Assembly: GCA_963695095.1 (NCBI GenBank)
Contig: CAVOFT010000001.1
Coordinates: forward strand, 3,392,001-3,456,000
Direction: 5' to 3'
Length of the DNA stretch: 64,000 nucleotides
Source of the DNA: an uncultured bacterium
Lineage (GTDB): Bacteria; Krumholzibacteriota; Krumholzibacteriia; JACNKJ01
Part shown: positions 1 through 64,000 of the stretch, in pieces
How positions within the stretch are numbered: the first letter of the stretch is position 1
Layout: each line of letters begins with the position of its first letter
Position numbers and translations under genes: made by a program
Notes under the pieces: model-generated
Databases searched by the model: none
What the model was told of the DNA's origin: nothing
What the model saw: the letters and a program-made list of their open reading frames with translations, nothing else

Positions 1-781
1 GCGGCGCGCCGGGCTCGGCGGCGAAGTCCTCGGGATCGAAGCCGTTGGTGATCACCACGAAGCGGGCCGCGGGCAGCTCCGGGTGCGCCGCCCGGAGGGC
101 GGCGGCCAGGGGCTCGGTGTTGCAGATCACGGTGGTCGCGCGGCGCAGGACCCAGCGCTCCAGGCGGAGGTTCCAGCGGCCCTTGCGCGCAGCCAGCAGC
201 TCCTCGGGAAACTGCAGGGTCCAGGGATCGCGGAAGTCCACCACCCAGGGCCGCCGCGCCAGCCCGGCGAGGAGGCCGCCGAGCAGGTGCGCCGTGGGCG
301 GCGGGCTCGTGCTGTAGATGACCCGCGGGCGATGGCGCAGCAGGGTCCAGACGCCGATCGCCAGCCCCGGCCCCAGCCAGCCGCTGTAGCCGTCGGGCGT
401 CGTGAGCAGGTCGACGAGGAGACCGAGCGGCCCGCCGCGCCCGGCCGCGGCCGCCTCTCCGTCGCCCTCGCCGGCCGCCCTGCCCGCGCCCTTGCTCCCG
501 TCCGCCGCGCGGCGAGCCGGGCGCAGGCGAGCCGGCAGGCTCTTCAGCCAGAGCAGCAGGTCCAGCGGATTCCAGACCGGCGAGCGGTAGACGCCCGTGC
601 CCGCCGGCACCTCGGCGAGCAGGCGCGGATCCAGGCGCGGATGCCGCGTGCGCTGGAGGGTGAGCACCTGCGGCTGCCAGCCGAGCGCGGGCAGGTACTT
701 GCTGAACTTGAGGGTGCGGAGCATGCCGCTCCCCCCCACGGGCGGATAGCCGTGGCTGATCATCAGCACCGTGCGCTTCAT
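1..781 (-). CDS. Glycosyltransferase family 4 (GT-B), 3' end runs off the window
   Basis: Manual translation from ATG at 781: MKRTVLMISHGYPPVGGSGMLRTLKFSKYLPALGWQPQVLT, a typical GT4 N-terminus; ATGA overlap with the upstream stop. Confidence 0.85.
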   Translation of the reverse strand, partial: MKRTVLMISHGYPPVGGSGMLRTLKFSKYLPALGWQPQVLTLQRTRHPRLDPRLLAEVPAGTGVYRSPVWNPLDLLLWLKSLPARLRPARRAADGSKGAGRAAGEGDGEAAAAGRGGPLGLLVDLLTTPDGYSGWLGPGLAIGVWTLLRHRPRVIYSTSPPPTAHLLGGLLAGLARRPWVVDFRDPWTLQFPEELLAARKGRWNLRLERWVLRRATTVICNTEPLAAALRAAHPELPAARFVVITNGFDPEDFAAEPGAP

Positions 782-1755
782 GCCCCAGTCCCCTCCCGGG
801 TGCCGATAGTGGCGGCCAGCCAGGCGTCGATGGCCGCCAGGAGGCGCTGCTGCGCCGCGTCGGGCGCGAACTCGTGATTGCTCTCGGGAATGACGACCTT
901 CGCGTAGGGCCGCTCGCGGCCGGCCAGGCAGACCTGCTCGAAGTCGCCCTCGAAGTCGTAGCGCGCCCGCTCCTGCTCGCTGTAGATCCAGAGCATGGCC
1001 AGCCGCGCGGCCACGGCGTCGTAGGCGCGCAGGAAGTTGCGGTTCATGCCCGCGGGCACTTCGCGCTTCGCCGCGGGCGCGGCGGGCGCGCGGCGGCCGA
1101 CCAGGCGCCCCAGACGGCGGGCGGCGGTCTTCCAGATGAGGCGGTACTCGCTCTTGCCCGCGAAGAAATTGCGCCAGGCGGCCGGGCTCACCAGCTTCTT
1201 GAGGTAGAGCGTCAGGATGAAGTCCGAGAACTCGCCGCTGATCTGATCGGCGAAGTCGGCCTCCTGATCCAGCACCTTGACCGGCAGCTGGAAGCCGATG
1301 AGGCCGCTCACGCGCGGGTCGCGCTCGGCGGCGTAGAGGCCCGTGATCGCGCCGCCGCAGAGACCGCAGGCGATGACCCGTTCGAGGCCGGCCCGCGCGC
1401 AGAAGGCGCTGAGGGCATCCAAGGCGTTCTCGGCGAAGTGGCCGTTTTGCACGGCCTCGTGGAGCACGGGCACCTCGTCGCTGAACAGCTCGCCCTCCGC
1501 GTCGCCGGTGCCGTGAAAGTCGAAGCGGAAGACGGCCAGGCCCCGCTCGGTGAAGAAGCGCGCCAGCTTGATGTGCAGCCGGTGCGGACCCACGCGGTGC
1601 TTGAGCCCGGGACTGAGCAGGAGCAGGCCGGGGGCGCCGGCCAGCGGCTGCGCCGGTCGGCTGAGGATGCCGGGCAGGCGATGGCCGCCGCTCGTGAACA
1701 GGACGATCTCCTCATTCAGCGCAGAGGTCGGACTTGCCATGAGTGGCCCGCTCAC
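778..1755 (-). CDS. Alpha/beta hydrolase, exosortase-associated hydrolase 1-like
   Basis: RVGPHR, FRFDFHGTGDAEG, nucleophile-elbow GLCGGA, C-terminal NHEF; GTG start overlaps the upstream TGA. Confidence 0.8.
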   Translation of the reverse strand: MSGPLMASPTSALNEEIVLFTSGGHRLPGILSRPAQPLAGAPGLLLLSPGLKHRVGPHRLHIKLARFFTERGLAVFRFDFHGTGDAEGELFSDEVPVLHEAVQNGHFAENALDALSAFCARAGLERVIACGLCGGAITGLYAAERDPRVSGLIGFQLPVKVLDQEADFADQISGEFSDFILTLYLKKLVSPAAWRNFFAGKSEYRLIWKTAARRLGRLVGRRAPAAPAAKREVPAGMNRNFLRAYDAVAARLAMLWIYSEQERARYDFEGDFEQVCLAGRERPYAKVVIPESNHEFAPDAAQQRLLAAIDAWLAATIGTREGTGA

Positions 1756-2585
1756 GAGGCGCTCTCCCCGCGCCAGCCGCCGGCGAACCACTCCAGCAGG
1801 GGCGCGAAGAGCGCCGGCCCGCCGGTGGCGAAGCGCTTCTGCTCGCCCCAGAGCTGCGGGTGGACGAGGGTCGCCAGCCGCGAGGCCGGGTGCCCCGCGA
1901 GGCCCGCGAAGACCGCGCGCGCGTCGGCGTCGGCGGGAGCGTCCTCGCGGCGGGTCAGGGCGAGCACGAGGCCGGGCCCGGCGTAGCTCGCCGTCTCGGC
2001 CGAGAGCTCCGTCAGCTCGTCGAAGCAGCGGGCCGAGAGGTGGTAGCCGTCGAGGTTGAGCAGTCCCGTCTTGCGCATGTCGGCGAGCAGGGTGTCGCGA
2101 TCCCAGCGCACTTCGCCGTAGATGCCCAGCTGGGTGGTCAAGCTGCTGCGCAGGGCCTTGAGCAGGAAGTCGCCGCCCTTGGCCAATGGACCGACGAGGG
2201 CCAGCGATGCCGCGCCGAGGGCGCCGGCCTGGGCGAGGGCCAGCGTGGCGCCCAGACGCCAGCCGAAGAGGTGCAGCTCGCCGACGCCTTCAGCGGCGCG
2301 AAATGCGGTCGCGGCGGCGGCGAGATCCTCGATCATGCTGGTCAGGGTCAGCTCATGGTGCTCACGGTCGCTATCGCCGTGGCCGCGATGGTCGAAGCGC
2401 AGCACGGGCAGGCCGGCTGCGGCAAGCTCCCGCGCGAGCAGCGTGCTCGCCCGCCCGGTCCAGAGCTTTTCCTCGGCGAAGGGATGCAGCATGAGCACGC
2501 CGCCGCTGCCGCTGCGCGCTTCAGGCCGGTGGGTGACCGTGAAGATCTTCTCCCCGGCTACGGGGAGGTAGGCGAAGGTCTCCAA
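1752..2585 (-). CDS. Alpha/beta hydrolase, exosortase-associated hydrolase 2-like
   Basis: HPFAEEK, RFDHRGHGDS, FGWRLGA motif; paired with the hydrolase 1-like gene. Confidence 0.8.
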   Translation of the reverse strand: METFAYLPVAGEKIFTVTHRPEARSGSGGVLMLHPFAEEKLWTGRASTLLARELAAAGLPVLRFDHRGHGDSDREHHELTLTSMIEDLAAAATAFRAAEGVGELHLFGWRLGATLALAQAGALGAASLALVGPLAKGGDFLLKALRSSLTTQLGIYGEVRWDRDTLLADMRKTGLLNLDGYHLSARCFDELTELSAETASYAGPGLVLALTRREDAPADADARAVFAGLAGHPASRLATLVHPQLWGEQKRFATGGPALFAPLLEWFAGGWRGESAS

Positions 2586-2629
2586 GCTCTCTCTCTCACC
2601 TGCGGCGGCGGGCGATCGCCCGCCAGGAC

Positions 2630-3904
2630 CTAGAGCCGCTCGTTGTACCGCTCGACGAGGTGCTGCAACTGGCTCCAGTGGATGTGGCCAGCGCGCAGCT
2701 TCAGGTTGAGCGCGTCGATCTGCCTGCGGTCCGCCGGGGGGAGATCGTAGCTGATGTACTCGTAACTGTTGAAGTGCAGGTCCACCTGGCTCCAGCCGGC
2801 GGTATTCGCCACGAAGGTCGGATTCTCGCGCGTGCCCAGGCTATAGGGCGCGGCGGCCGCCATCGAGATGAACTCGTTGGGCCACTGATCCTCGCCGCGC
2901 GCGGCGCGCTCGTAGTTCTGGATTCCACCCAGCACGCTGTCGATGGTGACCATGTTGGTGCCGAACATCATGTAGTTCGGGCTGCTGTGGCCGCTGATGC
3001 CGAGGGGGAAGAGATTGGTGGCCTCGGTCTCCTCGAAGGGGTGGCCCTCGTGGTCCCAGGTCATGAAGGCGCCCTCGATCGCGATCAGGCGCAGCTTGCC
3101 CTGCACGAAGGGCGAGGCCGCGAGCTGGCAGATGTTCTCATAGCGATCGATGTGCAGCTCGGCCGGCAGCTCCTGGCTGCCGAAGTGGTTCTTCATGCTG
3201 CCCGTCACGTAGGACTTGTGTCCCTTCTGCAGGCCGACGGCGATGACGTGATCCGCCTGGCTGAGCACGGTGGGGAAGCGGTGCGTGGTGTCGATGGCCG
3301 GGAAGTAGACGGTGGCGTTGCCGTCCCAGCTCACGTTGACGTTGTTGACGTAGGCCACGTCCGAATCCCAGCGCGCGCGCCAGTAGTCGGGCAGCTTGCG
3401 CACGACGTCGAAGACCTTGATGTTGGCCGCGGGCACGCCGAACTGCTTGAGGCTCTCGATCACGGCATAGGCCATTTCGCAGGTCTGATTGGCGTTGTAG
3501 TCGTAGCTGTTGAGGTTCAGCTTGATCGCGATCTTGTGGCCCGGCTGGTAGCCGACGAGCAGGTTCTGCCAGGCGTTGACGACGTTCTGCTGTCCCGTGA
3601 GGGAGGAGATGCCACGGGCGAACATGTCGTCGTAGACGGATTGCTTGACGTAGTTGTAGAAGAGCGGATCGCTGAAATTCCAATCCTGCATGGTGCCGCA
3701 GTGAATGCGCACGACGCGATTCGCCGGCGGGGCGCCCCAGGCCTCGGGCACGATGCCCAGACCGGGCAGCGACAGCGCGCCGAAGGCGCCGCCAGCGGCC
3801 AGCGCGCTCAGCTTGAGGAAGTCGCGCCGGTTGTACTGGGAAATCTGCTCAGGCGTCGGACGGTAGCCCCGGATCTCGGCTTCGTGAGTCGGTTGCTTGG
3901 ACAT
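2630..3904 (-). CDS. Tat-exported DUF362-like protein
   Basis: Twin-arginine signal NRRDFLKLSALAAGG; KIAIKLN and KGH..VTGSMKNHFG motifs resemble DUF362. Confidence 0.7.
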   Translation of the reverse strand: MSKQPTHEAEIRGYRPTPEQISQYNRRDFLKLSALAAGGAFGALSLPGLGIVPEAWGAPPANRVVRIHCGTMQDWNFSDPLFYNYVKQSVYDDMFARGISSLTGQQNVVNAWQNLLVGYQPGHKIAIKLNLNSYDYNANQTCEMAYAVIESLKQFGVPAANIKVFDVVRKLPDYWRARWDSDVAYVNNVNVSWDGNATVYFPAIDTTHRFPTVLSQADHVIAVGLQKGHKSYVTGSMKNHFGSQELPAELHIDRYENICQLAASPFVQGKLRLIAIEGAFMTWDHEGHPFEETEATNLFPLGISGHSSPNYMMFGTNMVTIDSVLGGIQNYERAARGEDQWPNEFISMAAAAPYSLGTRENPTFVANTAGWSQVDLHFNSYEYISYDLPPADRRQIDALNLKLRAGHIHWSQLQHLVERYNERL

Positions 3905-3978
3905 GGTGCTGCGCCTCGTGCTTGTCTGCGGTTGACGATTGCTCCCCCGACCGCCCCGCGGGCAATCAGGGTTTGGCC

Positions 3979-5370
3979 TCACCCCTCCGGTCCACTCGTG
4001 CCCTCGACTGGCGCAATGCGGACCGAACCGCCTGGAAATGCGCCTCCTGCGAGCGGATAACTATAGCAAAAAGCGGGCGGAAAACCACCCGGATTCGCGA
4101 TTGCTGCCGGCGAGGCGCCGGTCGCAGGCAGGGCTTCGGCGATGCCGGCCAGCGCCTGTTCGGCCCTGAGCGCGTACAGCAGGGCCGCCCGCGGATAGAG
4201 GCGGTCGATCGCGGTGGTCGAGGCCACCACCATGTAGAGGAACCATTCGTGGGCCTTCACGGAGAAGATGGTGTTGAAACAGAAGCCGATGAGACTGATG
4301 CCCAGGGCCTCGGCCCAGAGGAACTCGGGCCCATCCGGTTTGATGCGCTGGAAGCGGCGCCAGCTGCGCCAGAGCATCTGGAAAGCCGTGATGATGATCC
4401 CCAAGTAGCAAATGCCGCCGATGAGGCCGCTCTCGGCGAAGACCTTGATCACCGTATTGTGCGCCTGGATCTTGCGGCCGGCCCCGAAATCGTCCGAGAG
4501 GTCGGCGAAGTTGCCCGAACCGACCCCGATCAGGGGGCTGCTCTTGAGCATCTGGAAGCCGGCGTACCAGGCGTCGAAGCGGTGCTGCACGCTCTCGTCC
4601 TGGCCGCTGAAGTCCTTGGCGTCGCTGCGCGTGAGCAGCAGCTTGCTGCCCACGATGAAGACCACGATCACCGCGGGCACGAGCAGCACCCCCCGCCCCA
4701 GCTTGCCCAGCGAGCGGCCGCGCAGGAGGGAGAGGCCCATCACCAGCGAGAGGCCGATCAGGCCGGCGCGGCTGAGCGTGCGCAGATCCGCGTAGAGCAG
4801 CACACCCATGGCGAGCAGGGCGATCACCCTGACGAACGCGTTTCGCTGCAGATCGAGATACTTGAAGATGAGCGGCCAGGCGCAGACGATGATCAGGGCC
4901 AGGTCGTTGGCGCCGCTATAGGCGCCGTAGCTGCTGAGCCGGCCGCCGACGAGCTGGGGATGCGAGAGCGGCTGGGTGTGGTAGACCCAGATGGCGTGCC
5001 CGGCCAGCCAGGTGGCGGCAAGCAGGACCAGGGCCCAGTAGTTGCGCAGGCGCTGGGGCGTGTCCACCTGGCTCGAGATCAGGAAGTAGCCGAGCAGCAG
5101 GACGCCCCACATCAGGGCGGTCTCGATCACCATGGGAATGTAGAGGAACTGCAGCACCGATAGGATTTGGGCGATCACGAAGCCGGTGATAAAGTAGCCG
5201 AGACGGGTGCGCGGCCGCAGCGGATCCGGGGCCTTGGGCGCCACGCCCCAGGCCAGCAGCGCCAGCAGGCCGACCAGGAAGAGCGGACGCGTCGAGGCCA
5301 TCGCCGGCCACAGCACGCCCGGCTGGAAGATGGCGAAGAAGCCGAAGAGGGCTGTCAAGAAATAGGCCAC
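3979..5370 (-). CDS. O-antigen ligase/Wzy-like polymerase
   Basis: Multi-TM protein with GANDLA, TLSRAG, PLIGVGSGNF, AHNTVIKVFAESGLIG motifs. Confidence 0.85.
   Translation of the reverse strand: MAYFLTALFGFFAIFQPGVLWPAMASTRPLFLVGLLALLAWGVAPKAPDPLRPRTRLGYFITGFVIAQILSVLQFLYIPMVIETALMWGVLLLGYFLISSQVDTPQRLRNYWALVLLAATWLAGHAIWVYHTQPLSHPQLVGGRLSSYGAYSGANDLALIIVCAWPLIFKYLDLQRNAFVRVIALLAMGVLLYADLRTLSRAGLIGLSLVMGLSLLRGRSLGKLGRGVLLVPAVIVVFIVGSKLLLTRSDAKDFSGQDESVQHRFDAWYAGFQMLKSSPLIGVGSGNFADLSDDFGAGRKIQAHNTVIKVFAESGLIGGICYLGIIITAFQMLWRSWRRFQRIKPDGPEFLWAEALGISLIGFCFNTIFSVKAHEWFLYMVVASTTAIDRLYPRAALLYALRAEQALAGIAEALPATGASPAAIANPGGFPPAFCYSYPLAGGAFPGGSVRIAPVEGTSGPEG
4060..4068 (-). promoter_or_regulatory. 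Possible extended -10 element (TGcTATAGT) upstream of the DUF362 gene
   Basis: AT-rich TGnTATAGT about 155 nt upstream of the 3904 start. Confidence 0.3.
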
Positions 5371-5470
5371 GGTTCTGTCCTGGATCGGGCGCTGGCGGCG
5401 GCCGCCGAGGGGCCGGCGCCCCTCGTCTGTCCTAACTCAAGATCGGCCGGCAGGCCAGGAAATTGAAGCG

Positions 5471-6337
5471 ATGAAACTGGGAAAGCTGAAGCGGCTGGCC
5501 AGCCCGCAGGGCGGCCCCGTGCAGGCGGTGCTCACCTTGCTCGTCCTGGCGGCCTTCCTGGCGCTCTATCGGGATGTGCTCGTGGAGCTCGTCCAGCAGT
5601 GGATGAGCGACAAGAACTACACGCACGGCCTGCTGGTTCCACCCCTGGCCGCCTTCCTGCTCTATCGCAGCCTGGACCGGCTGCCGCGGGTGAGCGAGCC
5701 CAGCCTGCGCGCGGGCCTGCCTTACCTGTTGCCGGGCTTCGCGCTGTTCGTGGGCGGCACCGCCGCCGCGGAGCTGTTCACCCTGCGCCTGTCCCTGCTC
5801 TTCATCTTCTGGGGAATCGTGCGCGGCCTCTACGGCCCGCGCAGCTTTCGCGTCCTGCGCTTCCCGCTCTTCTTTCTGCTGTTCATGATCCCCCTGCCCT
5901 ACGCCTTCTTCTATCGGGTCGCCTTCCCGCTGCAGTTGCTCAGCGCCGAGGCCAGCGCGAAGGCGCTGGACTTCCTCGGCGTGGTTCATGTCCAGACGGG
6001 CAACATCATCCATCTGCGCGAGACCAGCCTGGACGTGGTCACGGCCTGCAGCGGCCTGCGCAGCCTGCTCGCCCTGATCACCTTCGCCGTGCTCGCCGCG
6101 GGCCTCTTCCCCATGCGCCGCAGCCTGCGCGGTCTGCTGGTGGCCCTGGCCGTGCCCATCGCCATGGCCACCACCGCCCTGCGCATCGTGCTGACGGCCG
6201 TCTTCATCCACCTGTCCGGACCCGGCTTCCTGGAAGGCGCACTGCACCCGGCGATGGGCCTGGCCACCTTCGGCCTGGGCGTGGCTCTGCTCTTCATCCT
6301 GGGAGGAGGCTTCCGGTGGCAGCCCCCATCCGCGTGA
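5471..6337 (+). CDS. Exosortase (EpsH family)
   Basis: YTHGLLVP, VVTACSGLRSL (catalytic Cys), conserved Arg in TALRI and His in ALHPAMG; multi-TM. Confidence 0.9.
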   Translation: MKLGKLKRLASPQGGPVQAVLTLLVLAAFLALYRDVLVELVQQWMSDKNYTHGLLVPPLAAFLLYRSLDRLPRVSEPSLRAGLPYLLPGFALFVGGTAAAELFTLRLSLLFIFWGIVRGLYGPRSFRVLRFPLFFLLFMIPLPYAFFYRVAFPLQLLSAEASAKALDFLGVVHVQTGNIIHLRETSLDVVTACSGLRSLLALITFAVLAAGLFPMRRSLRGLLVALAVPIAMATTALRIVLTAVFIHLSGPGFLEGALHPAMGLATFGLGVALLFILGGGFRWQPPSA

Positions 6338-6946
6338 GGATCGTGCTGCTCGCCCTGCTGCTGGCCGGCTCTCGGCCTGGGGCCGGCGCTCGCCACGCGC
6401 AACGGCGGCCACGTCTACCAGGCGCGGCTGACCGCGATTCCCCTCAGCATCGGCGACATCACCGGCAGCGAAGATCCCCTCGACGACGAGATCGCCGGCA
6501 TCCTGCAGGCTTCACAGACCCTCAACCGCAGCTATCGCCAGGGGGAACACTCCTACTGGCTCTTCATCGGCTACTTCGCGCAGCAGCGCTTCGGCAGCCA
6601 GATCCATTCGCCGCGGCACTGCTACCCCGGCAGCGGCTGGAACATCCTCAGCGCCGCCAAGAGCAAGCGCCTGGGCGGGCCCAGCGGGGAGCTGCTCATC
6701 CAGCGGGAGAAGCAGCACCGCGTGGTGCTCTACCAGTATCTGACCCGCGGCGGCGCCACCACCAGCGAGCTGCGCCTGAAGGCGGAGCTGGCCCTGGGCG
6801 GCCTGCTCGGCCGACCCATCGACGCCGCCTTCATCCGCTACTCGACGCCCCTGGACCCGGGCGAGAGCGAGGCGGCGGCGCTGGAGCGCCTGGGCCATTT
6901 CGCGCGCACGCTGCAGCCGGCAGTGCGCCCCGCGCTCCCTTTCTGA
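6316..6946 (+). CDS. epsI: EpsI family protein, +1 frameshift near 6370
   Basis: GGAGG RBS then GTG 6316 (MAAPIRVRIVLLALLLAG); after a +1 shift the frame contains HSPRHCYPGSGW, the EpsI motif. Confidence 0.75.
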
Positions 6947-7034
6947 GGAACGCGTTGCCGGCGCGCAGCCGCTTGCGCTATGTTGAATCAGTGAGCGCTT
7001 TCCCCGCGCCTGCCCCCGGGAAGGGATAGGGCCG

Positions 7035-9443
7035 ATGCAACGGCTCCTGGCCACCTTCGTCGCGATCGCCCTGCTCGGCGCCGGCTGCACCCTGATCGAG
7101 AGGGACCGCACGCCGAGCCCCAACCAGCGGCCGGAGGCCGTGCTCAGCGGCGGCCCCGCGGACGGCGATCCGGACGTCTTCTACCGCGTGCACTTCAACT
7201 GGTTCGGTCACGATCCCGACGGCCGCGTGGTCCGCTTCGAGTGGCTGCTGACCAACGACGAGGTGACGGGCCCGCTCATCATCGACGCGGACATCTACGC
7301 TCGCCTGTCCGCCCTCGGCTACACGTGGACCTCGACCACCGCCTTCCAGGCCCAGCTCGTCGTGAGCGCCGACCAGTTCCCCGATCTCGGCGCGCCCGCG
7401 GATTCCATCTACTGGGAGCCCGACCCGCTGCGCTTCCACGCCCAGCACAGCTTCTTCCTGCGCGCCTTCGACGACGACGGCGCCGTCTCGGCGCTGCCCG
7501 CCCACCGCAGCTTCACCGCCACCACGCTGGCGCCCGAGGTCCAGATCACCCACCCCGCGGACCTCGGCCTGCCCGGCGGCGACGAGACCGTCGCCACGGT
7601 GCTGCGCTTCCGCTGGACGGGCTGGGATTCCCTGCAGGACGGCAGCGTGATCGAGCCCGACTCCAGCCGCTTCGCCCTGTTCCGGCGGGCGGACCTGCCG
7701 CTGGACGAGGAGAGCGGCCTCCTGCTCACCCTGCCCGACAGCGCCTGGAGCCCCTGGCGCGGCTGGCGCGATCAGGACGCCGACGGCGAGGCCGGCGGCC
7801 GGCAGGTGCTGCTGCGCGATCTGGAATCGATCGCGGGCGGCGGCAGCGCCGGGTTCTACCAGTTCTTCGTCCAGGCCAAGGACGAGGCCGGCGCGGTGAC
7901 CAGCCACTTCCAGGACGGCGTCAACCTGCGCCGCCTGCGCGTGGTGACCAGCCTCGCGCCCCAGCTGCGCCTGCTCGGCACGGTCTGCGGGCTGCGCGTC
8001 TTCCAGCATTCGGCGACCCTCGACCTCGAGGCGCCGGCCGCGGTCCCCGTCTCCTTCAGCTGGAGCGGCAGCGCCGAAGACTACGGCAGCGAGATCGCGG
8101 CCTACCGCTTCGGCTGGGACATTCTCGATCCGGAGAACGACGAGGAATGGAGCGACTGGTCGCTGACTGCCACGAGCACGCAGGCCGACTACCCGGGGGG
8201 CGAACACCGCCTGCGCGTGGCCTGCCGCGACCTGTCGGGCAACATCACCGCGGTCGAGCTCGTGCTGCAGTTCACCCCGATCACGCTGGAGCGCGATCTG
8301 CTCGTCATCGACGACTACGACAACCTCGCCGGCGAGGACCCCTACCAGGGCTGGCCTCTGGGCGACCCCGCCACCTGGGGCAACTACTCCCTCACGAATG
8401 CCGAGATGGAGACCTGGTGGAACGCGCTCCTCGCCGACTACGGCGGCTATGAACCCGGCATCGACCATCTCCGCTTGACCGTCGCCCAGCCGGCGCCCGA
8501 TCTCGCCCAGCTCGGCAGCTACGCGCCGCGCGATCTGGGAAGTGAAGGAGTCCCTCGCCGGCCAATCGGGGCTCAAGCGCCTGGCGGGCTTCGTCGATCC
8601 CGACGCCGGTCGGCGCTCAGCATCAGGACCTGCTGTCGATCTGGCTCGAGGCGGGCGGCCGACTGCTGCTCTGCGGCTCGCGTCCGCTCCACAACCTGCT
8701 GCCCGTCGCCGGCGAGATGGGCGATCCCGCCTACGAACGCCGCCAGCCGCTCGCCTTCCTGCGCGACCTGCGCCTGAGCGAGGCGAGCGCCGCCGAATCC
8801 CAGGCTGCGGGCCAGCGCTTCCTGCCCTGGCGCTGGTTCGGCATCGATGCCAGCGTGCTGCCGGCGAACGCCGACCCGCGCGCCCTTGCCCGATGCGGGC
8901 GACGACTGGCCGACGGATCGCAGCTACTGGGGCCTCGTCGGCGCGGGCGTCGAGCGCGCCAGCCTCGCCGAGTTCGGCAATGCGCTGGGCTGGGCGCCCC
9001 CGGACACCCTGCGCTTCCGGCCCGAGGTCTATCAGTGGTTCGCCGCCGCCTGGCCCATCTTCGCGCCCGCGGCCGGCCGCTTCGGCCTGGCCGATGCGGA
9101 GATCTACAACTGGGACTGGCTGGCCGCCGCCTACTCGCCACCGCTGGCCTATCGCGAGAGCGAGTACCGGCCGCTTCTCTACTATGTGCCGGCGGACTCG
9201 ACGACGCGCTGGGGCCGGGCGCCCGCGGCCGAGCACGCGGCGACGACGCCCGGGGGCGCGCCCTACTGCGAGGCCTGCTACAGCAGGGGCGGCCCGGGCC
9301 GCCACGCCCTCGCCGTGGTGGGCCTGGGCGAGGCGGCTTCGCCCAGCGTGCTGCTGGGCCTGACGCCCTACTACCTGGCGGACGAGGATGCCCGCGGGCT
9401 GATCGGGCACATCCTCACGGATATCATGGCGCTGCCGCGCTGA
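7035..9443 (+). CDS. Large lipoprotein of unknown function with Ig/FnIII-like modules; three +1 frameshifts (~8523, ~8609, ~8888)
   Basis: Lipobox LLGAGC; sensible protein continues across successive frames (YRRAIWEVKES / VGAQHQDLLSIWLEAGG / PDAGDDWPTDRSYW) to GHILTDIMALPR*. Confidence 0.65.
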
Positions 9444-9445
9444 GC
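9406..9445 (+). repeat. 40-bp exact direct repeat, copy 1
   Basis: GGCACATCCTCACGGATATCATGGCGCTGCCGCGCTGAGC, identical to 10788-10827. Confidence 0.9.
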
Positions 9446-9542
9446 AGAATGGACCTTGAAGGCGCGCGGCTGCAGTATTGGATGTTGATGCGCGCCACGT
9501 CGCTGGTGGCGGGGCTCGGTCATCCGGGAAGGGAGGGCTCCC

Positions 9543-10868
9543 ATGTCGTGTTGCGGAATCAAGCGCTGGATCGCCTTCGGGCTCGGACTGTCGATGCTGG
9601 CGAGCGCCTGCGCGCGCAACGAGGCCGCGGGGCCCGCGCCTAACCAGCCGCCGCAAGTCGCGCTCACCGCCGGCCCACCGGAAGGCGATCCGGACAGCAG
9701 CTACCGCGTGCACTTCGCCTGGAGCGGCAGCGACAGCGACGGCGAGGTCGATCGCTACGAGTACCTCATGACCAACGACGAGCTCACGGGGCCCCTGCTC
9801 ATCGACGCGGGCCTCTATGCCCGCCTGGCCGCGCTCGGCTACGCCTGGACCGCCACGGAGAACCACGAAGGCGATTTCGTCGTCGCGGCGGATGCGGTGC
9901 CGGATCTGAGCGAACCGGCGGACTCCATCTATTTCTATGGAGACCACTTCCTCTTCCATGCCCAGCACACCTTCTTCGTGCGGGCCGTGGATGACGACGG
10001 CGCCGTCTCCATCGTGCCCGCCTACCGCGGCTTCACCGCCACCACCCTGGCGCCGACGCTTCGCATCAACCGACCCACAGATCTGGGCGAGGTAGGCGGC
10101 TGGGATGACTTCGCGGCGGTCACGCTGTTCGCCTGGACGGGCAATGATTCCGTGGGCGACGGCACGGTGATCTTGCCGGACTCCAGCCGCTTCGCGCTGT
10201 TTGCGGCCGCGGATCTGCCCGGGCTGGAAACCGCAGGCCTCCTGCTCGAGCTGCCCGACAGCGCCTGGAGCCCCTGGCGCGCTTTCGGCGAGGATGTCCT
10301 GGAGAATCCCGCCGGCGGTCGCCATGCGCGCGTCGGCCCCCTCGTGCCCTACACCGGCGGCGAGGGCGGGCGCTACTGCTTCTTCGTCCAAGCCAAGGAC
10401 GAAGCGGGCGCCATCACCAGTCACTTCGCCGATGGCCGAAACCTGCGGCGTTTCCGGGCCCTGTCCAGCTTGACGCCCAGCATTGTCGTCAGCGAGCCCA
10501 CTTTCGGCAGCCGCGGATTCTACAGCGGCGACGGCGCGTGGGACCTCACGGTCTACGAGGGCTTCCGGCTCGAGCTGCACTGGCAGGGCCGTGCCGATGG
10601 CTACGGCGGCGAAGTGGACGGCTATCGCTACGGCTGGAATCTCGCCGACACCGGGGAGGAGGGCTCCTGGACCCACTGGTCGCTGGACTACACCTCGGTC
10701 GTCGCCGAACTCAGCCTCGGCGAGCATCGCTTCTATCTCCAGTGCCGGGACACGGCCGGCGGCATGACGATGGTGGAGATCTTCGTCGGCACATCCTCAC
10801 GGATATCATGGCGCTGCCGCGCTGAGCGGAGCTGCCTTGGCGGCGGCCGCCGGGTCGAGGTCCACTAG
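9543..10868 (+). CDS. Paralogous lipoprotein matching the N-terminal ~420 aa of the 7035 protein; true end may be 10825
   Basis: Lipobox MLASAC; shared blocks YRVHF.W.G.D.DG, FHAQH.FF.RA.DDDGAVS, PDSSRFALF, LPDSAWSPWR, FFVQAKDEAGA. Confidence 0.75.
   Translation: MSCCGIKRWIAFGLGLSMLASACARNEAAGPAPNQPPQVALTAGPPEGDPDSSYRVHFAWSGSDSDGEVDRYEYLMTNDELTGPLLIDAGLYARLAALGYAWTATENHEGDFVVAADAVPDLSEPADSIYFYGDHFLFHAQHTFFVRAVDDDGAVSIVPAYRGFTATTLAPTLRINRPTDLGEVGGWDDFAAVTLFAWTGNDSVGDGTVILPDSSRFALFAAADLPGLETAGLLLELPDSAWSPWRAFGEDVLENPAGGRHARVGPLVPYTGGEGGRYCFFVQAKDEAGAITSHFADGRNLRRFRALSSLTPSIVVSEPTFGSRGFYSGDGAWDLTVYEGFRLELHWQGRADGYGGEVDGYRYGWNLADTGEEGSWTHWSLDYTSVVAELSLGEHRFYLQCRDTAGGMTMVEIFVGTSSRISWRCRAERSCLGGGRRVEVH
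10788..10827 (+). repeat. 40-bp exact direct repeat, copy 2
   Basis: Identical to 9406-9445. Confidence 0.9.
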
Positions 10869-10898
10869 AGCGCCAACGCGGTCTTGACGGTCCGCTCG

Positions 10899-11714
10899 CT
10901 AGTAGCGGTAGTCGTAGTAGTCGTAGGAGTAGTAGTAGGGCAGCACCTGCGTGGCGTTGTTGACCAGGGTGCCCAGCACCTGGATGCGCCCGTCGCGCAG
11001 GATGTCCACCGCGCGCTTGACCACGTCGCGCTGGGTGACCCCCGCCATGACGACGAAGATGACGCCGTCGGTTTCGGTGGCGATCTGGGCGGCGTCGCTG
11101 ACGGGCAGCACGGGCGGCGAGTCGAGAATGACCGTGTCGTAGTAGAACTTCAGCTCGCTGATGATGTTGGCGATGCGGTCGGCCTGAAGCAGTCCGGTGG
11201 GACTGGCCACGCGCTTGCCGCAGGTGATCACCTTCAGGTTCTCGAAGCGGGTGTCCTTGACCGTCTCGATGATGCCGCGCTCGCCGAGCAAGGCGTCGGC
11301 GAAGCCGTCGCGGGCGGGCAGCTCGAAGAATTCGTGCACGCGCGGGCGGCGCAGGTCGGCGTCCAGCAGCAGGGTCTTCGTGTTCCGGTAGCGGGCGATC
11401 GTGATGGCCATCATCGCCGCCGCCGTCGACTTGCCCTCGCCCTCCATCGCGCTGGTCATCAGGAAGCAGTGCTTGTTCTCCTGCTTCATGTGATAGCTCA
11501 GCTTCGCGTAGCTGCGGCGAAACTCCACCGCCACCGGGCTCTCCTCCTGGTAGACGGCATAGATGCTCCGCGTCTCGTCGGCGTTGCCCGGGATCGCCTC
11601 GTTGTTGGCCGGAGCGGAGGCGGGGCGCGCCTTCGCGCCGCCCTGGCGGCGCCGCTGGCGGCCGGACGGCTCGGGGGCGGCGGTATCGTTCTCGGCGGGC
11701 GTCTTGTCGCTCAC
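10899..11714 (-). CDS. CpsD/CapB family bacterial tyrosine kinase
   Basis: Walker A GEGKST, LLLDADLRRP, VILDSPP, C-terminal Tyr cluster YYYSYDYYDYRY; GTG overlaps the upstream TGA. Confidence 0.9.
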   Translation of the reverse strand: MSDKTPAENDTAAPEPSGRQRRRQGGAKARPASAPANNEAIPGNADETRSIYAVYQEESPVAVEFRRSYAKLSYHMKQENKHCFLMTSAMEGEGKSTAAAMMAITIARYRNTKTLLLDADLRRPRVHEFFELPARDGFADALLGERGIIETVKDTRFENLKVITCGKRVASPTGLLQADRIANIISELKFYYDTVILDSPPVLPVSDAAQIATETDGVIFVVMAGVTQRDVVKRAVDILRDGRIQVLGTLVNNATQVLPYYYSYDYYDYRY

Positions 11715-13406
11715 GGCATCAGCTCCTCGGCGGCCTCGCGGTCGAGGTGCAGCTCGATCCGCGAGTTCATGCCCTTGATGAAGACCATGCTGCCCGCCAT
11801 TGCCATGGCGAAGACGATCATGGCCAGGATCCACAGCAGCGTGTTCTTGCGCCGTTGCTGGCGCGCCTTGCCCGGCCCGCGGGCCAGTGGCGGAATCGTG
11901 CCCAGCACGGGCACGCCGAGGTAGGCCTCGACATCCTTGACGTCGCCGAAGGAGCGGTTGAAGAACTCGAGCAGGAAGACCACCGCCAGGCCCGTGACCA
12001 GGCCGACGAGGACGAACATCACCTGGAGGCGCGGCTTGTTGGGCTTCACCGGCTTGATGGGCTTGACCGCCTGGTCGCGGACTTCGATGCGCGTGGCGAG
12101 CTGGCTCGACTGGATGGCGCGCGTGATCTGGGCGCTGGTCGACTGCTGCTGGAAGGCGTCCAGGAATTCGCGGTACTTGGACACCTCGGACTGTCGCCGC
12201 AGCAACTCGGCCTGGTAGGCCGGCTGCCCGCCCATGTTCTGGCGGTAGTTGGCCACGTAGCGAGTCAGGGTATCGACGATCTCCTGGAAGCTGCTCACCA
12301 GCATCAGGCGGTAGTAGTAGTTCACGATCAGCTCGCGCTCGCTGGGCGAGTTGCCGGCGTAGACCTGTCCCGCCAGCGTCGCCAGCCGATCGCGGTAGGC
12401 CTGCCGATCGGCGCCGACGCTGGCGTCCTCCACCAGGTCGGTCAGCGAGCCCTGGAGCCGCTGCTGGCCGAGGTAGGTGATCAGGTTCTGCAGCATGCTG
12501 TGGATCTGCTTGTTGTTCAGCGCGCGCAGGTCGCGGTCCGAGAGCAGGCGGTCGCTGGTGGGCACGACGCCGAAGCGGCCGCGCAGCTGCCGAACGGGTC
12601 TGGTCCACCTGGCTCTCGAGATTGGCCAGCTCCTGCTCGTAGCTGCGCATCACCTCCTGGGCCAGGATCACGTTGCCGGCGGAGACGGGGTTGCCCTCGG
12701 CCAGGGTCTGCTGCTGCGTCCCCTGGAAGCGCTCCAGCTCGGTCTCCGCCCGGTGCAGCTTCTCCTTGTAGATCGCCACCTGCTCGTCGCTGAAGTCCCC
12801 CTTGGCGGTCACTTCCGCCAGCTCCCGCTGCCGGCGCAGGTCGACGAACTTCTGGGTGATCACCCGATTCAGCAGGTAGGCGTTCGTGGGGTCGTGGTCC
12901 TGGGTGCGGATGTTGTAGACGCCGCCCGTACCCAGGAACGCCTCGGTGCGCTCGCGGACCTCCTCGGCCGCCAGTCGCCGCACCACGTCCTCGATATCGA
13001 GGCCGGCCAGCGGTCCGGTCACCAGGCGCTCGGCCTTCTCGCGCAGGATCGGCGTCTGATCCAGCGAGAGCGTCGCGATGATGTCGTCCAGGAAGTCCTG
13101 GTTGCGCAGATCGGCGCGTACGGCACCCAGATCCGCGACCTCCTGCTGGCGGCGGTTGGCCTGCTGGTCCAGAAGCATGGACAGGTCGCGGGTGAAGTTG
13201 GCGTCGTGCTGGATGGCCACCGAGCTGGTCGCCACGTAGGTGGGCGGAATCGTATTGACGCCGACGGCCGCGATCACCCAGGCCACGACGAGGGGCGCCA
13301 CCACCAGGTGCTTCTTGCGCCAGATGAGGCGCGGGTACTGGAGGGGATCGATTTCCCTCTTCTTCCCCTGCCCCAGCAGCTCCTTGAGGAGATCATCGGT
13401 AGCCAT
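11711..13406 (-). CDS. Polysaccharide co-polymerase (Wzz/GumC family), +1 frameshift near 12592
   Basis: N-terminal TM and PPTYVATS, long coiled coil, then in the next frame PIKPVKPNK-TM and VEAYLGVPVLGTIP. Confidence 0.8.
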
Positions 13407-13445
13407 CGGCTCTCCTTGGCAATTCTCCGCCCGCCTCGGCGGGGC

Positions 13446-14817
13446 TCAAGATCCTTCCCGCGCCGGATGCCGCCGCGCGAGCAGGCCGCGCACGGCTTCG
13501 TCGGACGCAGGGAGCGTGCCGAGCAGGGAATCGGCCCTGGCCTCCAGGGCCAGGGAAAATGCCGCCAGCTGGCTGCCCGGCGTGTGCCGCGTGTTGCGCC
13601 GGCAGGCCTCGAAGAGCCGCGCCAGCGCCTTCGCCGTGAAGCGCGTCTCGCCGCGCTCGGCCCAGGTCATCGCCACGGCGAACTGGGCCTGCATGCCGTA
13701 GGCCGTGTAGGCCATGTCCGTCGCCGCCTCGCCCCAGCGCTGGCGGGCGCTGTCCCAGGTGCCCTGCCGGGCTTCGTAGAGGCCCCACAGGTAGAGGAAC
13801 TCGGCCCGCTCCTCCCGCTTCATCGTCTGTCGCCGCAGGCGCTCGAGCTGGGGCGGCACCTCGGCCAGGCGCCCGCGCGCCAGCAGAAAGCGCAGGTACT
13901 CGGTGCCGCCCGCCACCGCCGCCTCGCCCGTGCCGGCCGCCAAGCGCAGCAGCAGCGCCTCGGCCTCCGCCGGCCGGTCCAGATGCGCGGCGAGCAGGCG
14001 CGCGCGCTGCAGTTCGGCCCGCCAGGGCTCGCGCGCGGGGAAGTCCCGCGCCAGGTCCTGGAGCGCGGCCTCGGCCTCGGCCCAGCGGCCGAGGCGCAGC
14101 GCGACATCCGTCCAGGCCAGGAGGCCCTGGAAGGCCGGCTCCTCGCCCCGGTAGTCGCGGGCGAGGCGGGCGAAGACAGTCGCAGAGCAGCCCGGCGGTC
14201 TCCGCCGCCAGCGCCGAATCCGGCGCCGCCAGGGCGAGCTCGGCCATCTGCCCCGGCACGGCGAGCAGCTCGGCGTCCGGGTAGGCCGCATCGCCGGCGA
14301 TCAGGCCTGGCGCGATGGGCGCCAGCAGGCTCGCGTAGGCCGCGAGCGCCTCGCGCGGCCGGCCCATCTGGCGCAGGTAGCCGGCCAGGGTGGCGCGCAG
14401 GCGCCGCTCGGCGAGGGCGCCCAGGGGCAGATCCTCGCGCAGGGCGCCCTGCAAAGTGCCGACGGCCGCCTCCCGCTCGCCCAGTTCCCATTGAATGCCG
14501 GCCGCCCCGAGGGCGGCCATCGCTCCCACGCGCGCCAGCTTGACCTCCACGCCCTCGCGCTCGGCGATGGGCAGGGGACGCGGCAGCGCGGTCGGCGGAT
14601 TGTCCCGCGCCACGGCCAGGTAGCGCTCGATGCAGTCCTCGGCCAAGCTGCGGTTCGGGTAGATGTCCAGGCGCTCCTGAAGTCGCAGTGCCTGCCAGTA
14701 GGCCCGCTGGGCGCGATGCAGCCTGGCGTAGAGGTCCTGATCCTCGCCGCCGCAGGCGCTCGCCAGCAGGGCCGGGAGAACCAGGGCGCCTGCTGCCATC
14801 CTCCAGCGCGCGATCAC
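13446..14817 (-). CDS. TPR-like alpha-helical lipoprotein, +1 frameshift near 14185
   Basis: AGGAGG RBS then GTG 14817, lipobox LASAC; helical-repeat character in both frames. Confidence 0.6.
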
Positions 14818-15288
14818 TGGCCTCCTGACCGGCCCTCGCCGCCCGCCGCTCGCCGCCGCGTGCGGGCGGGCCGTTTCTCGTGTCGGTAGTGACTGGGGAA
14901 GCGCTTGCGAAGGTAGGCCTCTACCGCCTCGATGCTGCGCAGTTCCACGTCGAAATCCCCGCGCAGGAAGTAGTCGCATTCGCCGAACTTGTGATCCCGG
15001 CAGACCTGCGGCCGCTTGTCGTAGATGCCGCAGGTGTAGTCGGCCTGGAGCTGATCGCAAACCGCATCGAGAACGACGAACCAGGAGCTGTCCTGCTTGA
15101 ACACCCAGGTGCTCTTGTGCGCGCAGTACCAGCGGATGTTCTCGAAGTCGGCGAGCGTGGTCGGCGCGTCGATCTCGATGGCCATGTAGGTGCAGCAGGT
15201 CGCCCGGCAGCGCTGGCAGGTCGCCAGGACCTGGCCGGACGGCCATGCGATCGGGATGCTGGGGAATGGGATCCTTGGGGTCAAACAT
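14814..15288 (-). CDS. YkgJ-family (CxxCxxCC) cysteine-cluster protein, +1 frameshift near 15242
   Basis: CQRCRATCC...C.QL....CGIYDKRPQVCR; the ATG 15288 N-terminus joins this frame by removing one G. Confidence 0.75.
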
Positions 15289-15431
15289 CGCTGTCCGTCC
15301 GGGAAGTCTCCGGCCGCCGAGGCGCGGGACCGGGGAGTGCTGTCCATCCGCGCGGGGGGCTGGGGTCCGCGCGCCGCCCGCGCACTATAGTCCAAGCGCG
15401 GTCGCCTCACAACTGTCTTGGGAACACCTGC

Positions 15432-15992
15432 TCAGCGCAGGGGCGGGCCCTCCGGATCCTCGGGCAGGTCGGCATAGCGCTGATCCGGCCGCGGCCGCTG
15501 GTCCATCGGCCGCGCCATCAGGCTCGTGCGCCAGCGCTGGCGGAAGGCCTCGCGCTCGTCCTGGGGCCCGTACTCGAAGTACTCGCAGCAGTGGAAGATC
15601 TCGCGGATGTCCCGCGGCCGCAGGTTCTGGCCGAGGCGCCCGTGCAGGCAGTAGCCGCGCGAGCCGTTGCTCATGTCGCGGGCCATGCCCGAGAAGAGGA
15701 AGAACTGGCAGTTGCCGCAGGAGAGGATCTCGGCGCCCTGCTCGTCGAGCTGGGCCTGCAGGCACTGGAAGCTGTCGTAGTGATCGTAGCCCCGCCCCTC
15801 GGCCAGCACTTCCTGCTTCACCGTGAGCAGGGAGGCGATGTCGAAGCTCTTGAGCTCCAGGAAGAGCTCGCCGCCGCGTCCGGGCAACTCGGCCTCGCGG
15901 CGCTTCTTCATGAGAAAGGGCGAATAGTAGGAGAGCGTCCCTGTGAACTCCTGCCCGCGTTTGCGAATGCGCACGAGCTTCTCGCGGATCAT
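15432..15992 (-). CDS. Hypothetical Cys-rich, possibly metal-binding protein
   Basis: GGGGAGG RBS, MIREKLV...; CGNC...YC...HCC. Confidence 0.6.
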   Translation of the reverse strand: MIREKLVRIRKRGQEFTGTLSYYSPFLMKKRREAELPGRGGELFLELKSFDIASLLTVKQEVLAEGRGYDHYDSFQCLQAQLDEQGAEILSCGNCQFFLFSGMARDMSNGSRGYCLHGRLGQNLRPRDIREIFHCCEYFEYGPQDEREAFRQRWRTSLMARPMDQRPRPDQRYADLPEDPEGPPLR

Positions 15993-16239
15993 CGACGGGA
16001 CCTCCCCACACCGGATGAGTCGGGGTTCTTCCGCAGCGCCACTCTTTTGCCGCCTCGGGGCGATCTTGGCAAGACCTTTCTTCAAGATTGCGCCGCATCC
16101 CGCTGTGATCGAACGAGTTATGGAGGCCAATCCACTAGATCTGGTAGCCGCTACCCACGCCTGACCACGAGGGACGGGGCCCCGTCACTTGGAACGATCC
16201 TGGCTTGGCCCCCGGCGTCCCCCCGATTCGGAGTCACGC

Positions 16240-16929
16240 ATGGGCCGCCACAGCCACGACGGGTTCCAGGCCAAGCGCGCCATGGAAGAAACGCTCATCG
16301 GCACCTGCGAGGCGCTGGGGCGCATGGTCGAGCTGCGCGATCCCTACACCAAGGGCCATTCGGTGCGCGTGGCGGCCATCGCCCTTCTCCTCGGCAAGCA
16401 TCTCGGCCGCTCGGCCGATGAGCTGCAGGGGCTGCAGCTGATGGGCCTGCTCCACGACATCGGCAAGGTGGGCATCCCGACCGAGATCCTCTCCAAGCCC
16501 TCGCGCCTGGGCCCCGAAGAGCTGGAGCTGATGCGCCAGCATCCGCAGATGGGCTACGACATCCTCAAGGACATCAGCTTCCCCTGGCCGGTGGCCGCCG
16601 CGGTGCTTCAGCACCACGAGCGGCTGGACGGCTCCGGCTACCCGCAGGGCCTCACCGGCGGCGACCTGATGTGGCAGGTGCGCACGCTCGCCGTGGCCGA
16701 TCTGCTCGAGGCCATGGCCACGGACCGCCCCTACCGGCCCGGCCTGGGCCTGGACCTCGCCCTGCGCGAACTCGAGCAGCAGCGCGGGCTGCTCTTCGAC
16801 GCCGAGATCGTGGACATCGCCCTCGCTGCCGCCACCCGCGGCGAGCTGGCCGCGCTTCTGGACAGGCGCCCCGAGCCGGCCCTCGTCGAGCCGGTCGGAC
16901 CCACGCCGGCCGGTTTTTCGCCCCGCTGA
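16240..16929 (+). CDS. HD-GYP domain cyclic-dinucleotide phosphodiesterase
   Basis: RDPYTKGHS, LLHDIGK, HHERLDGSGYP, DRPYR. Confidence 0.9.
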   Translation: MGRHSHDGFQAKRAMEETLIGTCEALGRMVELRDPYTKGHSVRVAAIALLLGKHLGRSADELQGLQLMGLLHDIGKVGIPTEILSKPSRLGPEELELMRQHPQMGYDILKDISFPWPVAAAVLQHHERLDGSGYPQGLTGGDLMWQVRTLAVADLLEAMATDRPYRPGLGLDLALRELEQQRGLLFDAEIVDIALAAATRGELAALLDRRPEPALVEPVGPTPAGFSPR

Positions 16930-17034
16930 CCGTTTCCCCTCGCCGAGCGATCCCCTATATTGTCGGCCGTACCCGGCTAATCGGGTATGAAAGTCTGCTG
17001 GGCGGCTCCGCCCGGCGAGCGCGAGGAGCGTGGC

Positions 17035-19377
17035 ATGGCGAGCAGCATCGAGTTCGGACCGCGGCGGGCGACCTACGTGCAGATCGGCGCGGGGTCGGGT
17101 CCCCTGAGCGACGCCCAGGCCGAGGCCTACGAGCGCTTCGACCTCATCTACCGCAGCCTCTGCGCCGTGCTCTTCAACTACGTGCCCACCTCGGGGCACC
17201 CGGGCGGCTCCATCTCGTCGGGCCGCTTCGTGGCCGGGCTCCTCTTCGGCGCCCTGGACTACGACCTCGCCGACCCCGAGCGCGACGACAACGACCTCGT
17301 CTCCTATGCCGCCGGCCACAAGGCGATGGGGCTCTACGCCATGTGGGCCCTGCGCAACGAGGTGGCCCGCCTGGCGGCGCCCGAGCTGCTGCCCGCCGAT
17401 GTCCGCCGCCAGCTGCGCCTCGAGGACCTGCTCGGCTTCCGCCGCAATCCCGCGACGACCCTGCCCCTCTTCACCCAGCACAGGGCCAAGGCCCTGGACG
17501 GGCACCCGACGCCCACCATGCCCTTCCTGCGCCTGGCCACCGGCGCCTCGGGCGTGGGCGTGGCCTCCTCGGTGGGCCTCGCCTTCGGCGCGCGGGATTA
17601 CTTCGGCGCCGACGCCCCGCGCGTGCATCTGGTGGAGGGCGAGGGCGGCATGACGCCCGGCCGCGTCGTCGAGGCGATGGCCGCGGCCAGCGCCGGCGGG
17701 CTGGACAACTGCCTGCTGCACATCGACTGGAATCAGGCCTCGATCGATTCCAACAAGGTTTGCCGCGAGGGCAGCACGCCGGGCGACTACGTCCAGTGGG
17801 ACCCGCGCGAGCTGGCCTGGCTGCACGACTGGAACGTGATCGAGGTGGCCGACGGCTTCGACCTGCAGCAGGTGCACGCCGCGCAGGCCAAGGCCCTGGC
17901 GATGGCGAACGGGCAGCCGACGGCGATGGTCTATCGCACGGTGAAGGGCTGGCGCTACGGCATCGAGGGCCGCGCCTCCCACGGCGCCGGCCACAAGTTC
18001 TGCTCCGACGAGTTCTACGCGACGCTGGCGCCGCTCTTCGACGGCAGCGGGCTCACGCCGCCGCGCTGCACGGGCGCCGACAGCGCCGAGGCCAGGGAGG
18101 CCGCCTACTGGGAGACTCTCGCCGCCATCCGCTCGCTGATGAGCCGCGAAGCGGGCATGCTGGCCGTGCTCGGCGGAGGGCTGCGCGCCGCGCAGAAGCG
18201 CCTGAGCGCACGGAAGCGCAAGCCGCGCGCCGGCGCCGGGGATATCGAAGCACTTCACCAGGCCGCGCGAAGCGCTCCAGTTGAGATCCCGGCGGAGATC
18301 GCCCCCAAGCTGGGCGGCTCGAGCACCCTGCGCGGCGAGCTGGGCAAGGTGCTGGGATGGTACAACCAGAAGAGCGGCGGCACGGTGATGGCCGCGGCCG
18401 CGGACCTGCTCGGCTCCACCAGCATCGACGCCACGGGCGCGGGCTTCCCCAAGGGCTTCTGGCATGCGACGGCGAACCCCGACTCGCGCATCCTCTCCCT
18501 GGGCGGCATCTGCGAGGACGGCATCAGCGGCATCCTGGCCGGGCTGTCCAGCTTCGGCCATCACATGGGGGTGGGCTCGAGCTACGGCGCCTTCATGGCG
18601 CCCTTGGGCCACATCGCAGCGCGGCTGCACTGCATCGGCAGCCAGGCCAAGCGCGACATGATCCCGGACTTCGCCTTCCGGCCCATGGTCCTGATCAGCG
18701 CGCATGCGGGCCTCAAGACCGGCGAGGACGGCCCCACGCACGCCGACCCCCAGGCCCTGCAGCTCTTGCAGGAGAACTTCGCGCCGGGCACGGCGGTGAC
18801 GCTCACCCCCTGGGATCCGCAGGAGCTCTGGCACCTGTTCACGGCGGCGCTGGCCGCGCGGCCGGCCTTCATCGCGCCCTTCGTGACGCGGCCGAATGAG
18901 CCGGTGCTGGACCGCGAGGCCCTCGGCCTCGCGCCCGCGCGCGCGGCGCGGCAGGGCGTCTACCGGCTGCGGGCGGCCAGGGGCGCGGGCGACGGCACGC
19001 TGGTGCTGCAGGGCAGCGAAGTGGCGAACGCCTTCGTGCTGGAGGCGCTGCCCAAGCTCGTCGCCGAGGGGATCGACCTGGACGTCTACTATATCGCCAG
19101 CGCCGAGCTCTTCGACCTGCTGCCGGCCGCCGAGCGCGAGAAGATCTTCCCGGCCGCCAAGGCCGATGAGGCGATGGGCATCACCGGCTTCACGCTGCCG
19201 ACGCTGTATCGCTGGGTGACCAGCGCGCGCGGGCGGGCGGCCAGCCTCTCGCCCTTCATGAAGGGCCACTACCTGGGCAGCGGCCAGGCGGACATGGTGA
19301 TGCTGCAGGCGGGCCTGGACGGGGCGAGCCAGGTCGAGGCCCTGCGAGCCTTCGTGCGCGAGCGCGCGGCCCGGTAG
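17035..19377 (+). CDS. Transketolase-like ThDP-dependent enzyme (divergent)
   Basis: SGHPGG, GHK, DGHPT, ADLLGST, GEDGPTH motifs; GAGGAG RBS. Confidence 0.8.
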   Translation: MASSIEFGPRRATYVQIGAGSGPLSDAQAEAYERFDLIYRSLCAVLFNYVPTSGHPGGSISSGRFVAGLLFGALDYDLADPERDDNDLVSYAAGHKAMGLYAMWALRNEVARLAAPELLPADVRRQLRLEDLLGFRRNPATTLPLFTQHRAKALDGHPTPTMPFLRLATGASGVGVASSVGLAFGARDYFGADAPRVHLVEGEGGMTPGRVVEAMAAASAGGLDNCLLHIDWNQASIDSNKVCREGSTPGDYVQWDPRELAWLHDWNVIEVADGFDLQQVHAAQAKALAMANGQPTAMVYRTVKGWRYGIEGRASHGAGHKFCSDEFYATLAPLFDGSGLTPPRCTGADSAEAREAAYWETLAAIRSLMSREAGMLAVLGGGLRAAQKRLSARKRKPRAGAGDIEALHQAARSAPVEIPAEIAPKLGGSSTLRGELGKVLGWYNQKSGGTVMAAAADLLGSTSIDATGAGFPKGFWHATANPDSRILSLGGICEDGISGILAGLSSFGHHMGVGSSYGAFMAPLGHIAARLHCIGSQAKRDMIPDFAFRPMVLISAHAGLKTGEDGPTHADPQALQLLQENFAPGTAVTLTPWDPQELWHLFTAALAARPAFIAPFVTRPNEPVLDREALGLAPARAARQGVYRLRAARGAGDGTLVLQGSEVANAFVLEALPKLVAEGIDLDVYYIASAELFDLLPAAEREKIFPAAKADEAMGITGFTLPTLYRWVTSARGRAASLSPFMKGHYLGSGQADMVMLQAGLDGASQVEALRAFVRERAAR

Positions 19378-19918
19378 GCGAGAAGACGGCGCGCCAGCTC
19401 CTCCAGGCTGATAACCGTCATGATCGGCTCGCCGCCCTCCTCGCGATGGCCGATAACGATGCCGGCCTCTGCGATGGGGTACAGATAGAAATCGCGATAG
19501 GCATAGCCCTGACAATCGATGGAGTCCGGGCCCGCATACACATTCTCGATCATCAAGTAGCGCCTGCCGGCCTCGACAGGGATTCGCCCGGTTGGACACT
19601 CGGTGATCTTCTCAATATAGAACGAGCTCGTCTTGAGGCGGAGCGAGTCACCCGCGCCTAGCTCCGTTCCTGGAAGGCAGGGGCGGCCCTTCCATTTCAG
19701 AGGGTCACATCATAGACCCTCATGGACGACTTGATCCTGGCCAACTCGTACTGCAGGGTGCCGCTGGCGCCGAAGCGCTCCCGCCGCTCCGCAAGCCACC
19801 GCCCGATCTCCTCGCGGGCGGTATCGTAATCCAGATTGCCCTGCGTGTCAGCCGCGGCGGAGCCGATCCCCGATAATGGCAGACCGGCTGCGATCAGGAT
19901 CGTGGCCAACACTCGCAT
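19269..19918 (-). pseudogene. Hypothetical secreted protein, frameshifted near 19700; lower GC
   Basis: AGGAG RBS, signal peptide MRVLATILIAAG...AAAD; open frame continues after a shift (LKWKGRPC...MIENVYAG). Confidence 0.45.
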
Positions 19919-19926
19919 GAGCACTC

Positions 19927-20295
19927 CTAGCGGTCGGGCAAGTCCACCCAGACCACCTCGGTGGCCATGACGCGAGCGAAGCGGTCGCCGCGGGCGAGGA
20001 CGGCTTCCCACTCAGCTTGGGTGTAGACGAGGATCTCGGCCGGCACGGGCAGGGCGGTGACGTCCCAGTCGCGCCCGCGCTCGGTGAAAGGCCGCGGGCA
20101 GGTCCCGACTACGGCGACCAGATCGAGATCACTACCTACTCCCCAGTTGCCGGTGGCGTAGCTGCCGAAGTAGCCCAGCCGGCGCAACTCGGGCCGCGCG
20201 GCGGCTTGCTCAGCAGCCCAGACGCGCAGCGCGGCCTCGACCGCGCTACGATCCGGCCATCTGAGCACGGACGAACGCAATGATCTCACCGGCAT
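19927..20295 (-). CDS. Minimal nucleotidyltransferase (MNT), putative antitoxin
   Basis: YFGSYATGNWGVGSDLDLV = GS-x10-DxD motif. Confidence 0.85.
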   Translation of the reverse strand: MPVRSLRSSVLRWPDRSAVEAALRVWAAEQAAARPELRRLGYFGSYATGNWGVGSDLDLVAVVGTCPRPFTERGRDWDVTALPVPAEILVYTQAEWEAVLARGDRFARVMATEVVWVDLPDR

Positions 20296-20635
20296 GAGAG
20301 ATAGCCTCACTGCTCTGGAGGGTGCCGTAGTGCTCGAAGGGGGCGCCCTCGGGGTGGCCGTTGGGGTAGCGGCTCGAGACGTAGAAATTGTCCAGGACCA
20401 TGCCGCGGTCGATCAGCGCTGTCGGTGGCGCCACCGGCAGCTCGCGCAGCAGACGAGCCACCACGTGTCCCCAGGCCTCCTGGCCATGGTGCAGGTGCAG
20501 CGCCTTGACCGCCTTCTCCGCCGCCTGCTGGGCAGCGAAGCAAGCCCAGTCGTGGTTGCCGTTGGCCTGGGCCAGACCGGCGACCTCAAGGTCCTTGTCC
20601 GCTTGAGCGAGCCAATCCCGGGCGCGGTTCGGCAT
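20246..20635 (-). CDS. HEPN domain protein, putative toxin of the HEPN-MNT pair
   Basis: WACFAAQQAAEKAVKA, WGH, YVSSRYP; overlaps the MNT gene. Confidence 0.85.
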   Translation of the reverse strand: MPNRARDWLAQADKDLEVAGLAQANGNHDWACFAAQQAAEKAVKALHLHHGQEAWGHVVARLLRELPVAPPTALIDRGMVLDNFYVSSRYPNGHPEGAPFEHYGTLQSSEAISHAGEIIAFVRAQMAGS

Positions 20636-20843
20636 GGCGACTCCCCTCTACATTCTGGGTCCAGCATAGCGCCGATCGCGCTCCCGCGGCAAGCCGCTGC
20701 CTGTAGATCGCCGTTAGCGTCAATCAGCCCGTGTTCGGCAAGCCCGCCGCCGGCAGGGCGAGGCGCGCCGCATTCCTCGCAGCGGTAGACCACCACCTGG
20801 TAAGGCAGCTCGATTTGTACACGTGTACACTCCGCCATTGCGG

Positions 20844-21718
20844 CTAGCGGACCGGGCGCGGGCGCAGCGAATCCCAGGAGTAGAGCCCCACGGCCGCCCA
20901 GATCAGCGGGAAGCTGATCGCATGCGTGCGCGTGAAGGGCTCGCCGAAGGCGAGCACGGCGACGAGGAACTGCCCCGTCGGCGCCAGGTACTGCAGCATT
21001 CCCAAGGTGGAGAAGCGCAGGCGCCGCGCCGCGGCCACGAACCAGATCAGCGGCAGCGCGGTGACGATGCCCGCGGCCGCCAGCAGCCAGCTCGTGCCCG
21101 CGCCCGCGTGGCCGAAGGCCAGACGCCCCGCGCGGGCCAGCCAGAGCAGGTAGGCGAATGCCGCGGGCGCGAGCAGAAGCGTCTCCACGGTGAGACCGGC
21201 CACGGCCTCCGTGCGCAGGCGCCGGCGCAGGAAGCCGTAGATCGCGAAGCTGAAGGCCAGGGTGAGAGCCACCCAGGGCAGGTGCCCGTAGCCGATGCCG
21301 AGAACGGTGACGCCCACCCCCGCCAGCAGCAAGCTCGCGATCTGCAGGGGCCGGAAGCGCTCGCCGAGCAGGAGCGCCCCCAGCAGCACGTTGATCAGGG
21401 GGCCGATGAAGTAGCCGAAGCTGGCGTCGAGCAGCTTGCCCACGGCGATGGACCAGATGAAGATGAGCCAGTTGGCGGCGATGAGCACCGTGGTGATCGA
21501 GAGCCAGGCCAGGGTGCGCCGGTCGCGGGCCAGCGCGCGCAGCTCGGGCAGCTTCCCCGTGAACACCTGCAAGGCGAGCAGCAGCAGCGCCGACCAGAGC
21601 ACGCGGTGGGCGAGGATCTCCATCGACGCCACGCCGGGCAGGGCGTGGAAGTAGAAGGCCGCCAGCCCCCACCAGAGATAGGCCGCGATGGCGAAGGCCA
21701 CCCCGGCCCTGGCCCGGC

Positions 21719-21722
<4 letters not shown>
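20844..21722 (-). CDS. rarD: EamA family transporter RarD
   Basis: [36 protein letters not shown]. Confidence 0.9.
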
Positions 21723-23395
<1,673 letters not shown>

Positions 23396-23560
23396 GCTTC
23401 TGCCCACTTTCCACGGTAGCCGGCGCCCCCGGGGGCGGGAGCGCGGAGGGCACATGCTAGGCCGAGAAGGGCCGGCTGGCAAGCGGGCAGCGCCCGGCCG
23501 CCTCTTTCCAAGAGAGCCCCACCCGGGCTAGACTGCCCGGAGCGCGAAAGGAGCAGGCAG

Positions 23561-24295
23561 ATGGCGGCAAGGGAGGGCTTCGCCGGCCAGGGCTTCCAGT
23601 TCTGGACCGGCCGGCCGCTGGCGGGCAAGTACGAGGTGCGCGCGCGCCTGGGCGGCGGCTGGGAAGGCGAAGTCTACCTGGTCCGCGAGCGGGCCACGGG
23701 CATCGAGCGCGCGGCCAAGTTCTTCTACCCCGAGCGCAACCCGAAGGGCATTGCGCTGCGCCACTACGCCCGCCTGCTCCACCGCCTGCAGTACTGCCCG
23801 ATCCTGATTCGCTACCACACGCAGGAAGTGATCACCGTGCGCGGCGAGGCGATCAGCGTGCTCGTCTCCGACTTCGTCGAGGGGGATGGCCTGAGCGACT
23901 TCCTCAGCGCCCAGCCCGGCAAGCGGCTGGACCCCTTCGCGGCGCTCCACCTGCTGCACCGGCTCACCCGCGGCGTCGAGGACATCCACGCCGCCGGCGA
24001 GGTGCACGGCGACCTGCACGGCAACAACATCATCGTGCGCCGGCGCGGCCTCGGCTTCGACCTCAAGCTGATCGACCTCTACCCCCGCCGCGTCCCCCCG
24101 CGGCCCAAGATCAGCGACGACGTGCTCGACCTCGTGCGCCTGCTCTACGACATGGTGGGCGGCCGGGCGCGCTACGCCCGCCAGCCGGACGTGATCAAGG
24201 GCGTCTGCAAGGGCCTGCGCAAGGACCTCATCCTCGGCCAGTTCCGCACGGCGGAGCAGTTGCGGCGGCACCTGGAGACCTTGAGCTGGGGCTAG
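23561..24295 (+). CDS. Small Ser/Thr protein kinase-like protein
   Basis: LGGGWEGEVY, AAK, HGDLHGNN, LKLID. Confidence 0.8.
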   Translation: MAAREGFAGQGFQFWTGRPLAGKYEVRARLGGGWEGEVYLVRERATGIERAAKFFYPERNPKGIALRHYARLLHRLQYCPILIRYHTQEVITVRGEAISVLVSDFVEGDGLSDFLSAQPGKRLDPFAALHLLHRLTRGVEDIHAAGEVHGDLHGNNIIVRRRGLGFDLKLIDLYPRRVPPRPKISDDVLDLVRLLYDMVGGRARYARQPDVIKGVCKGLRKDLILGQFRTAEQLRRHLETLSWG

Positions 24296-25236
24296 TACAA
24301 GAACTTCCCGTGCCGGCGCCGCTGGCGGATCATGTTGCGCAGCTCCACGTCACCCGGAATCACCACGTCCGGGTTCTGCTTGAAGTCCAGCGCGCGGCTG
24401 CGGCCGCGGTAGCGCAGCGAGTTCAGGATGAGCTTGATCGTCTCCAGGCGGGCGAGGTGCTTGTCGTCCGAGCGCACCACGTACCAGGGCGTGCGCGCCG
24501 TGTGCGTCTGCTTGAGCAGGCGGAACTTGGCCTCGGTGAACTCGTCCCAGAGCTCCTGGGCCTGCAGGTCCACCTCGCTCAGCTTCCACTGGCGCAGCGC
24601 GTCGTTCTTGCGGCGCTGGAAGCGCCGCGCCTGCTCCTCCTGGGAAACCGAGAAGTAGAGCTTGAGCAGGAGGGTCTTGCCGTCGGCGATGAAGCTCTCC
24701 TCGTAGCCCACCACGTCGGCCATGAACTGCTGGTACTGGGCATCGGTGCAGAAGCCCATCACCGGCTCGACCATTGCCCGGTTGTACCAGCTGCGGTCGA
24801 AGAGCACGATCTCCCCCGCCGTGGGGAACTGCTCGATGTAGCGCTTCATGTGCAGCTCGGTGAGCTGGCGCGGGCTGGGCTTGCCCAGGGCCACCACCCG
24901 GTAGCGCTTCTCGTTCATGTAGCGGGTGACGCGGCGGATGGTGCCGCCCTTGCCCGAGGCGTCGCGGCCGTCCATGAGGACGATCATCTTGCCGCCCGTG
25001 CGCTCCAGGTGCTGCTGCAGCTTGACCAGCTCGGCCTGGTAGGGCTTCAGCTCCTCGCCCTGGTAGTGGGCGATGAGGGTCTCCTCGAGCAGCTTCGTGG
25101 CCTCGCGCGTGGGCAGCTGGTCGATGACCGCGCGCACGCGCTTCTTCAGCTTGGCCGCACCGTCCACGGGCACCCGCCCGGCGACCTCGTGCAGCCGGCG
25201 CCGCGCGCCCTGGCTCGGTTCCTTGCTGGCCGCCAT
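24292..25236 (-). CDS. ppk2: Polyphosphate kinase 2
   Basis: DGRDASGKGG, FDRSWYNRA, VEPVMGFC, WKLSEVD, PWYVVRSDDK. Confidence 0.95.
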   Translation of the reverse strand: MAASKEPSQGARRRLHEVAGRVPVDGAAKLKKRVRAVIDQLPTREATKLLEETLIAHYQGEELKPYQAELVKLQQHLERTGGKMIVLMDGRDASGKGGTIRRVTRYMNEKRYRVVALGKPSPRQLTELHMKRYIEQFPTAGEIVLFDRSWYNRAMVEPVMGFCTDAQYQQFMADVVGYEESFIADGKTLLLKLYFSVSQEEQARRFQRRKNDALRQWKLSEVDLQAQELWDEFTEAKFRLLKQTHTARTPWYVVRSDDKHLARLETIKLILNSLRYRGRSRALDFKQNPDVVIPGDVELRNMIRQRRRHGKFLY

Positions 25237-25281
25237 GCGGCACCTCCCTGGGCGTGGCTGCCCGGCCGGCGCCGGGGCTGC

Positions 25282-25316
25282 AAAAAGCCGGCCTCCCGCC
25301 ACGGGCGGGAGGCCGG
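25282..25316 (-). terminator. Rho-independent terminator after the tRNA pair
   Basis: 13-bp stem CCGGCCTCCCGCC/GGCGGGAGGCCGG followed by TTTTT on the minus strand. Confidence 0.8.
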
Positions 25317-25321
25317 ACAGG

Positions 25322-25395
25322 TAGCCCCAAGGGGATTCGAACCCCTGTTGCCGGATCGAGAATCCGATGTCCTAACCGGGCTAGACGATGGGGCC
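25322..25395 (-). tRNA. tRNA-Glu (CTC)
   Basis: GGCCCCATCGTCTAG...TCGGA-TT-CTC-GA-TCCGG...GGTTCGAATCC...TGGGGCTA. Confidence 0.95.
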
Positions 25396-25427
25396 ACGCT
25401 CCTGCGTCCCGTCGGTCGCAGGAGAGG

Positions 25428-25498
25428 TTGCCCCGCAAGGATTCGAACCTCGATCAACGGAACCAGAATCCGTTGTCCTGCCGTTAGACGACGGGGCA
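25428..25498 (-). tRNA. tRNA-Gln (CTG)
   Basis: TGCCCCGTCGTCTAACGGCAGGAC-AACGGA-TT-CTG-GT-TCCGTT...GGTTCGAATCC...CGGGGCAA. Confidence 0.95.
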
Positions 25499-25567
25499 GC
25501 AACGGGGCGAAAAATAGCAGATCGCCCCGGGCCCTGCAAGCCCCCCGGGCGTCCAAATCGGGCCCGG

Positions 25568-27073
25568 CTAGGCCGACGCCGCGCCCGCCCAGGCCCGCCC
25601 CCGCAGGCGGGCCAGCGTTTTTTCCCGGCCCAGCAACTCGCACATGCGAAAGATGTCCGGGCTCACGCCGCGGCCGCTGACGGCCACGCGCAGGGCGTGG
25701 ATCAGCTCGGCGGCGTCCAGGCCCGCTCCGGCGGCTTCCCCGCGCAGGGCGGCCTCGAGCGCCGGGGCGGCGAAGCCACCGGCCGGCAGGGCGGCGAAGC
25801 TGTCCGCCAGGGCGGGCAGGCGCGCGGCCGCGGCCCCGCTCAGGCGCTCGGCCACGGCGGCGGGATCGTACTCCGGAAACTCCCGGAAGAAGTGGGTGAG
25901 GCTCCAGGCGGCCTCGGGGAAGCTCTTCAAGCGCTTGCCGAGCAGCAGGATCATCGCCCCCAGCGCCTCGCGGACCTCGGGCAGGGGCGGCAGCTGCACC
26001 CCCGCGCGCTCCAGCTCGCGATAGGTGCCCAGGATCTTCTCGTCGCGGTCCAGGCGCGCGAAGTGCTCGCCGTTGAGCCAGGCGAGCTTGTCCGGGTCGA
26101 AGACGGCCGGGTTCGCGCCCACGCGCTTGAGGCTGAAGGCCTCCACCAGCCGCTTCGGCGTGAAGAACTCGGTCTTGCCGTCCAGGCTCCAGCCGAGCAG
26201 GGCGAGATAGTTGAGCATCGCCTGGGGCAGGACGCCCTGCCGCTCGAACTCCTGCACGCTGCTGGCGCCGTGGCGCTTGGACAGGCGCGTCTTGTCCGCG
26301 CCCAGGATCATCGGCAGGTGGGCGAACTTGGGCAGCGGGTAGCCGAGCGCGGCGTAGAGCAGGAGGTGCCGCGGCGTGTTGCTGATGTGGTCGTCGCCGC
26401 GGATCACGTGCGTGATGCCCATCGCATGGTCGTCCACCACCACGGCGAAGTTGTAGGTGGGCAGCCCGTCGCTCTTGAGCAGGACGAAGTCCTCGATCAC
26501 CGCGTGCTTGAAGACGCTGCGGCCGCGGATCTGGTCGTCGAGCACCACCTCGCCCTCGCCTTCCCGCGGCACGCGCAGGCGGATGGCGTGGGGCTCGCCC
26601 GCGGTCACGCGGGCGGCGGCTGAGGCGGGATCGAGCCGGCCGCAGCGGCCATCGTAGCCCTGGGCGTCATCGCCGGCGGCCTTCTGCTCCTCGCGCTGGG
26701 CGCTCAGGGTCTCGGCGCTGCAGAAGCAGGGATAGGCGCGGCCGCCGGCCAGCAGGGTCTCCGCCGCCGCGCGGTAGACGGCCCGCCGCTCGCTCTGGAA
26801 GTAGGGCCCGTGGGGCCCGCCCGCCTCGGGGCCTTCGTCCCAGTCCAGACCCAGCCACTGCATCGCCTGGAGAATGCCGCGCACGGACTCGTCGCTGCTG
26901 CGGGCGGCATCCGTGTCCTCGATGCGCAGGATGAAGCTGCCCTTCGCGTGCCGGGCGAAGAGCCAGTTGAAGAGCGCGGTGCGCGCCCCGCCCACGTGCA
27001 GGTGGCCGGTGGGACTCGGCGCGAAGCGGACGCGCACGGGGGCGCTCGTCGGCGGGGGCGGCGGCGTGCTCAT
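25568..27073 (-). CDS. gltX: Glutamate--tRNA ligase
   Basis: RFAPSPTGHLHVGGAR, LRIEDTD, YPCFCS, HVIRGDDH, RLSKRHG. Confidence 0.97.
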   Translation of the reverse strand: MSTPPPPPTSAPVRVRFAPSPTGHLHVGGARTALFNWLFARHAKGSFILRIEDTDAARSSDESVRGILQAMQWLGLDWDEGPEAGGPHGPYFQSERRAVYRAAAETLLAGGRAYPCFCSAETLSAQREEQKAAGDDAQGYDGRCGRLDPASAAARVTAGEPHAIRLRVPREGEGEVVLDDQIRGRSVFKHAVIEDFVLLKSDGLPTYNFAVVVDDHAMGITHVIRGDDHISNTPRHLLLYAALGYPLPKFAHLPMILGADKTRLSKRHGASSVQEFERQGVLPQAMLNYLALLGWSLDGKTEFFTPKRLVEAFSLKRVGANPAVFDPDKLAWLNGEHFARLDRDEKILGTYRELERAGVQLPPLPEVREALGAMILLLGKRLKSFPEAAWSLTHFFREFPEYDPAAVAERLSGAAAARLPALADSFAALPAGGFAAPALEAALRGEAAGAGLDAAELIHALRVAVSGRGVSPDIFRMCELLGREKTLARLRGRAWAGAASA

Positions 27074-27103
27074 GCGAGGATGCGATCCTTTCCCAGGGCC
27101 CGG

Positions 27104-28135
27104 CTAGTGCGGGTCGTAGACGGCGACCAGATCGATCAGAGGCGTGCCGTAGCAGCGCTCGACGGCCGCCTCGAAGCTGAGCGCCGGGTCGGCCTCCATC
27201 GCGGCCACGGTCTCCTTGAAGGGTCCCAGCCCCTCGCCGATCATGATGTCGCGCACGAGGCGGAAGGCCCGCCAGTAGGCGACGCGGCTGGCCAGGCGCT
27301 CCTCTTCGAGGATGCCCGGCGTCTCCACCTCGCGCAGCATCAGCTCGCGGTCGCGGAAGATCTCCAGGTCGCGGATCATCGTCGCCTGGTCGATGGCCAG
27401 GTCGCGGTCCCTGAGCACGACCACCTGGCCCTCGAGAACGCTCCCCTCATCGCCGAAGAAGGCGCCGGCGCCGTAGAGGAACCAGTAGGGGATGCGATCC
27501 CCGGTGCGCCGGCGCAGCTGCCACTCCACGTAGTAGTGGGTGAGCGCCTGCTGGGCCATGCCCCGCGAGGTGATCACCGAGATGGGCTGCAGCACGACGC
27601 AGTCGTCCTGGACGTCGCCGGGCACCCACCAGGGCAGGCCCATCTCGCTGCCGTAGTGCGCGAGGTCCAGGGGCATCACCAGGGGGAAGGGCCCCTCGAT
27701 GTCCCAGCCCAGCCGCTCCTTGATGCCGAAGTAGGCGTAGTCGGCGAACTCGGCCATCACCAGGGCCACATCGCGGGGCACGTAGGGCCCGGCGTAGTGC
27801 AGGTCGACGAATTCCGTCACCACCTGCGTCTCGCTCACCTGCGGCCCCGGCCGCGGATCGCCCTCTTTCCAGAGGCGCAGGGTCTTGAAGCCGTAGCCGA
27901 AGGGCACGCGGTCGTCGGGGGTCCAGGCGCGCAGGCGCTCCTCGCTACCGGGAGCGTCCTCCGGCGGCAGCACGCCCTTGAAGCGCAGGGTGACCCCGTC
28001 CTCGTTGACGAAGGTGCTGTCCACGACGACCGGGGCCGGCGGCTCGCCCTCCGGGTCCGGCACCGGGGGCGCCGCCGCGACGGGCAGCGCCAGCAACAGG
28101 GCCAGCGATGCGTAGAGCAGTCTGCGCCGCATCAT
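27104..28135 (-). CDS. Secreted protein resembling a degenerate peptidase MA-like domain
   Basis: Signal peptide; ALTHYYVE...IPYWFLYGAGAF resembles HExxH...PxWxxEGxA with substitutions. Confidence 0.5.
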   Translation of the reverse strand: MMRRRLLYASLALLLALPVAAAPPVPDPEGEPPAPVVVDSTFVNEDGVTLRFKGVLPPEDAPGSEERLRAWTPDDRVPFGYGFKTLRLWKEGDPRPGPQVSETQVVTEFVDLHYAGPYVPRDVALVMAEFADYAYFGIKERLGWDIEGPFPLVMPLDLAHYGSEMGLPWWVPGDVQDDCVVLQPISVITSRGMAQQALTHYYVEWQLRRRTGDRIPYWFLYGAGAFFGDEGSVLEGQVVVLRDRDLAIDQATMIRDLEIFRDRELMLREVETPGILEEERLASRVAYWRAFRLVRDIMIGEGLGPFKETVAAMEADPALSFEAAVERCYGTPLIDLVAVYDPH

Positions 28136-29142
28136 CCATCCTCCTCATTGTCGGTATCGAGCCAGGGCATCAGGGAGCGCACGCGCCGCCCGGCCGCTTC
28201 GATGGGGTGCGCGGCATCGGCGGCGCGCAGCGCGCGCAGGCGCGGAGCGCCGGCGGCGGCCTCGGCCACCCATTCGCGCGCGAAAGCGCCGGACTCGATC
28301 TCGCCCAGCAGCGTGGCCAGGCGCGCGCGCGCCGCGGCATCGACCACGCGCTTGCCGCGCGTGAGATCGCCGTAGAGGGCGGTACCGCTGATGTGGGCGC
28401 GCATGCCGTCGATTCCCTTCGCGTAGAGCAGGTCCGCCAGGATCTTCACCTCGTGCAGGCACTCGAAGTAGGCGATCTCCGGCGCGTAGCCGCGCCCCAC
28501 CAGCGTATCGAAGGCCGCGCGCACCAGCTCGCCGAGCCCACCGCAGAGCACCGCCTGTTCGCCGAAGAGGTCGCTGACCGCCTCCTCGCGAAAGCTCGTG
28601 GCCAGCGCCCCCGTGCGCAGGCAGCCGAGGGCCGCCGTATAGGCCAGCGCGGTCTGCCAGGCGCCGCCCGTGGCATCCTGGTGGACGGCGATCAGGGCCG
28701 CGGCCCCGTGGCCGGCGGCGTAGAGGCGGCGGACCATGCGCCCCTGCGCCTTCGGCGCCACGAGAAAGACGTCGATTCCCGGCCCCGGGTCAAGCAGGCC
28801 GAAGCCGACGGCGAAGCCGTGCGCGAAGCCGAGGGCTGCCCCGTCCCGCAGCTGGGGCCGGATCTCCGCGGCATAGAGCTGGGCCTGCGTTTCATCCGGG
28901 GTAAGAAGGAGGAGCACATCGGCTTGCGCGGCCGCCGCCGCAGGCGCGAGGACCTCGAACCCGGCCTCCCGGGCCGAGTTCCAGGACTCTCCGCCCGGCC
29001 GCGCCCCGATCAGCGGCGCCAGGCCCTCATCGCGGAGGTTGGCCGCCTGGGCCCGGCCCTGGTTGCCATAGCCGATCAGCGCGACGCGGCGGTCGGCCAG
29101 GCCCCCCGCGGGGGCGTCCCTCCAGTCGAAGATGCGGGCCAT
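28132..29142 (-). CDS. ilvC: Ketol-acid reductoisomerase
   Basis: IGYGNQGRAQAANLRD, LTPDE, FAHGF, VAPK, SDLFGEQAVLCGG, AYFECLHE. Confidence 0.95.
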   Translation of the reverse strand: MARIFDWRDAPAGGLADRRVALIGYGNQGRAQAANLRDEGLAPLIGARPGGESWNSAREAGFEVLAPAAAAAQADVLLLLTPDETQAQLYAAEIRPQLRDGAALGFAHGFAVGFGLLDPGPGIDVFLVAPKAQGRMVRRLYAAGHGAAALIAVHQDATGGAWQTALAYTAALGCLRTGALATSFREEAVSDLFGEQAVLCGGLGELVRAAFDTLVGRGYAPEIAYFECLHEVKILADLLYAKGIDGMRAHISGTALYGDLTRGKRVVDAAARARLATLLGEIESGAFAREWVAEAAAGAPRLRALRAADAAHPIEAAGRRVRSLMPWLDTDNEEDG

Positions 29143-29187
29143 GGCCACGGTCTAGCAGATGGATCGCACACCCGCAAGGCCGGCCCC

Positions 29188-29216
29188 TTGACTTGGGCCA
29201 GGACCGGCATTAGCCT
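29188..29216 (+). promoter_or_regulatory. Sigma70-type promoter of tRNA-Met
   Basis: TTGACT-17 nt-TAGCCT ending 10 nt before the tRNA. Confidence 0.6.
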
Positions 29217-29226
29217 GTGCTCCGCT

Positions 29227-29300
29227 GGCGGCTTAGCTCAGTCGGTTAGAGCAGCGGAATCATAATCCGCGTGTCCGGGGTTCGAATCCCTGAGCCGCTA
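29227..29300 (+). tRNA. tRNA-Met (CAT), probably elongator
   Basis: GGCGGCTTAGCTCAG...GCGGA-AT-CAT-AA-TCCGC...GGTTCGAATCC...AGCCGCTA; starts with G1 and lacks the 3 consecutive GC anticodon-stem pairs of initiator tRNA. Confidence 0.9.
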
Positions 29301-29521
29301 CCTTCCCCGTCGAGATTGCTTGATTCGGACCTGGATTCCCGGGAGCGCCGGGGGCGCCGCCGGGATTCGCCGGCGCGACCCGGTCGGAGTCGCATAAGCG
29401 ACGCCAGGACAGTCACCTGCGCCGTTTCGCCGGGGGTGGGCAGGGGCCCGTCGCCGGCACTGACGCCGAGGGGCGGCCATTCCCTGCTAGCGATTCGGCC
29501 GTCCGAATCGCAAGGCGACTC

Positions 29522-29550
29522 TTGACCAAATTCAACTTCCGTTGCATTGT
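29522..29550 (+). promoter_or_regulatory. Putative sigma70 promoter of the OmpA gene
   Basis: TTGACC-17 nt-CATTGT. Confidence 0.4.
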
Positions 29551-29628
29551 GGCCGCCGGCAGTCGCCACTTCCGCCATTCCCGCGCGGCGGCGGCCCGCA
29601 GGGCGGACATCCGTATTAAGGAGGAGAG

Positions 29629-30654
29629 ATGCAGATGAGCAAGTGGATCCTGGCCCTCGCATTGGCGGCCCTGCTGGCCGCTCCCGCGCTGGCGGACAGC
29701 GGTGAGCGCGCCGCCAAGCGCGCCCAGGCCGGCGAAGTCGTGCACGATCTGAGCTGGCCCTGGCCCTTCGGCAGGGCGGCCACCGACACCGATGGCGATG
29801 GGGTGACCGACGACCTGGATGCCTGCCCCGATACGCCGATGGGCGCCATTGTCGACGCCACCGGCTGCCCCCTGGACAGCGACGGTGACGGCGTCTTCGA
29901 TGGCCTGGACATGTGCGCGAACACCCCCCGCGGCGCCACCGTGGACGCCAAGGGCTGCCCCAGCGACAGCGACGGCGACGGCGTCTTCGACGGCATCGAC
30001 ATGTGCCCGGGCACCGCCAAGGGCGCCAAGGTGGACATGAAGGGCTGCCCCGCCGACAGTGACGGCGACGGCGTCGCCGACGGCATCGACCAGTGCCCCG
30101 ACACGCCCAAGGGCGCCACCGTGGACGCCAAGGGCTGCCCCAGCGACAGCGACGGCGACGGCGTCTTCGACGGCATCGACCTCTGCCCGAACACTCCGGC
30201 CGGCACGAAGGTCGACGCCAAGGGTTGCGCCGTGGACGTTTCCCAGACCGAGACCATCTTCCTGGACACCGGCGTGATCCGCACGGCGGCCATCCTCTTC
30301 GACACCGACAAGGCCACGATCAAGCCCGAGTCCCACAAGGCGCTCACGGAGATCGGCAACATCCTCGTGCAGTGGCCCCAGCTGAAGATCGAGATCGGCG
30401 GCCACACCGACAGCAGCGGCGGCGACGCCCACAACCAGACCCTGTCGGAGGCGCGCGCCAAGTCCGTGCTGGATTACCTGACCACGAACTTCCCCAAGAT
30501 CAGCGCCAGCCAGTACACGACCAAGGGCTATGGCGAGGGCACGCCGGTGGCGGACAACGCCACGGCGGCGGGCCGCAAGGAGAACCGCCGGGTCGAGTTC
30601 ACGGTGCTCAACAAGGACGAGCTGAAGAAGGAAGTCGAGAAGCGCAAGCAGTAG
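29629..30654 (+). CDS. OmpA-family protein with thrombospondin type 3-like Ca-binding repeats
   Basis: Signal peptide; 5x DSDGDGVxDxxDxCPxTPxGAxVDAKGCP; GHTDS...LSEARA...NRRVEF. Confidence 0.9.
   Translation: MQMSKWILALALAALLAAPALADSGERAAKRAQAGEVVHDLSWPWPFGRAATDTDGDGVTDDLDACPDTPMGAIVDATGCPLDSDGDGVFDGLDMCANTPRGATVDAKGCPSDSDGDGVFDGIDMCPGTAKGAKVDMKGCPADSDGDGVADGIDQCPDTPKGATVDAKGCPSDSDGDGVFDGIDLCPNTPAGTKVDAKGCAVDVSQTETIFLDTGVIRTAAILFDTDKATIKPESHKALTEIGNILVQWPQLKIEIGGHTDSSGGDAHNQTLSEARAKSVLDYLTTNFPKISASQYTTKGYGEGTPVADNATAAGRKENRRVEFTVLNKDELKKEVEKRKQ
29785..30234 (+). repeat. Five 90-bp intragenic tandem repeats
   Basis: 30-aa repeat units within the OmpA gene. Confidence 0.85.
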
Positions 30655-30682
30655 CGCGCCTCGACCGACGCGAACGTATGCA

Positions 30683-30723
30683 GACGGCCGCTCCTGCCAG
30701 GCAGGGGCGGCCGTCGCCTTTTT
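30683..30723 (+). terminator. Rho-independent terminator
   Basis: GACGGCCGCTCCTGC...GCAGGGGCGGCCGTC hairpin then CTTTTT. Confidence 0.7.
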
Positions 30724-30836
30724 GGCCGCCTGGGAATCCCCATGTCCAGCGCGGGGCAGCGGTGCTAGACTCTAGCTCAGCGAGCGACTCCGAGCCCATC
30801 GGCAGTCGCCGCCACCACCGACGAAAGGGGAACTCG

Positions 30837-31937
30837 ATGCCCAGCACCGCCGCGCCATCAAGCCATGCCCGCCGACAGCTCGCGCTCAGGGGATGGAGCC
30901 TCCTCGCCACGCTTGCCATCCTGGGCGCCGCCGGTGCCGCCGGCGCCCAGCGCCTCTTCGTCGGCCTGGAGGGCTCGAGTCCGCCCACGAAGTCCACGGA
31001 TCTCGCCGGCTTCCCTGCGGTCGCCTGGGAGACGCTCTTCCCCTTCGACGTCAGCGGTGCGGCCGCCACTCCGGGCGGCGAGCTCTACGTCTGCAACGGC
31101 TCCTTCACCACCAACCTGTACCGCGCCACGCTGGACATGAGTCCGCCGCAGTATCTCTGCACCCTCTCCGTGGACATCCACGCCCTGGCCCACGACGGCA
31201 CCACGCTCTACGGCTATTCGAACTACGCGAGCCCGAAGGGCATCTACGCCATCGACACGGTCACCGGCCAGGCCACCCTGGTCCTGGATGTCTACACGGG
31301 CACGGGCTTCCTCTTCTTCGCGCTCGACTACAACCCCGCCGACGGCCTCTTCTACGGCTACACCGAGTACGGCGCCAGCGGACTCTACTCGATCGACCTG
31401 GACAGCGGCGCGATGCTGCGCGTGGTCGGGCCCATTCCCGCGGCCAATTCGCAGGGGCGGGGACTGGCCGTGGGCCAGAACACGGTCTACCTCACCGCGA
31501 CGCGCGGGGACGACGGCATTCCGCTCTACGCCTACGACCTGAGCCAGGGCGCCAACGGCCAGTGGGTCGGCTTCACGAACCCCTATCCGCAGTACCATTC
31601 GACGGGCGGAGCCGCGTGGATCCCGGCCCCCAGCGCGGCGCCGGAGATCGGCGTCCATGGTGCCCAGCCTCGCATCGACGGCATCTGGCCCAACCCGATG
31701 CGCGCCGGCGCGACGGTGGCCTTCTCGATCGAGCGCGCGGGGGCAGTCCGCCTGCGCGTCTACACGCCCGGCGGCCGCGCTCTGGGCGAGCTGCTGGATG
31801 GCGAGCGCGCCGCGGGGGCTCACGACTTCACCTGGGACGGCCGGATCGAGGGTCGGCCGCTGCCGGCCGGCGTCTATCTCCTGCGCCTGGAAACGGCGGC
31901 AGGCGCCTCGGCGCGGCGCCTGCTCGTTCTGCACTGA
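30837..31937 (+). CDS. Secreted beta-propeller-like protein with C-terminal FlgD-Ig/T9SS-like domain
   Basis: Signal peptide; C-terminus WPNP...LRVY...GR...TWDG...LPAGVYLLRL. Confidence 0.75.
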   Translation: MPSTAAPSSHARRQLALRGWSLLATLAILGAAGAAGAQRLFVGLEGSSPPTKSTDLAGFPAVAWETLFPFDVSGAAATPGGELYVCNGSFTTNLYRATLDMSPPQYLCTLSVDIHALAHDGTTLYGYSNYASPKGIYAIDTVTGQATLVLDVYTGTGFLFFALDYNPADGLFYGYTEYGASGLYSIDLDSGAMLRVVGPIPAANSQGRGLAVGQNTVYLTATRGDDGIPLYAYDLSQGANGQWVGFTNPYPQYHSTGGAAWIPAPSAAPEIGVHGAQPRIDGIWPNPMRAGATVAFSIERAGAVRLRVYTPGGRALGELLDGERAAGAHDFTWDGRIEGRPLPAGVYLLRLETAAGASARRLLVLH

Positions 31938-31993
31938 TCCGCGGGCGCCCGGCAGGCCGCCCGCCCGCGGGGGCGGAGCTCGGCGGGCGCGAT

Positions 31994-32461
31994 CTAGAGC
32001 TGGGGGAAGAGCGGCGAGGAGAGCGCGCGCAGTTCCGAGTGCCGGATGAGGCCGCCCTGGTGGGCTGTCCAGGCCAGCAGCCAGCTCAGGACGAGGGCCG
32101 CCGCGAGCAGGGTCCAGCGCAGCCAGGGGGCGGGCCGCTCGCCCTGGAGATGCTGCAGCAGGGCCAGCAGCGCGGCGAGGCCGACCAGCACCGTCCCCAT
32201 GAAGGCGCCCTTGCCCAGGGCGCCATGGGCTTCGGCGAGATCGCGCTCGACGCCCGGCGGCAGGGCGAGGCTCTCGTAGGCCGCCGGGCCGGAAAAGTAG
32301 GCGGCGGCAGCGGCGAGCGCCGCGAAGACGAGGAAGGCCGCGCCGGTCTGGAAGAGCGTTTCGCTCTTGGTCGGGCGCGCGAGAGCGAGCAGGACCACGG
32401 CGGCCGGGCAGGCCAGCACCGGCAGGTGCACGACGAGCAGGTGGAACTGAACCGCGCTCAC
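31994..32461 (-). CDS. Four-TM membrane protein (DUF2231-like)
   Basis: HLLVVHLP...H...TAHQGGLIRHSE; GTG overlaps the upstream stop. Confidence 0.65.
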   Translation of the reverse strand: MSAVQFHLLVVHLPVLACPAAVVLLALARPTKSETLFQTGAAFLVFAALAAAAAYFSGPAAYESLALPPGVERDLAEAHGALGKGAFMGTVLVGLAALLALLQHLQGERPAPWLRWTLLAAALVLSWLLAWTAHQGGLIRHSELRALSSPLFPQL

Positions 32462-33435
32462 CGCTTCCCGGTCCGGATGGCGTCGGCCGGGTCGACGCCC
32501 TGCTCGACGGCCTCGTAGTTCAGCTCGCTGCCGCCCATGCTGTGCGGGATCAGGTAGACCGCGCTCATCACGAGGGCGCCCAGCACCACCGCCGCCCGGG
32601 GGATCAGCTCCCGCCGCTTCGGCCGAAAGCCGATCACCGCGCAGGCGAAGACCCAGCTCAGCCACATGATGAGCATCTTGTTGTCAGTGAAGTCGCCGCC
32701 GAAGGGGAAGCCCGTCCAGTACTCGCCGAAGGCGTGCTTCTGGACGAGGGGACCCAGCACCATGCCGCCGATCGTCATGCCGACCAGGGCCAGCCAGGAA
32801 TAGCGGCGCATGCTGCTGGGCGCGACGATGGCGGCCAGGCCGGTGCGCATGCCGATGAGCACCGAGAAGAACATCATGAGGATGTGCGGGACGAGCACGC
32901 CGGCCGGGACATTGTCCTTGAAGCGGATCACGACGTTGCCGGCCTCGGCTTCCGGGATGCGCAGAGGTCCCTCGCCCGCGTCCAGCTCCACGTAGTACTC
33001 GAGCTTGCCGGCCGCGGGCTGGGCGGGCAGGCGGCCGATCAGGAAGGGCTGCTCGGCCGGCTTGCCCCGGCCGCGCAGGAGATCGGCGAAGAGCCGCAGC
33101 AGGCCGCGCCGCGGCCGGGCCATCTCGTGCGCGAGCGGCGCGGCCGTGAACGCGTCGGCGGTACGGTAGCGCTTCCAGAAGAGCGTGCCGCTGGCCTGCG
33201 GGCCAGGATCGGGCAGCATCACCTGCGCGGTCGGGTTGGTCTTCACGGAGGTATCGCTGCGGATCAGCGAGTAGCCGTAGCCCTGGCCGCTCGCGATGAA
33301 GTTGCCCCGGCGCGGATAGGTGGGTCCCGTGCTCCGCTGGTAGGCCACGGCCCCGAGCATGAGCGCCAGGGCGATCACCCAGAGGAGAAGGCGCAACCAG
33401 AGCGGTTCCGTGCGATAGAACTGCGAAGCGGACAT
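32458..33435 (-). CDS. Conserved hypothetical membrane protein
   Basis: YQRSTGPTYP, AGKLEY, several TM helices, WTGFPFGGDFTDNK, IPHS. Confidence 0.7.
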   Translation of the reverse strand: MSASQFYRTEPLWLRLLLWVIALALMLGAVAYQRSTGPTYPRRGNFIASGQGYGYSLIRSDTSVKTNPTAQVMLPDPGPQASGTLFWKRYRTADAFTAAPLAHEMARPRRGLLRLFADLLRGRGKPAEQPFLIGRLPAQPAAGKLEYYVELDAGEGPLRIPEAEAGNVVIRFKDNVPAGVLVPHILMMFFSVLIGMRTGLAAIVAPSSMRRYSWLALVGMTIGGMVLGPLVQKHAFGEYWTGFPFGGDFTDNKMLIMWLSWVFACAVIGFRPKRRELIPRAAVVLGALVMSAVYLIPHSMGGSELNYEAVEQGVDPADAIRTGKR

Positions 33436-33532
33436 GCCGACCTGCCTGGGCTGAGGGGGGGCCGCGGGGCGGTGCCGGGCATCCTAGCCGCTGGCTGGGC
33501 CGACCGCAAGGCCCGGCCGCCGGGTCCGGTGC

Positions 33533-34234
33533 CTACCAGGGGTTGGTTGCGAAGACGGAGAACTCTGGAATGAAGCCGCGATCGTCGATCTCCAGGGCGC
33601 CGACGACGGCATCGGCGATCTCCTGCGGGCGCAGCTTCTTGTCGCTCAGCTCCTGGCTGCGCCCGAGCTTGGCGAAGAAGGCCGTCTGCACTTCGCTCGG
33701 ATTGACCTGCGTGACGCGGATGTTGTAGGTCCTCAGCTCCGCGCGCCAGCTCTCGCTCATGCCGCGCAGGGCGAACTTCGATCCCGAGTAGGCCGTGGCG
33801 AACTTGCCGCCGGCGAGCCCCGAGGTCGAACCGATGTTGACGATGTGCCCCCGCTCCTGGTCGATGAAGTGCCGCGCCGCCTCGCGCGCCATCAGCATGG
33901 CACCGGTCACGTTCGTGCGGAAGACGGCCTCGAACTTCTCGGTGGTCATGTCCACCAGCGAGAGGAAGTGCCCGAAGCCCGCGTTGTTGACGAGGATGTC
34001 CAGCCCACCCAGCCCCTCGATGGCGGCCGCGGTGACGCGCACGGCGTCCGCTTCGACGCCGACGTCGCCCGGCAGGCCGAGCACGCCCAGGGACTCCGCC
34101 GCCGCCTGCAGCTTCTTGTCGCTGCGGCCCATGATCGCCACCTGGGCGCCTTTGGCGACCAGGGCCTCGGCGATCGCATAGCCGATTCCTTCGCTGCCCC
34201 CGGTGACCAGGGCGCGCGCATCCTTCAGGTTCAT
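33533..34234 (-). CDS. Short-chain dehydrogenase/reductase
   Basis: TGGSEGIG, NNAG, YSGSK. Confidence 0.9.
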   Translation of the reverse strand: MNLKDARALVTGGSEGIGYAIAEALVAKGAQVAIMGRSDKKLQAAAESLGVLGLPGDVGVEADAVRVTAAAIEGLGGLDILVNNAGFGHFLSLVDMTTEKFEAVFRTNVTGAMLMAREAARHFIDQERGHIVNIGSTSGLAGGKFATAYSGSKFALRGMSESWRAELRTYNIRVTQVNPSEVQTAFFAKLGRSQELSDKKLRPQEIADAVVGALEIDDRGFIPEFSVFATNPW

Positions 34235-34263
34235 GGCTTCCTCTCAGGGTTCGGGGGCGCTCG

Positions 34264-36405
34264 CTACCGGACGAGCACGAGCTTGCGCAGGGCCAGCGTT
34301 CGTCCCCCCGCGCTCAGGCGCGCCAGGTAGAGGCCCGAGGCCAGGGGCCGGCCGGCGGCGTCCCGGGCCGTCCAGTCGGCGCGCTGCTCGCCCGCTGCCT
34401 GCCGACCCGCCCTCAGTGTTGACTGAAGGCGGCCGCGGATGTCCAGGATTTCCAGCCGCACGATGGCGCTTTCGGCCAGGTGGTAAACCAGGGTCGCGTG
34501 TCCGTTGACCGGATTCGGATAGGCCGCCAGGCCGAACCTGCCCGGCGGCGCGGTCGCTACGGCGGTCAGGCTCCCATCGCCCTCATAGCAGCCCAGGTCG
34601 AGCCGGCCGCCGATCAGGCGCGGGCGGCCGGCGAGATCCAGTAGAGGCAGCGCGAGCCCCGTGGTGTCGGGCGGTCCCGCATCCACGCAGGGCGAACCGG
34701 GCCCCAGCGCCCAGGGATGCTCGCCCTCGCCAAGAACCCAGGGATCGGCGCTGAAGTTGCCCTCGCCGCCGTGGGCGGTCTGGATGTCGTTGTAGCGCAC
34801 GTAGAAGGGCTTCGTGTTGATCAGCGCCGTCGCTTCGAAGTAGTTGAAGCTGTTCGCCCAGACCAGGCAGCCCGTGAGCTGGGGGCGGGCGATCATCGCC
34901 ACCAGCGTCGCGGCGCGATCGACGATCTGGGGATTGTGGTCCACGTTGGCCACCACCGTCGAGGCCACGAGGCGCGGCATCGCCTCCAGGCAATAGAGCG
35001 CGCCCCCCGCCACGAAGGCGTGATTCGCTTCGAGCAGGCAGCCGACCACCTGCGGCTGGGCGTAGTGCGAGCAGTAGAGCGCGCCGCCGTAGTCCGCCGC
35101 GTTCTCGCGCAGGATGCAGTTCTCCACTCGATGATCGCCGCCGCCGGCAAAGCTCAGCGCGCCGCCGGGAGCGCCGGGGCCCAGACCCTTCGCGTGCTCG
35201 ATGACGCAATAGGCAAGCTGCGAGGGGCCCTGATCGGCCGGCGGAAAGGGAAAACGCAGGCCGGCCCAGGCGCCGGCCGTGCTGGAGTCCGGCGCGAAGC
35301 GCCAGGGCTGGGCGCTGTCGAAGTGGATGCGCCGGGCGGGCTCGCCCTGGGCAAGGAGCCGCCCCAGCACCGTGAGCGCGTGGAAGCCCGCGAATTCCAC
35401 GCGCACGCCGGGCATCACGCGCAGGGTGGCGCCCGCGGGCACGAGGACCTCGGCCGTCACGCGCACGGTGTCGGCATCCCAGACCGTCTCGCTCCTCACC
35501 GGAAGCGCTCCGCCCACGCAGACGAGACCCGGGCGCCCTGCGGCCGGCGCCGGATGCGCAGCCGGCGGTACCGGAGCGCCGGGCTGCGGGCCGGGGAAGC
35601 TCAGGCAGCCATAGCCCGCCGCGGGCGAGCCCGGCTGCAGGCGGAAGTCGCCGTGCTCGGGATCGACGAGCAGGGGATCCGTGCCGATGCGATTGTCGTG
35701 GGGCGCTTGCCCGGCAGCCTGCCAGGCGTAAGGCTCGAATCAGCCGTACTCTCACAGAAAGCCGAAATGCAGCAGCGGATCGCCGTTCTCTCGCGGATTG
35801 CTGCGAAAGCTCCAGTTCTCGTGCACCGTGGCGGTCCCCGCCAGGCTGAGCGCGACGTTCAAACCGGTCTGCAGCCACTCCATCGGATAGCCGTTGTCGA
35901 AGACCCAATCGGGGCCGGTCGCCAGCGCGTCGACGATGAGGTTGCGCTCGACGAGCAGCCCGTCACCCGTGCGCTGCAGGCGCAGGGCATAGTCGTGGGG
36001 CCGATAGAAGGTCACCTGCCGCACGGAGCCGCGCGGCTGGCGGTCCACCTCGTAATCGAGGCCCCGATAGCGCAGGGAGCCGCCGATGATCACGCAATCC
36101 TCGACGTCCAGGCGGTTCGGGCAGTAGGAGATGCTGAGCTGGCTGCCGGCCAGGTCCAGCACGGCGCCATTGCCCAGGATCTTCACGTCCAGGCCCGCCT
36201 CGCCGGAGTAGCTCGTGCTCTCGGGGATCAGGATCGGTCCGATCTGCAGGCCGCCCGTGTAAACGACCCCGGGCTCCAGGATGAGCAGCTTGTCGTAGCC
36301 TGCGCCCGGTGACGCGGCGTCGAAGGCGGCGCGCAGGGTGCCGGCGGCGGCAGTGGCGGCCGCGCCCAGGAGGAGGGCAAGGCTGAACGCGAGCAGGCGA
36401 GTCAT
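34264..36405 (-). CDS. Secreted right-handed beta-helix protein with FlgD-Ig-like C-terminal domain; candidate selenoprotein with two in-frame UGA codons (35752-35754, 35740-35742)
   Basis: ATG 36405 with signal peptide; frame continues L*EYG*FEPY...DPLLVDPEHGDFRLQPGSPA...VGGALP into the 34264..35517 ORF; SECIS-like hairpin follows. Confidence 0.7.
35706..35732 (-). promoter_or_regulatory. Candidate bacterial SECIS hairpin
   Basis: CTT-AC-GCCTGGCA-GGC-TGCCGGGC-AAG: 8-bp upper stem (one G-U pair), G-initiated loop 20 nt after the 2nd UGA and 32 nt after the 1st. Confidence 0.6.
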
Positions 36406-36571
36406 GGGGCCTCGGGCGCTGCGGTGAGGTTCGAGTATATCACGCTGCCCGGCCGGTGGCGACATGGGGAGGGCCTGGCCCGCGGCGGGAAGCGCTGGGG
36501 CATCGACAGCCGGCGGGCGAGCCGCTATGCTCCCGCCTTCCCTTGCCCGGCGCCCTGCGGAGATCCTGCGC

Positions 36572-37453
36572 GTGAAACTGAAAGCCGACCTGCTACTGCT
36601 CCTGGCCGCCGCCATCTGGGGCTTCGCCTTCGTCGCCCAGCGCGCCGGCATGGCGCACCTGGGCCCGCTCACCTTCAACGCGCTGCGCTTCGGCCTGGGC
36701 GCGGCGGTGCTCGCGCCCTTCCTCGTCGGCGCCCGCCGCCACGGCTTCCTGGCCGCGCTGCCGGGCGGGGCCCAGGCCGGCCTCGCCCTCTTCATCGGCG
36801 CCTCGCTGCAGCAGTGGGGCCTGGTGCACACGAGCGCGGGCAAGGCGGGCTTCATCACCGGGCTCTACGTGATCATCGTGCCCGTGCTCGGCATCCTCGA
36901 GGGTCGGCGCACGGGCTGGGGCACCTGGCTGGGGGCGCTCTGCGCGATCGCCGGGCTCTACCTGCTCAGCGTCCGCAGCGACCGGCGCATGGACTACGGG
37001 GAGATGATGGTGACGGCCGGGGCGCTGCTGTGGGCGATCCACGTGCTCATCATCGCCCGCTGGACGCCGCGCCACGACGCCCTGACCCTCGCCGGCCAGC
37101 AGTTCGCCGTCGTCGCCCTGCTCAGCGCCGCCGCCGCCCTGCTCAGGGAGCGCGGCGCTCACTTCGATCTGGCGGGCGCGGCCCTGCCCGTCCTCTACGC
37201 GGGCCTGCTCTCGACGGCCATCGCCTTCACGCTCCAGGTCGTCGCCCAGCGCCAGGCGCCGCCCGCGCACGCGGCCCTGCTGCTCAGCCTCGAGGCTGTC
37301 TTCGCTGCCCTCGGCGGCTGGTGGCTGCTCGGCGAGACGCTCTCCCGCCGCGGCCTGGCCGGCTGCGCGCTGATGCTCGCGGGCATGCTGGCCTCGCAGC
37401 TGCTGGGTCGGCCCCGGCGCGCCCGGACGGAAATGGCGCGGGGCGCGCCCTGA
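36572..37453 (+). CDS. DMT/EamA family transporter
   Basis: IWGFAFVAQ, TSAGKAGFITGLY, LLSLEAVFAALGG. Confidence 0.9.
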   Translation: MKLKADLLLLLAAAIWGFAFVAQRAGMAHLGPLTFNALRFGLGAAVLAPFLVGARRHGFLAALPGGAQAGLALFIGASLQQWGLVHTSAGKAGFITGLYVIIVPVLGILEGRRTGWGTWLGALCAIAGLYLLSVRSDRRMDYGEMMVTAGALLWAIHVLIIARWTPRHDALTLAGQQFAVVALLSAAAALLRERGAHFDLAGAALPVLYAGLLSTAIAFTLQVVAQRQAPPAHAALLLSLEAVFAALGGWWLLGETLSRRGLAGCALMLAGMLASQLLGRPRRARTEMARGAP

Positions 37454-37486
37454 GGACGCGCCCCGTCGCCGCGGCCGCCGCACGGC

Positions 37487-38527
37487 CTAGAAGAGTCGAT
37501 AGTTGAAGCCCAGCGACAGGGTCTGCTTGAACTGCCCCGCCTTGCGCACGGCGGCGCCGACGGCGCCCGCGTTGAGCAATTCGCCCCCCTCGCCCAGCTC
37601 GGGCTTCACGCTGTTGTCGTACTTGTCGTAGGCCCAGCGCAGGTAGAGGTTCACGACGATGTGCTTGGTGATCGCCGCCGTGAAGATGTTCTCCCAGTCG
37701 ATGTCCAGCGCGGTGCTGAAGTCGGCGAGATCGGGATCCAGGCCGGCAAGGGCAAGGTCGGCATCCGTCAGGTCGCTCTTACCCGAGAAGAAGAGGGGCT
37801 GGTAGAAGCCGAGCTTGGCCGTCCAGGCCACCCTGTCCTCCAGGATGCGCGTCTTGTAGTCGGTGATCAGCTCCAGGCCGCCGTCGGTGGTGCCGTCGGC
37901 GCTGGTCGCGTCGTCGAGGCCGTCGCTGGCATCCGTGTCCGTGTAGACGCTGCGGCGGCTCTGGCGCAGCGTGAAGCCCAGGCGGCTGAGCAGGCTGCGC
38001 TCCTCCTCGTTGATGAACTGGCGGGCGACACCCGCCGACTCCTTGAACTGCAGCGGATTGAGAAAGAGGCTGCGGCCGTGGGCGTCGCTCGCGTCCAGGA
38101 ACTGGCTCTCCATCCGCCCGGAGACGAAGGGATCGACGTAGCCGCCCAGCGTGAATCGCAGTGTGCTTTCCAGGTCGACGAGGTCCGTGGACTTCTCGGG
38201 CTTGTCCCAGTTGCGCTCGCCGGGCTGACCGCTCTGCTGATGCGTCTCGCCGAAGGCGAGCTTGAGCTGGCTCAGCCAGTTGACCTTCGGGCTCATCTGG
38301 CTCTCGAGGGCGCCGTTGAAGTTCCCGGTCCAGATCAGCGAGCCCTTGTCGCCGCCGCGCCAGTTGTCGCTGTAGGCGCTCTGCGTGACATTGAGGCCGA
38401 TCTCCGCGGACTTGTAGACCTTGCCCAGCTCGAGCACCCGCTCCTTGCCTTCCGCAGCGAGGGCGCTCGACGCCGCCAGCAGCAGCGCGAGCGCGGCAGT
38501 CCCCCGACCAGTGATGATCCTGCGCAT
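37487..38527 (-). CDS. Outer-membrane beta-barrel protein (DUF3078-like)
   Basis: Signal peptide, [11 protein letters not shown]-terminal [15 protein letters not shown]. Confidence 0.7.
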
Positions 38528-38778
38528 TGTCGTCCTCCTTGGTCCACTGCCCCGCCGCCCAGCATCCCGAGGCAAGCCGCAATCCGCGGCCGTCTTGTTT
38601 CTATGATGAAAACACCGGCCCCAGCGCCGCCGGTCGGGTCAATCTAGGCCCGAGACTCGGCCTGTCAAGGTCAGCCCGGCGGCGATGGTTGCTTTCCGGC
38701 TGCAGACTGCGTAGACTCCCGCCCGCTTTGCGGGTGACTATTACTTTCGAGCGATTGCAATCCCGAGGAGGGAGCCGA

Positions 38779-39177
38779 ATGAGCATGATGAGCGAGTTCA
38801 AGGCCTTCGCGATGAAGGGCAACGTGATGGACATGGCGGTGGGCATCATCATCGGCGGCGCCTTCGGCAAGATCGTCGCCTCCTTCGTCAGGGACGTGTT
38901 GATGCCCCCCATCGGCATGATGCTGGGCGGGGTCGACTTCACGAAGCTCGCCTTCACCATGAAGGCGGCCACCGCCGAGGTGCCGGCGGTGACGCTCAAC
39001 TACGGTACCTTCATTCAGGCGGTCGTCGACTTCCTCATCATCGCCTTCGCGGTCTTCATGATGGTCAAGCAGATGAACCGCTTGAAGAAGCAGGAGGAGG
39101 CCGCTCCGGCAGCGCCGCCCGCGCCCTCCAACGAAGAGGTCCTGCTCACGCAGATTCGCGACTTGCTGAAGAAGTAA
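38779..39177 (+). CDS. mscL: Large-conductance mechanosensitive channel
   Basis: [28 protein letters not shown]...LLTQIRDLL. Confidence 0.97.
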
Positions 39178-39274
39178 CGGAGCCCACGGCCCGGCCGCCC
39201 CTGCTCCGGAGGGCTAGGCTTGCGCTGCGGTTTCTGGTATAACTCCCCTGATCCTGAGTGGAGGGAGGAGACCG

Positions 39275-40780
<1,506 letters not shown>

Positions 40781-40864
40781 GCGGCTCTTCAGCCGCGGCG
40801 ACGGGGGATGGCCGCCGGGGCCTTTCGCCGGCCAGGCACTTGCCGAGGGACCAGCCGCCGCCCC

Positions 40865-41248
40865 CTAGTTCAAGCTGTGGGGGGTGGCCAGGGTGAAGAC
40901 GGGAATCGACGCCTCGAACTCGCTGCCGTCGTCCCGCTGCATCAGGTAGCTGCCGCGCATCGAACCCAGCGGGGTCGGCAGCGGGCAGAAGCTGCTGTAG
41001 CTGAAGGACTCGTTCGGCTCCAGCCGCGGCTGCTCGCCGACCACGCCGGCGCCGCGCACTTCCTGCACGCGGCCGGCCGCATCCGTGATGACCCAGTGCC
41101 GAGCGATGAGTCGCGCCGCGGCGTCGCCGCTATTGTGAATGCGGATGCGGTAGGCGAAGAAGTAGTAGCCCTCCTCGGGCGCCGAGCGCTCGGGCAGGTA
41201 GACGCCCTCGGCTTCCACCCGGATGCCGCCATCGTCGCGGACACTCAT
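40865..41248 (-). CDS. apaG: ApaG protein
   Basis: YFFAYRIRI.N, LIARHWVITD, GAGVVGEQP, GSMRGSY. Confidence 0.95.
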   Translation of the reverse strand: MSVRDDGGIRVEAEGVYLPERSAPEEGYYFFAYRIRIHNSGDAAARLIARHWVITDAAGRVQEVRGAGVVGEQPRLEPNESFSYSSFCPLPTPLGSMRGSYLMQRDDGSEFEASIPVFTLATPHSLN

Positions 41249-41453
41249 GCCGACCTCCTCGCTCCTTGGCTCCGCCACGCCCCGGTCCCGGGGGCGCGCC
41301 GATCCGGGCGCGGGCGACCTCGCGGGGGCGCAGGCGCCCCACCGCTTTCTCGCCCTTCCCGATCGGGGCTCGGATTGGAATGCCCCTTGCTGTGCCCCGA
41401 CCGGCGCCGCCAGCGGCGACGCCCAACCGATTCCATCAAACGGAGGATGGTCG

Positions 41454-42122
41454 ATGTCTCCCACTAAGCGCAATGCCGGTTTCACCTTGATCGAGGTCAT
41501 CATCGCCGTGGCCCTGGTCGCCATCATGGCCGTGGCCATCGCGCCGCCGCTGGTCCAGAACATCAAGCAGGGCAAGATCACTCGCGCCCAGAGCGATGTT
41601 CAGGCCATCAGCACCGCGATCCTGAGCTTCTACAAGGACGTCGGCGACTGGCCGACCACCTCGCCCACTGGCGGTGCCCTCAACCGCCTGGTCGGCAACT
41701 ATGCCCTGGGCGGCGGCAACAATGGCATCCCGGCTGGCTCGAATGCGGTCACCGGCGCGGGCCGCTGGCGGAATTATGGCCAGGCAGGCACGCTGACCGA
41801 GTACCTCATTCGCAACCAGGCCGCCGGCAATGCCGAGCTCTACCGCATCAGCCGCAATCCCATGAGCACTCCCGGCTGGAACGGGCCCTACCTCTCGGAG
41901 GTCACCCTGGACCCCTGGGGCAGTCCCTACTGCGTGAACGTCCGCTACGGGCAGGCCGCGCTCTCGGGCACGGCCACCGCGAACTACGACATGCACAATT
42001 TGATCATCGTCTCGGCGGGGCCGAACAAGATCTTCGAAACGGCCTTCGACGACAACGTCTTCGACGAGCAGGCCGGCGGCGACGACATCGCCTACATCAT
42101 CCAGCGCGCCAGCCGCTACTAG
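41454..42122 (+). CDS. Type II secretion major pseudopilin (GspG-like)
   Basis: Class III signal G|FTLIEV, WNGPYL, DPWGSPY, SAGPN, DDI. Confidence 0.85.
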   Translation: MSPTKRNAGFTLIEVIIAVALVAIMAVAIAPPLVQNIKQGKITRAQSDVQAISTAILSFYKDVGDWPTTSPTGGALNRLVGNYALGGGNNGIPAGSNAVTGAGRWRNYGQAGTLTEYLIRNQAAGNAELYRISRNPMSTPGWNGPYLSEVTLDPWGSPYCVNVRYGQAALSGTATANYDMHNLIIVSAGPNKIFETAFDDNVFDEQAGGDDIAYIIQRASRY

Positions 42123-42250
42123 GCAGCAAGCGAGCGACCTCCTCCCTCCGCCCGCCCCGGCGCCTACGCGCCGGGGCTCAGGCGGATCGAGGGCAGCCCG
42201 CTCGCGGCGGTGCCGCCGTCGTCGCGAGCGAACGCAGGCAGGGAGTAGCG

Positions 42251-43927
42251 ATGGAGACCAAGAGCGCGGGTCGCCTCGGCGAAATCCTCCTCGCGGCCGG
42301 CTTGATCAGCCCCGAGCACCTCGAGCTGGCGTTGCGCGAACAGGGGCAGACCGGCGAGAAGCTGGGCGCCATCCTGCAGCGGCTGGGCGTGGTCACCGAG
42401 AAGGAGATCGCGCGCATCCTCGCCAGCCAGGCGGGCGTGCCCCACGTCTCCTTGCGCGAGGAGTGGATCCAGCGCGAGGCCGTGGACCTGATCCCGCCCA
42501 GCTTCGCCGAGCAGGAGCGGGTCTTCCCCATCACCATCCGCGGCAAGACCCTCGTGCTCGCGATGGCGAATCCCCTCGACCTCGAGTGCATCGACGCCGC
42601 CGGCCGGCTGACCGGACACTACATCGAGGTGGTCCATGCCACCGATAGCGACATCCAGGCGACGCTGCAGCAGTACTTCGGCAGCCGCAGCGACATCGAC
42701 GCCCGCATCGACCAGGCCCTGGCCTCGTCGCGGGCGAACCTCGCGGCCGGCGCTCGCGCCGCCGACGGCGACTCCCCCTTCGTGCGCCTGGTCGACCTGC
42801 TGCTGGGCAAGGCGGTCGAGCTGGGCGCCACCGACATCCATGTCGAGCCGGAGGAAAAGGTCATCCGTTGCCGCTACCGCATCGACGGCCGGCTGCGGCA
42901 AGGCCATTCGCTGCCCAAGGAGCTGCAGAGCGTCCTCATCACGCGCTTCAAGATCCTGGCCGGCATGAACATCTCCGAGGCGCGCGTGCCGCAGGACGGG
43001 CGCATCCTCTTCGAGCACGAGGGGCGCAAGATCGACCTGCGCGTGTCCTCCTTCCCCACCGTGCACGGCGAGACCTTCGTCGCCCGCCTGCTCGACAAGC
43101 AGAACCTGCTGGTCGGCATCCAGGGGCTCGGCATGAGCAAGAAGATGCTCCCGGCCTTCACGCGTGATCTGGCGCGGCCCAATGGCATCATCCTGGTAAC
43201 GGGGCCCACGGGCTCCGGCAAGACCACCACGCTCTACTCGGCGATGCAGCACCTCAACGCCCCCGACGTGAAGATGATCACCCTGGAGGACCCGGTCGAG
43301 TACGAGTTGCCCCTGATCAACCAGGGCCAGATCCAGACCGCCCAGGGCTTCACCTTCGCCCGCGGCCTGCGCGCGATCTTGCGCCAGGACCCGGACATCA
43401 TCCTGGTGGGCGAGATCCGCGATCAGGAGACGGCCAGCCTTGCGATTCGCGCGGCGCTGACGGGGCACCTCGTCTTCAGCACCCTGCATACGAATGACGC
43501 GGTGGGCGTCATCCCCCGCCTCGTCGACATGGGGGTGGAGCCCTATCTGCTCTCGGCCACCCTGGTCGCCGTGGTGGCCCAGCGCCTCGTGCGCGGCGTC
43601 TGCCCGGTCTGCCGCGTCAGCATCGAGCCCACGCCCGAGCAGCGCGAGCTGCTGGGCCTGGACGACGCGGCGCTCGCGGATGCCACCTTCACCGCCGGCA
43701 AGGGCTGCCCAAGCTGCAACGATTCCGGCTACAAGGGCCGTCTGGCCGTCTTCGAGTACCTGCAGGCGACCGAGCCGGTGCGCCGCATGATCGCCGAGCG
43801 CGCCCCCACGGACGCCATCGTGGCGGTGGCGCGTGAGCAGGGCATGCGCAGTCTGCGCGAGGACACCCTGGCCAAGGTGCTGCGCGGCAAGACCACGCTC
43901 GTCGAGATGATGCGGGTCGTGGCATGA
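42251..43927 (+). CDS. GspE/PilB secretion ATPase
   Basis: ATDIHVEP, PQDGR, GPTGSGKTTT, LRQDPD, GHLVFSTLH, CxxC...CxxC. Confidence 0.93.
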   Translation: METKSAGRLGEILLAAGLISPEHLELALREQGQTGEKLGAILQRLGVVTEKEIARILASQAGVPHVSLREEWIQREAVDLIPPSFAEQERVFPITIRGKTLVLAMANPLDLECIDAAGRLTGHYIEVVHATDSDIQATLQQYFGSRSDIDARIDQALASSRANLAAGARAADGDSPFVRLVDLLLGKAVELGATDIHVEPEEKVIRCRYRIDGRLRQGHSLPKELQSVLITRFKILAGMNISEARVPQDGRILFEHEGRKIDLRVSSFPTVHGETFVARLLDKQNLLVGIQGLGMSKKMLPAFTRDLARPNGIILVTGPTGSGKTTTLYSAMQHLNAPDVKMITLEDPVEYELPLINQGQIQTAQGFTFARGLRAILRQDPDIILVGEIRDQETASLAIRAALTGHLVFSTLHTNDAVGVIPRLVDMGVEPYLLSATLVAVVAQRLVRGVCPVCRVSIEPTPEQRELLGLDDAALADATFTAGKGCPSCNDSGYKGRLAVFEYLQATEPVRRMIAERAPTDAIVAVAREQGMRSLREDTLAKVLRGKTTLVEMMRVVA

Positions 43928-45117
43928 AGGAGTTCCGCTATCGAGCGCTCAGCGCGAGCGGCGAGACGGTGACGGGCATGCGTCAGGCTGCCAACGTGGC
44001 GGCGCTGGCCCGCGACCTCACTGCCCAGAACATGATCCTGATCGATGGGCGGCCCTCCCTGCGCCTGTTCGGCGGCGGCCGCGTGCGACGCCGCGATCTG
44101 CTCGATTTCACGCTGCACATGGCCACCTCGCTGGGAGCGGGCATCCCCGTCATCCAGGCTCTGCGCGACGCCGAGGCGGGCATGGCCGGCCAGGGTTTCG
44201 CGCGCGTGATCAAGGACCTGCGCGAGGAGATCAGCAGCGGCAGCCAGGTGGCCGAGGCGATGAGCCACCACCCGGACGTGTTCCCCCAGCTCTACCTGGC
44301 CCTCATCTCGGCCGGCGAGAGCTCGGGCAACCTGGACGGCACGCTCGCCGAGCTGGTGCGCTATCTCGAGTGGGCCGACGACCTGGAAGGCAAGGTGAAG
44401 CAGGCCCTGATCTACCCGGCGATCCTGGCCACGGCGACGCTGGGGCTATTCCTGCTCATGATCATCTTCGTTATTCCACGCTTCATGGAGGTCTTCCAGG
44501 AGCTGGACTACCAGCTGCCCACGCTCACCCTGCGCGTGCTGGCCACGGGCGCCTTCTTTCGCCATTGGTGGCCCTTCCTGTTCGGCGGCGTGGCGGCTCT
44601 CGTCACCGGGCTGCGCATGCTCGCCCGCAGCGAGCGCGGCCGCCTGGCGCTGGATCACCTGCTGCTCAATCTGCCCATCGTCGGCGGCTTCCAGCGCAAC
44701 CTGGCGCTGTCTCGCTTCGCGCGCAACTTCGCCATGCTCTTCGCTTCCGGCATCGACATCCTGCGCGTGCTCGCCCTGCTCGAGCGCGTGGTCGGCAACA
44801 GCGTGCTCGCCGCGGAGATCGCCACTGCGCGCCAGCGCGTGGTGACCGGCGACACCCTGTCTCGCGCCTTCGCCGACAGTCCCTACTTTCCGCCCTTGCT
44901 CAAGCGCCTGATCGGGGTCGGCGAGCAAGCCGGCAGCCTGGACAAGACACTGGCCAAGGCCGCCGAGTACCTGGACAAGGAGCTGCCGCGCGCGATCAAG
45001 CGCCTGTTCACCCTGCTCGAGGCGGCGATCATCGTCGTGCTCGGCGCGCTGATCGCGATCAGCGCGCTGGCGATGCTCCTGCCCATCTTCCAGATCCAGG
45101 GGCAGTTGATGAAATGA
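43924..45117 (+). CDS. GspF/PilC inner-membrane platform protein
   Basis: AGESSGNLD, ALIYP, VGEQAGSLD, AMLLPIF. Confidence 0.92.
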   Translation: MKEFRYRALSASGETVTGMRQAANVAALARDLTAQNMILIDGRPSLRLFGGGRVRRRDLLDFTLHMATSLGAGIPVIQALRDAEAGMAGQGFARVIKDLREEISSGSQVAEAMSHHPDVFPQLYLALISAGESSGNLDGTLAELVRYLEWADDLEGKVKQALIYPAILATATLGLFLLMIIFVIPRFMEVFQELDYQLPTLTLRVLATGAFFRHWWPFLFGGVAALVTGLRMLARSERGRLALDHLLLNLPIVGGFQRNLALSRFARNFAMLFASGIDILRVLALLERVVGNSVLAAEIATARQRVVTGDTLSRAFADSPYFPPLLKRLIGVGEQAGSLDKTLAKAAEYLDKELPRAIKRLFTLLEAAIIVVLGALIAISALAMLLPIFQIQGQLMK

Positions 45118-45941
45118 AGAAGACCCTGCGCACTCGTCGTAACTCGGGCTTCACGCTGCTGGAAGTCATCATCGCCATCGCCATCATCGGCATCATGATC
45201 GGCGCCGTGGCGCCGGTGGCGCATCGCCAGCTCGTGGCGGCCCGCGAGGATGCCACGCGCCTGGAGCTGGACCGCCTGCGCGCGGCCCTGGCCGCCTACT
45301 ACGAGGACATCGGCGCCTTCCCCGGCGAGGGCGTGGGCCTGGCCGCCCTCGTCGGCGCCAGCGGGCCCGCCGGCTGGCAGGGCCCCTACATCGAATCCGG
45401 CGGTGATGACCCCGCCGCCGCAGTGGCCAATGACGCCTTCGGCCAGCCCTACATCTACGATCTCGCGCCGAACGTGCTGCCGGCCGGCGCCGCCGACCTC
45501 ATCGTGGCCAGCCCCGGCGCCAATCGCCGCAATGAACTGCTGGCGGGCGGCACCTGGAATCTGGCCAACGCTGCGGCGGTGGACGACATCGCGCTCGCCA
45601 TCACGACCGGCCCGCTCGATCGAGACAAGCGCCTCGGCTCGCTCGCCGAACTGGAGGCTCTGGCCGGCGGCGCGCGGCGCCACTACCAGGACCACAGCAG
45701 CTTCCCCGCTGTGCTCGCGGACTTGTCGGGCAGCTACGTCGATCCCGGCTTCGCCAACGACAGCTTCGAGGACGACTGGCGACAGTCCTATCGCTCGCGC
45801 ATCGAGGCCCTGGGGGGCGGCGCCAGCCGCTTGATCCTCTGGAGCCTGGGCCCAAATCACACGGATGAAAACGGCACCGGCGACGACCTCAGCTACGAGG
45901 TCAACAGCAGCGCGATTCCGCCGCCGGGGGGTAGCCCGTGA
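45114..45941 (+). CDS. Pseudopilin with two tandem GspG-like globular domains
   Basis: G|FTLLEV; WQGPY..DAFGQPY..SPGAN, then a second DDWRQSY..SLGPN..GDDL. Confidence 0.75.
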   Translation: MKKTLRTRRNSGFTLLEVIIAIAIIGIMIGAVAPVAHRQLVAAREDATRLELDRLRAALAAYYEDIGAFPGEGVGLAALVGASGPAGWQGPYIESGGDDPAAAVANDAFGQPYIYDLAPNVLPAGAADLIVASPGANRRNELLAGGTWNLANAAAVDDIALAITTGPLDRDKRLGSLAELEALAGGARRHYQDHSSFPAVLADLSGSYVDPGFANDSFEDDWRQSYRSRIEALGGGASRLILWSLGPNHTDENGTGDDLSYEVNSSAIPPPGGSP

Positions 45942-47419
45942 TCCGGCGCGCTGAAGCCTACTGCCTCGCCGCCCATGCCGAGGGCTTCCTGGCCCTGTCG
46001 CTCGGCCGCGGGGAGGCCGGCGGCTATCGGGTCAACTGGCTCGAAAGCCTGCCTGCCGGACGGCCCGGGGCGGCGCCGCACTGGCGCGAGCTGACTCGCG
46101 CGAGCCGCCGCCTGCTCTTGCTGCTGCCCAACGATAGCTGCCAGCTCTTCCACGCGCGCTTGCCCGAGATGAAGCCCGAGCTGCAGCGCCTGGCCGTGGC
46201 CGGCATGCTGCAGAAGCAGCGAGGCGGCAACCCCGATCACTGGAGCGTCGCCGTCCGTCGCCGCGAGGGCAGCAAGGGCGCGGACGGCCGCCTGCTCGTG
46301 ACCGGCCTGGCCCTCGAACGGCCGGCCCTGGGCAAGCTGCTGCAGCCGCTGGCCGGCAGCGACCTCTATCCCGGCCTCGGCCTGCCCCAGGCCCTGGCGC
46401 TGGACGCCCTCCTGCGCCGCGAGCTGCGCGACGCAGAGCCGGGCAGCGGGGCCTGGAACCTCGTCTTCCTTGGCCGCGAGGAGCGCTTCCTCGTCATCGG
46501 CGATGCGCAAGGACCACACCTCGTGCGGTCCCTGCCGGCCGACCTCTCGGGCGGCACGGACCGCGACGAGTACCTGGAGCGTCTGGGCACGGAGATCGAG
46601 CGCTCCCACTTCTTCGCCCAGCAGGGCGAGCAGGGGACGCGCGTCGAGCGCGCACTGGTCTGCGGAGACCCCGAGTTGTCCGCGCACCTCGTGCAGCGCC
46701 TGGCCAAGGCCGACGGCCTGCTCGCCCAGCACTGGCAGCCCGAGCAGAACTTCAAGGTGGCGGACGCGGCGGCGAGCTGGGAATTCCTGCCCGTCCTGGC
46801 CGGCGCGGCGGCGGCGCTCGAGGGCGCGCTCTTCAACGTCATGCCCCGGCGCCGGCAAGACGGCGCCCTCTGGCACCTGCGCCGCTACGCGATCACCGGT
46901 GGCGCCGCCTGCTGCCTGGGCATCCTGCCCCTCGTCGGCGGCGGCGGCGAGCTCACTCGCCACCTGCAGTCTCAGGTGCTCGAGCAGCAGACACTGCAGC
47001 TGGAGCAGAGCCGGCTGGCAGCCGAGGCCGCCGCACGGAACTACGTCAAGCAGGTGGGGCTGCTGGCGCGCCAGGCGCAACTCGATCGCTACTCGCCGGA
47101 GGAGACCCCGCTGGGGCCCCTGCTCCGGGACATCGCCGCGCGTCTGCCCGGCCCGGTGCAGCTCGTGGACCTGGACATCGTTCGCGACGAGAACGGCGTC
47201 TACCGGGTCACCCTGCGCGGGGAGAGCCGCGGGCGCACGGGCGAACAGGCCCAGGCAGCCTTCCTCCAGTTTCACGCCGCCCTGGCGGGCACGCCCTTTC
47301 TCGAGGGCGGCGCCGAGCCCATCGTGCTCCAGATCGATGGCGAGCGCGACGACGAGGGCAGCGAGTCGCGCGTGAGCTTCGAGCTGCGCTACCGCTTGCC
47401 GGCAGAGGTGAAAGGATGA
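45938..47419 (+). CDS. PilM/PilN (GspL)-like alignment-complex protein
   Basis: Operon position; EIERS.HF...VCG actin-like remnant, TM, then periplasmic V.L.G domain. Confidence 0.55.
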   Translation: MIRRAEAYCLAAHAEGFLALSLGRGEAGGYRVNWLESLPAGRPGAAPHWRELTRASRRLLLLLPNDSCQLFHARLPEMKPELQRLAVAGMLQKQRGGNPDHWSVAVRRREGSKGADGRLLVTGLALERPALGKLLQPLAGSDLYPGLGLPQALALDALLRRELRDAEPGSGAWNLVFLGREERFLVIGDAQGPHLVRSLPADLSGGTDRDEYLERLGTEIERSHFFAQQGEQGTRVERALVCGDPELSAHLVQRLAKADGLLAQHWQPEQNFKVADAAASWEFLPVLAGAAAALEGALFNVMPRRRQDGALWHLRRYAITGGAACCLGILPLVGGGGELTRHLQSQVLEQQTLQLEQSRLAAEAAARNYVKQVGLLARQAQLDRYSPEETPLGPLLRDIAARLPGPVQLVDLDIVRDENGVYRVTLRGESRGRTGEQAQAAFLQFHAALAGTPFLEGGAEPIVLQIDGERDDEGSESRVSFELRYRLPAEVKG

Positions 47420-48069
47420 AGCTCGCCTTGCCGCCGCGCCTCCTGAAGCCGCCCGTGCTCATCGCCCTGGGCGCCCTGCTCTGGCTGCTCGCCATCTCCT
47501 TCTTCGTCTGGCCCTCCCTGCGCACCAGCAGGCAGCAGGCGGCGGAGATCAGCGCCTGCGACGCCCGCGCGGCCAGCCTTGCCCGTTGGAATGGCGGCCG
47601 CGCTCTGCCGGCCGCCGAGGCGGCGCGCTGGGAAGCGACGCTCGGCGCGCGCTTCGAGCAGCTCTTCCCCCGCGAGCGTCGCCTGGAGCAGCTCTTCATG
47701 GAGATCGCGACCATCGCCAACGAGAGCGGGGTCGATCCCGTGCAGTTGCGCGCGGACATCGGCGCCGCGGCCGACGGCGAACGCAAGGGCGAGTTGCGCA
47801 GCGCGCGCGGCACGGCCGTCCAGCTCGAAGACCTGGAGGCCCTGGCCGCCACGCTCGGCCTCGCGCCCGGCGACCGCCCCGTCAGCGATCTGCGCGCCTA
47901 CCGGCTGCAGGTCAACTTCGATGCCGACTACGAGCATCTAGCCCGTTTCACCGATGCCCTCGGCACGCTGAGCCGGGCTGTCTGCATTCGCAATCTGCAA
48001 GCGCGTCGCGGTAGCCGCGGCGTCGCCGTGCAGATGGAGCTGGAGTACTATGTCCAGGAACGGAACTAG
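47416..48069 (+). CDS. PilO/GspM-like protein
   Basis: N-terminal TM; C-terminal ADYEHLARF...LSRAV.I..L. Confidence 0.65.
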   Translation: MKLALPPRLLKPPVLIALGALLWLLAISFFVWPSLRTSRQQAAEISACDARAASLARWNGGRALPAAEAARWEATLGARFEQLFPRERRLEQLFMEIATIANESGVDPVQLRADIGAAADGERKGELRSARGTAVQLEDLEALAATLGLAPGDRPVSDLRAYRLQVNFDADYEHLARFTDALGTLSRAVCIRNLQARRGSRGVAVQMELEYYVQERN

Positions 48070-48607
48070 GATCACCCAGGATCCCCGCCTGATGCTGGCC
48101 GTCCTCGCGGTACTCGCCGGCTTGTTGGCCATCAACTTGCGCGAGTTCCTGCCCCAGGGCGCCGCCGCTGATCTCGCCATCGCTGCGGATGCGGAGACGC
48201 TGCCGCCCCCCGGCGATCTCAAACGCGTCGGCGCGGCCCTGCGGGCCTGTCTCGCCGCCAGATCCGACAGTCTGGCCTTGCCCCGGCCGCCGACCTTCGC
48301 CCGCAATCCCTTCGCCTACAGCGCGGCCACGCTGGCCTTCACGCCGCCCAGCGCGCCGCCGATCGCCCCCCCTCGCAGCGCGGAGGGCCCACAACTGCGC
48401 TGCTCGGCGGTGATCCTGGGCGCGAGCGTCGCGTCCGCCATCATCGACGGCCGCCTGGTCGGCCTGGGCGACGCCCTCGGCGGCTACCGCGTCGTGGACA
48501 TCAGCGCCGAAGGCGTCACGCTGCAGGCCGAGGGCCGCACGCGGGTGCTGGCGGTGAAGCGGACGCGGGGCGAGGGCGCCGTGGGCGTCCCCATCGCCCG
48601 AGACTGA
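48050..48607 (+). CDS. PilP/GspC/MshK-like accessory protein
   Basis: RNPF motif, AIIDGRLV..GD...GYRVVDI...V.L. Confidence 0.5.
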   Translation: MSRNGTRITQDPRLMLAVLAVLAGLLAINLREFLPQGAAADLAIAADAETLPPPGDLKRVGAALRACLAARSDSLALPRPPTFARNPFAYSAATLAFTPPSAPPIAPPRSAEGPQLRCSAVILGASVASAIIDGRLVGLGDALGGYRVVDISAEGVTLQAEGRTRVLAVKRTRGEGAVGVPIARD

Positions 48608-48643
48608 GCTTGCCCGCGTGCGCGGGCCCGAAAGGATGAACGC

Positions 48644-50167
48644 ATGAGGATTCACGCCGCCCTCTCGCTTATCGCGCTCGCCCTGCTCACGTCGGGCCGT
48701 GCCAGCGCCGACATCGATTTCGCCATCCGTCAACTCGTGACGGAGGCTGCCCCGGCCGCCGCACCGGCGCCCGCGGCCACCAGCGAGGTCGCCGAGCCGC
48801 GCGTCACGCTGATCACCGGCGACTGGGTGGACATCCGCGAGGTGCTCAAGACCGTCGCCAAGAGCGGCGGCTACGGCCTGCAGATCGCCCCCGATGTCGA
48901 GGGCCAGGTGAACGTGCACCTGGATAACGTCGCCTTCGGGGCGGCTCTGCGCGCGCTGCTCGAGCCCATCGACCTCGGTTACGAGCTGCAGGACGGCACG
49001 CTGCTGGTCTACCGGCGGGGACTGGTGACGCGCTGGTTCAACTTCGACTACCCGGTCACGCAGCGCGAGGGCAAGGGCGAGCTGCGCATCTCCGGGCGCG
49101 GACAGAGCCAGAGCGCGGGGGGCGGCAGCCAGGATCAGAACGAGAGCCACGTCACCAGCAGTGCGGCGATGGCGATCTGGCCGGAGATCATGCAGGCGCT
49201 GGAGACCCTGGTCTTCGACCAGAACCGCAGCGAGTCGGCGGCGGCGAACACGGGCCAGTCGCTCAGCATGGCCGACGGCGAGGGCCGCTCCCTGCTCGTG
49301 AGCCCGATGGCGGGAGTGATCCAGGCCACGGCAGAGGTCACGCGCCTGCGCCAGGTGGAGGGCTACCTCGACCGCATGCGCAGCGCGCTGAGGCGGCAGG
49401 TGGCGATCGAGGTGAAGATCCTCGAAGTGGCCATGAGCGACGAGGAGCGCAGCGGCATCGACTGGACCGCCGTGGGCGATGAGGACGGCGTCTCGGTGCA
49501 GGCTCGCCAGCGCACCGCCGAGGGCCTGGGCAATCCCTTCTTCGACTTCGTGATCAGCGGCAGGTCGGTGTCCGGCCTGATCGAAGCCGTGAGCAAGCAG
49601 GGCACGGTCAAGGTGATCAGCACGCCGCGCATCACGACCCTGAACAACCAGAAGGCCGTGGTGCGCATCGTCACCGAGGAGGTCTTCTACGACGCTCAGG
49701 TGGAGCCGCCCGTGGTGACCAACGGCGTCATCACGCCGGCGGTGATCGCCTACTCGGCCAACATCATCCCCATCGGCTTCGTTCTCGACGTGACGCCGCA
49801 GGTGGGCCTGGACGAGATGATCACGCTCAACGTGCACCCGACGGTGACGGACATCCTGCGCATCGAGCTGAGCCCCAACGAGGACTCGGCGCCCGTGCTC
49901 AGCGTGCGCGAGCTGGACACCGTGGGCAAGGTGAGGGACGGCGAGACCCTGGTCATTGCCGGCTTCGTGACCCACAGCACGAACGACCAGCAGCACGGCG
50001 TGCCCTTCCTCAAGGACCTGCCCTACATCGGCCGCCTCTTTCGCCGCACGGTGACCAAGCAGATCGAGACGGAGATGGTGATGCTGCTCACGCCGGTGAT
50101 CCTGGACGCCGAGCGGGCGGCGGCCTGGACGGAGCAGGCCGAGCGAAGCCTGGGCGAGAGATTCTAG
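48644..50167 (+). CDS. Secretin (GspD/MshL-like)
   Basis: QVAIEVKILEV, GIDW, STPRITTLNNQKA, LDVTPQV, DGETLVIAG, VPFLKDLPYIGRLF. Confidence 0.92.
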   Translation: MRIHAALSLIALALLTSGRASADIDFAIRQLVTEAAPAAAPAPAATSEVAEPRVTLITGDWVDIREVLKTVAKSGGYGLQIAPDVEGQVNVHLDNVAFGAALRALLEPIDLGYELQDGTLLVYRRGLVTRWFNFDYPVTQREGKGELRISGRGQSQSAGGGSQDQNESHVTSSAAMAIWPEIMQALETLVFDQNRSESAAANTGQSLSMADGEGRSLLVSPMAGVIQATAEVTRLRQVEGYLDRMRSALRRQVAIEVKILEVAMSDEERSGIDWTAVGDEDGVSVQARQRTAEGLGNPFFDFVISGRSVSGLIEAVSKQGTVKVISTPRITTLNNQKAVVRIVTEEVFYDAQVEPPVVTNGVITPAVIAYSANIIPIGFVLDVTPQVGLDEMITLNVHPTVTDILRIELSPNEDSAPVLSVRELDTVGKVRDGETLVIAGFVTHSTNDQQHGVPFLKDLPYIGRLFRRTVTKQIETEMVMLLTPVILDAERAAAWTEQAERSLGERF

Positions 50168-50256
50168 CGCCCTTGCGGGAGCACCGGCCGAGGGGCTAGG
50201 CTGGAGCGTCCGGTGCGAAGGCGCCGGCGCCGAGCCCAAGCCCTTGCGAGCCTGCC

Positions 50257-51981
50257 GTGAAGCCTCGTCTGCTCATCCCCGTGCTGCTCGTCCTCGCCGT
50301 CGTCGCCGTCTACGGCCCGACCCTGGGCTTCGACTTCGTCAACTTCGACGACCCCGACTACGTGAGCGAGAATCCCATCGTCCAGCGCGGGCTGAGCGGC
50401 GAGGGCCTGCGCTGGGCCTTCACCACGTATCATGCGCAGAACTGGCATCCGCTCACCTGGGTCTCGCTCATGCTCGACGCGCAGCTCTTCGGAGCGAAGA
50501 GCGCCCGCGGCTTCCACCTGACGAACCTGCTGCTGCACGCCCTGAACGCCCTGCTGCTCTTCTGGCTGCTGCGCGCGCTGACCGGAGCGAGCTGGCGGAG
50601 CGGCCTCGTGGCGGGCCTGTTCGCCCTGCATCCCCTGCACGTGGAGTCCGTGGCCTGGATCGCCGAGCGCAAGGACGTGCTCAGCCAGGCCCTCGCCCTC
50701 GGCGCCACCCTGGTCTGGCTGCGCTGGGCGCGCGGCGGCCGCACGCGCGACTACGCGATCGCGCTCGCTCTGCTGGCCCTCGGTCTCATGGCCAAGCAGA
50801 TGCTGGTCACGCTGCCCCTGCTCTGGCTGCTGCTGGACTTCTGGCCGCTGGGCCGGCTCTGCAGCGCGGCCACGCGGCGGCAGGCGGCGGGGGTTGCGCG
50901 GCGCCAGGCTCTGCTCGAAAAGCTGCCCGCGCTGGCCCTCAGCGCCGGCGCCATCGCGCTCACCCTGGGCGCGCAGACGCGGCGCGCGGCGCTGCTGCCC
51001 CTCGACGATCGGCTCGCCAATGCGGCCGTGGCCTACGCGCGCTACCTGGGCAAGCTCTTCTGGCCGCATCCGCTCTCGGCGCTCTACCCGCACCCTGCGA
51101 TGGCGGGCGGGGAGCCCCTGGCCACCTGGCAGGTGGCGGGCGCAGCGCTCCTGCTGCTCGCCCTCAGCGCTGCCGCCTGGCGCTGGCGGCGCGAGGGCTG
51201 GCCCCTCGTCGGCTGGTTCTGGTTTCTGGGCGCGATGCTGCCCGTGATCGGCGTCGTGCAGGTGGGCGAGCAGGCCATGGCCGACCGCTACGCCTACCTG
51301 CCCTACATCGGGCTCTACATCCTCCTGGTCTGGGGCGCTGCCGCCCTGGTGGAGCGCGGGGGCAAGCGCTGGCGCGAGCCAGCGATCGTGCTGACCCTGC
51401 TCGCGCTCGGCGCCTGCCTGATCGGCGCGCGGGCGCGGGCGGGCGTCTGGCGGGACAGCCTGACCCTCGGCGAGAGCGCCGCAGCGGTGGCGCCCGTACA
51501 TCCCAAGATGCTCTACAACCTGGGCCTGGCCTATGCCGACCTCCACCGCTACCCCGAGGCCGCGGGCAGCTTCGCAGCCGCGATCGCGATCGCGCCGGAC
51601 TACGCCAAGGCGCTGAACAACCTGGGCCAGACCTACGAGGCCATGGGCAAGCTCGATGGGGCACGAGGGGCCTATGCAGCGGCCCTCGCCAAGGATCCCG
51701 ACTTCCTCCTCGCGCACGTGAATCTGAGCCGTCTCCTGGCGAAGACGGGCGACCTCGCCGGCGCCATCGAGGCGCGCCGCCGGGCGGTGGCCCTCGACCC
51801 CGAGGACGCCGCCGGGCGCAACAACCTGGGCGCCCTGCTGGCGCAGGCGGGACGGCTGGACGAAGCCGTGACGCAGTTCCGCGCCGCGCTGGCCATCGAG
51901 CCCGGCAACGCCGAGGCGCGGCGGAATCTGGAAATGGCGCTGCGCCTGATTGCGCAGCAGCGCAGCGCGCCGCAGCCCTAG
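50257..51981 (+). CDS. TMTC-like GT-C glycosyltransferase with C-terminal TPR repeats
   Basis: FVNFDD, WHPLTW, FHLTNLLLH, LHPLHVESVAWIAERKD, ADRYAYLP, TPR repeats. Confidence 0.85.
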   Translation: MKPRLLIPVLLVLAVVAVYGPTLGFDFVNFDDPDYVSENPIVQRGLSGEGLRWAFTTYHAQNWHPLTWVSLMLDAQLFGAKSARGFHLTNLLLHALNALLLFWLLRALTGASWRSGLVAGLFALHPLHVESVAWIAERKDVLSQALALGATLVWLRWARGGRTRDYAIALALLALGLMAKQMLVTLPLLWLLLDFWPLGRLCSAATRRQAAGVARRQALLEKLPALALSAGAIALTLGAQTRRAALLPLDDRLANAAVAYARYLGKLFWPHPLSALYPHPAMAGGEPLATWQVAGAALLLLALSAAAWRWRREGWPLVGWFWFLGAMLPVIGVVQVGEQAMADRYAYLPYIGLYILLVWGAAALVERGGKRWREPAIVLTLLALGACLIGARARAGVWRDSLTLGESAAAVAPVHPKMLYNLGLAYADLHRYPEAAGSFAAAIAIAPDYAKALNNLGQTYEAMGKLDGARGAYAAALAKDPDFLLAHVNLSRLLAKTGDLAGAIEARRRAVALDPEDAAGRNNLGALLAQAGRLDEAVTQFRAALAIEPGNAEARRNLEMALRLIAQQRSAPQP

Positions 51982-51982
51982 G

Positions 51983-52873
51983 CTACCAGAGCCGCGGGCG
52001 CACGCCGGCCAGCCCATGGCGGTCCAGGCTGCGCGTGCGCTCGTCGTCGAGCTGCGCGAAGTCCCAGTTCATGCCGCGGCGGAAGGGAATGCTCTCGCCC
52101 TCGCCGCGCCGCGCGCGCAGGAGACAGCGGTCGGGCTTGTAGAAGCGCAGCTCCGCGCCTGCAAAGCCCATGTACTCGCACATGTCCTCGATGCAGAGCG
52201 CCGAGGGCTTCCACCACATGCCGCCCACGTAGCGACCGAAGTCGGCGAAGCTGCGCTTCTTGTCGTCCACGGCCGCGGTCTCGATGAGCAAGGTGGCACC
52301 GGGTTTCAGCAAGCCGCGCAGCAGGTAGAGACCCACCAGCATGTCGCTGAGGTGGTAGAGCACGCCGCTGAGCAGGATGAGGTCCAGGCTGGCCGGCGCC
52401 ACGTGCTCGCCCACGCGGTAGAGCGAACTCTGCCGGGTGCTCACGCGCGACTGGCCGAAGGTCTCGCAGAGGAATCGACATTGAGCGAGGTGTCCGGGCA
52501 GCTCGTCCACCGCCAGCACCTCGGCGCCGCGCGCGGCCATCAGCAGGCTGTGGCCGCCGGTGAAGCAACCGATGTCGGCCACGCGCAGCCCGGCGAGATC
52601 CCGCGGCCACCAGCCCCAGGCGTCGTAGAGGCCGGCGATCTCCAGGTACTGCACGCCGAGGAAGCCCTCCTTGCGGAAGGGGCCGAAGTCGATCGTCTGG
52701 CCCCAGCCGTACTGGGCCTCGCGCTCCAGTTCGGCGAGGCGCGCTTCGATTCGAGCCCGCTCCGCGGGCGCCAGGTCGGCGGGCAGGGAGAGCGGCCACG
52801 GCGCCAGCGCGCGCGGATAGCTGCCCTTGCCGAAGTGGCGGCGGATCTCCCAGGCGAACTCGGAGAGGGTCAT
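51983..52873 (-). CDS. SAM-dependent methyltransferase (DUF1698/CmoB-like)
   Basis: VADIGCFTGG, LLSGVLYHL, LLIET, WWKPS. Confidence 0.75.
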   Translation of the reverse strand: MTLSEFAWEIRRHFGKGSYPRALAPWPLSLPADLAPAERARIEARLAELEREAQYGWGQTIDFGPFRKEGFLGVQYLEIAGLYDAWGWWPRDLAGLRVADIGCFTGGHSLLMAARGAEVLAVDELPGHLAQCRFLCETFGQSRVSTRQSSLYRVGEHVAPASLDLILLSGVLYHLSDMLVGLYLLRGLLKPGATLLIETAAVDDKKRSFADFGRYVGGMWWKPSALCIEDMCEYMGFAGAELRFYKPDRCLLRARRGEGESIPFRRGMNWDFAQLDDERTRSLDRHGLAGVRPRLW

Positions 52874-52898
52874 CGGGGCTCCAGACGCGGCCTGCGCC

Positions 52899-53870
52899 CT
52901 AGTCGTCCCAGTGCAGCGGCATCAGGCGCAGGTACTCGGTGGTGTTCTCCTTGCGCTCGAAGTCCTTCCATACCCGCTCGACCTGCTCGGGCAGCAGGTC
53001 CATGGCCTTCGCCGTCTCGGCCAGCGGCACCTGCTGCTTCCAGGCGTGGTGCAGCAGGTCCATCGTCAAGAAGGGCAGGCTGTAGTAGAAGTCCTCCTGC
53101 GTGGTCTCCATCGAGTAGGTGTCGGTGGTCGGCGTGCGCTGCAGGATCTCCTCGGGCACCTTCAGCGCCCGCGCGAGCTGGTAGACCTGCGTCTTGTAGA
53201 GGTGCGCGATGGGCTTGAGGTCCGCGCCGCCGTCGCCCCACTTCACGAAGAAGCCCTGGTCGTGCTCGTTGCGCTGGCCCGTGCCCACCACCGCGTAGTT
53301 CCGCTGCTCGCCGTGGTAGTAGAGCATCAGCATGCGCACCCGCTGCTTCATGTTGCTGGCGGCGACGATCTGCAGGTACTCCTTGGGCGGGATGCGTTTG
53401 GTCTCGCGGCGGCCGTCCGGGTACTCGATGTTCATGCGGAAGATGTTGAGGCGATCCTGCACGAGGATGTTCGCCGGCAGCACGATGTTGAACTTGCACG
53501 CGGGCGTGTAGTCGGGGAAGACGCGCTTCACCGCTTCGTCCCGGCGCGGGTAGCACTTGAGGCCCGTGAGCGCCGGGGTGAGGTTTTCCAGGATCAGCTC
53601 GAAGCCGTACTGCTTGGAGAGGTCCTTCGCCAGCTCGTAGCTCACGGGGCTCGAGTCCTGCTCAGGCATCGCGACGCCCAGCACGCGCTCGGGACCCAGC
53701 GCCTTGCAGGCGAGGGCCACCACGGTGGAGCTGTCGATGCCACCGCTCACCCCGATCACCGCGCCCTGGCGGTTCAGCCGGCGGGTGATCTGGCGCTCGA
53801 CGATGCCGGCCAGCTCGGTGGCGGCCTTCTCGGCGTCCAGGGAGAGGATATCCTTGTGAAAGCGAGCCAT
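52899..53870 (-). CDS. nadE: NH3-dependent NAD+ synthetase
   Basis: GVSGGIDSS, NMKQRVR, GFFVKWGDG, PIAHLYKTQV, PTTD. Confidence 0.85.
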   Translation of the reverse strand: MARFHKDILSLDAEKAATELAGIVERQITRRLNRQGAVIGVSGGIDSSTVVALACKALGPERVLGVAMPEQDSSPVSYELAKDLSKQYGFELILENLTPALTGLKCYPRRDEAVKRVFPDYTPACKFNIVLPANILVQDRLNIFRMNIEYPDGRRETKRIPPKEYLQIVAASNMKQRVRMLMLYYHGEQRNYAVVGTGQRNEHDQGFFVKWGDGGADLKPIAHLYKTQVYQLARALKVPEEILQRTPTTDTYSMETTQEDFYYSLPFLTMDLLHHAWKQQVPLAETAKAMDLLPEQVERVWKDFERKENTTEYLRLMPLHWDD

Positions 53871-53931
53871 GAGCGTCTCCTTGCGGGGGGCGTCGGCGGG
53901 AGTGTGGGTGGGGCGCGGCCCCGGTCCTCGG

Positions 53932-55308
53932 CTAGTAGAGTCTCAGCGCGAGAAGGTGCAGGCCGCCGCGCGCGATGTCAACCTCGGCCTCGGCCTCGCC
54001 GCCCCCGCCGCGCACGCGGATCAGCTGGCGGCCGGCGGGCAGATTGAGGCGGGCGACCGCCACATGGGCCGGCAGCGTGCTCCAGGAACGCGTGTCGGCC
54101 ACCTCCGTGACGCTGCCGAAGATGTTGGTCAGGAGCCCGGCGGCCTCGCCGTGCTTCTCCTCCATCTTCTTTGTGGACCAGTACTTAAGCAAGCCGCGGG
54201 CCACCGTGCGGATGACCACGGCCGCGTAGCGGTCCTCCAGGCACTGCCGGCTGAGCGCTCCCAGGTTCGCCGCGGGCGCGAGGCTGCCCGCTCGCCCCGC
54301 GGCGATCCAGCTCAGCGCGGGCGCGGGCGGGGCCGGATCCACCGCCGGCAAGGCGATGCTGAGAATGTAGGCCAGCTGCTTGTTCCGCCCGCCCGCACGC
54401 CAGTCGCCGTAGGAATCGCTGGCGATGTGCAGCACCGCCTCCTCGTCCTTGCCCTTGGCATCGGTGAAGATGGGAAAGTCGATGCGCTCGGAGCGCTTCG
54501 CCGGCACGAGGCCCGTCTCCACGAACAGGATCAACTCGCCCTCGTCCGCCTGCGGCGGCGCGGGCGCCTCCGCGAGCTGCGGATAGGCCTCGCGGTAGCG
54601 CTGGGCCTCCTCGTGGAAGCCCAGGCGCTCGCCGCTGCGGACGAGGTCCCTCAGCAGGCAGGCGGGCGCCTCGCCGACGCCGTAGATGTCGGCCGCCTGG
54701 TAGAGCCGCGCTGCCTCGCGGTAGTTGATCCAGGCATCGTTCAGCTCGCCGTCCAGCTCGTAGAGCAGGCCGGCCACGTACTGGAGAAAGGGATCGTTGC
54801 GGTACTTGGCCTCGTCGTTGTCGGTGTCGGCCATGCGCTCGAGAGTCTCGGTGGCGGCCCGCCCCTCGACGGCCGCCGACGCCGGCGCGCCGGCTTCCAG
54901 ATAGGCCAGCGCGCGGTAGTAGTGGATCCAGGCCTGCTCGAAGAGCTCGCCGCGGTAGGACTGCATCGAGTCGTTCAGCAGCAGGCGCGCCGCCTCGCGC
55001 GAAAGGCTCCGCGTGTACAGCTCGTCGACCAGCTGCTCGGCGGCGGCAAGGCTAACCTGGCAGCCCGTGAGATCGCCACTGAGATACTGCAGCAGGCCCC
55101 GCTCCATGAGATAGGGCAGGCTGCGCTCGTCCTCGTCGTAGAGCTTGTCCAGGGAGGCCAAGGCCACGACCGGGCTCCCGCCCGCCAGCTCCGCGCGCAG
55201 CTTCCCCACCTTGTCGGCATAGGTGCTGCAGGAGAGCAGGGGCAGGACGCCCGCCAGGAGCGCGGCCAGGGCGAGCCAGGCCAGGAAGCGGATGCGAGGT
55301 CGACGCAT
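53932..55308 (-). CDS. COG3014-like lipoprotein
   Basis: Lipobox LLSC; YLMERG, YRGE..E, ADTRSWSTLP; adjacent to lpoB. Confidence 0.75.
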   Translation of the reverse strand: MRRPRIRFLAWLALAALLAGVLPLLSCSTYADKVGKLRAELAGGSPVVALASLDKLYDEDERSLPYLMERGLLQYLSGDLTGCQVSLAAAEQLVDELYTRSLSREAARLLLNDSMQSYRGELFEQAWIHYYRALAYLEAGAPASAAVEGRAATETLERMADTDNDEAKYRNDPFLQYVAGLLYELDGELNDAWINYREAARLYQAADIYGVGEAPACLLRDLVRSGERLGFHEEAQRYREAYPQLAEAPAPPQADEGELILFVETGLVPAKRSERIDFPIFTDAKGKDEEAVLHIASDSYGDWRAGGRNKQLAYILSIALPAVDPAPPAPALSWIAAGRAGSLAPAANLGALSRQCLEDRYAAVVIRTVARGLLKYWSTKKMEEKHGEAAGLLTNIFGSVTEVADTRSWSTLPAHVAVARLNLPAGRQLIRVRGGGGEAEAEVDIARGGLHLLALRLY

Positions 55309-55320
55309 GGTGTGCCGCCG

Positions 55321-55938
55321 CTAGCCCTTGTACTTGCCCTTCTGCTTCATCTTCTTGATCTTCTGATTGCCGATCCAGACTTTCTGATTCGTCTGGATCT
55401 TGATCAACTCCAGATCCGTGGAGAAGAAGAAGACTTCCTTGCCGCCGGCCGCGTCGCCCTGCTCGTTGATGGTGCCGATCAGCATGAAGTCGGCGCCGAG
55501 CTCCAGACCCATCTGCTTGATCGTCTCCGGATCGGCGTTCACGCGCTGGTCCATGCGCTCGCCGCGGATCTGATCCCGCTCGTCGGCGCTGGCCACCACG
55601 TCCACCATGCCGCTGATGATGCAGGCGCGCTCCAGGTCCTTGAGGAAGACCCCGGTGGCGATGTGCTCGCTGGTCTTGTTGCGGATGCTGCCCACGATGA
55701 CCACCGGGTTCTTGCCCTCGGCCATCGCGTGGCGATTCAGCCAGGGCGAGGCCAGGCAGTCGGCGATCATCGCCTCGGAGACCATGCGGCTGTCGGTATC
55801 GTTCCAGCCGCCCGAGAGGTCGATCGTGCTGTCCGTGTCGACACGGGTAACCTGCGTCTTGGCGCAGCCGCCCGCGAACACGGTGAGGGCTCCGCTCGTC
55901 AGCAGAACCAGAACGGGCAGGATGGAAGTGCGCTTCAT
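55321..55938 (-). CDS. lpoB: Penicillin-binding protein activator LpoB-like lipoprotein
   Basis: Lipobox AGGC; DLSGGWNDTD, NKTSEHI, GADFMLIGTI, KVWIG...IKK. Confidence 0.75.
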   Translation of the reverse strand: MKRTSILPVLVLLTSGALTVFAGGCAKTQVTRVDTDSTIDLSGGWNDTDSRMVSEAMIADCLASPWLNRHAMAEGKNPVVIVGSIRNKTSEHIATGVFLKDLERACIISGMVDVVASADERDQIRGERMDQRVNADPETIKQMGLELGADFMLIGTINEQGDAAGGKEVFFFSTDLELIKIQTNQKVWIGNQKIKKMKQKGKYKG

Positions 55939-55977
55939 GCGTTCATGCCTCCAGTCGATGGCCGCCGCGCGGCCGCT

Positions 55978-56523
55978 TCAGTCAGTGTGCCAGGGTTCTT
56001 CGTGGGCCCCCGCGCGCCGGTTCGCCCAGCGAGCGGCAACGAAGAGAAAATCCGAGAGACGATTGAGATAGACGACGACCCCCTCGGAAACGTTTAAGCC
56101 CGCGTTTGCGAGGGCCACCACCCGCCGCTCCGCCCGCCGGCAGACCGTGCGGGCGAGGTGCAGGGCGGCGCCCTGACTCGAGCCGCCGGGCAGGATGAAC
56201 TGCGTCAGCGGGGGCAGATCCTCCTCCATGCGGTCGATCCAGGCCTCGAGCTGGGCGGGGCCGCCCGCATCCAGGGGCGGCAGGGAGGCCGCCGCCGGGT
56301 CCGGGGAAGCAAGATGAGCGCCGAGGCTGAAGAGCTCCCGCTGGATCGCCCGCAGCAAGGGCGACAGCTCGCCCGCCTCGTCCAGGCCGTCGGCCAGCCC
56401 CAGCTGGGCGCTCAGCTCATCGACCGTGCCGTAGGCCTCGATGCGCGGGTCGTCCTTGCCGGTGCGCGTCCCGCCCAGAAGGCCCGTGCTGCCCTTGTCG
56501 CCGCCGCGGGTGTAGATCTTCAT
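55978..56523 (-). CDS. PduO-type ATP:cob(I)alamin adenosyltransferase
   Basis: KIYTRGGDKG, EAYGTVDEL, FILPGG, ARTVCRRAER, YLNRLSDFLF. Confidence 0.93.
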   Translation of the reverse strand: MKIYTRGGDKGSTGLLGGTRTGKDDPRIEAYGTVDELSAQLGLADGLDEAGELSPLLRAIQRELFSLGAHLASPDPAAASLPPLDAGGPAQLEAWIDRMEEDLPPLTQFILPGGSSQGAALHLARTVCRRAERRVVALANAGLNVSEGVVVYLNRLSDFLFVAARWANRRAGAHEEPWHTD

Positions 56524-56620
56524 GCCGCCCAAGATGCCGCCTGCTCACGGGATGGACAAGGGATTTCCTGGTGCCGACTTGGCCGCTGCCGCATCATCCC
56601 CCCTGCGCAGGAGGACAGCC

Positions 56621-57385
56621 ATGCCCAGCTTCCGCATCACCCCGGGGCAGCCCTTTCCGCTGGGCCGCTTCGCGGGTCTTGCCGCCCTTGCCGGCCTCGC
56701 CCACGGCGTGAGCACGCGCGGCGGCCCGGATCTGCGTCCCCCCACCGACTCGCCGGCCCACGCCGCGGCCGCCGGTGAGCTGGCCGCGGCCCTCGGCCTG
56801 GGCGCCGCCGCCTGGCTGCGGCAGGTCCACGGTCCGACCGTGGTGACGGCGCGGGGACCCGGCTGGCTGGGTGAGGGCGACGCTCTCGTCAGCGCCAGGC
56901 CGGGCCTGGCCCTGCTCGTGCGCAGCGCCGACTGCCCGCTCATCCTCGCCGCCGCCCTGGATGCGCAGGACCGGCCCGTGGCCGTGGGCGCCGCCCATGC
57001 TTCCTGGCGCAGCACGGTGGCGGGCATCGCCCCGCGCCTGCTTGCGGCCCTGTGCGCCCTCTCCGGCCAGCCGCCCTCCCGCCTGCGGGCCGCCCTCGCC
57101 CCCTCGGCCGGGCCCTGCTGCTACGAGGTGGGCCCCGAGGTGCGGGCCGCGGCCCTGGCCGCCCAGGGCGAGGCCGCCCACGCCTGGTTCCCCGAGCGGG
57201 AGGGCCGGCTGATCTTCGACCTCTGGCGCGCCAACGCAGATCAGCTCGCGGCGGCCGGCCTGGGCCCGGAGCGGCTCGAGGCGGCCGGCATCTGCACCAT
57301 CTGCGAGGACGAGCACTTCCACTCCTGGCGGCGGGAGGGAGTGGCGGCGGGGCGCTTCGCGGCCGGCATCGGCCTGCGTGTCTGA
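56621..57385 (+). CDS. pgeF: YfiH/PgeF (laccase-like, purine nucleoside phosphorylase) family protein
   Basis: QVHG, ADC, AHASWR, GPCCYEVG, CTIC, SWRR. Confidence 0.85.
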   Translation: MPSFRITPGQPFPLGRFAGLAALAGLAHGVSTRGGPDLRPPTDSPAHAAAAGELAAALGLGAAAWLRQVHGPTVVTARGPGWLGEGDALVSARPGLALLVRSADCPLILAAALDAQDRPVAVGAAHASWRSTVAGIAPRLLAALCALSGQPPSRLRAALAPSAGPCCYEVGPEVRAAALAAQGEAAHAWFPEREGRLIFDLWRANADQLAAAGLGPERLEAAGICTICEDEHFHSWRREGVAAGRFAAGIGLRV

Positions 57386-57567
57386 GCCGGGCCGGGCGCC
57401 GGCGGCCTTGCGGCATCTCCCATTTCGTCGGCCGGGGCGCAGCGGTGGGGCAAACTTGCGCCGGGCCCTTGTTTTCGCCCGCCGCATGCGCTTTCCTCGT
57501 TGCCCGAAAAGGCGAATTTCATACCTTGTCCGCGCATTGCCGCCCTTACGATCCCGGAGGTGGACTC

Positions 57568-58854
57568 ATGGCGACACCGGCTTTCAACGCCTTCGAGATG
57601 GCGCAGCGGCAGTTCGACGCCGTGGCCGAGAAGCTCGGCCTCGATGCGGCAACCCGCGAGCTGCTGCGCCAGCCCATGCGCGAGTACCACTTCAGCATCC
57701 CCATCCGCATGGACGACGGGACGGTGAAGGTCTTCCGCGGCTTCCGCGTACAGCACAACGACGCGCGCGGCCCGGCCAAGGGCGGCATCCGCTTCCACCC
57801 CCAGGAGACCATCGACACGGTGCGCGCCCTGGCCACCTGGATGACCTGGAAGTGCGCCGTGGTGGAGATTCCCCTGGGCGGCGGCAAGGGCGGCATCATC
57901 TGCGACCCGCACAACCTCTCCGAGCGCGAGCAGGAGGCCCTGGCCCGCGGCTGGGTGCGCCAGATCGCCCGCAACATCGGCCCTGTGCAGGACGTGCCGG
58001 CCCCGGACGTCATGACCAGCGCCCAGCACATGCTCTGGATGCTCGACGAGTACGAGACGATCACGGGCGGCCACTACCCCGGCATGATCACGGGCAAGCC
58101 GCTGGGGATGGGCGGCTCGCAGGGCCGCACCGAGGCCACCGGCTACGGCCTCGTCTACACCCTGCGCGAGGCGCTGCGCCGCCAGGGCGTGGACCCGGCG
58201 GACACCACCGCCAGCGTGCAGGGCTTCGGCAACGTGGCCCAGTACGCCATCGACCTCTACCAGCAGCTGGGCGGCCAGGTGATCTGCGTCTCGAGCTGGG
58301 ATCAGGCCGATCAGATCAGCTACAGCTTCCGCCGCGCGAGCGGCGTGGACCTCGCCGAGCTGAAGGGGATCAGCGACCGCTTCGGCGGCGTGGACAAGGC
58401 CAAGGCCAAGAGCCTCGGCTACGAGGTGCTGGCCGGGGACGCCTGGATCGAGCAGGCGGTGGACATCCTCATGCCCTGCGCGCTGGAGAACCAGGTGAAC
58501 GGCGAGACGGCGCCGCGCGTGCACAGCCGGGTGAAGTTCATGGCCGAGGGCGCCAACGGGCCGACGACGCCCGAGGCGGATGCCATCTTGCAGGAGAAGG
58601 GCGTCTACATCATCCCCGACTTCCTCTGCAACGCGGGCGGCGTCACCTGCAGCTACTTCGAGCAGGTGCAGTGCAACATGAACTTCTTCTGGCCCAAGAG
58701 CGAGGTACTCGAGCGCCTGGACGGCGTGATGACCCGCGCCTTCCACAAGGTGGCCGACCTCTCCGAGAAGAAGAAGCTCTGCATGCGCGACGCGGCCTAC
58801 ATGATCGCCATCCAGCGGGTGGCCGAGGCCTGCCGGGCGCGCGGCTGGGTGTAG
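57568..58854 (+). CDS. Glu/Leu/Phe/Val dehydrogenase (glutamate dehydrogenase)
   Basis: GPAKGGIRFHP, GGGKGG, DVPAPD, GRTEATG, QGFGNV, EGANGPTT, NAGGV. Confidence 0.93.
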   Translation: MATPAFNAFEMAQRQFDAVAEKLGLDAATRELLRQPMREYHFSIPIRMDDGTVKVFRGFRVQHNDARGPAKGGIRFHPQETIDTVRALATWMTWKCAVVEIPLGGGKGGIICDPHNLSEREQEALARGWVRQIARNIGPVQDVPAPDVMTSAQHMLWMLDEYETITGGHYPGMITGKPLGMGGSQGRTEATGYGLVYTLREALRRQGVDPADTTASVQGFGNVAQYAIDLYQQLGGQVICVSSWDQADQISYSFRRASGVDLAELKGISDRFGGVDKAKAKSLGYEVLAGDAWIEQAVDILMPCALENQVNGETAPRVHSRVKFMAEGANGPTTPEADAILQEKGVYIIPDFLCNAGGVTCSYFEQVQCNMNFFWPKSEVLERLDGVMTRAFHKVADLSEKKKLCMRDAAYMIAIQRVAEACRARGWV

Positions 58855-58889
58855 AGGCGGCCGGCCGCCCTCAACCGGGAGGCAGGACG

Positions 58890-59747
58890 CTGCTCTGCTT
58901 TTTCGCAACGGACCTGCACGGCAGCGTCGAGCGCTACCAGAGGCTCTTCGCGGCCACGCTCGCCGAGCGGCCGGATGCCGTCTTCCTGGGCGGCGACCTG
59001 CTGCCCCCGCCCGCGGGCTTCCGGGCGCTGCCCTTCGGCGGCGAGGACTTCATCGGCGACTATCTCGCGGCGGGCTTCCTGCGCCTGCGCGAGCAGCTTG
59101 GGCCGGCGGCGCCGGCGGTCTTCCTGATCCTCGGCAATGACGATCCCCGCGGCGCCGAGGCCGCCATTCTCGACGCGGCCGCCCGCGGCGCCTGGACCTA
59201 CCTGCACGATCGGCGGGTGCTCTGGGCCGGCCGGCCCGTGCTCGGCTACGCCTGCGTGCCGCCCACGCCCTTCCTGCTCAAGGACTGGGAGCGCTACGAC
59301 GTGTCGCGCTACGTGGACCCGGGCTGCGTCTCGCCCGAGGAGGGCCATCACAGCTTCCCCGTGCCCGCGGCGCAGATCCGGCACACGACGATCGCCCGCG
59401 AGCTGGCGGCCCTGGCGGGTGAGGCCGATCTCGGCGAGGCGATCGGGCTCTTCCACTCGCCGCCGCACGACACGGGGCTCGATCTCGCCGACCTCGCCGG
59501 GCAAGTCGTGGATCACGTGCCCGTGGATCCCCACGTGGGCAGCATCGCCCTGCGTCGCTTCATCGAGGAGCGCGGGCCGAAGGTGACCCTGCACGGACAC
59601 ATCCACGAGGCCGCGCGGCTCAGCGGCGACTGGCGGGTTCAGCTCGGCCGCACCTGGTGCTTCGGCGGCGCCCACGACGGCCCCGAGCTGGCGCTCGTGC
59701 GCTTCGATCCCGACTCCCCGGAGCAGGCCACGCGCGAGCTGCTCTAA
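58890..59747 (+). CDS. Metallophosphoesterase (calcineurin-like), probable CTG start
   Basis: TDLHG, GGDL, GNDD, HSPP, LHGHIHE; GGAGG 7 nt before CTG 58890. Confidence 0.8.
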   Translation: MLCFFATDLHGSVERYQRLFAATLAERPDAVFLGGDLLPPPAGFRALPFGGEDFIGDYLAAGFLRLREQLGPAAPAVFLILGNDDPRGAEAAILDAAARGAWTYLHDRRVLWAGRPVLGYACVPPTPFLLKDWERYDVSRYVDPGCVSPEEGHHSFPVPAAQIRHTTIARELAALAGEADLGEAIGLFHSPPHDTGLDLADLAGQVVDHVPVDPHVGSIALRRFIEERGPKVTLHGHIHEAARLSGDWRVQLGRTWCFGGAHDGPELALVRFDPDSPEQATRELL

Positions 59748-62700
59748 CCCTTTGGCTTCAGCGGCAGCTCCTGCGCGGGGTCGGTGACGGCGCCGATCTT
59801 GATCGCGAAGCTGTCCCGCCGCTCGATGTCCTGGTCCGTGACGATGTGCACGTCCAGCAGGCCGCCCGTGCGATAGCCAGTGCGCAGGTAATTCATCTCG
59901 GCCAGGCAGAGGCTCCAGCCCTCCAGCCAGTTGCGCAGCTCGCGCTCCTGGTCGGCACTGCCCCTGAAATGAACGAGCAGGTCGATGTCGCTGCAGGGCC
60001 CCGCCGTGCCGTTCTTCGTGCTGCCGAAGACGTAGCAGGCCACGACGCCGAAGCGCTCGGCGTCCATCTCGGCGGCCAGTCGCTCGGCCATGCCCTGGCG
60101 CCAGCGCCAGAACTGGTCGCTCTGGGCCGGCCGCGACTGCTCGCCGCCACTGCGGGCGGGCGCCGGCGCGCCGCCGCCGCTGAGGACGGCCACCGCTTCG
60201 TCGAGGTCCGCGTTCAGCAGTACTTGGAGCACACGGCCCCCGCTGGCCGCGCGCACGTCGATGACGCGGATCACGGCCTCCAGGTGCGCGAACTCGGGCA
60301 GCATCTCGGCCAGCAGGTTGGGCGCCCGGCCCAGGAAGCGCTCGTTGAAGAGCACGTCGCGCTCGTCGGGGTAGAGCGGCAGATAGCGAATGCGCGCCTC
60401 CACCAGATCCTGGAAGAAGTGGGTGCCGAAGCTGAGGTCGGGCACGTAGCCGCCCTTGCGCCGCGCCACCTCGATCAGCATGGCCGTGTTGTTGATGTCC
60501 GAATAGCTCACGTTCACGCCGAGGCGGATATCGCCGCGGCTGCCCCAGCGACCCGGCCCGATCAGGATGAACTGGCGCTTGGGCAGCAGCTTGTTCAGGG
60601 CGCTCACCGCGCGGCCCACGCCGACGAGATCCTCGTGCCGCGAGATGTCCGCGTACTGGCGCCCGTCCACGTAGACCAGGTGCGTGATGTCCGGCACCCA
60701 GCCATTGGACACGTGGCGATTCGCCGTGAAGATGATGTCGTCTTCGGGCAGGTCCTTGGGGATGGGCGCCGGCGCGTCCTGCGGCCCGTAGCTCTGGGGC
60801 CGGCACTGGAGCAGGTAGAAGTGCTCGCCGTCGTGGGCGAACTCGATGTCCACCGGCGTGTTCAGCCGCTGCTGCAGCACCTTGAGCATGGCCGCGATCT
60901 GGCGCAGGAAAGGCGTGTCGTCGCTGAGGCCGGCGAAGGTGACCACGAACTCGTCCTGTTCCGCGTCGCAGAGCAGGCGGGAGGCCTTGCGCAGACTGCC
61001 GGCATCCAGGAGCGAGTAGACCTGCTCGAAGCCCGGGAAGTCGCAGCCGCCGGCGGCGAGGAAGTTGCGGATGGGCAGGCTCTCGAGGGTGCGGTTCTCG
61101 AGATCGATGGCGTCCAGCTCCTTGGGCGAGTAGCGCAGCTTCTCCTCGATGGCCACGTTGACGCGTAGCGCGGGCTGGCCGGGCACCATGAGGATGGGGT
61201 AGTCGTCGCCGAGGCGGTCCACGGCTCGCGTACCCAGGCCGGGCACCATGCGGATCAGCCCGTCCTCGCGCTTGATGCGCGGCGACCAGCGGAACTCGTT
61301 GTTGCTGAAGGCCACGCCCGCGAAGGCGGGCAGGAAATACTTGCCGACACGGCGCCCCACGACTTGCTGAATGAGGATGCCCATTTCCTCGTTGAAATCG
61401 AGCAGGCTCCGCTCGCGACGGTACTCCACGGGGTCGGGCCCGAAGACCGAGGCGTAGATCTCGGCGATGGCATCCAGCAGCGCTTCCAGCCGCTCCTGGC
61501 GCGTCCCCTGGTTGGCGAGGAAGAGGCTCTTGTACTTGCCCGCGAAAGAGGTGCCCAGCCGGTCCTCGAGCAGGCTCGAGGAACGCACGATGATGGGCAC
61601 CTCGCCGAACTCGTCGATCACCGCGTGCAGGTTGCGCAGGAAGGCCGGGGGGAAGCTGGAGTTCTTGAAGAGCTGCACGATATTCGGGTACTCGCGCCGC
61701 ACCTGAGCCACATCCTTGTACTTCTGCTCGAGGACGTCGGCGAGGTCGTTGTAGTCGATGAACTCCAGCAGCCAATCCGAGACGACGTAGGCCGCCTTGG
61801 GCACGCGCAGGCCGGCGAGCAAGGGCTCCTCGGCGGCCATCGTGCTCAGGATCTTCTGTGCGAGCAGCAGGCCGGCGCTTTTGCCGCCCAGGCGGCCGCG
61901 GCTGCTCTCCGTCATCACCATGCTGCCCAGCAATCCCTGGAAGTCGGGCAGGGCGAAGAACTCCTTCGCGCACTTGATGAAATCCAGGTGCTCGGTGAGG
62001 AAGCGCCGCACCAGCGACACCTGCAGACCCTGCCGCGTGGGCTCGGCCAGAGTGCCGCCCGCCGCCGCGAACTGGGCATAGCGATGAATGGCGTCGCTCA
62101 CCTCGCCCATCGGCGAGTAGGGGTTGTTGAGCACCTTGAGGAAGGCGCTGGCCTTGTCCTCCTGCAGCCACTTCTGCATGAGGGCCAGGATCTCGGCGCC
62201 GTTGAGGTGCGCGTTGGCAAGCAGGAAGGGCGCCTCGCTGAGCAGCAACTCGGCCACCGGTCGCCGCCGCCGCTCGGGCACATTCGACTCGCCCACGCTC
62301 TCGTCGCCCTCGCCGCTGAGTTCGGCCTCGCGCAGCATCACCTGCGCCTCGGGAATTCCCAGCCAGCAGAGGTGATTGATCAGCTTGCGCGCGATGCTGA
62401 GATAGAGCCGCTGGTCGCTGAGCCGCAGCAGCTCGGCGGGGCCGCGCCAGACCTCGTCGCCGCCCGGAGCCGCCGTGGGACGCAGGCCGCCCTCGCCCGT
62501 CTCCACGCCTTCGACAACGAGCTGCGTGGCGATGCGGTCGGCGATGGAGCCGATGAGGCGCACTTCATCCTTGAGGAAGGGGCCCTCGTCGGCCGCTGGC
62601 CGCTCCTCGAGGTAATAGATCTCGACGGCCCCCACCTCCTGACCGCGCAGCGCAATCGGCGCACGCAGCACCCAGGGCGTGGGCGCGAAGTCCCGGGAGA

Positions 62701-62914
62701 CATAGCGCTGTCCCTCCACCTGCACGACGGCCTCGCAGATCTCGGGGTACTTCCAGCCGGGCCCGACGGCCTCGGCCACCGCCCGCAGGCGCGCGGCCAG
62801 CGGCAGCTCAGGCCAGCTCAGGATTTCCTCCACCCGGTAGAGGCACTCCAGCTCCTTGGCCCGCTCTCGGAGCTCGGTCAGGATTGCATCGAGCCGTTCA
62901 TCCTTCTCTTGCAT
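59744..62914 (-). CDS. PEP/pyruvate-binding (PPDK-N ATP-grasp) protein with N-terminal sensor-like region and C-terminal nucleotidyltransferase domain
   Basis: LGGKSAGL, VRSSSLLED...FAGKY, GLGTRAV, LLQCRP, GPGRWGS, SFGTHFFQDL; C-terminal FGSTKNGTAGPCSDIDLL. Confidence 0.85.
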   Translation of the reverse strand: MQEKDERLDAILTELRERAKELECLYRVEEILSWPELPLAARLRAVAEAVGPGWKYPEICEAVVQVEGQRYVSRDFAPTPWVLRAPIALRGQEVGAVEIYYLEERPAADEGPFLKDEVRLIGSIADRIATQLVVEGVETGEGGLRPTAAPGGDEVWRGPAELLRLSDQRLYLSIARKLINHLCWLGIPEAQVMLREAELSGEGDESVGESNVPERRRRPVAELLLSEAPFLLANAHLNGAEILALMQKWLQEDKASAFLKVLNNPYSPMGEVSDAIHRYAQFAAAGGTLAEPTRQGLQVSLVRRFLTEHLDFIKCAKEFFALPDFQGLLGSMVMTESSRGRLGGKSAGLLLAQKILSTMAAEEPLLAGLRVPKAAYVVSDWLLEFIDYNDLADVLEQKYKDVAQVRREYPNIVQLFKNSSFPPAFLRNLHAVIDEFGEVPIIVRSSSLLEDRLGTSFAGKYKSLFLANQGTRQERLEALLDAIAEIYASVFGPDPVEYRRERSLLDFNEEMGILIQQVVGRRVGKYFLPAFAGVAFSNNEFRWSPRIKREDGLIRMVPGLGTRAVDRLGDDYPILMVPGQPALRVNVAIEEKLRYSPKELDAIDLENRTLESLPIRNFLAAGGCDFPGFEQVYSLLDAGSLRKASRLLCDAEQDEFVVTFAGLSDDTPFLRQIAAMLKVLQQRLNTPVDIEFAHDGEHFYLLQCRPQSYGPQDAPAPIPKDLPEDDIIFTANRHVSNGWVPDITHLVYVDGRQYADISRHEDLVGVGRAVSALNKLLPKRQFILIGPGRWGSRGDIRLGVNVSYSDINNTAMLIEVARRKGGYVPDLSFGTHFFQDLVEARIRYLPLYPDERDVLFNERFLGRAPNLLAEMLPEFAHLEAVIRVIDVRAASGGRVLQVLLNADLDEAVAVLSGGGAPAPARSGGEQSRPAQSDQFWRWRQGMAERLAAEMDAERFGVVACYVFGSTKNGTAGPCSDIDLLVHFRGSADQERELRNWLEGWSLCLAEMNYLRTGYRTGGLLDVHIVTDQDIERRDSFAIKIGAVTDPAQELPLKPKG

Positions 62915-64000
62915 CGCGAATCACCACCGCCTTGCCGCTCGTGCCGTCCACCTTGATGCCCAGAGGGCTCGCCGTGCGCACCCAGCGGAGGTAAGCCGTC
63001 TCCTCGACGGCGGGCCGCGCGTTCAGCCACGCCCAGTCGATGGCGGGCGAGGCGCCGTGCGGAACGAAGAGGTACTTCACCTCAAAGCTGATCAGATTGT
63101 GGAAGAAATGCGAGCCCTGACTCATGTCCGGGGCGACCTCCGGCAGCGTGGCCTCCACGATGACGCGGGCGCCGCCGATCTGGGCCCAGTCCACGGGCAC
63201 GCCCAGCCACTCGTCCGAGGTGCCCCAGCGGCCGAAACCGATGAGCAGGTAGGGCCGGCCCGCCTCCTGGAGGCGGCGATTGACGCCCTCCAGCTCGACG
63301 GCCATCTGCCGGGTGCGCGCCGTGTCGAAGGCCTCGGGCTTGAGGTAGACGATGTCGCTGATGCCCTCCACCTGCCCGTTGCCGAGCGCGGTCGTGGAGG
63401 CGAGCAGCAGGTCTGCGCGCGCGAACTCGCCCTCGTCGACGCTGACCCGCTCGCCGGCCACCATCATCGGCCGCAGCTGCAGGAAACCGAAGCGGGCCGG
63501 CTCGCGCCGCTTCGGATCGAGGGCCAGCGCGAACTCGATCTCCACCTCGGCGGCCAGGGCCTCGCGCGAGAGCTCGAGCAGGCGGCGGAGGAGATCGTTG
63601 AGGGGCAGGCCCCCGTAGCGCAGGATGGGCGCGAAGTCGAGCACGCGCGGGCCGCCGGCCGCGATGCCCGGGCGCAGGCGGCCGGCCTCGCCGTCGAAGG
63701 TAGAGGCGGTCAGGCCGAGCTGGCCGTCGGCCTCGGCCACTTCCAGCTCGGCTTGCACGAGGTACTCAGTCTCACGCAGGGGATCGGGCAAGGGCGTGGG
63801 CCCCATGTTGACGGCCCAGAAGCCGGTCTGCGTGTTCTTGAGCAGGTCGCCCAGGTTGTTGAAGGGCTGGGGGCTGGCCGGATAGGCCGGCGAATAGCTC
63901 CAGGCGCGCCCGCCGCCCACGATCTGGCAGCCGAGGCCGAGAGCGAGGCTGACGACGCCATCGGCCGCGCGGCCATGGCCGAAGGGGTAGTGGTTGTGCG
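62898..64000 (-). CDS. Second PEP/pyruvate-binding domain protein, 5' end outside the window
   Basis: Frame open to the window edge (HNHYPFG...ALGLG); EIEFA, LQLRPM, GFGRWGT, SQGSHFFHNL. Confidence 0.8.
   Translation of the reverse strand, partial: HNHYPFGHGRAADGVVSLALGLGCQIVGGGRAWSYSPAYPASPQPFNNLGDLLKNTQTGFWAVNMGPTPLPDPLRETEYLVQAELEVAEADGQLGLTASTFDGEAGRLRPGIAAGGPRVLDFAPILRYGGLPLNDLLRRLLELSREALAAEVEIEFALALDPKRREPARFGFLQLRPMMVAGERVSVDEGEFARADLLLASTTALGNGQVEGISDIVYLKPEAFDTARTRQMAVELEGVNRRLQEAGRPYLLIGFGRWGTSDEWLGVPVDWAQIGGARVIVEATLPEVAPDMSQGSHFFHNLISFEVKYLFVPHGASPAIDWAWLNARPAVEETAYLRWVRTASPLGIKVDGTSGKAVVIRDAREG

Follow-up and report, generated by a model that had tools for sequence, protein, structure and literature searches.

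A predicted exported beta-helix selenoprotein family with two closely spaced UGA codons

Most known bacterial selenoproteins are redox enzymes of the cytoplasm or periplasm. According to the accessible text of a 2026 review, almost all known bacterial selenoproteins carry a single selenocysteine (Sec), and UxxU families with two nearby Sec codons include a Prx-like thiol:disulfide oxidoreductase, the metal-binding NF041115 family and an FmdB-family protein (PMC13188914). Here, we investigated a minus-strand gene in a 64,000-nt stretch of DNA from an uncultured bacterium (the window), which is interrupted by two in-frame TGA codons. The original prediction was of an exported selenoprotein, hidden by two TGAs that both encode Sec, and this reading is now supported by homologues, by the Sec machinery of the genome and by hairpin covariation. 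We consider it very probable that the locus is a single gene whose exported product carries Sec at both UGA positions, residues 218 and 222.

The read-through protein matched no known selenoprotein or polysaccharide lyase family in NCBIfam and Pfam. Its NCBIfam matches were confined to the C-terminal sorting domain and to choice-of-anchor Q, and no NCBIfam model of the known double-Sec families (UxxU Prx-like, NF041115, FmdB, MbdU and others) was hit. The 119 selenoprotein families in the accessible text of the 2026 review (PMC13188914) likewise held no match, in agreement with the earlier statement that no family of this architecture had been described. Public records list truncated “hypothetical proteins” where the products are named at all. 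We take these proteins to be a new selenoprotein family, one whose features are unusual.

One reading frame and two conserved TGA codons

34264..36405, minus strand: whole candidate selenoprotein gene, 713 residues plus TAG, both TGAs read as Sec
35752..35754, minus strand: UGA no. 1, residue 218; predicted Sec here, replaced by a Cys codon in roughly half of the relatives
35740..35742, minus strand: UGA no. 2, residue 222; invariant Sec codon of the family, TGA in 90 of 90 loci

The frame runs from the ATG at 36405 to the TAG at 34266-34264 and comprises 714 codons, interrupted by the two TGAs alone (35754-35752 and, after E-Y-G, 35742-35740), which yields the motif FL-U-EYG-U. Past the second TGA, 74 codons contain no ATG, GTG or TTG until the GTG at 35517, the called start of the downstream ORF (34264..35517). 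These codons, whose translation includes DPLLVDPEHGDFRLQPGSPA, are strongly conserved at the protein level. Re-reading the sequence recovered every one of these elements as originally described, from the start codon to the total codon count, and agreed that the downstream ORF lacks a signal peptide of its own.

An independent DNA contig (run X1, 35528-35771) showed no difference at either TGA and thus keeps both codons. The sequencing runs contained small shares of the stretch (≤0.18 of sampled words), and their contigs were short and of low depth. A contig from an RNA library spans 35605-35745, which is no proof of transcription; neither it nor the uncovered parts bear on expression or habitat.

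For comparison, we assembled 90 homologous loci with identities down to about 38%, of which 36 were genomic and 54 metagenomic (69 metagenome loci were retrieved; in 15 of them the motif was unreadable). All 90 share the double or single TGA at the same two columns. The second codon is TGA in 36/36 genome loci and in 54/54 metagenome loci with a readable motif; the first is TGA in 44 loci (24 genome, 20 metagenome) and TGT or TGC in 46 (12 and 34, respectively). At neither motif position did the 90 DNA loci contain Trp, Arg or a variable residue, the outcome that would have spoken against Sec. The alternation of TGA with Cys alone at position 1 is the signature of Sec. In a tree built from 85 rows after masking of the motif, the state of position 218 (U or C) requires 11 changes under maximum parsimony, at least 4 of them forced by well-supported branches (shuffled mean, 28.6). 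It is the conservation of the TGA columns in 90 loci, not folding energy, that shows the arrangement to exceed chance.

In this family, an invariant His precedes the motif [U/C]-x-Y-[G/S]-U. In 33 sequences, H213, L217, Y220, P225, W228, A231, P235 and N238 are invariant, and the residues around and after the TGAs rank among the most conserved. In each of the 30 homologous genome loci checked, the frame of ~700 codons contains no stop besides the one or two motif TGAs. The homologues thus consist of one continuous frame rather than a pair of genes that each have a start and a signal peptide.

No verified Cys form at position 222 was found among the 90 DNA loci. In the database protein P0006, both positions read Cys; it may be a true Cys form or one in which U is displayed as C, and P0074 is similarly unverified as a Cys form at this position. 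Four further database proteins carry Trp at the motif (P0008 and P0028, W..W; P0019 and P0027, C..W), which is most simply explained if a metagenome pipeline applied table 4 and rendered TGA as Trp. A tblastn search with these six proteins against the retrieved metagenome loci gave nothing above 55% identity.

The genome of the window contains the complete selA/selB/selC/selD set that decoding would call for: selA, selB and selD all score over curated cut-offs, selD has an in-frame TGA of its own, and the tRNA-Sec reaches 71.9 bits (cut-off 47). Across the phylum, selA occurs in 200 of 208 genomes and in all 125 high-quality ones. TGA terminates 6 of 17 neighbouring ORFs, Pfam-confirmed genes included, bearing out the initial remark that it is an ordinary stop elsewhere in the window.

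Hairpins downstream of the UGA codons

35709..35727, minus strand: SECIS-type hairpin, 8-bp stem with GGC triloop; the stem begins 12 nt past UGA no. 2
35728..35749, minus strand: small upstream hairpin, GGCU / 6-nt loop / AGCC plus GUA/UAC; encloses UGA no. 2

The GGC-loop hairpin proposed twelve nucleotides past the second TGA was recovered as an 8-bp stem at 35727-35709. Its loop begins at the 21st nt past UGA no. 2 and the 33rd nt past UGA no. 1. The small upstream hairpin is part of the MFE fold and also occurs in L031, L032 (8 bp) and L034. The folding energy of the 63-nt region is −23.2 kcal/mol, with a z of −1.34, and shuffled sequences matched this stability in 20 of 200 cases; by energy alone, the region is ordinary for such GC-rich DNA. 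A search of Rfam at permissive thresholds returned no relevant family match for the hairpin region.

RNAalifold on all 36 sequences jointly gave only four uninformative pairs. Since clades use different hairpins, these were analysed clade by clade, and compensatory changes became visible. In 16 relatives with the window-type hairpin, 85.9% of cells are paired, compared with 22-53% in slid registers; four of the eight pairs are altered on both sides, and the covariation score is 0.269 versus 0.140 after shuffling. Close relatives carry a CUGGCC-GGA-GGCCGG hairpin of the same form as the SECIS of the genome's selD. Other clades have a shifted hairpin 8 nt further downstream with a GUU or GUG loop, beginning at the 41st nt past UGA no. 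1. It is 100% paired, and one wobble-to-wobble pair occurs as GC (8), UA (6) and AU (5) in the other clade or, counted over 38 loci, as GC (18), UA (9), AU (7) and CG (4). Low-GC members show a stem with an AGUUG loop instead. Loops of the two covarying hairpin types read GGA/GGC/GGG or GUU/GUG, and the coding sequence of one conserved peptide is overlapped by all three hairpin solutions. The loop start ranges from the 19th to the 29th nt past UGA no. 2, which suggests that SECIS spacing may be tolerant within the family.

That one SECIS serves both UGAs, as first proposed, is only a possibility, for numerous U..U relatives carry two hairpins in tandem or one located at a greater distance. Of the U..U forms, 21 of 41 have an additional hairpin upstream, compared with 9 of 44 C..U forms; this comparison comprises 4 phylogenetically independent pairs (p about 1). 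A consistent second SECIS-like loop with G was not found among the upstream hairpins, many of which have CCC or CCA loops.

The selD SECIS of the same genome offers the closest comparison. It has a 6-bp stem with a GGA triloop, starts 11 nt past its UGA, and its loop begins at the 18th nt. Both elements share a G+C-rich stem of 6-8 bp, a G-G-N triloop and a start 11-13 nt past the UGA, whereas that of the beta-helix gene sits behind the second of two UGAs. From these features we infer Sec insertion at both codons: translation would proceed from the ATG at 36405 through both UGAs to the TAG at 34264, with codons 218 and 222 decoded by SelB and tRNA-Sec under the guidance of the mRNA hairpin or hairpins just downstream.

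Fold, export signals and gene neighbourhood

36343..36405, minus strand: putative N-terminal signal peptide, about residues 1-21; basic start, hydrophobic run, AAA|G-type end
35596..36345, minus strand: first right-handed beta-helix domain (AF2), residues about 21-270; bears the [U/C]xYxU motif
35539..35589, minus strand: Pro/Ala-rich disordered linker, residues about 273-289; AF2 pLDDT below 50
34576..35535, minus strand: second beta-helix domain (AF2), residues about 291-610; choice-of-anchor Q-type end
34267..34536, minus strand: C-terminal Ig-like T9SS type A sorting domain, residues about 624-713 (TIGR04183, PF13860)

The AF2 model of the full-length protein has a pLDDT of 87.3, with the motif inside blocks of 93-95 and values below 50 for residues 1-19; the motif-bearing domain alone reaches a pLDDT of 94.7 and a pTM of 0.92. 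In these models, the motif is placed directly after the last strand of the first beta-helix domain, which also bears a DP..DP..GD[FY]R cap and is the conserved core of the family. The best VIA-align match of this domain was the PL6 alginate lyase 7dmk_A (Z 14.4, rmsd 3.0, 187 aligned), followed by many pectate-lyase-like folds (Z 9-12.6) and NosD (7o0y, Z 11.1), so the predicted fold is a right-handed parallel, pectate-lyase-like beta-helix. Foldseek found no match to the motif domain in the PDB at E ≤ 0.001 (E > 0.03) and returned only generic beta-helix and sorting-domain matches of low TM for the full model. The linker varies in length and sequence among homologues. In the second domain, NF041518 matched residues 566-608 with 28.3 bits (cut-off 25).

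The putative signal peptide looks typical by eye in the translation, and the N-termini of homologues are similarly hydrophobic. The FlgD-Ig/T9SS-like domain that had been noticed at the C-terminus of the downstream ORF is backed by two models over their cut-offs, TIGR04183 (T9SS type A sorting domain; 26.2 bits, cut-off 23) and PF13860 (FlgD_ig; 27.7 bits, cut-off 27), while PF18962 stayed below its own (19.6 bits, cut-off 27). By Foldseek, this domain resembles the C-terminal domains of PorU (6za2), PorZ (5m11) and FlgD. The genome encodes T9SS machinery (SprA, 423.7 bits; PorU, 438.4 bits) and dozens of sorting-domain-like matches. These signals point to an exported protein: the signal peptide would carry the product across the inner membrane, and the C-terminal sorting domain would direct it via the T9SS to or onto the cell surface, where the mature protein would have a flexible linker between its two right-handed beta-helix domains.

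Neighbouring genes encode an SDR, an EamA, a DUF3078 and a membrane protein. Synteny extends to the two closest relatives only; no conserved neighbourhood partner was found beyond them, and the neighbours gave no functional clue.

Readings of the motif and relation to known systems

A broken or split gene, whether two ORFs or a pseudogene, or a reassignment of TGA to Trp or Gly would leave a similar trace: database gene calls split exactly at the motif, table-11 callers give two ORFs, and the four database proteins mentioned above have W there. We regard this explanation as extremely improbable. The 74 codons without a start are conserved as protein, the downstream half has no signal peptide, and the arrangement is identical in 90 loci; reassignment is further contradicted by the TGAs that end 6/17 neighbouring genes and by the alternation of position 1 with Cys, never with Trp or Gly. 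That UGA no. 2 alone is a true Sec codon is less far-fetched, though still unlikely. UGA no. 1 would then be poorly decoded, read through by a near-cognate tRNA or used as a regulated terminator at which most ribosomes release a 217-residue N-terminal product. In its favour, the hairpin lies farther from UGA no. 1 (33rd nt, or 41st in the other clade) than that of selD from its UGA (18th), and the upstream loops provide no consistent second G. However, TGA at position 1 is kept in 44/90 loci over deep divergence, and a product ending there would lack not only the invariant Sec222 but also the cap, the second domain and the signal for export. The range of loop starts past UGA no. 2 suggests tolerance of spacing, and UxxU families with two nearby Sec codons exist in the accessible text of the review (PMC13188914).

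For the reading with Sec at both codons, the second Sec would be obligatory and the first position interchangeably Sec or Cys. The 218/222 pair may then form a redox-active selenenylsulfide or diselenide, or a chalcogen site that binds a metal or metalloid, placed where a beta-helix binding groove ends, and may act on an extracellular substrate in anoxic or low-oxygen habitats. One elaboration, which we put forward tentatively and which may well prove wrong, is a selenium-obligate extracellular enzyme family in which His...[U/C]-x-Tyr-x-U constitutes a new Se catalytic or metal centre and SelB decodes two UGAs. The site would lie at the groove end on the cell surface of anaerobic sediment bacteria, and the UGAs, 12 nt apart, would be served by one SECIS or by tandem SECIS elements whose position shifted between clades. 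Another reading, conceivable but less than probable, is that [U/C]xYxU provides ligands for a metal or metalloid, or serves as a structural Se-Se or Se-S staple that resists reduction, in a surface binder or adhesin rather than an enzyme. His213 and Tyr220 beside the chalcogens are invariant in 33 sequences, no catalytic family was matched, and the second domain shows weak, sub-cut-off matches to Chlamydia polymorphic membrane protein repeats (Chlam_PMP/POMP; PF02415, TIGR01376), which belong to surface adhesins. Several double-Sec or CU-type families are metal-binding in the accessible part of the review (PMC13188914). On the other hand, an obligatory Sec222 without a Cys substitute in 90 loci is more typical of catalysis in selenoenzymes than of a structural staple, and the polar invariants R112, R142, E153/R154/N155, D159 and D166 (33 sequences) would line the helix as in an active-site groove.

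The family places an obligatory Sec, often two, on a beta-helix scaffold predicted to be secreted or surface-anchored, and none of its orthologues is verified as Cys-only at the key position 222. It is spread over uncultured lineages with a GC content from 0.32 to 0.72. Two UGAs 12 nt apart make it a natural test case for bacterial SECIS spacing rules and, because three hairpin solutions overlap one conserved peptide, for the movement of a SECIS within coding sequence during evolution. The motif together with a profile of the N-terminal domain could be used in selenoprotein annotation pipelines.

To pectate-lyase-like proteins such as 7dmk (the C-terminal domain of BcAlyPL6) and NosD (7o0y), the likeness is one of fold only. 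Sequence identity is 7-19%, no lyase family is matched in Pfam or NCBIfam, and none of these proteins is among the selenoproteins in the accessible text of the 2026 review (PMC13188914); the beta-helix match reflects a common fold and is uninformative on function. Parallels exist with the UxxU proteins as described in that text (PMC13188914), which also have two UGAs a few codons apart and Sec/Cys interchange at one position, with redox or metal chemistry presumed in both. Unlike these, the present family has a UxxxU spacing, bears its motif on a right-handed beta-helix instead of a thioredoxin-like or small metal-binding fold, and is a predicted T9SS cargo of roughly 700 residues.

Reading frame and its surroundings

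The gene lies on the minus strand in a single frame interrupted only by two TGA codons, and its read-through peptide is ...HFGFL-U-EYG-U-FEPYAW... (U, selenocysteine or Sec). The relevant features are:

36405-34264 (−), frame of 714 codons, ATG 36405 to TAG 34264
35754-35752 (−), TGA no. 1, residue 218 (position 1)
35742-35740 (−), TGA no. 2, residue 222 (position 2)
35727-35709 (−), hairpin 12 nt past UGA no. 2, 8-bp stem, GGC loop
35517 (−), GTG, the only possible start of the downstream table-11 ORF, 74 codons past the second TGA

Under table 11 the upstream ORF stops at TGA no. 1. Translation and ORF listing confirmed every detail of the original prediction on this point, namely one frame with two TGAs, split ORFs and 74 start-less codons. 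The DP..DP..GDFR cap peptide in the read-through region and the hairpin behind the second TGA are likewise present as claimed. TGA is also, as had been stated, a normal stop near the gene, terminating 6 of 17 neighbouring ORFs, Pfam-confirmed genes included. Around this gene lie housekeeping or envelope genes unrelated to it. Elsewhere in the window we observed:

29629-30651 (+), OmpA-family protein with thrombospondin type 3 repeats
39275-40777 (+), OmpA-family protein with the same repeats and, in addition, an N-terminal outer-membrane beta-barrel
41223-45114 (+), type II secretion / type IV pilus-like cluster in which a pseudopilin carrying an N-methylation motif accompanies an MshEN-domain T2SSE ATPase and the platform protein T2SSF

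Conservation of the TGA codons across homologues

The named relatives are Candidatus Eisenbacteria MAGs, and a word-indexed protein search returned solely fragments beginning directly behind the second TGA. DNA-level searches yielded six named genome contigs and 30 full-length loci (the window's own included) from 208 phylum genomes, 53 of which had any match at E ≤ 1e-20. The 30 loci run for ~700 codons without any stop besides the motif TGAs. Across these 36 genome loci the second motif codon is always TGA; at the first, 24 loci have TGA and 12 have TGT/TGC. Both positions are Sec (U..U) also in a same-genus relative (76% identity) and in one same-family relative (58%). Low-GC family members, used to scan metagenome contigs, brought up 69 loci (GC 0.32 to 0.72), and in the 54 with a readable motif the second codon was TGA throughout, the first being TGA 20 times and Cys 34 times. 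The 90 loci are not all independent (near-duplicates L077/L030, L078/L079 and L053/L096). The homologue comparison proposed with the original prediction thus gave TGA or Cys at position 1 and always TGA at position 2.

A maximum-likelihood tree was built from 85 rows of the motif domain (the first beta-helix) with both motif columns masked; L051, L100 and L112 are absent as the search pattern missed them, L104 and L113 as too short. The position-1 state requires 11 changes on this tree, with label shuffles averaging 28.6, and well-supported branches (SH-aLRT ≥ 95) force at least four switches. Position 222 is invariant, and position 1 is exchanged repeatedly and solely with Cys. Repeated exchange with Cys alone is the classical signature of Sec.

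The sequencing runs contain only small shares of the stretch. In the proposed read check, a DNA contig from run X1 (35528-35771) spans both TGAs and shows no difference at either. Two other contigs start at 35740, and an RNA-library contig is identical over 35605-35745, which is no proof of expression. Assembly error as the source of the TGAs is ruled out by the read contigs, and was so already by conservation.

Sec machinery and mRNA hairpins

The search for selA, selB, selC and selD found all of the components: tRNA-Sec (71.9 bits, cut-off 47), selA, selB and a selD with one in-frame TGA. In the phylum, selA is encoded by 200 of 208 genomes, including 125 of 125 of high quality. The genome's selD (locus L009, G000:C1:69142-70107) is itself a selenoprotein gene (…SAGG-U-SAKMGPEDL…), and its SECIS is of the same design as the window hairpin, beginning 11 nt past the UGA with a 6-bp stem and a GGA triloop. 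This selD design recurs in two same-family genomes, and selD in three genomes of the other large family has GGG or GGGU loops at similar distance.

The covariation check supported the window hairpin, with pairing kept through sequence change. Together with 15 relatives of the closest type, 85.9% of cells are paired (slid registers, 22-53%), and four of eight pairs have changed at both bases (33:47, for example, is CG 10, UA 4, UG 1), while the encoded residues differ (W-Q-A-A-G in the window, W-P-E-A-G in relatives). A second clade of the family has a different hairpin, shifted 8 nt in the 3' direction, (N)GCCG-GU(U/G)-CGGC(N), which is 100% paired; its outer pair, at two third-codon positions, is GC 8, UA 6, AU 5, and over 38 loci GC 18, UA 9, AU 7, CG 4. 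Low-GC members have a third form with a 6-7-bp stem and an AGUUG loop. By strict criteria, the first or second form occurs in 62 of 87 loci, the remaining 25 having mostly the third form or a one-mismatch variant. Counting against the hairpin, the folding energy of the window's 63-nt region is not unusual (z −1.34), and Rfam gave no match for the hairpin region.

The loop starts at the 21st nt past UGA no. 2 and the 33rd past UGA no. 1 in the window, at the 29th and 41st, respectively, for the conserved second-clade hairpin, and between the 19th and 29th nt past UGA no. 2 across the family. A small hairpin surrounds UGA no. 2 in the window, and in many genes of the second clade a further hairpin separates the UGAs from the conserved one. 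In L038-L058 and many metagenome loci this extra hairpin lies 1-24 nt past the second TGA, ahead of the GCCG-GUN-CGGC hairpin, and is built by Pro codons (CCN) and Trp-Gly/Asp codons (UGGG). U..U loci carry it more often (21/41) than C..U loci (9/44), in a comparison comprising only four independent contrasts (p about 1), and many of its loops have no G. Because the family tolerates varied loop starts and a recent review (PMC13188914) includes UxxU selenoprotein families, a single SECIS may plausibly serve both UGAs.

Fold, export and relation to known families

AF2 with 33 homologues gave pLDDT 87.3 and pTM 0.78 at full length (94.7 and 0.92 for the motif domain alone).

Predicted layout of the protein
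N-terminus (about residues 1-21): putative signal peptide
21-270: first beta-helix
273-289: disordered linker
291-610: second beta-helix, then linker
624-713: Ig-like domain

The [U/C]xYxU motif follows directly behind the last regular strand, in a region with block pLDDT values of 93-95. Structurally, the motif domain comes closest to the PL6 alginate lyase 7dmk_A (Z 14.4, rmsd 3.0, 187 residues), followed by many pectate-lyase-like proteins and tailspikes (Z 9-12.6) and NosD (11.1); for the predicted model, these matches show a common fold only. Foldseek found no match for this domain at E ≤ 0.001. Pfam and NCBIfam matched C-terminal parts only, in agreement with the predicted FlgD-Ig/T9SS-like domain (T9SS, type IX secretion system). 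Since the genome encodes SprA, PorU and dozens of sorting-domain-like matches, export by T9SS is a reasonable prediction. About 40 further ORFs of the 3.6-Mb genome resemble the PorU profile in its C-terminal part, suggesting a large T9SS cargo repertoire.

A motif-domain profile searched against 1.84 billion representatives matched 166 proteins with E ≤ 0.001, of which 69 reached ≤ 1e-10 and 29 reached ≤ 1e-30. Among 150 matches listed, at least 23 end exactly at profile positions 200-207, the motif, and ~33 begin just behind it, as gene callers would make from TGA. Six proteins read through.

Residues at the motif positions of read-through database proteins
P0006: C..C
P0008, P0028: W..W
P0019, P0027: C..W
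P0074 (distant): CCESC

The simplest explanation for W at these positions is a TGA that was translated under table 4; table-4 gene calls are probably the source in P0019, P0027 and P0028, where TGA is expected. P0074 could be a genuine Cys form. As four of the six (P0019, P0027, P0028 and P0074; 319-376 aa, low-GC organisms) consist only of the motif beta-helix fused directly to a T9SS sorting domain, the first beta-helix forms the family's core. A further search, aimed at shorter proteins, yielded 59 matches, nearly all 195-267 aa, every named one a "hypothetical protein"; among the organism labels are one Candidatus Delongbacteria MAG and one from Planctomycetota.

Our literature search found no paper joining "selenoprotein" and "Eisenbacteria", and, among the papers listed, nothing relevant pairing selenoprotein or selenocysteine with beta-helix, T9SS or sorting domain. 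The main text of the 2026 review that covers 119 families of prokaryotic selenoproteins (PMC13188914) mentions none of UxxxU, CxxxU, "helix" or T9SS, and the deep-Sep paper (PMC12013277) contains none of the UxxxU, beta-helix or T9SS-type terms. We conclude that this is a real, unannotated selenoprotein gene, whose function we infer in outline only. It founds a family whose defining signature is H-x4-[U/C]-x-Y-[G/S]-U, carried by an exported beta-helix. The family is new, and its unusual traits are two Sec residues in UxxxU spacing, a Sec that is obligatory, its nature as T9SS cargo and a SECIS shifted between clades.
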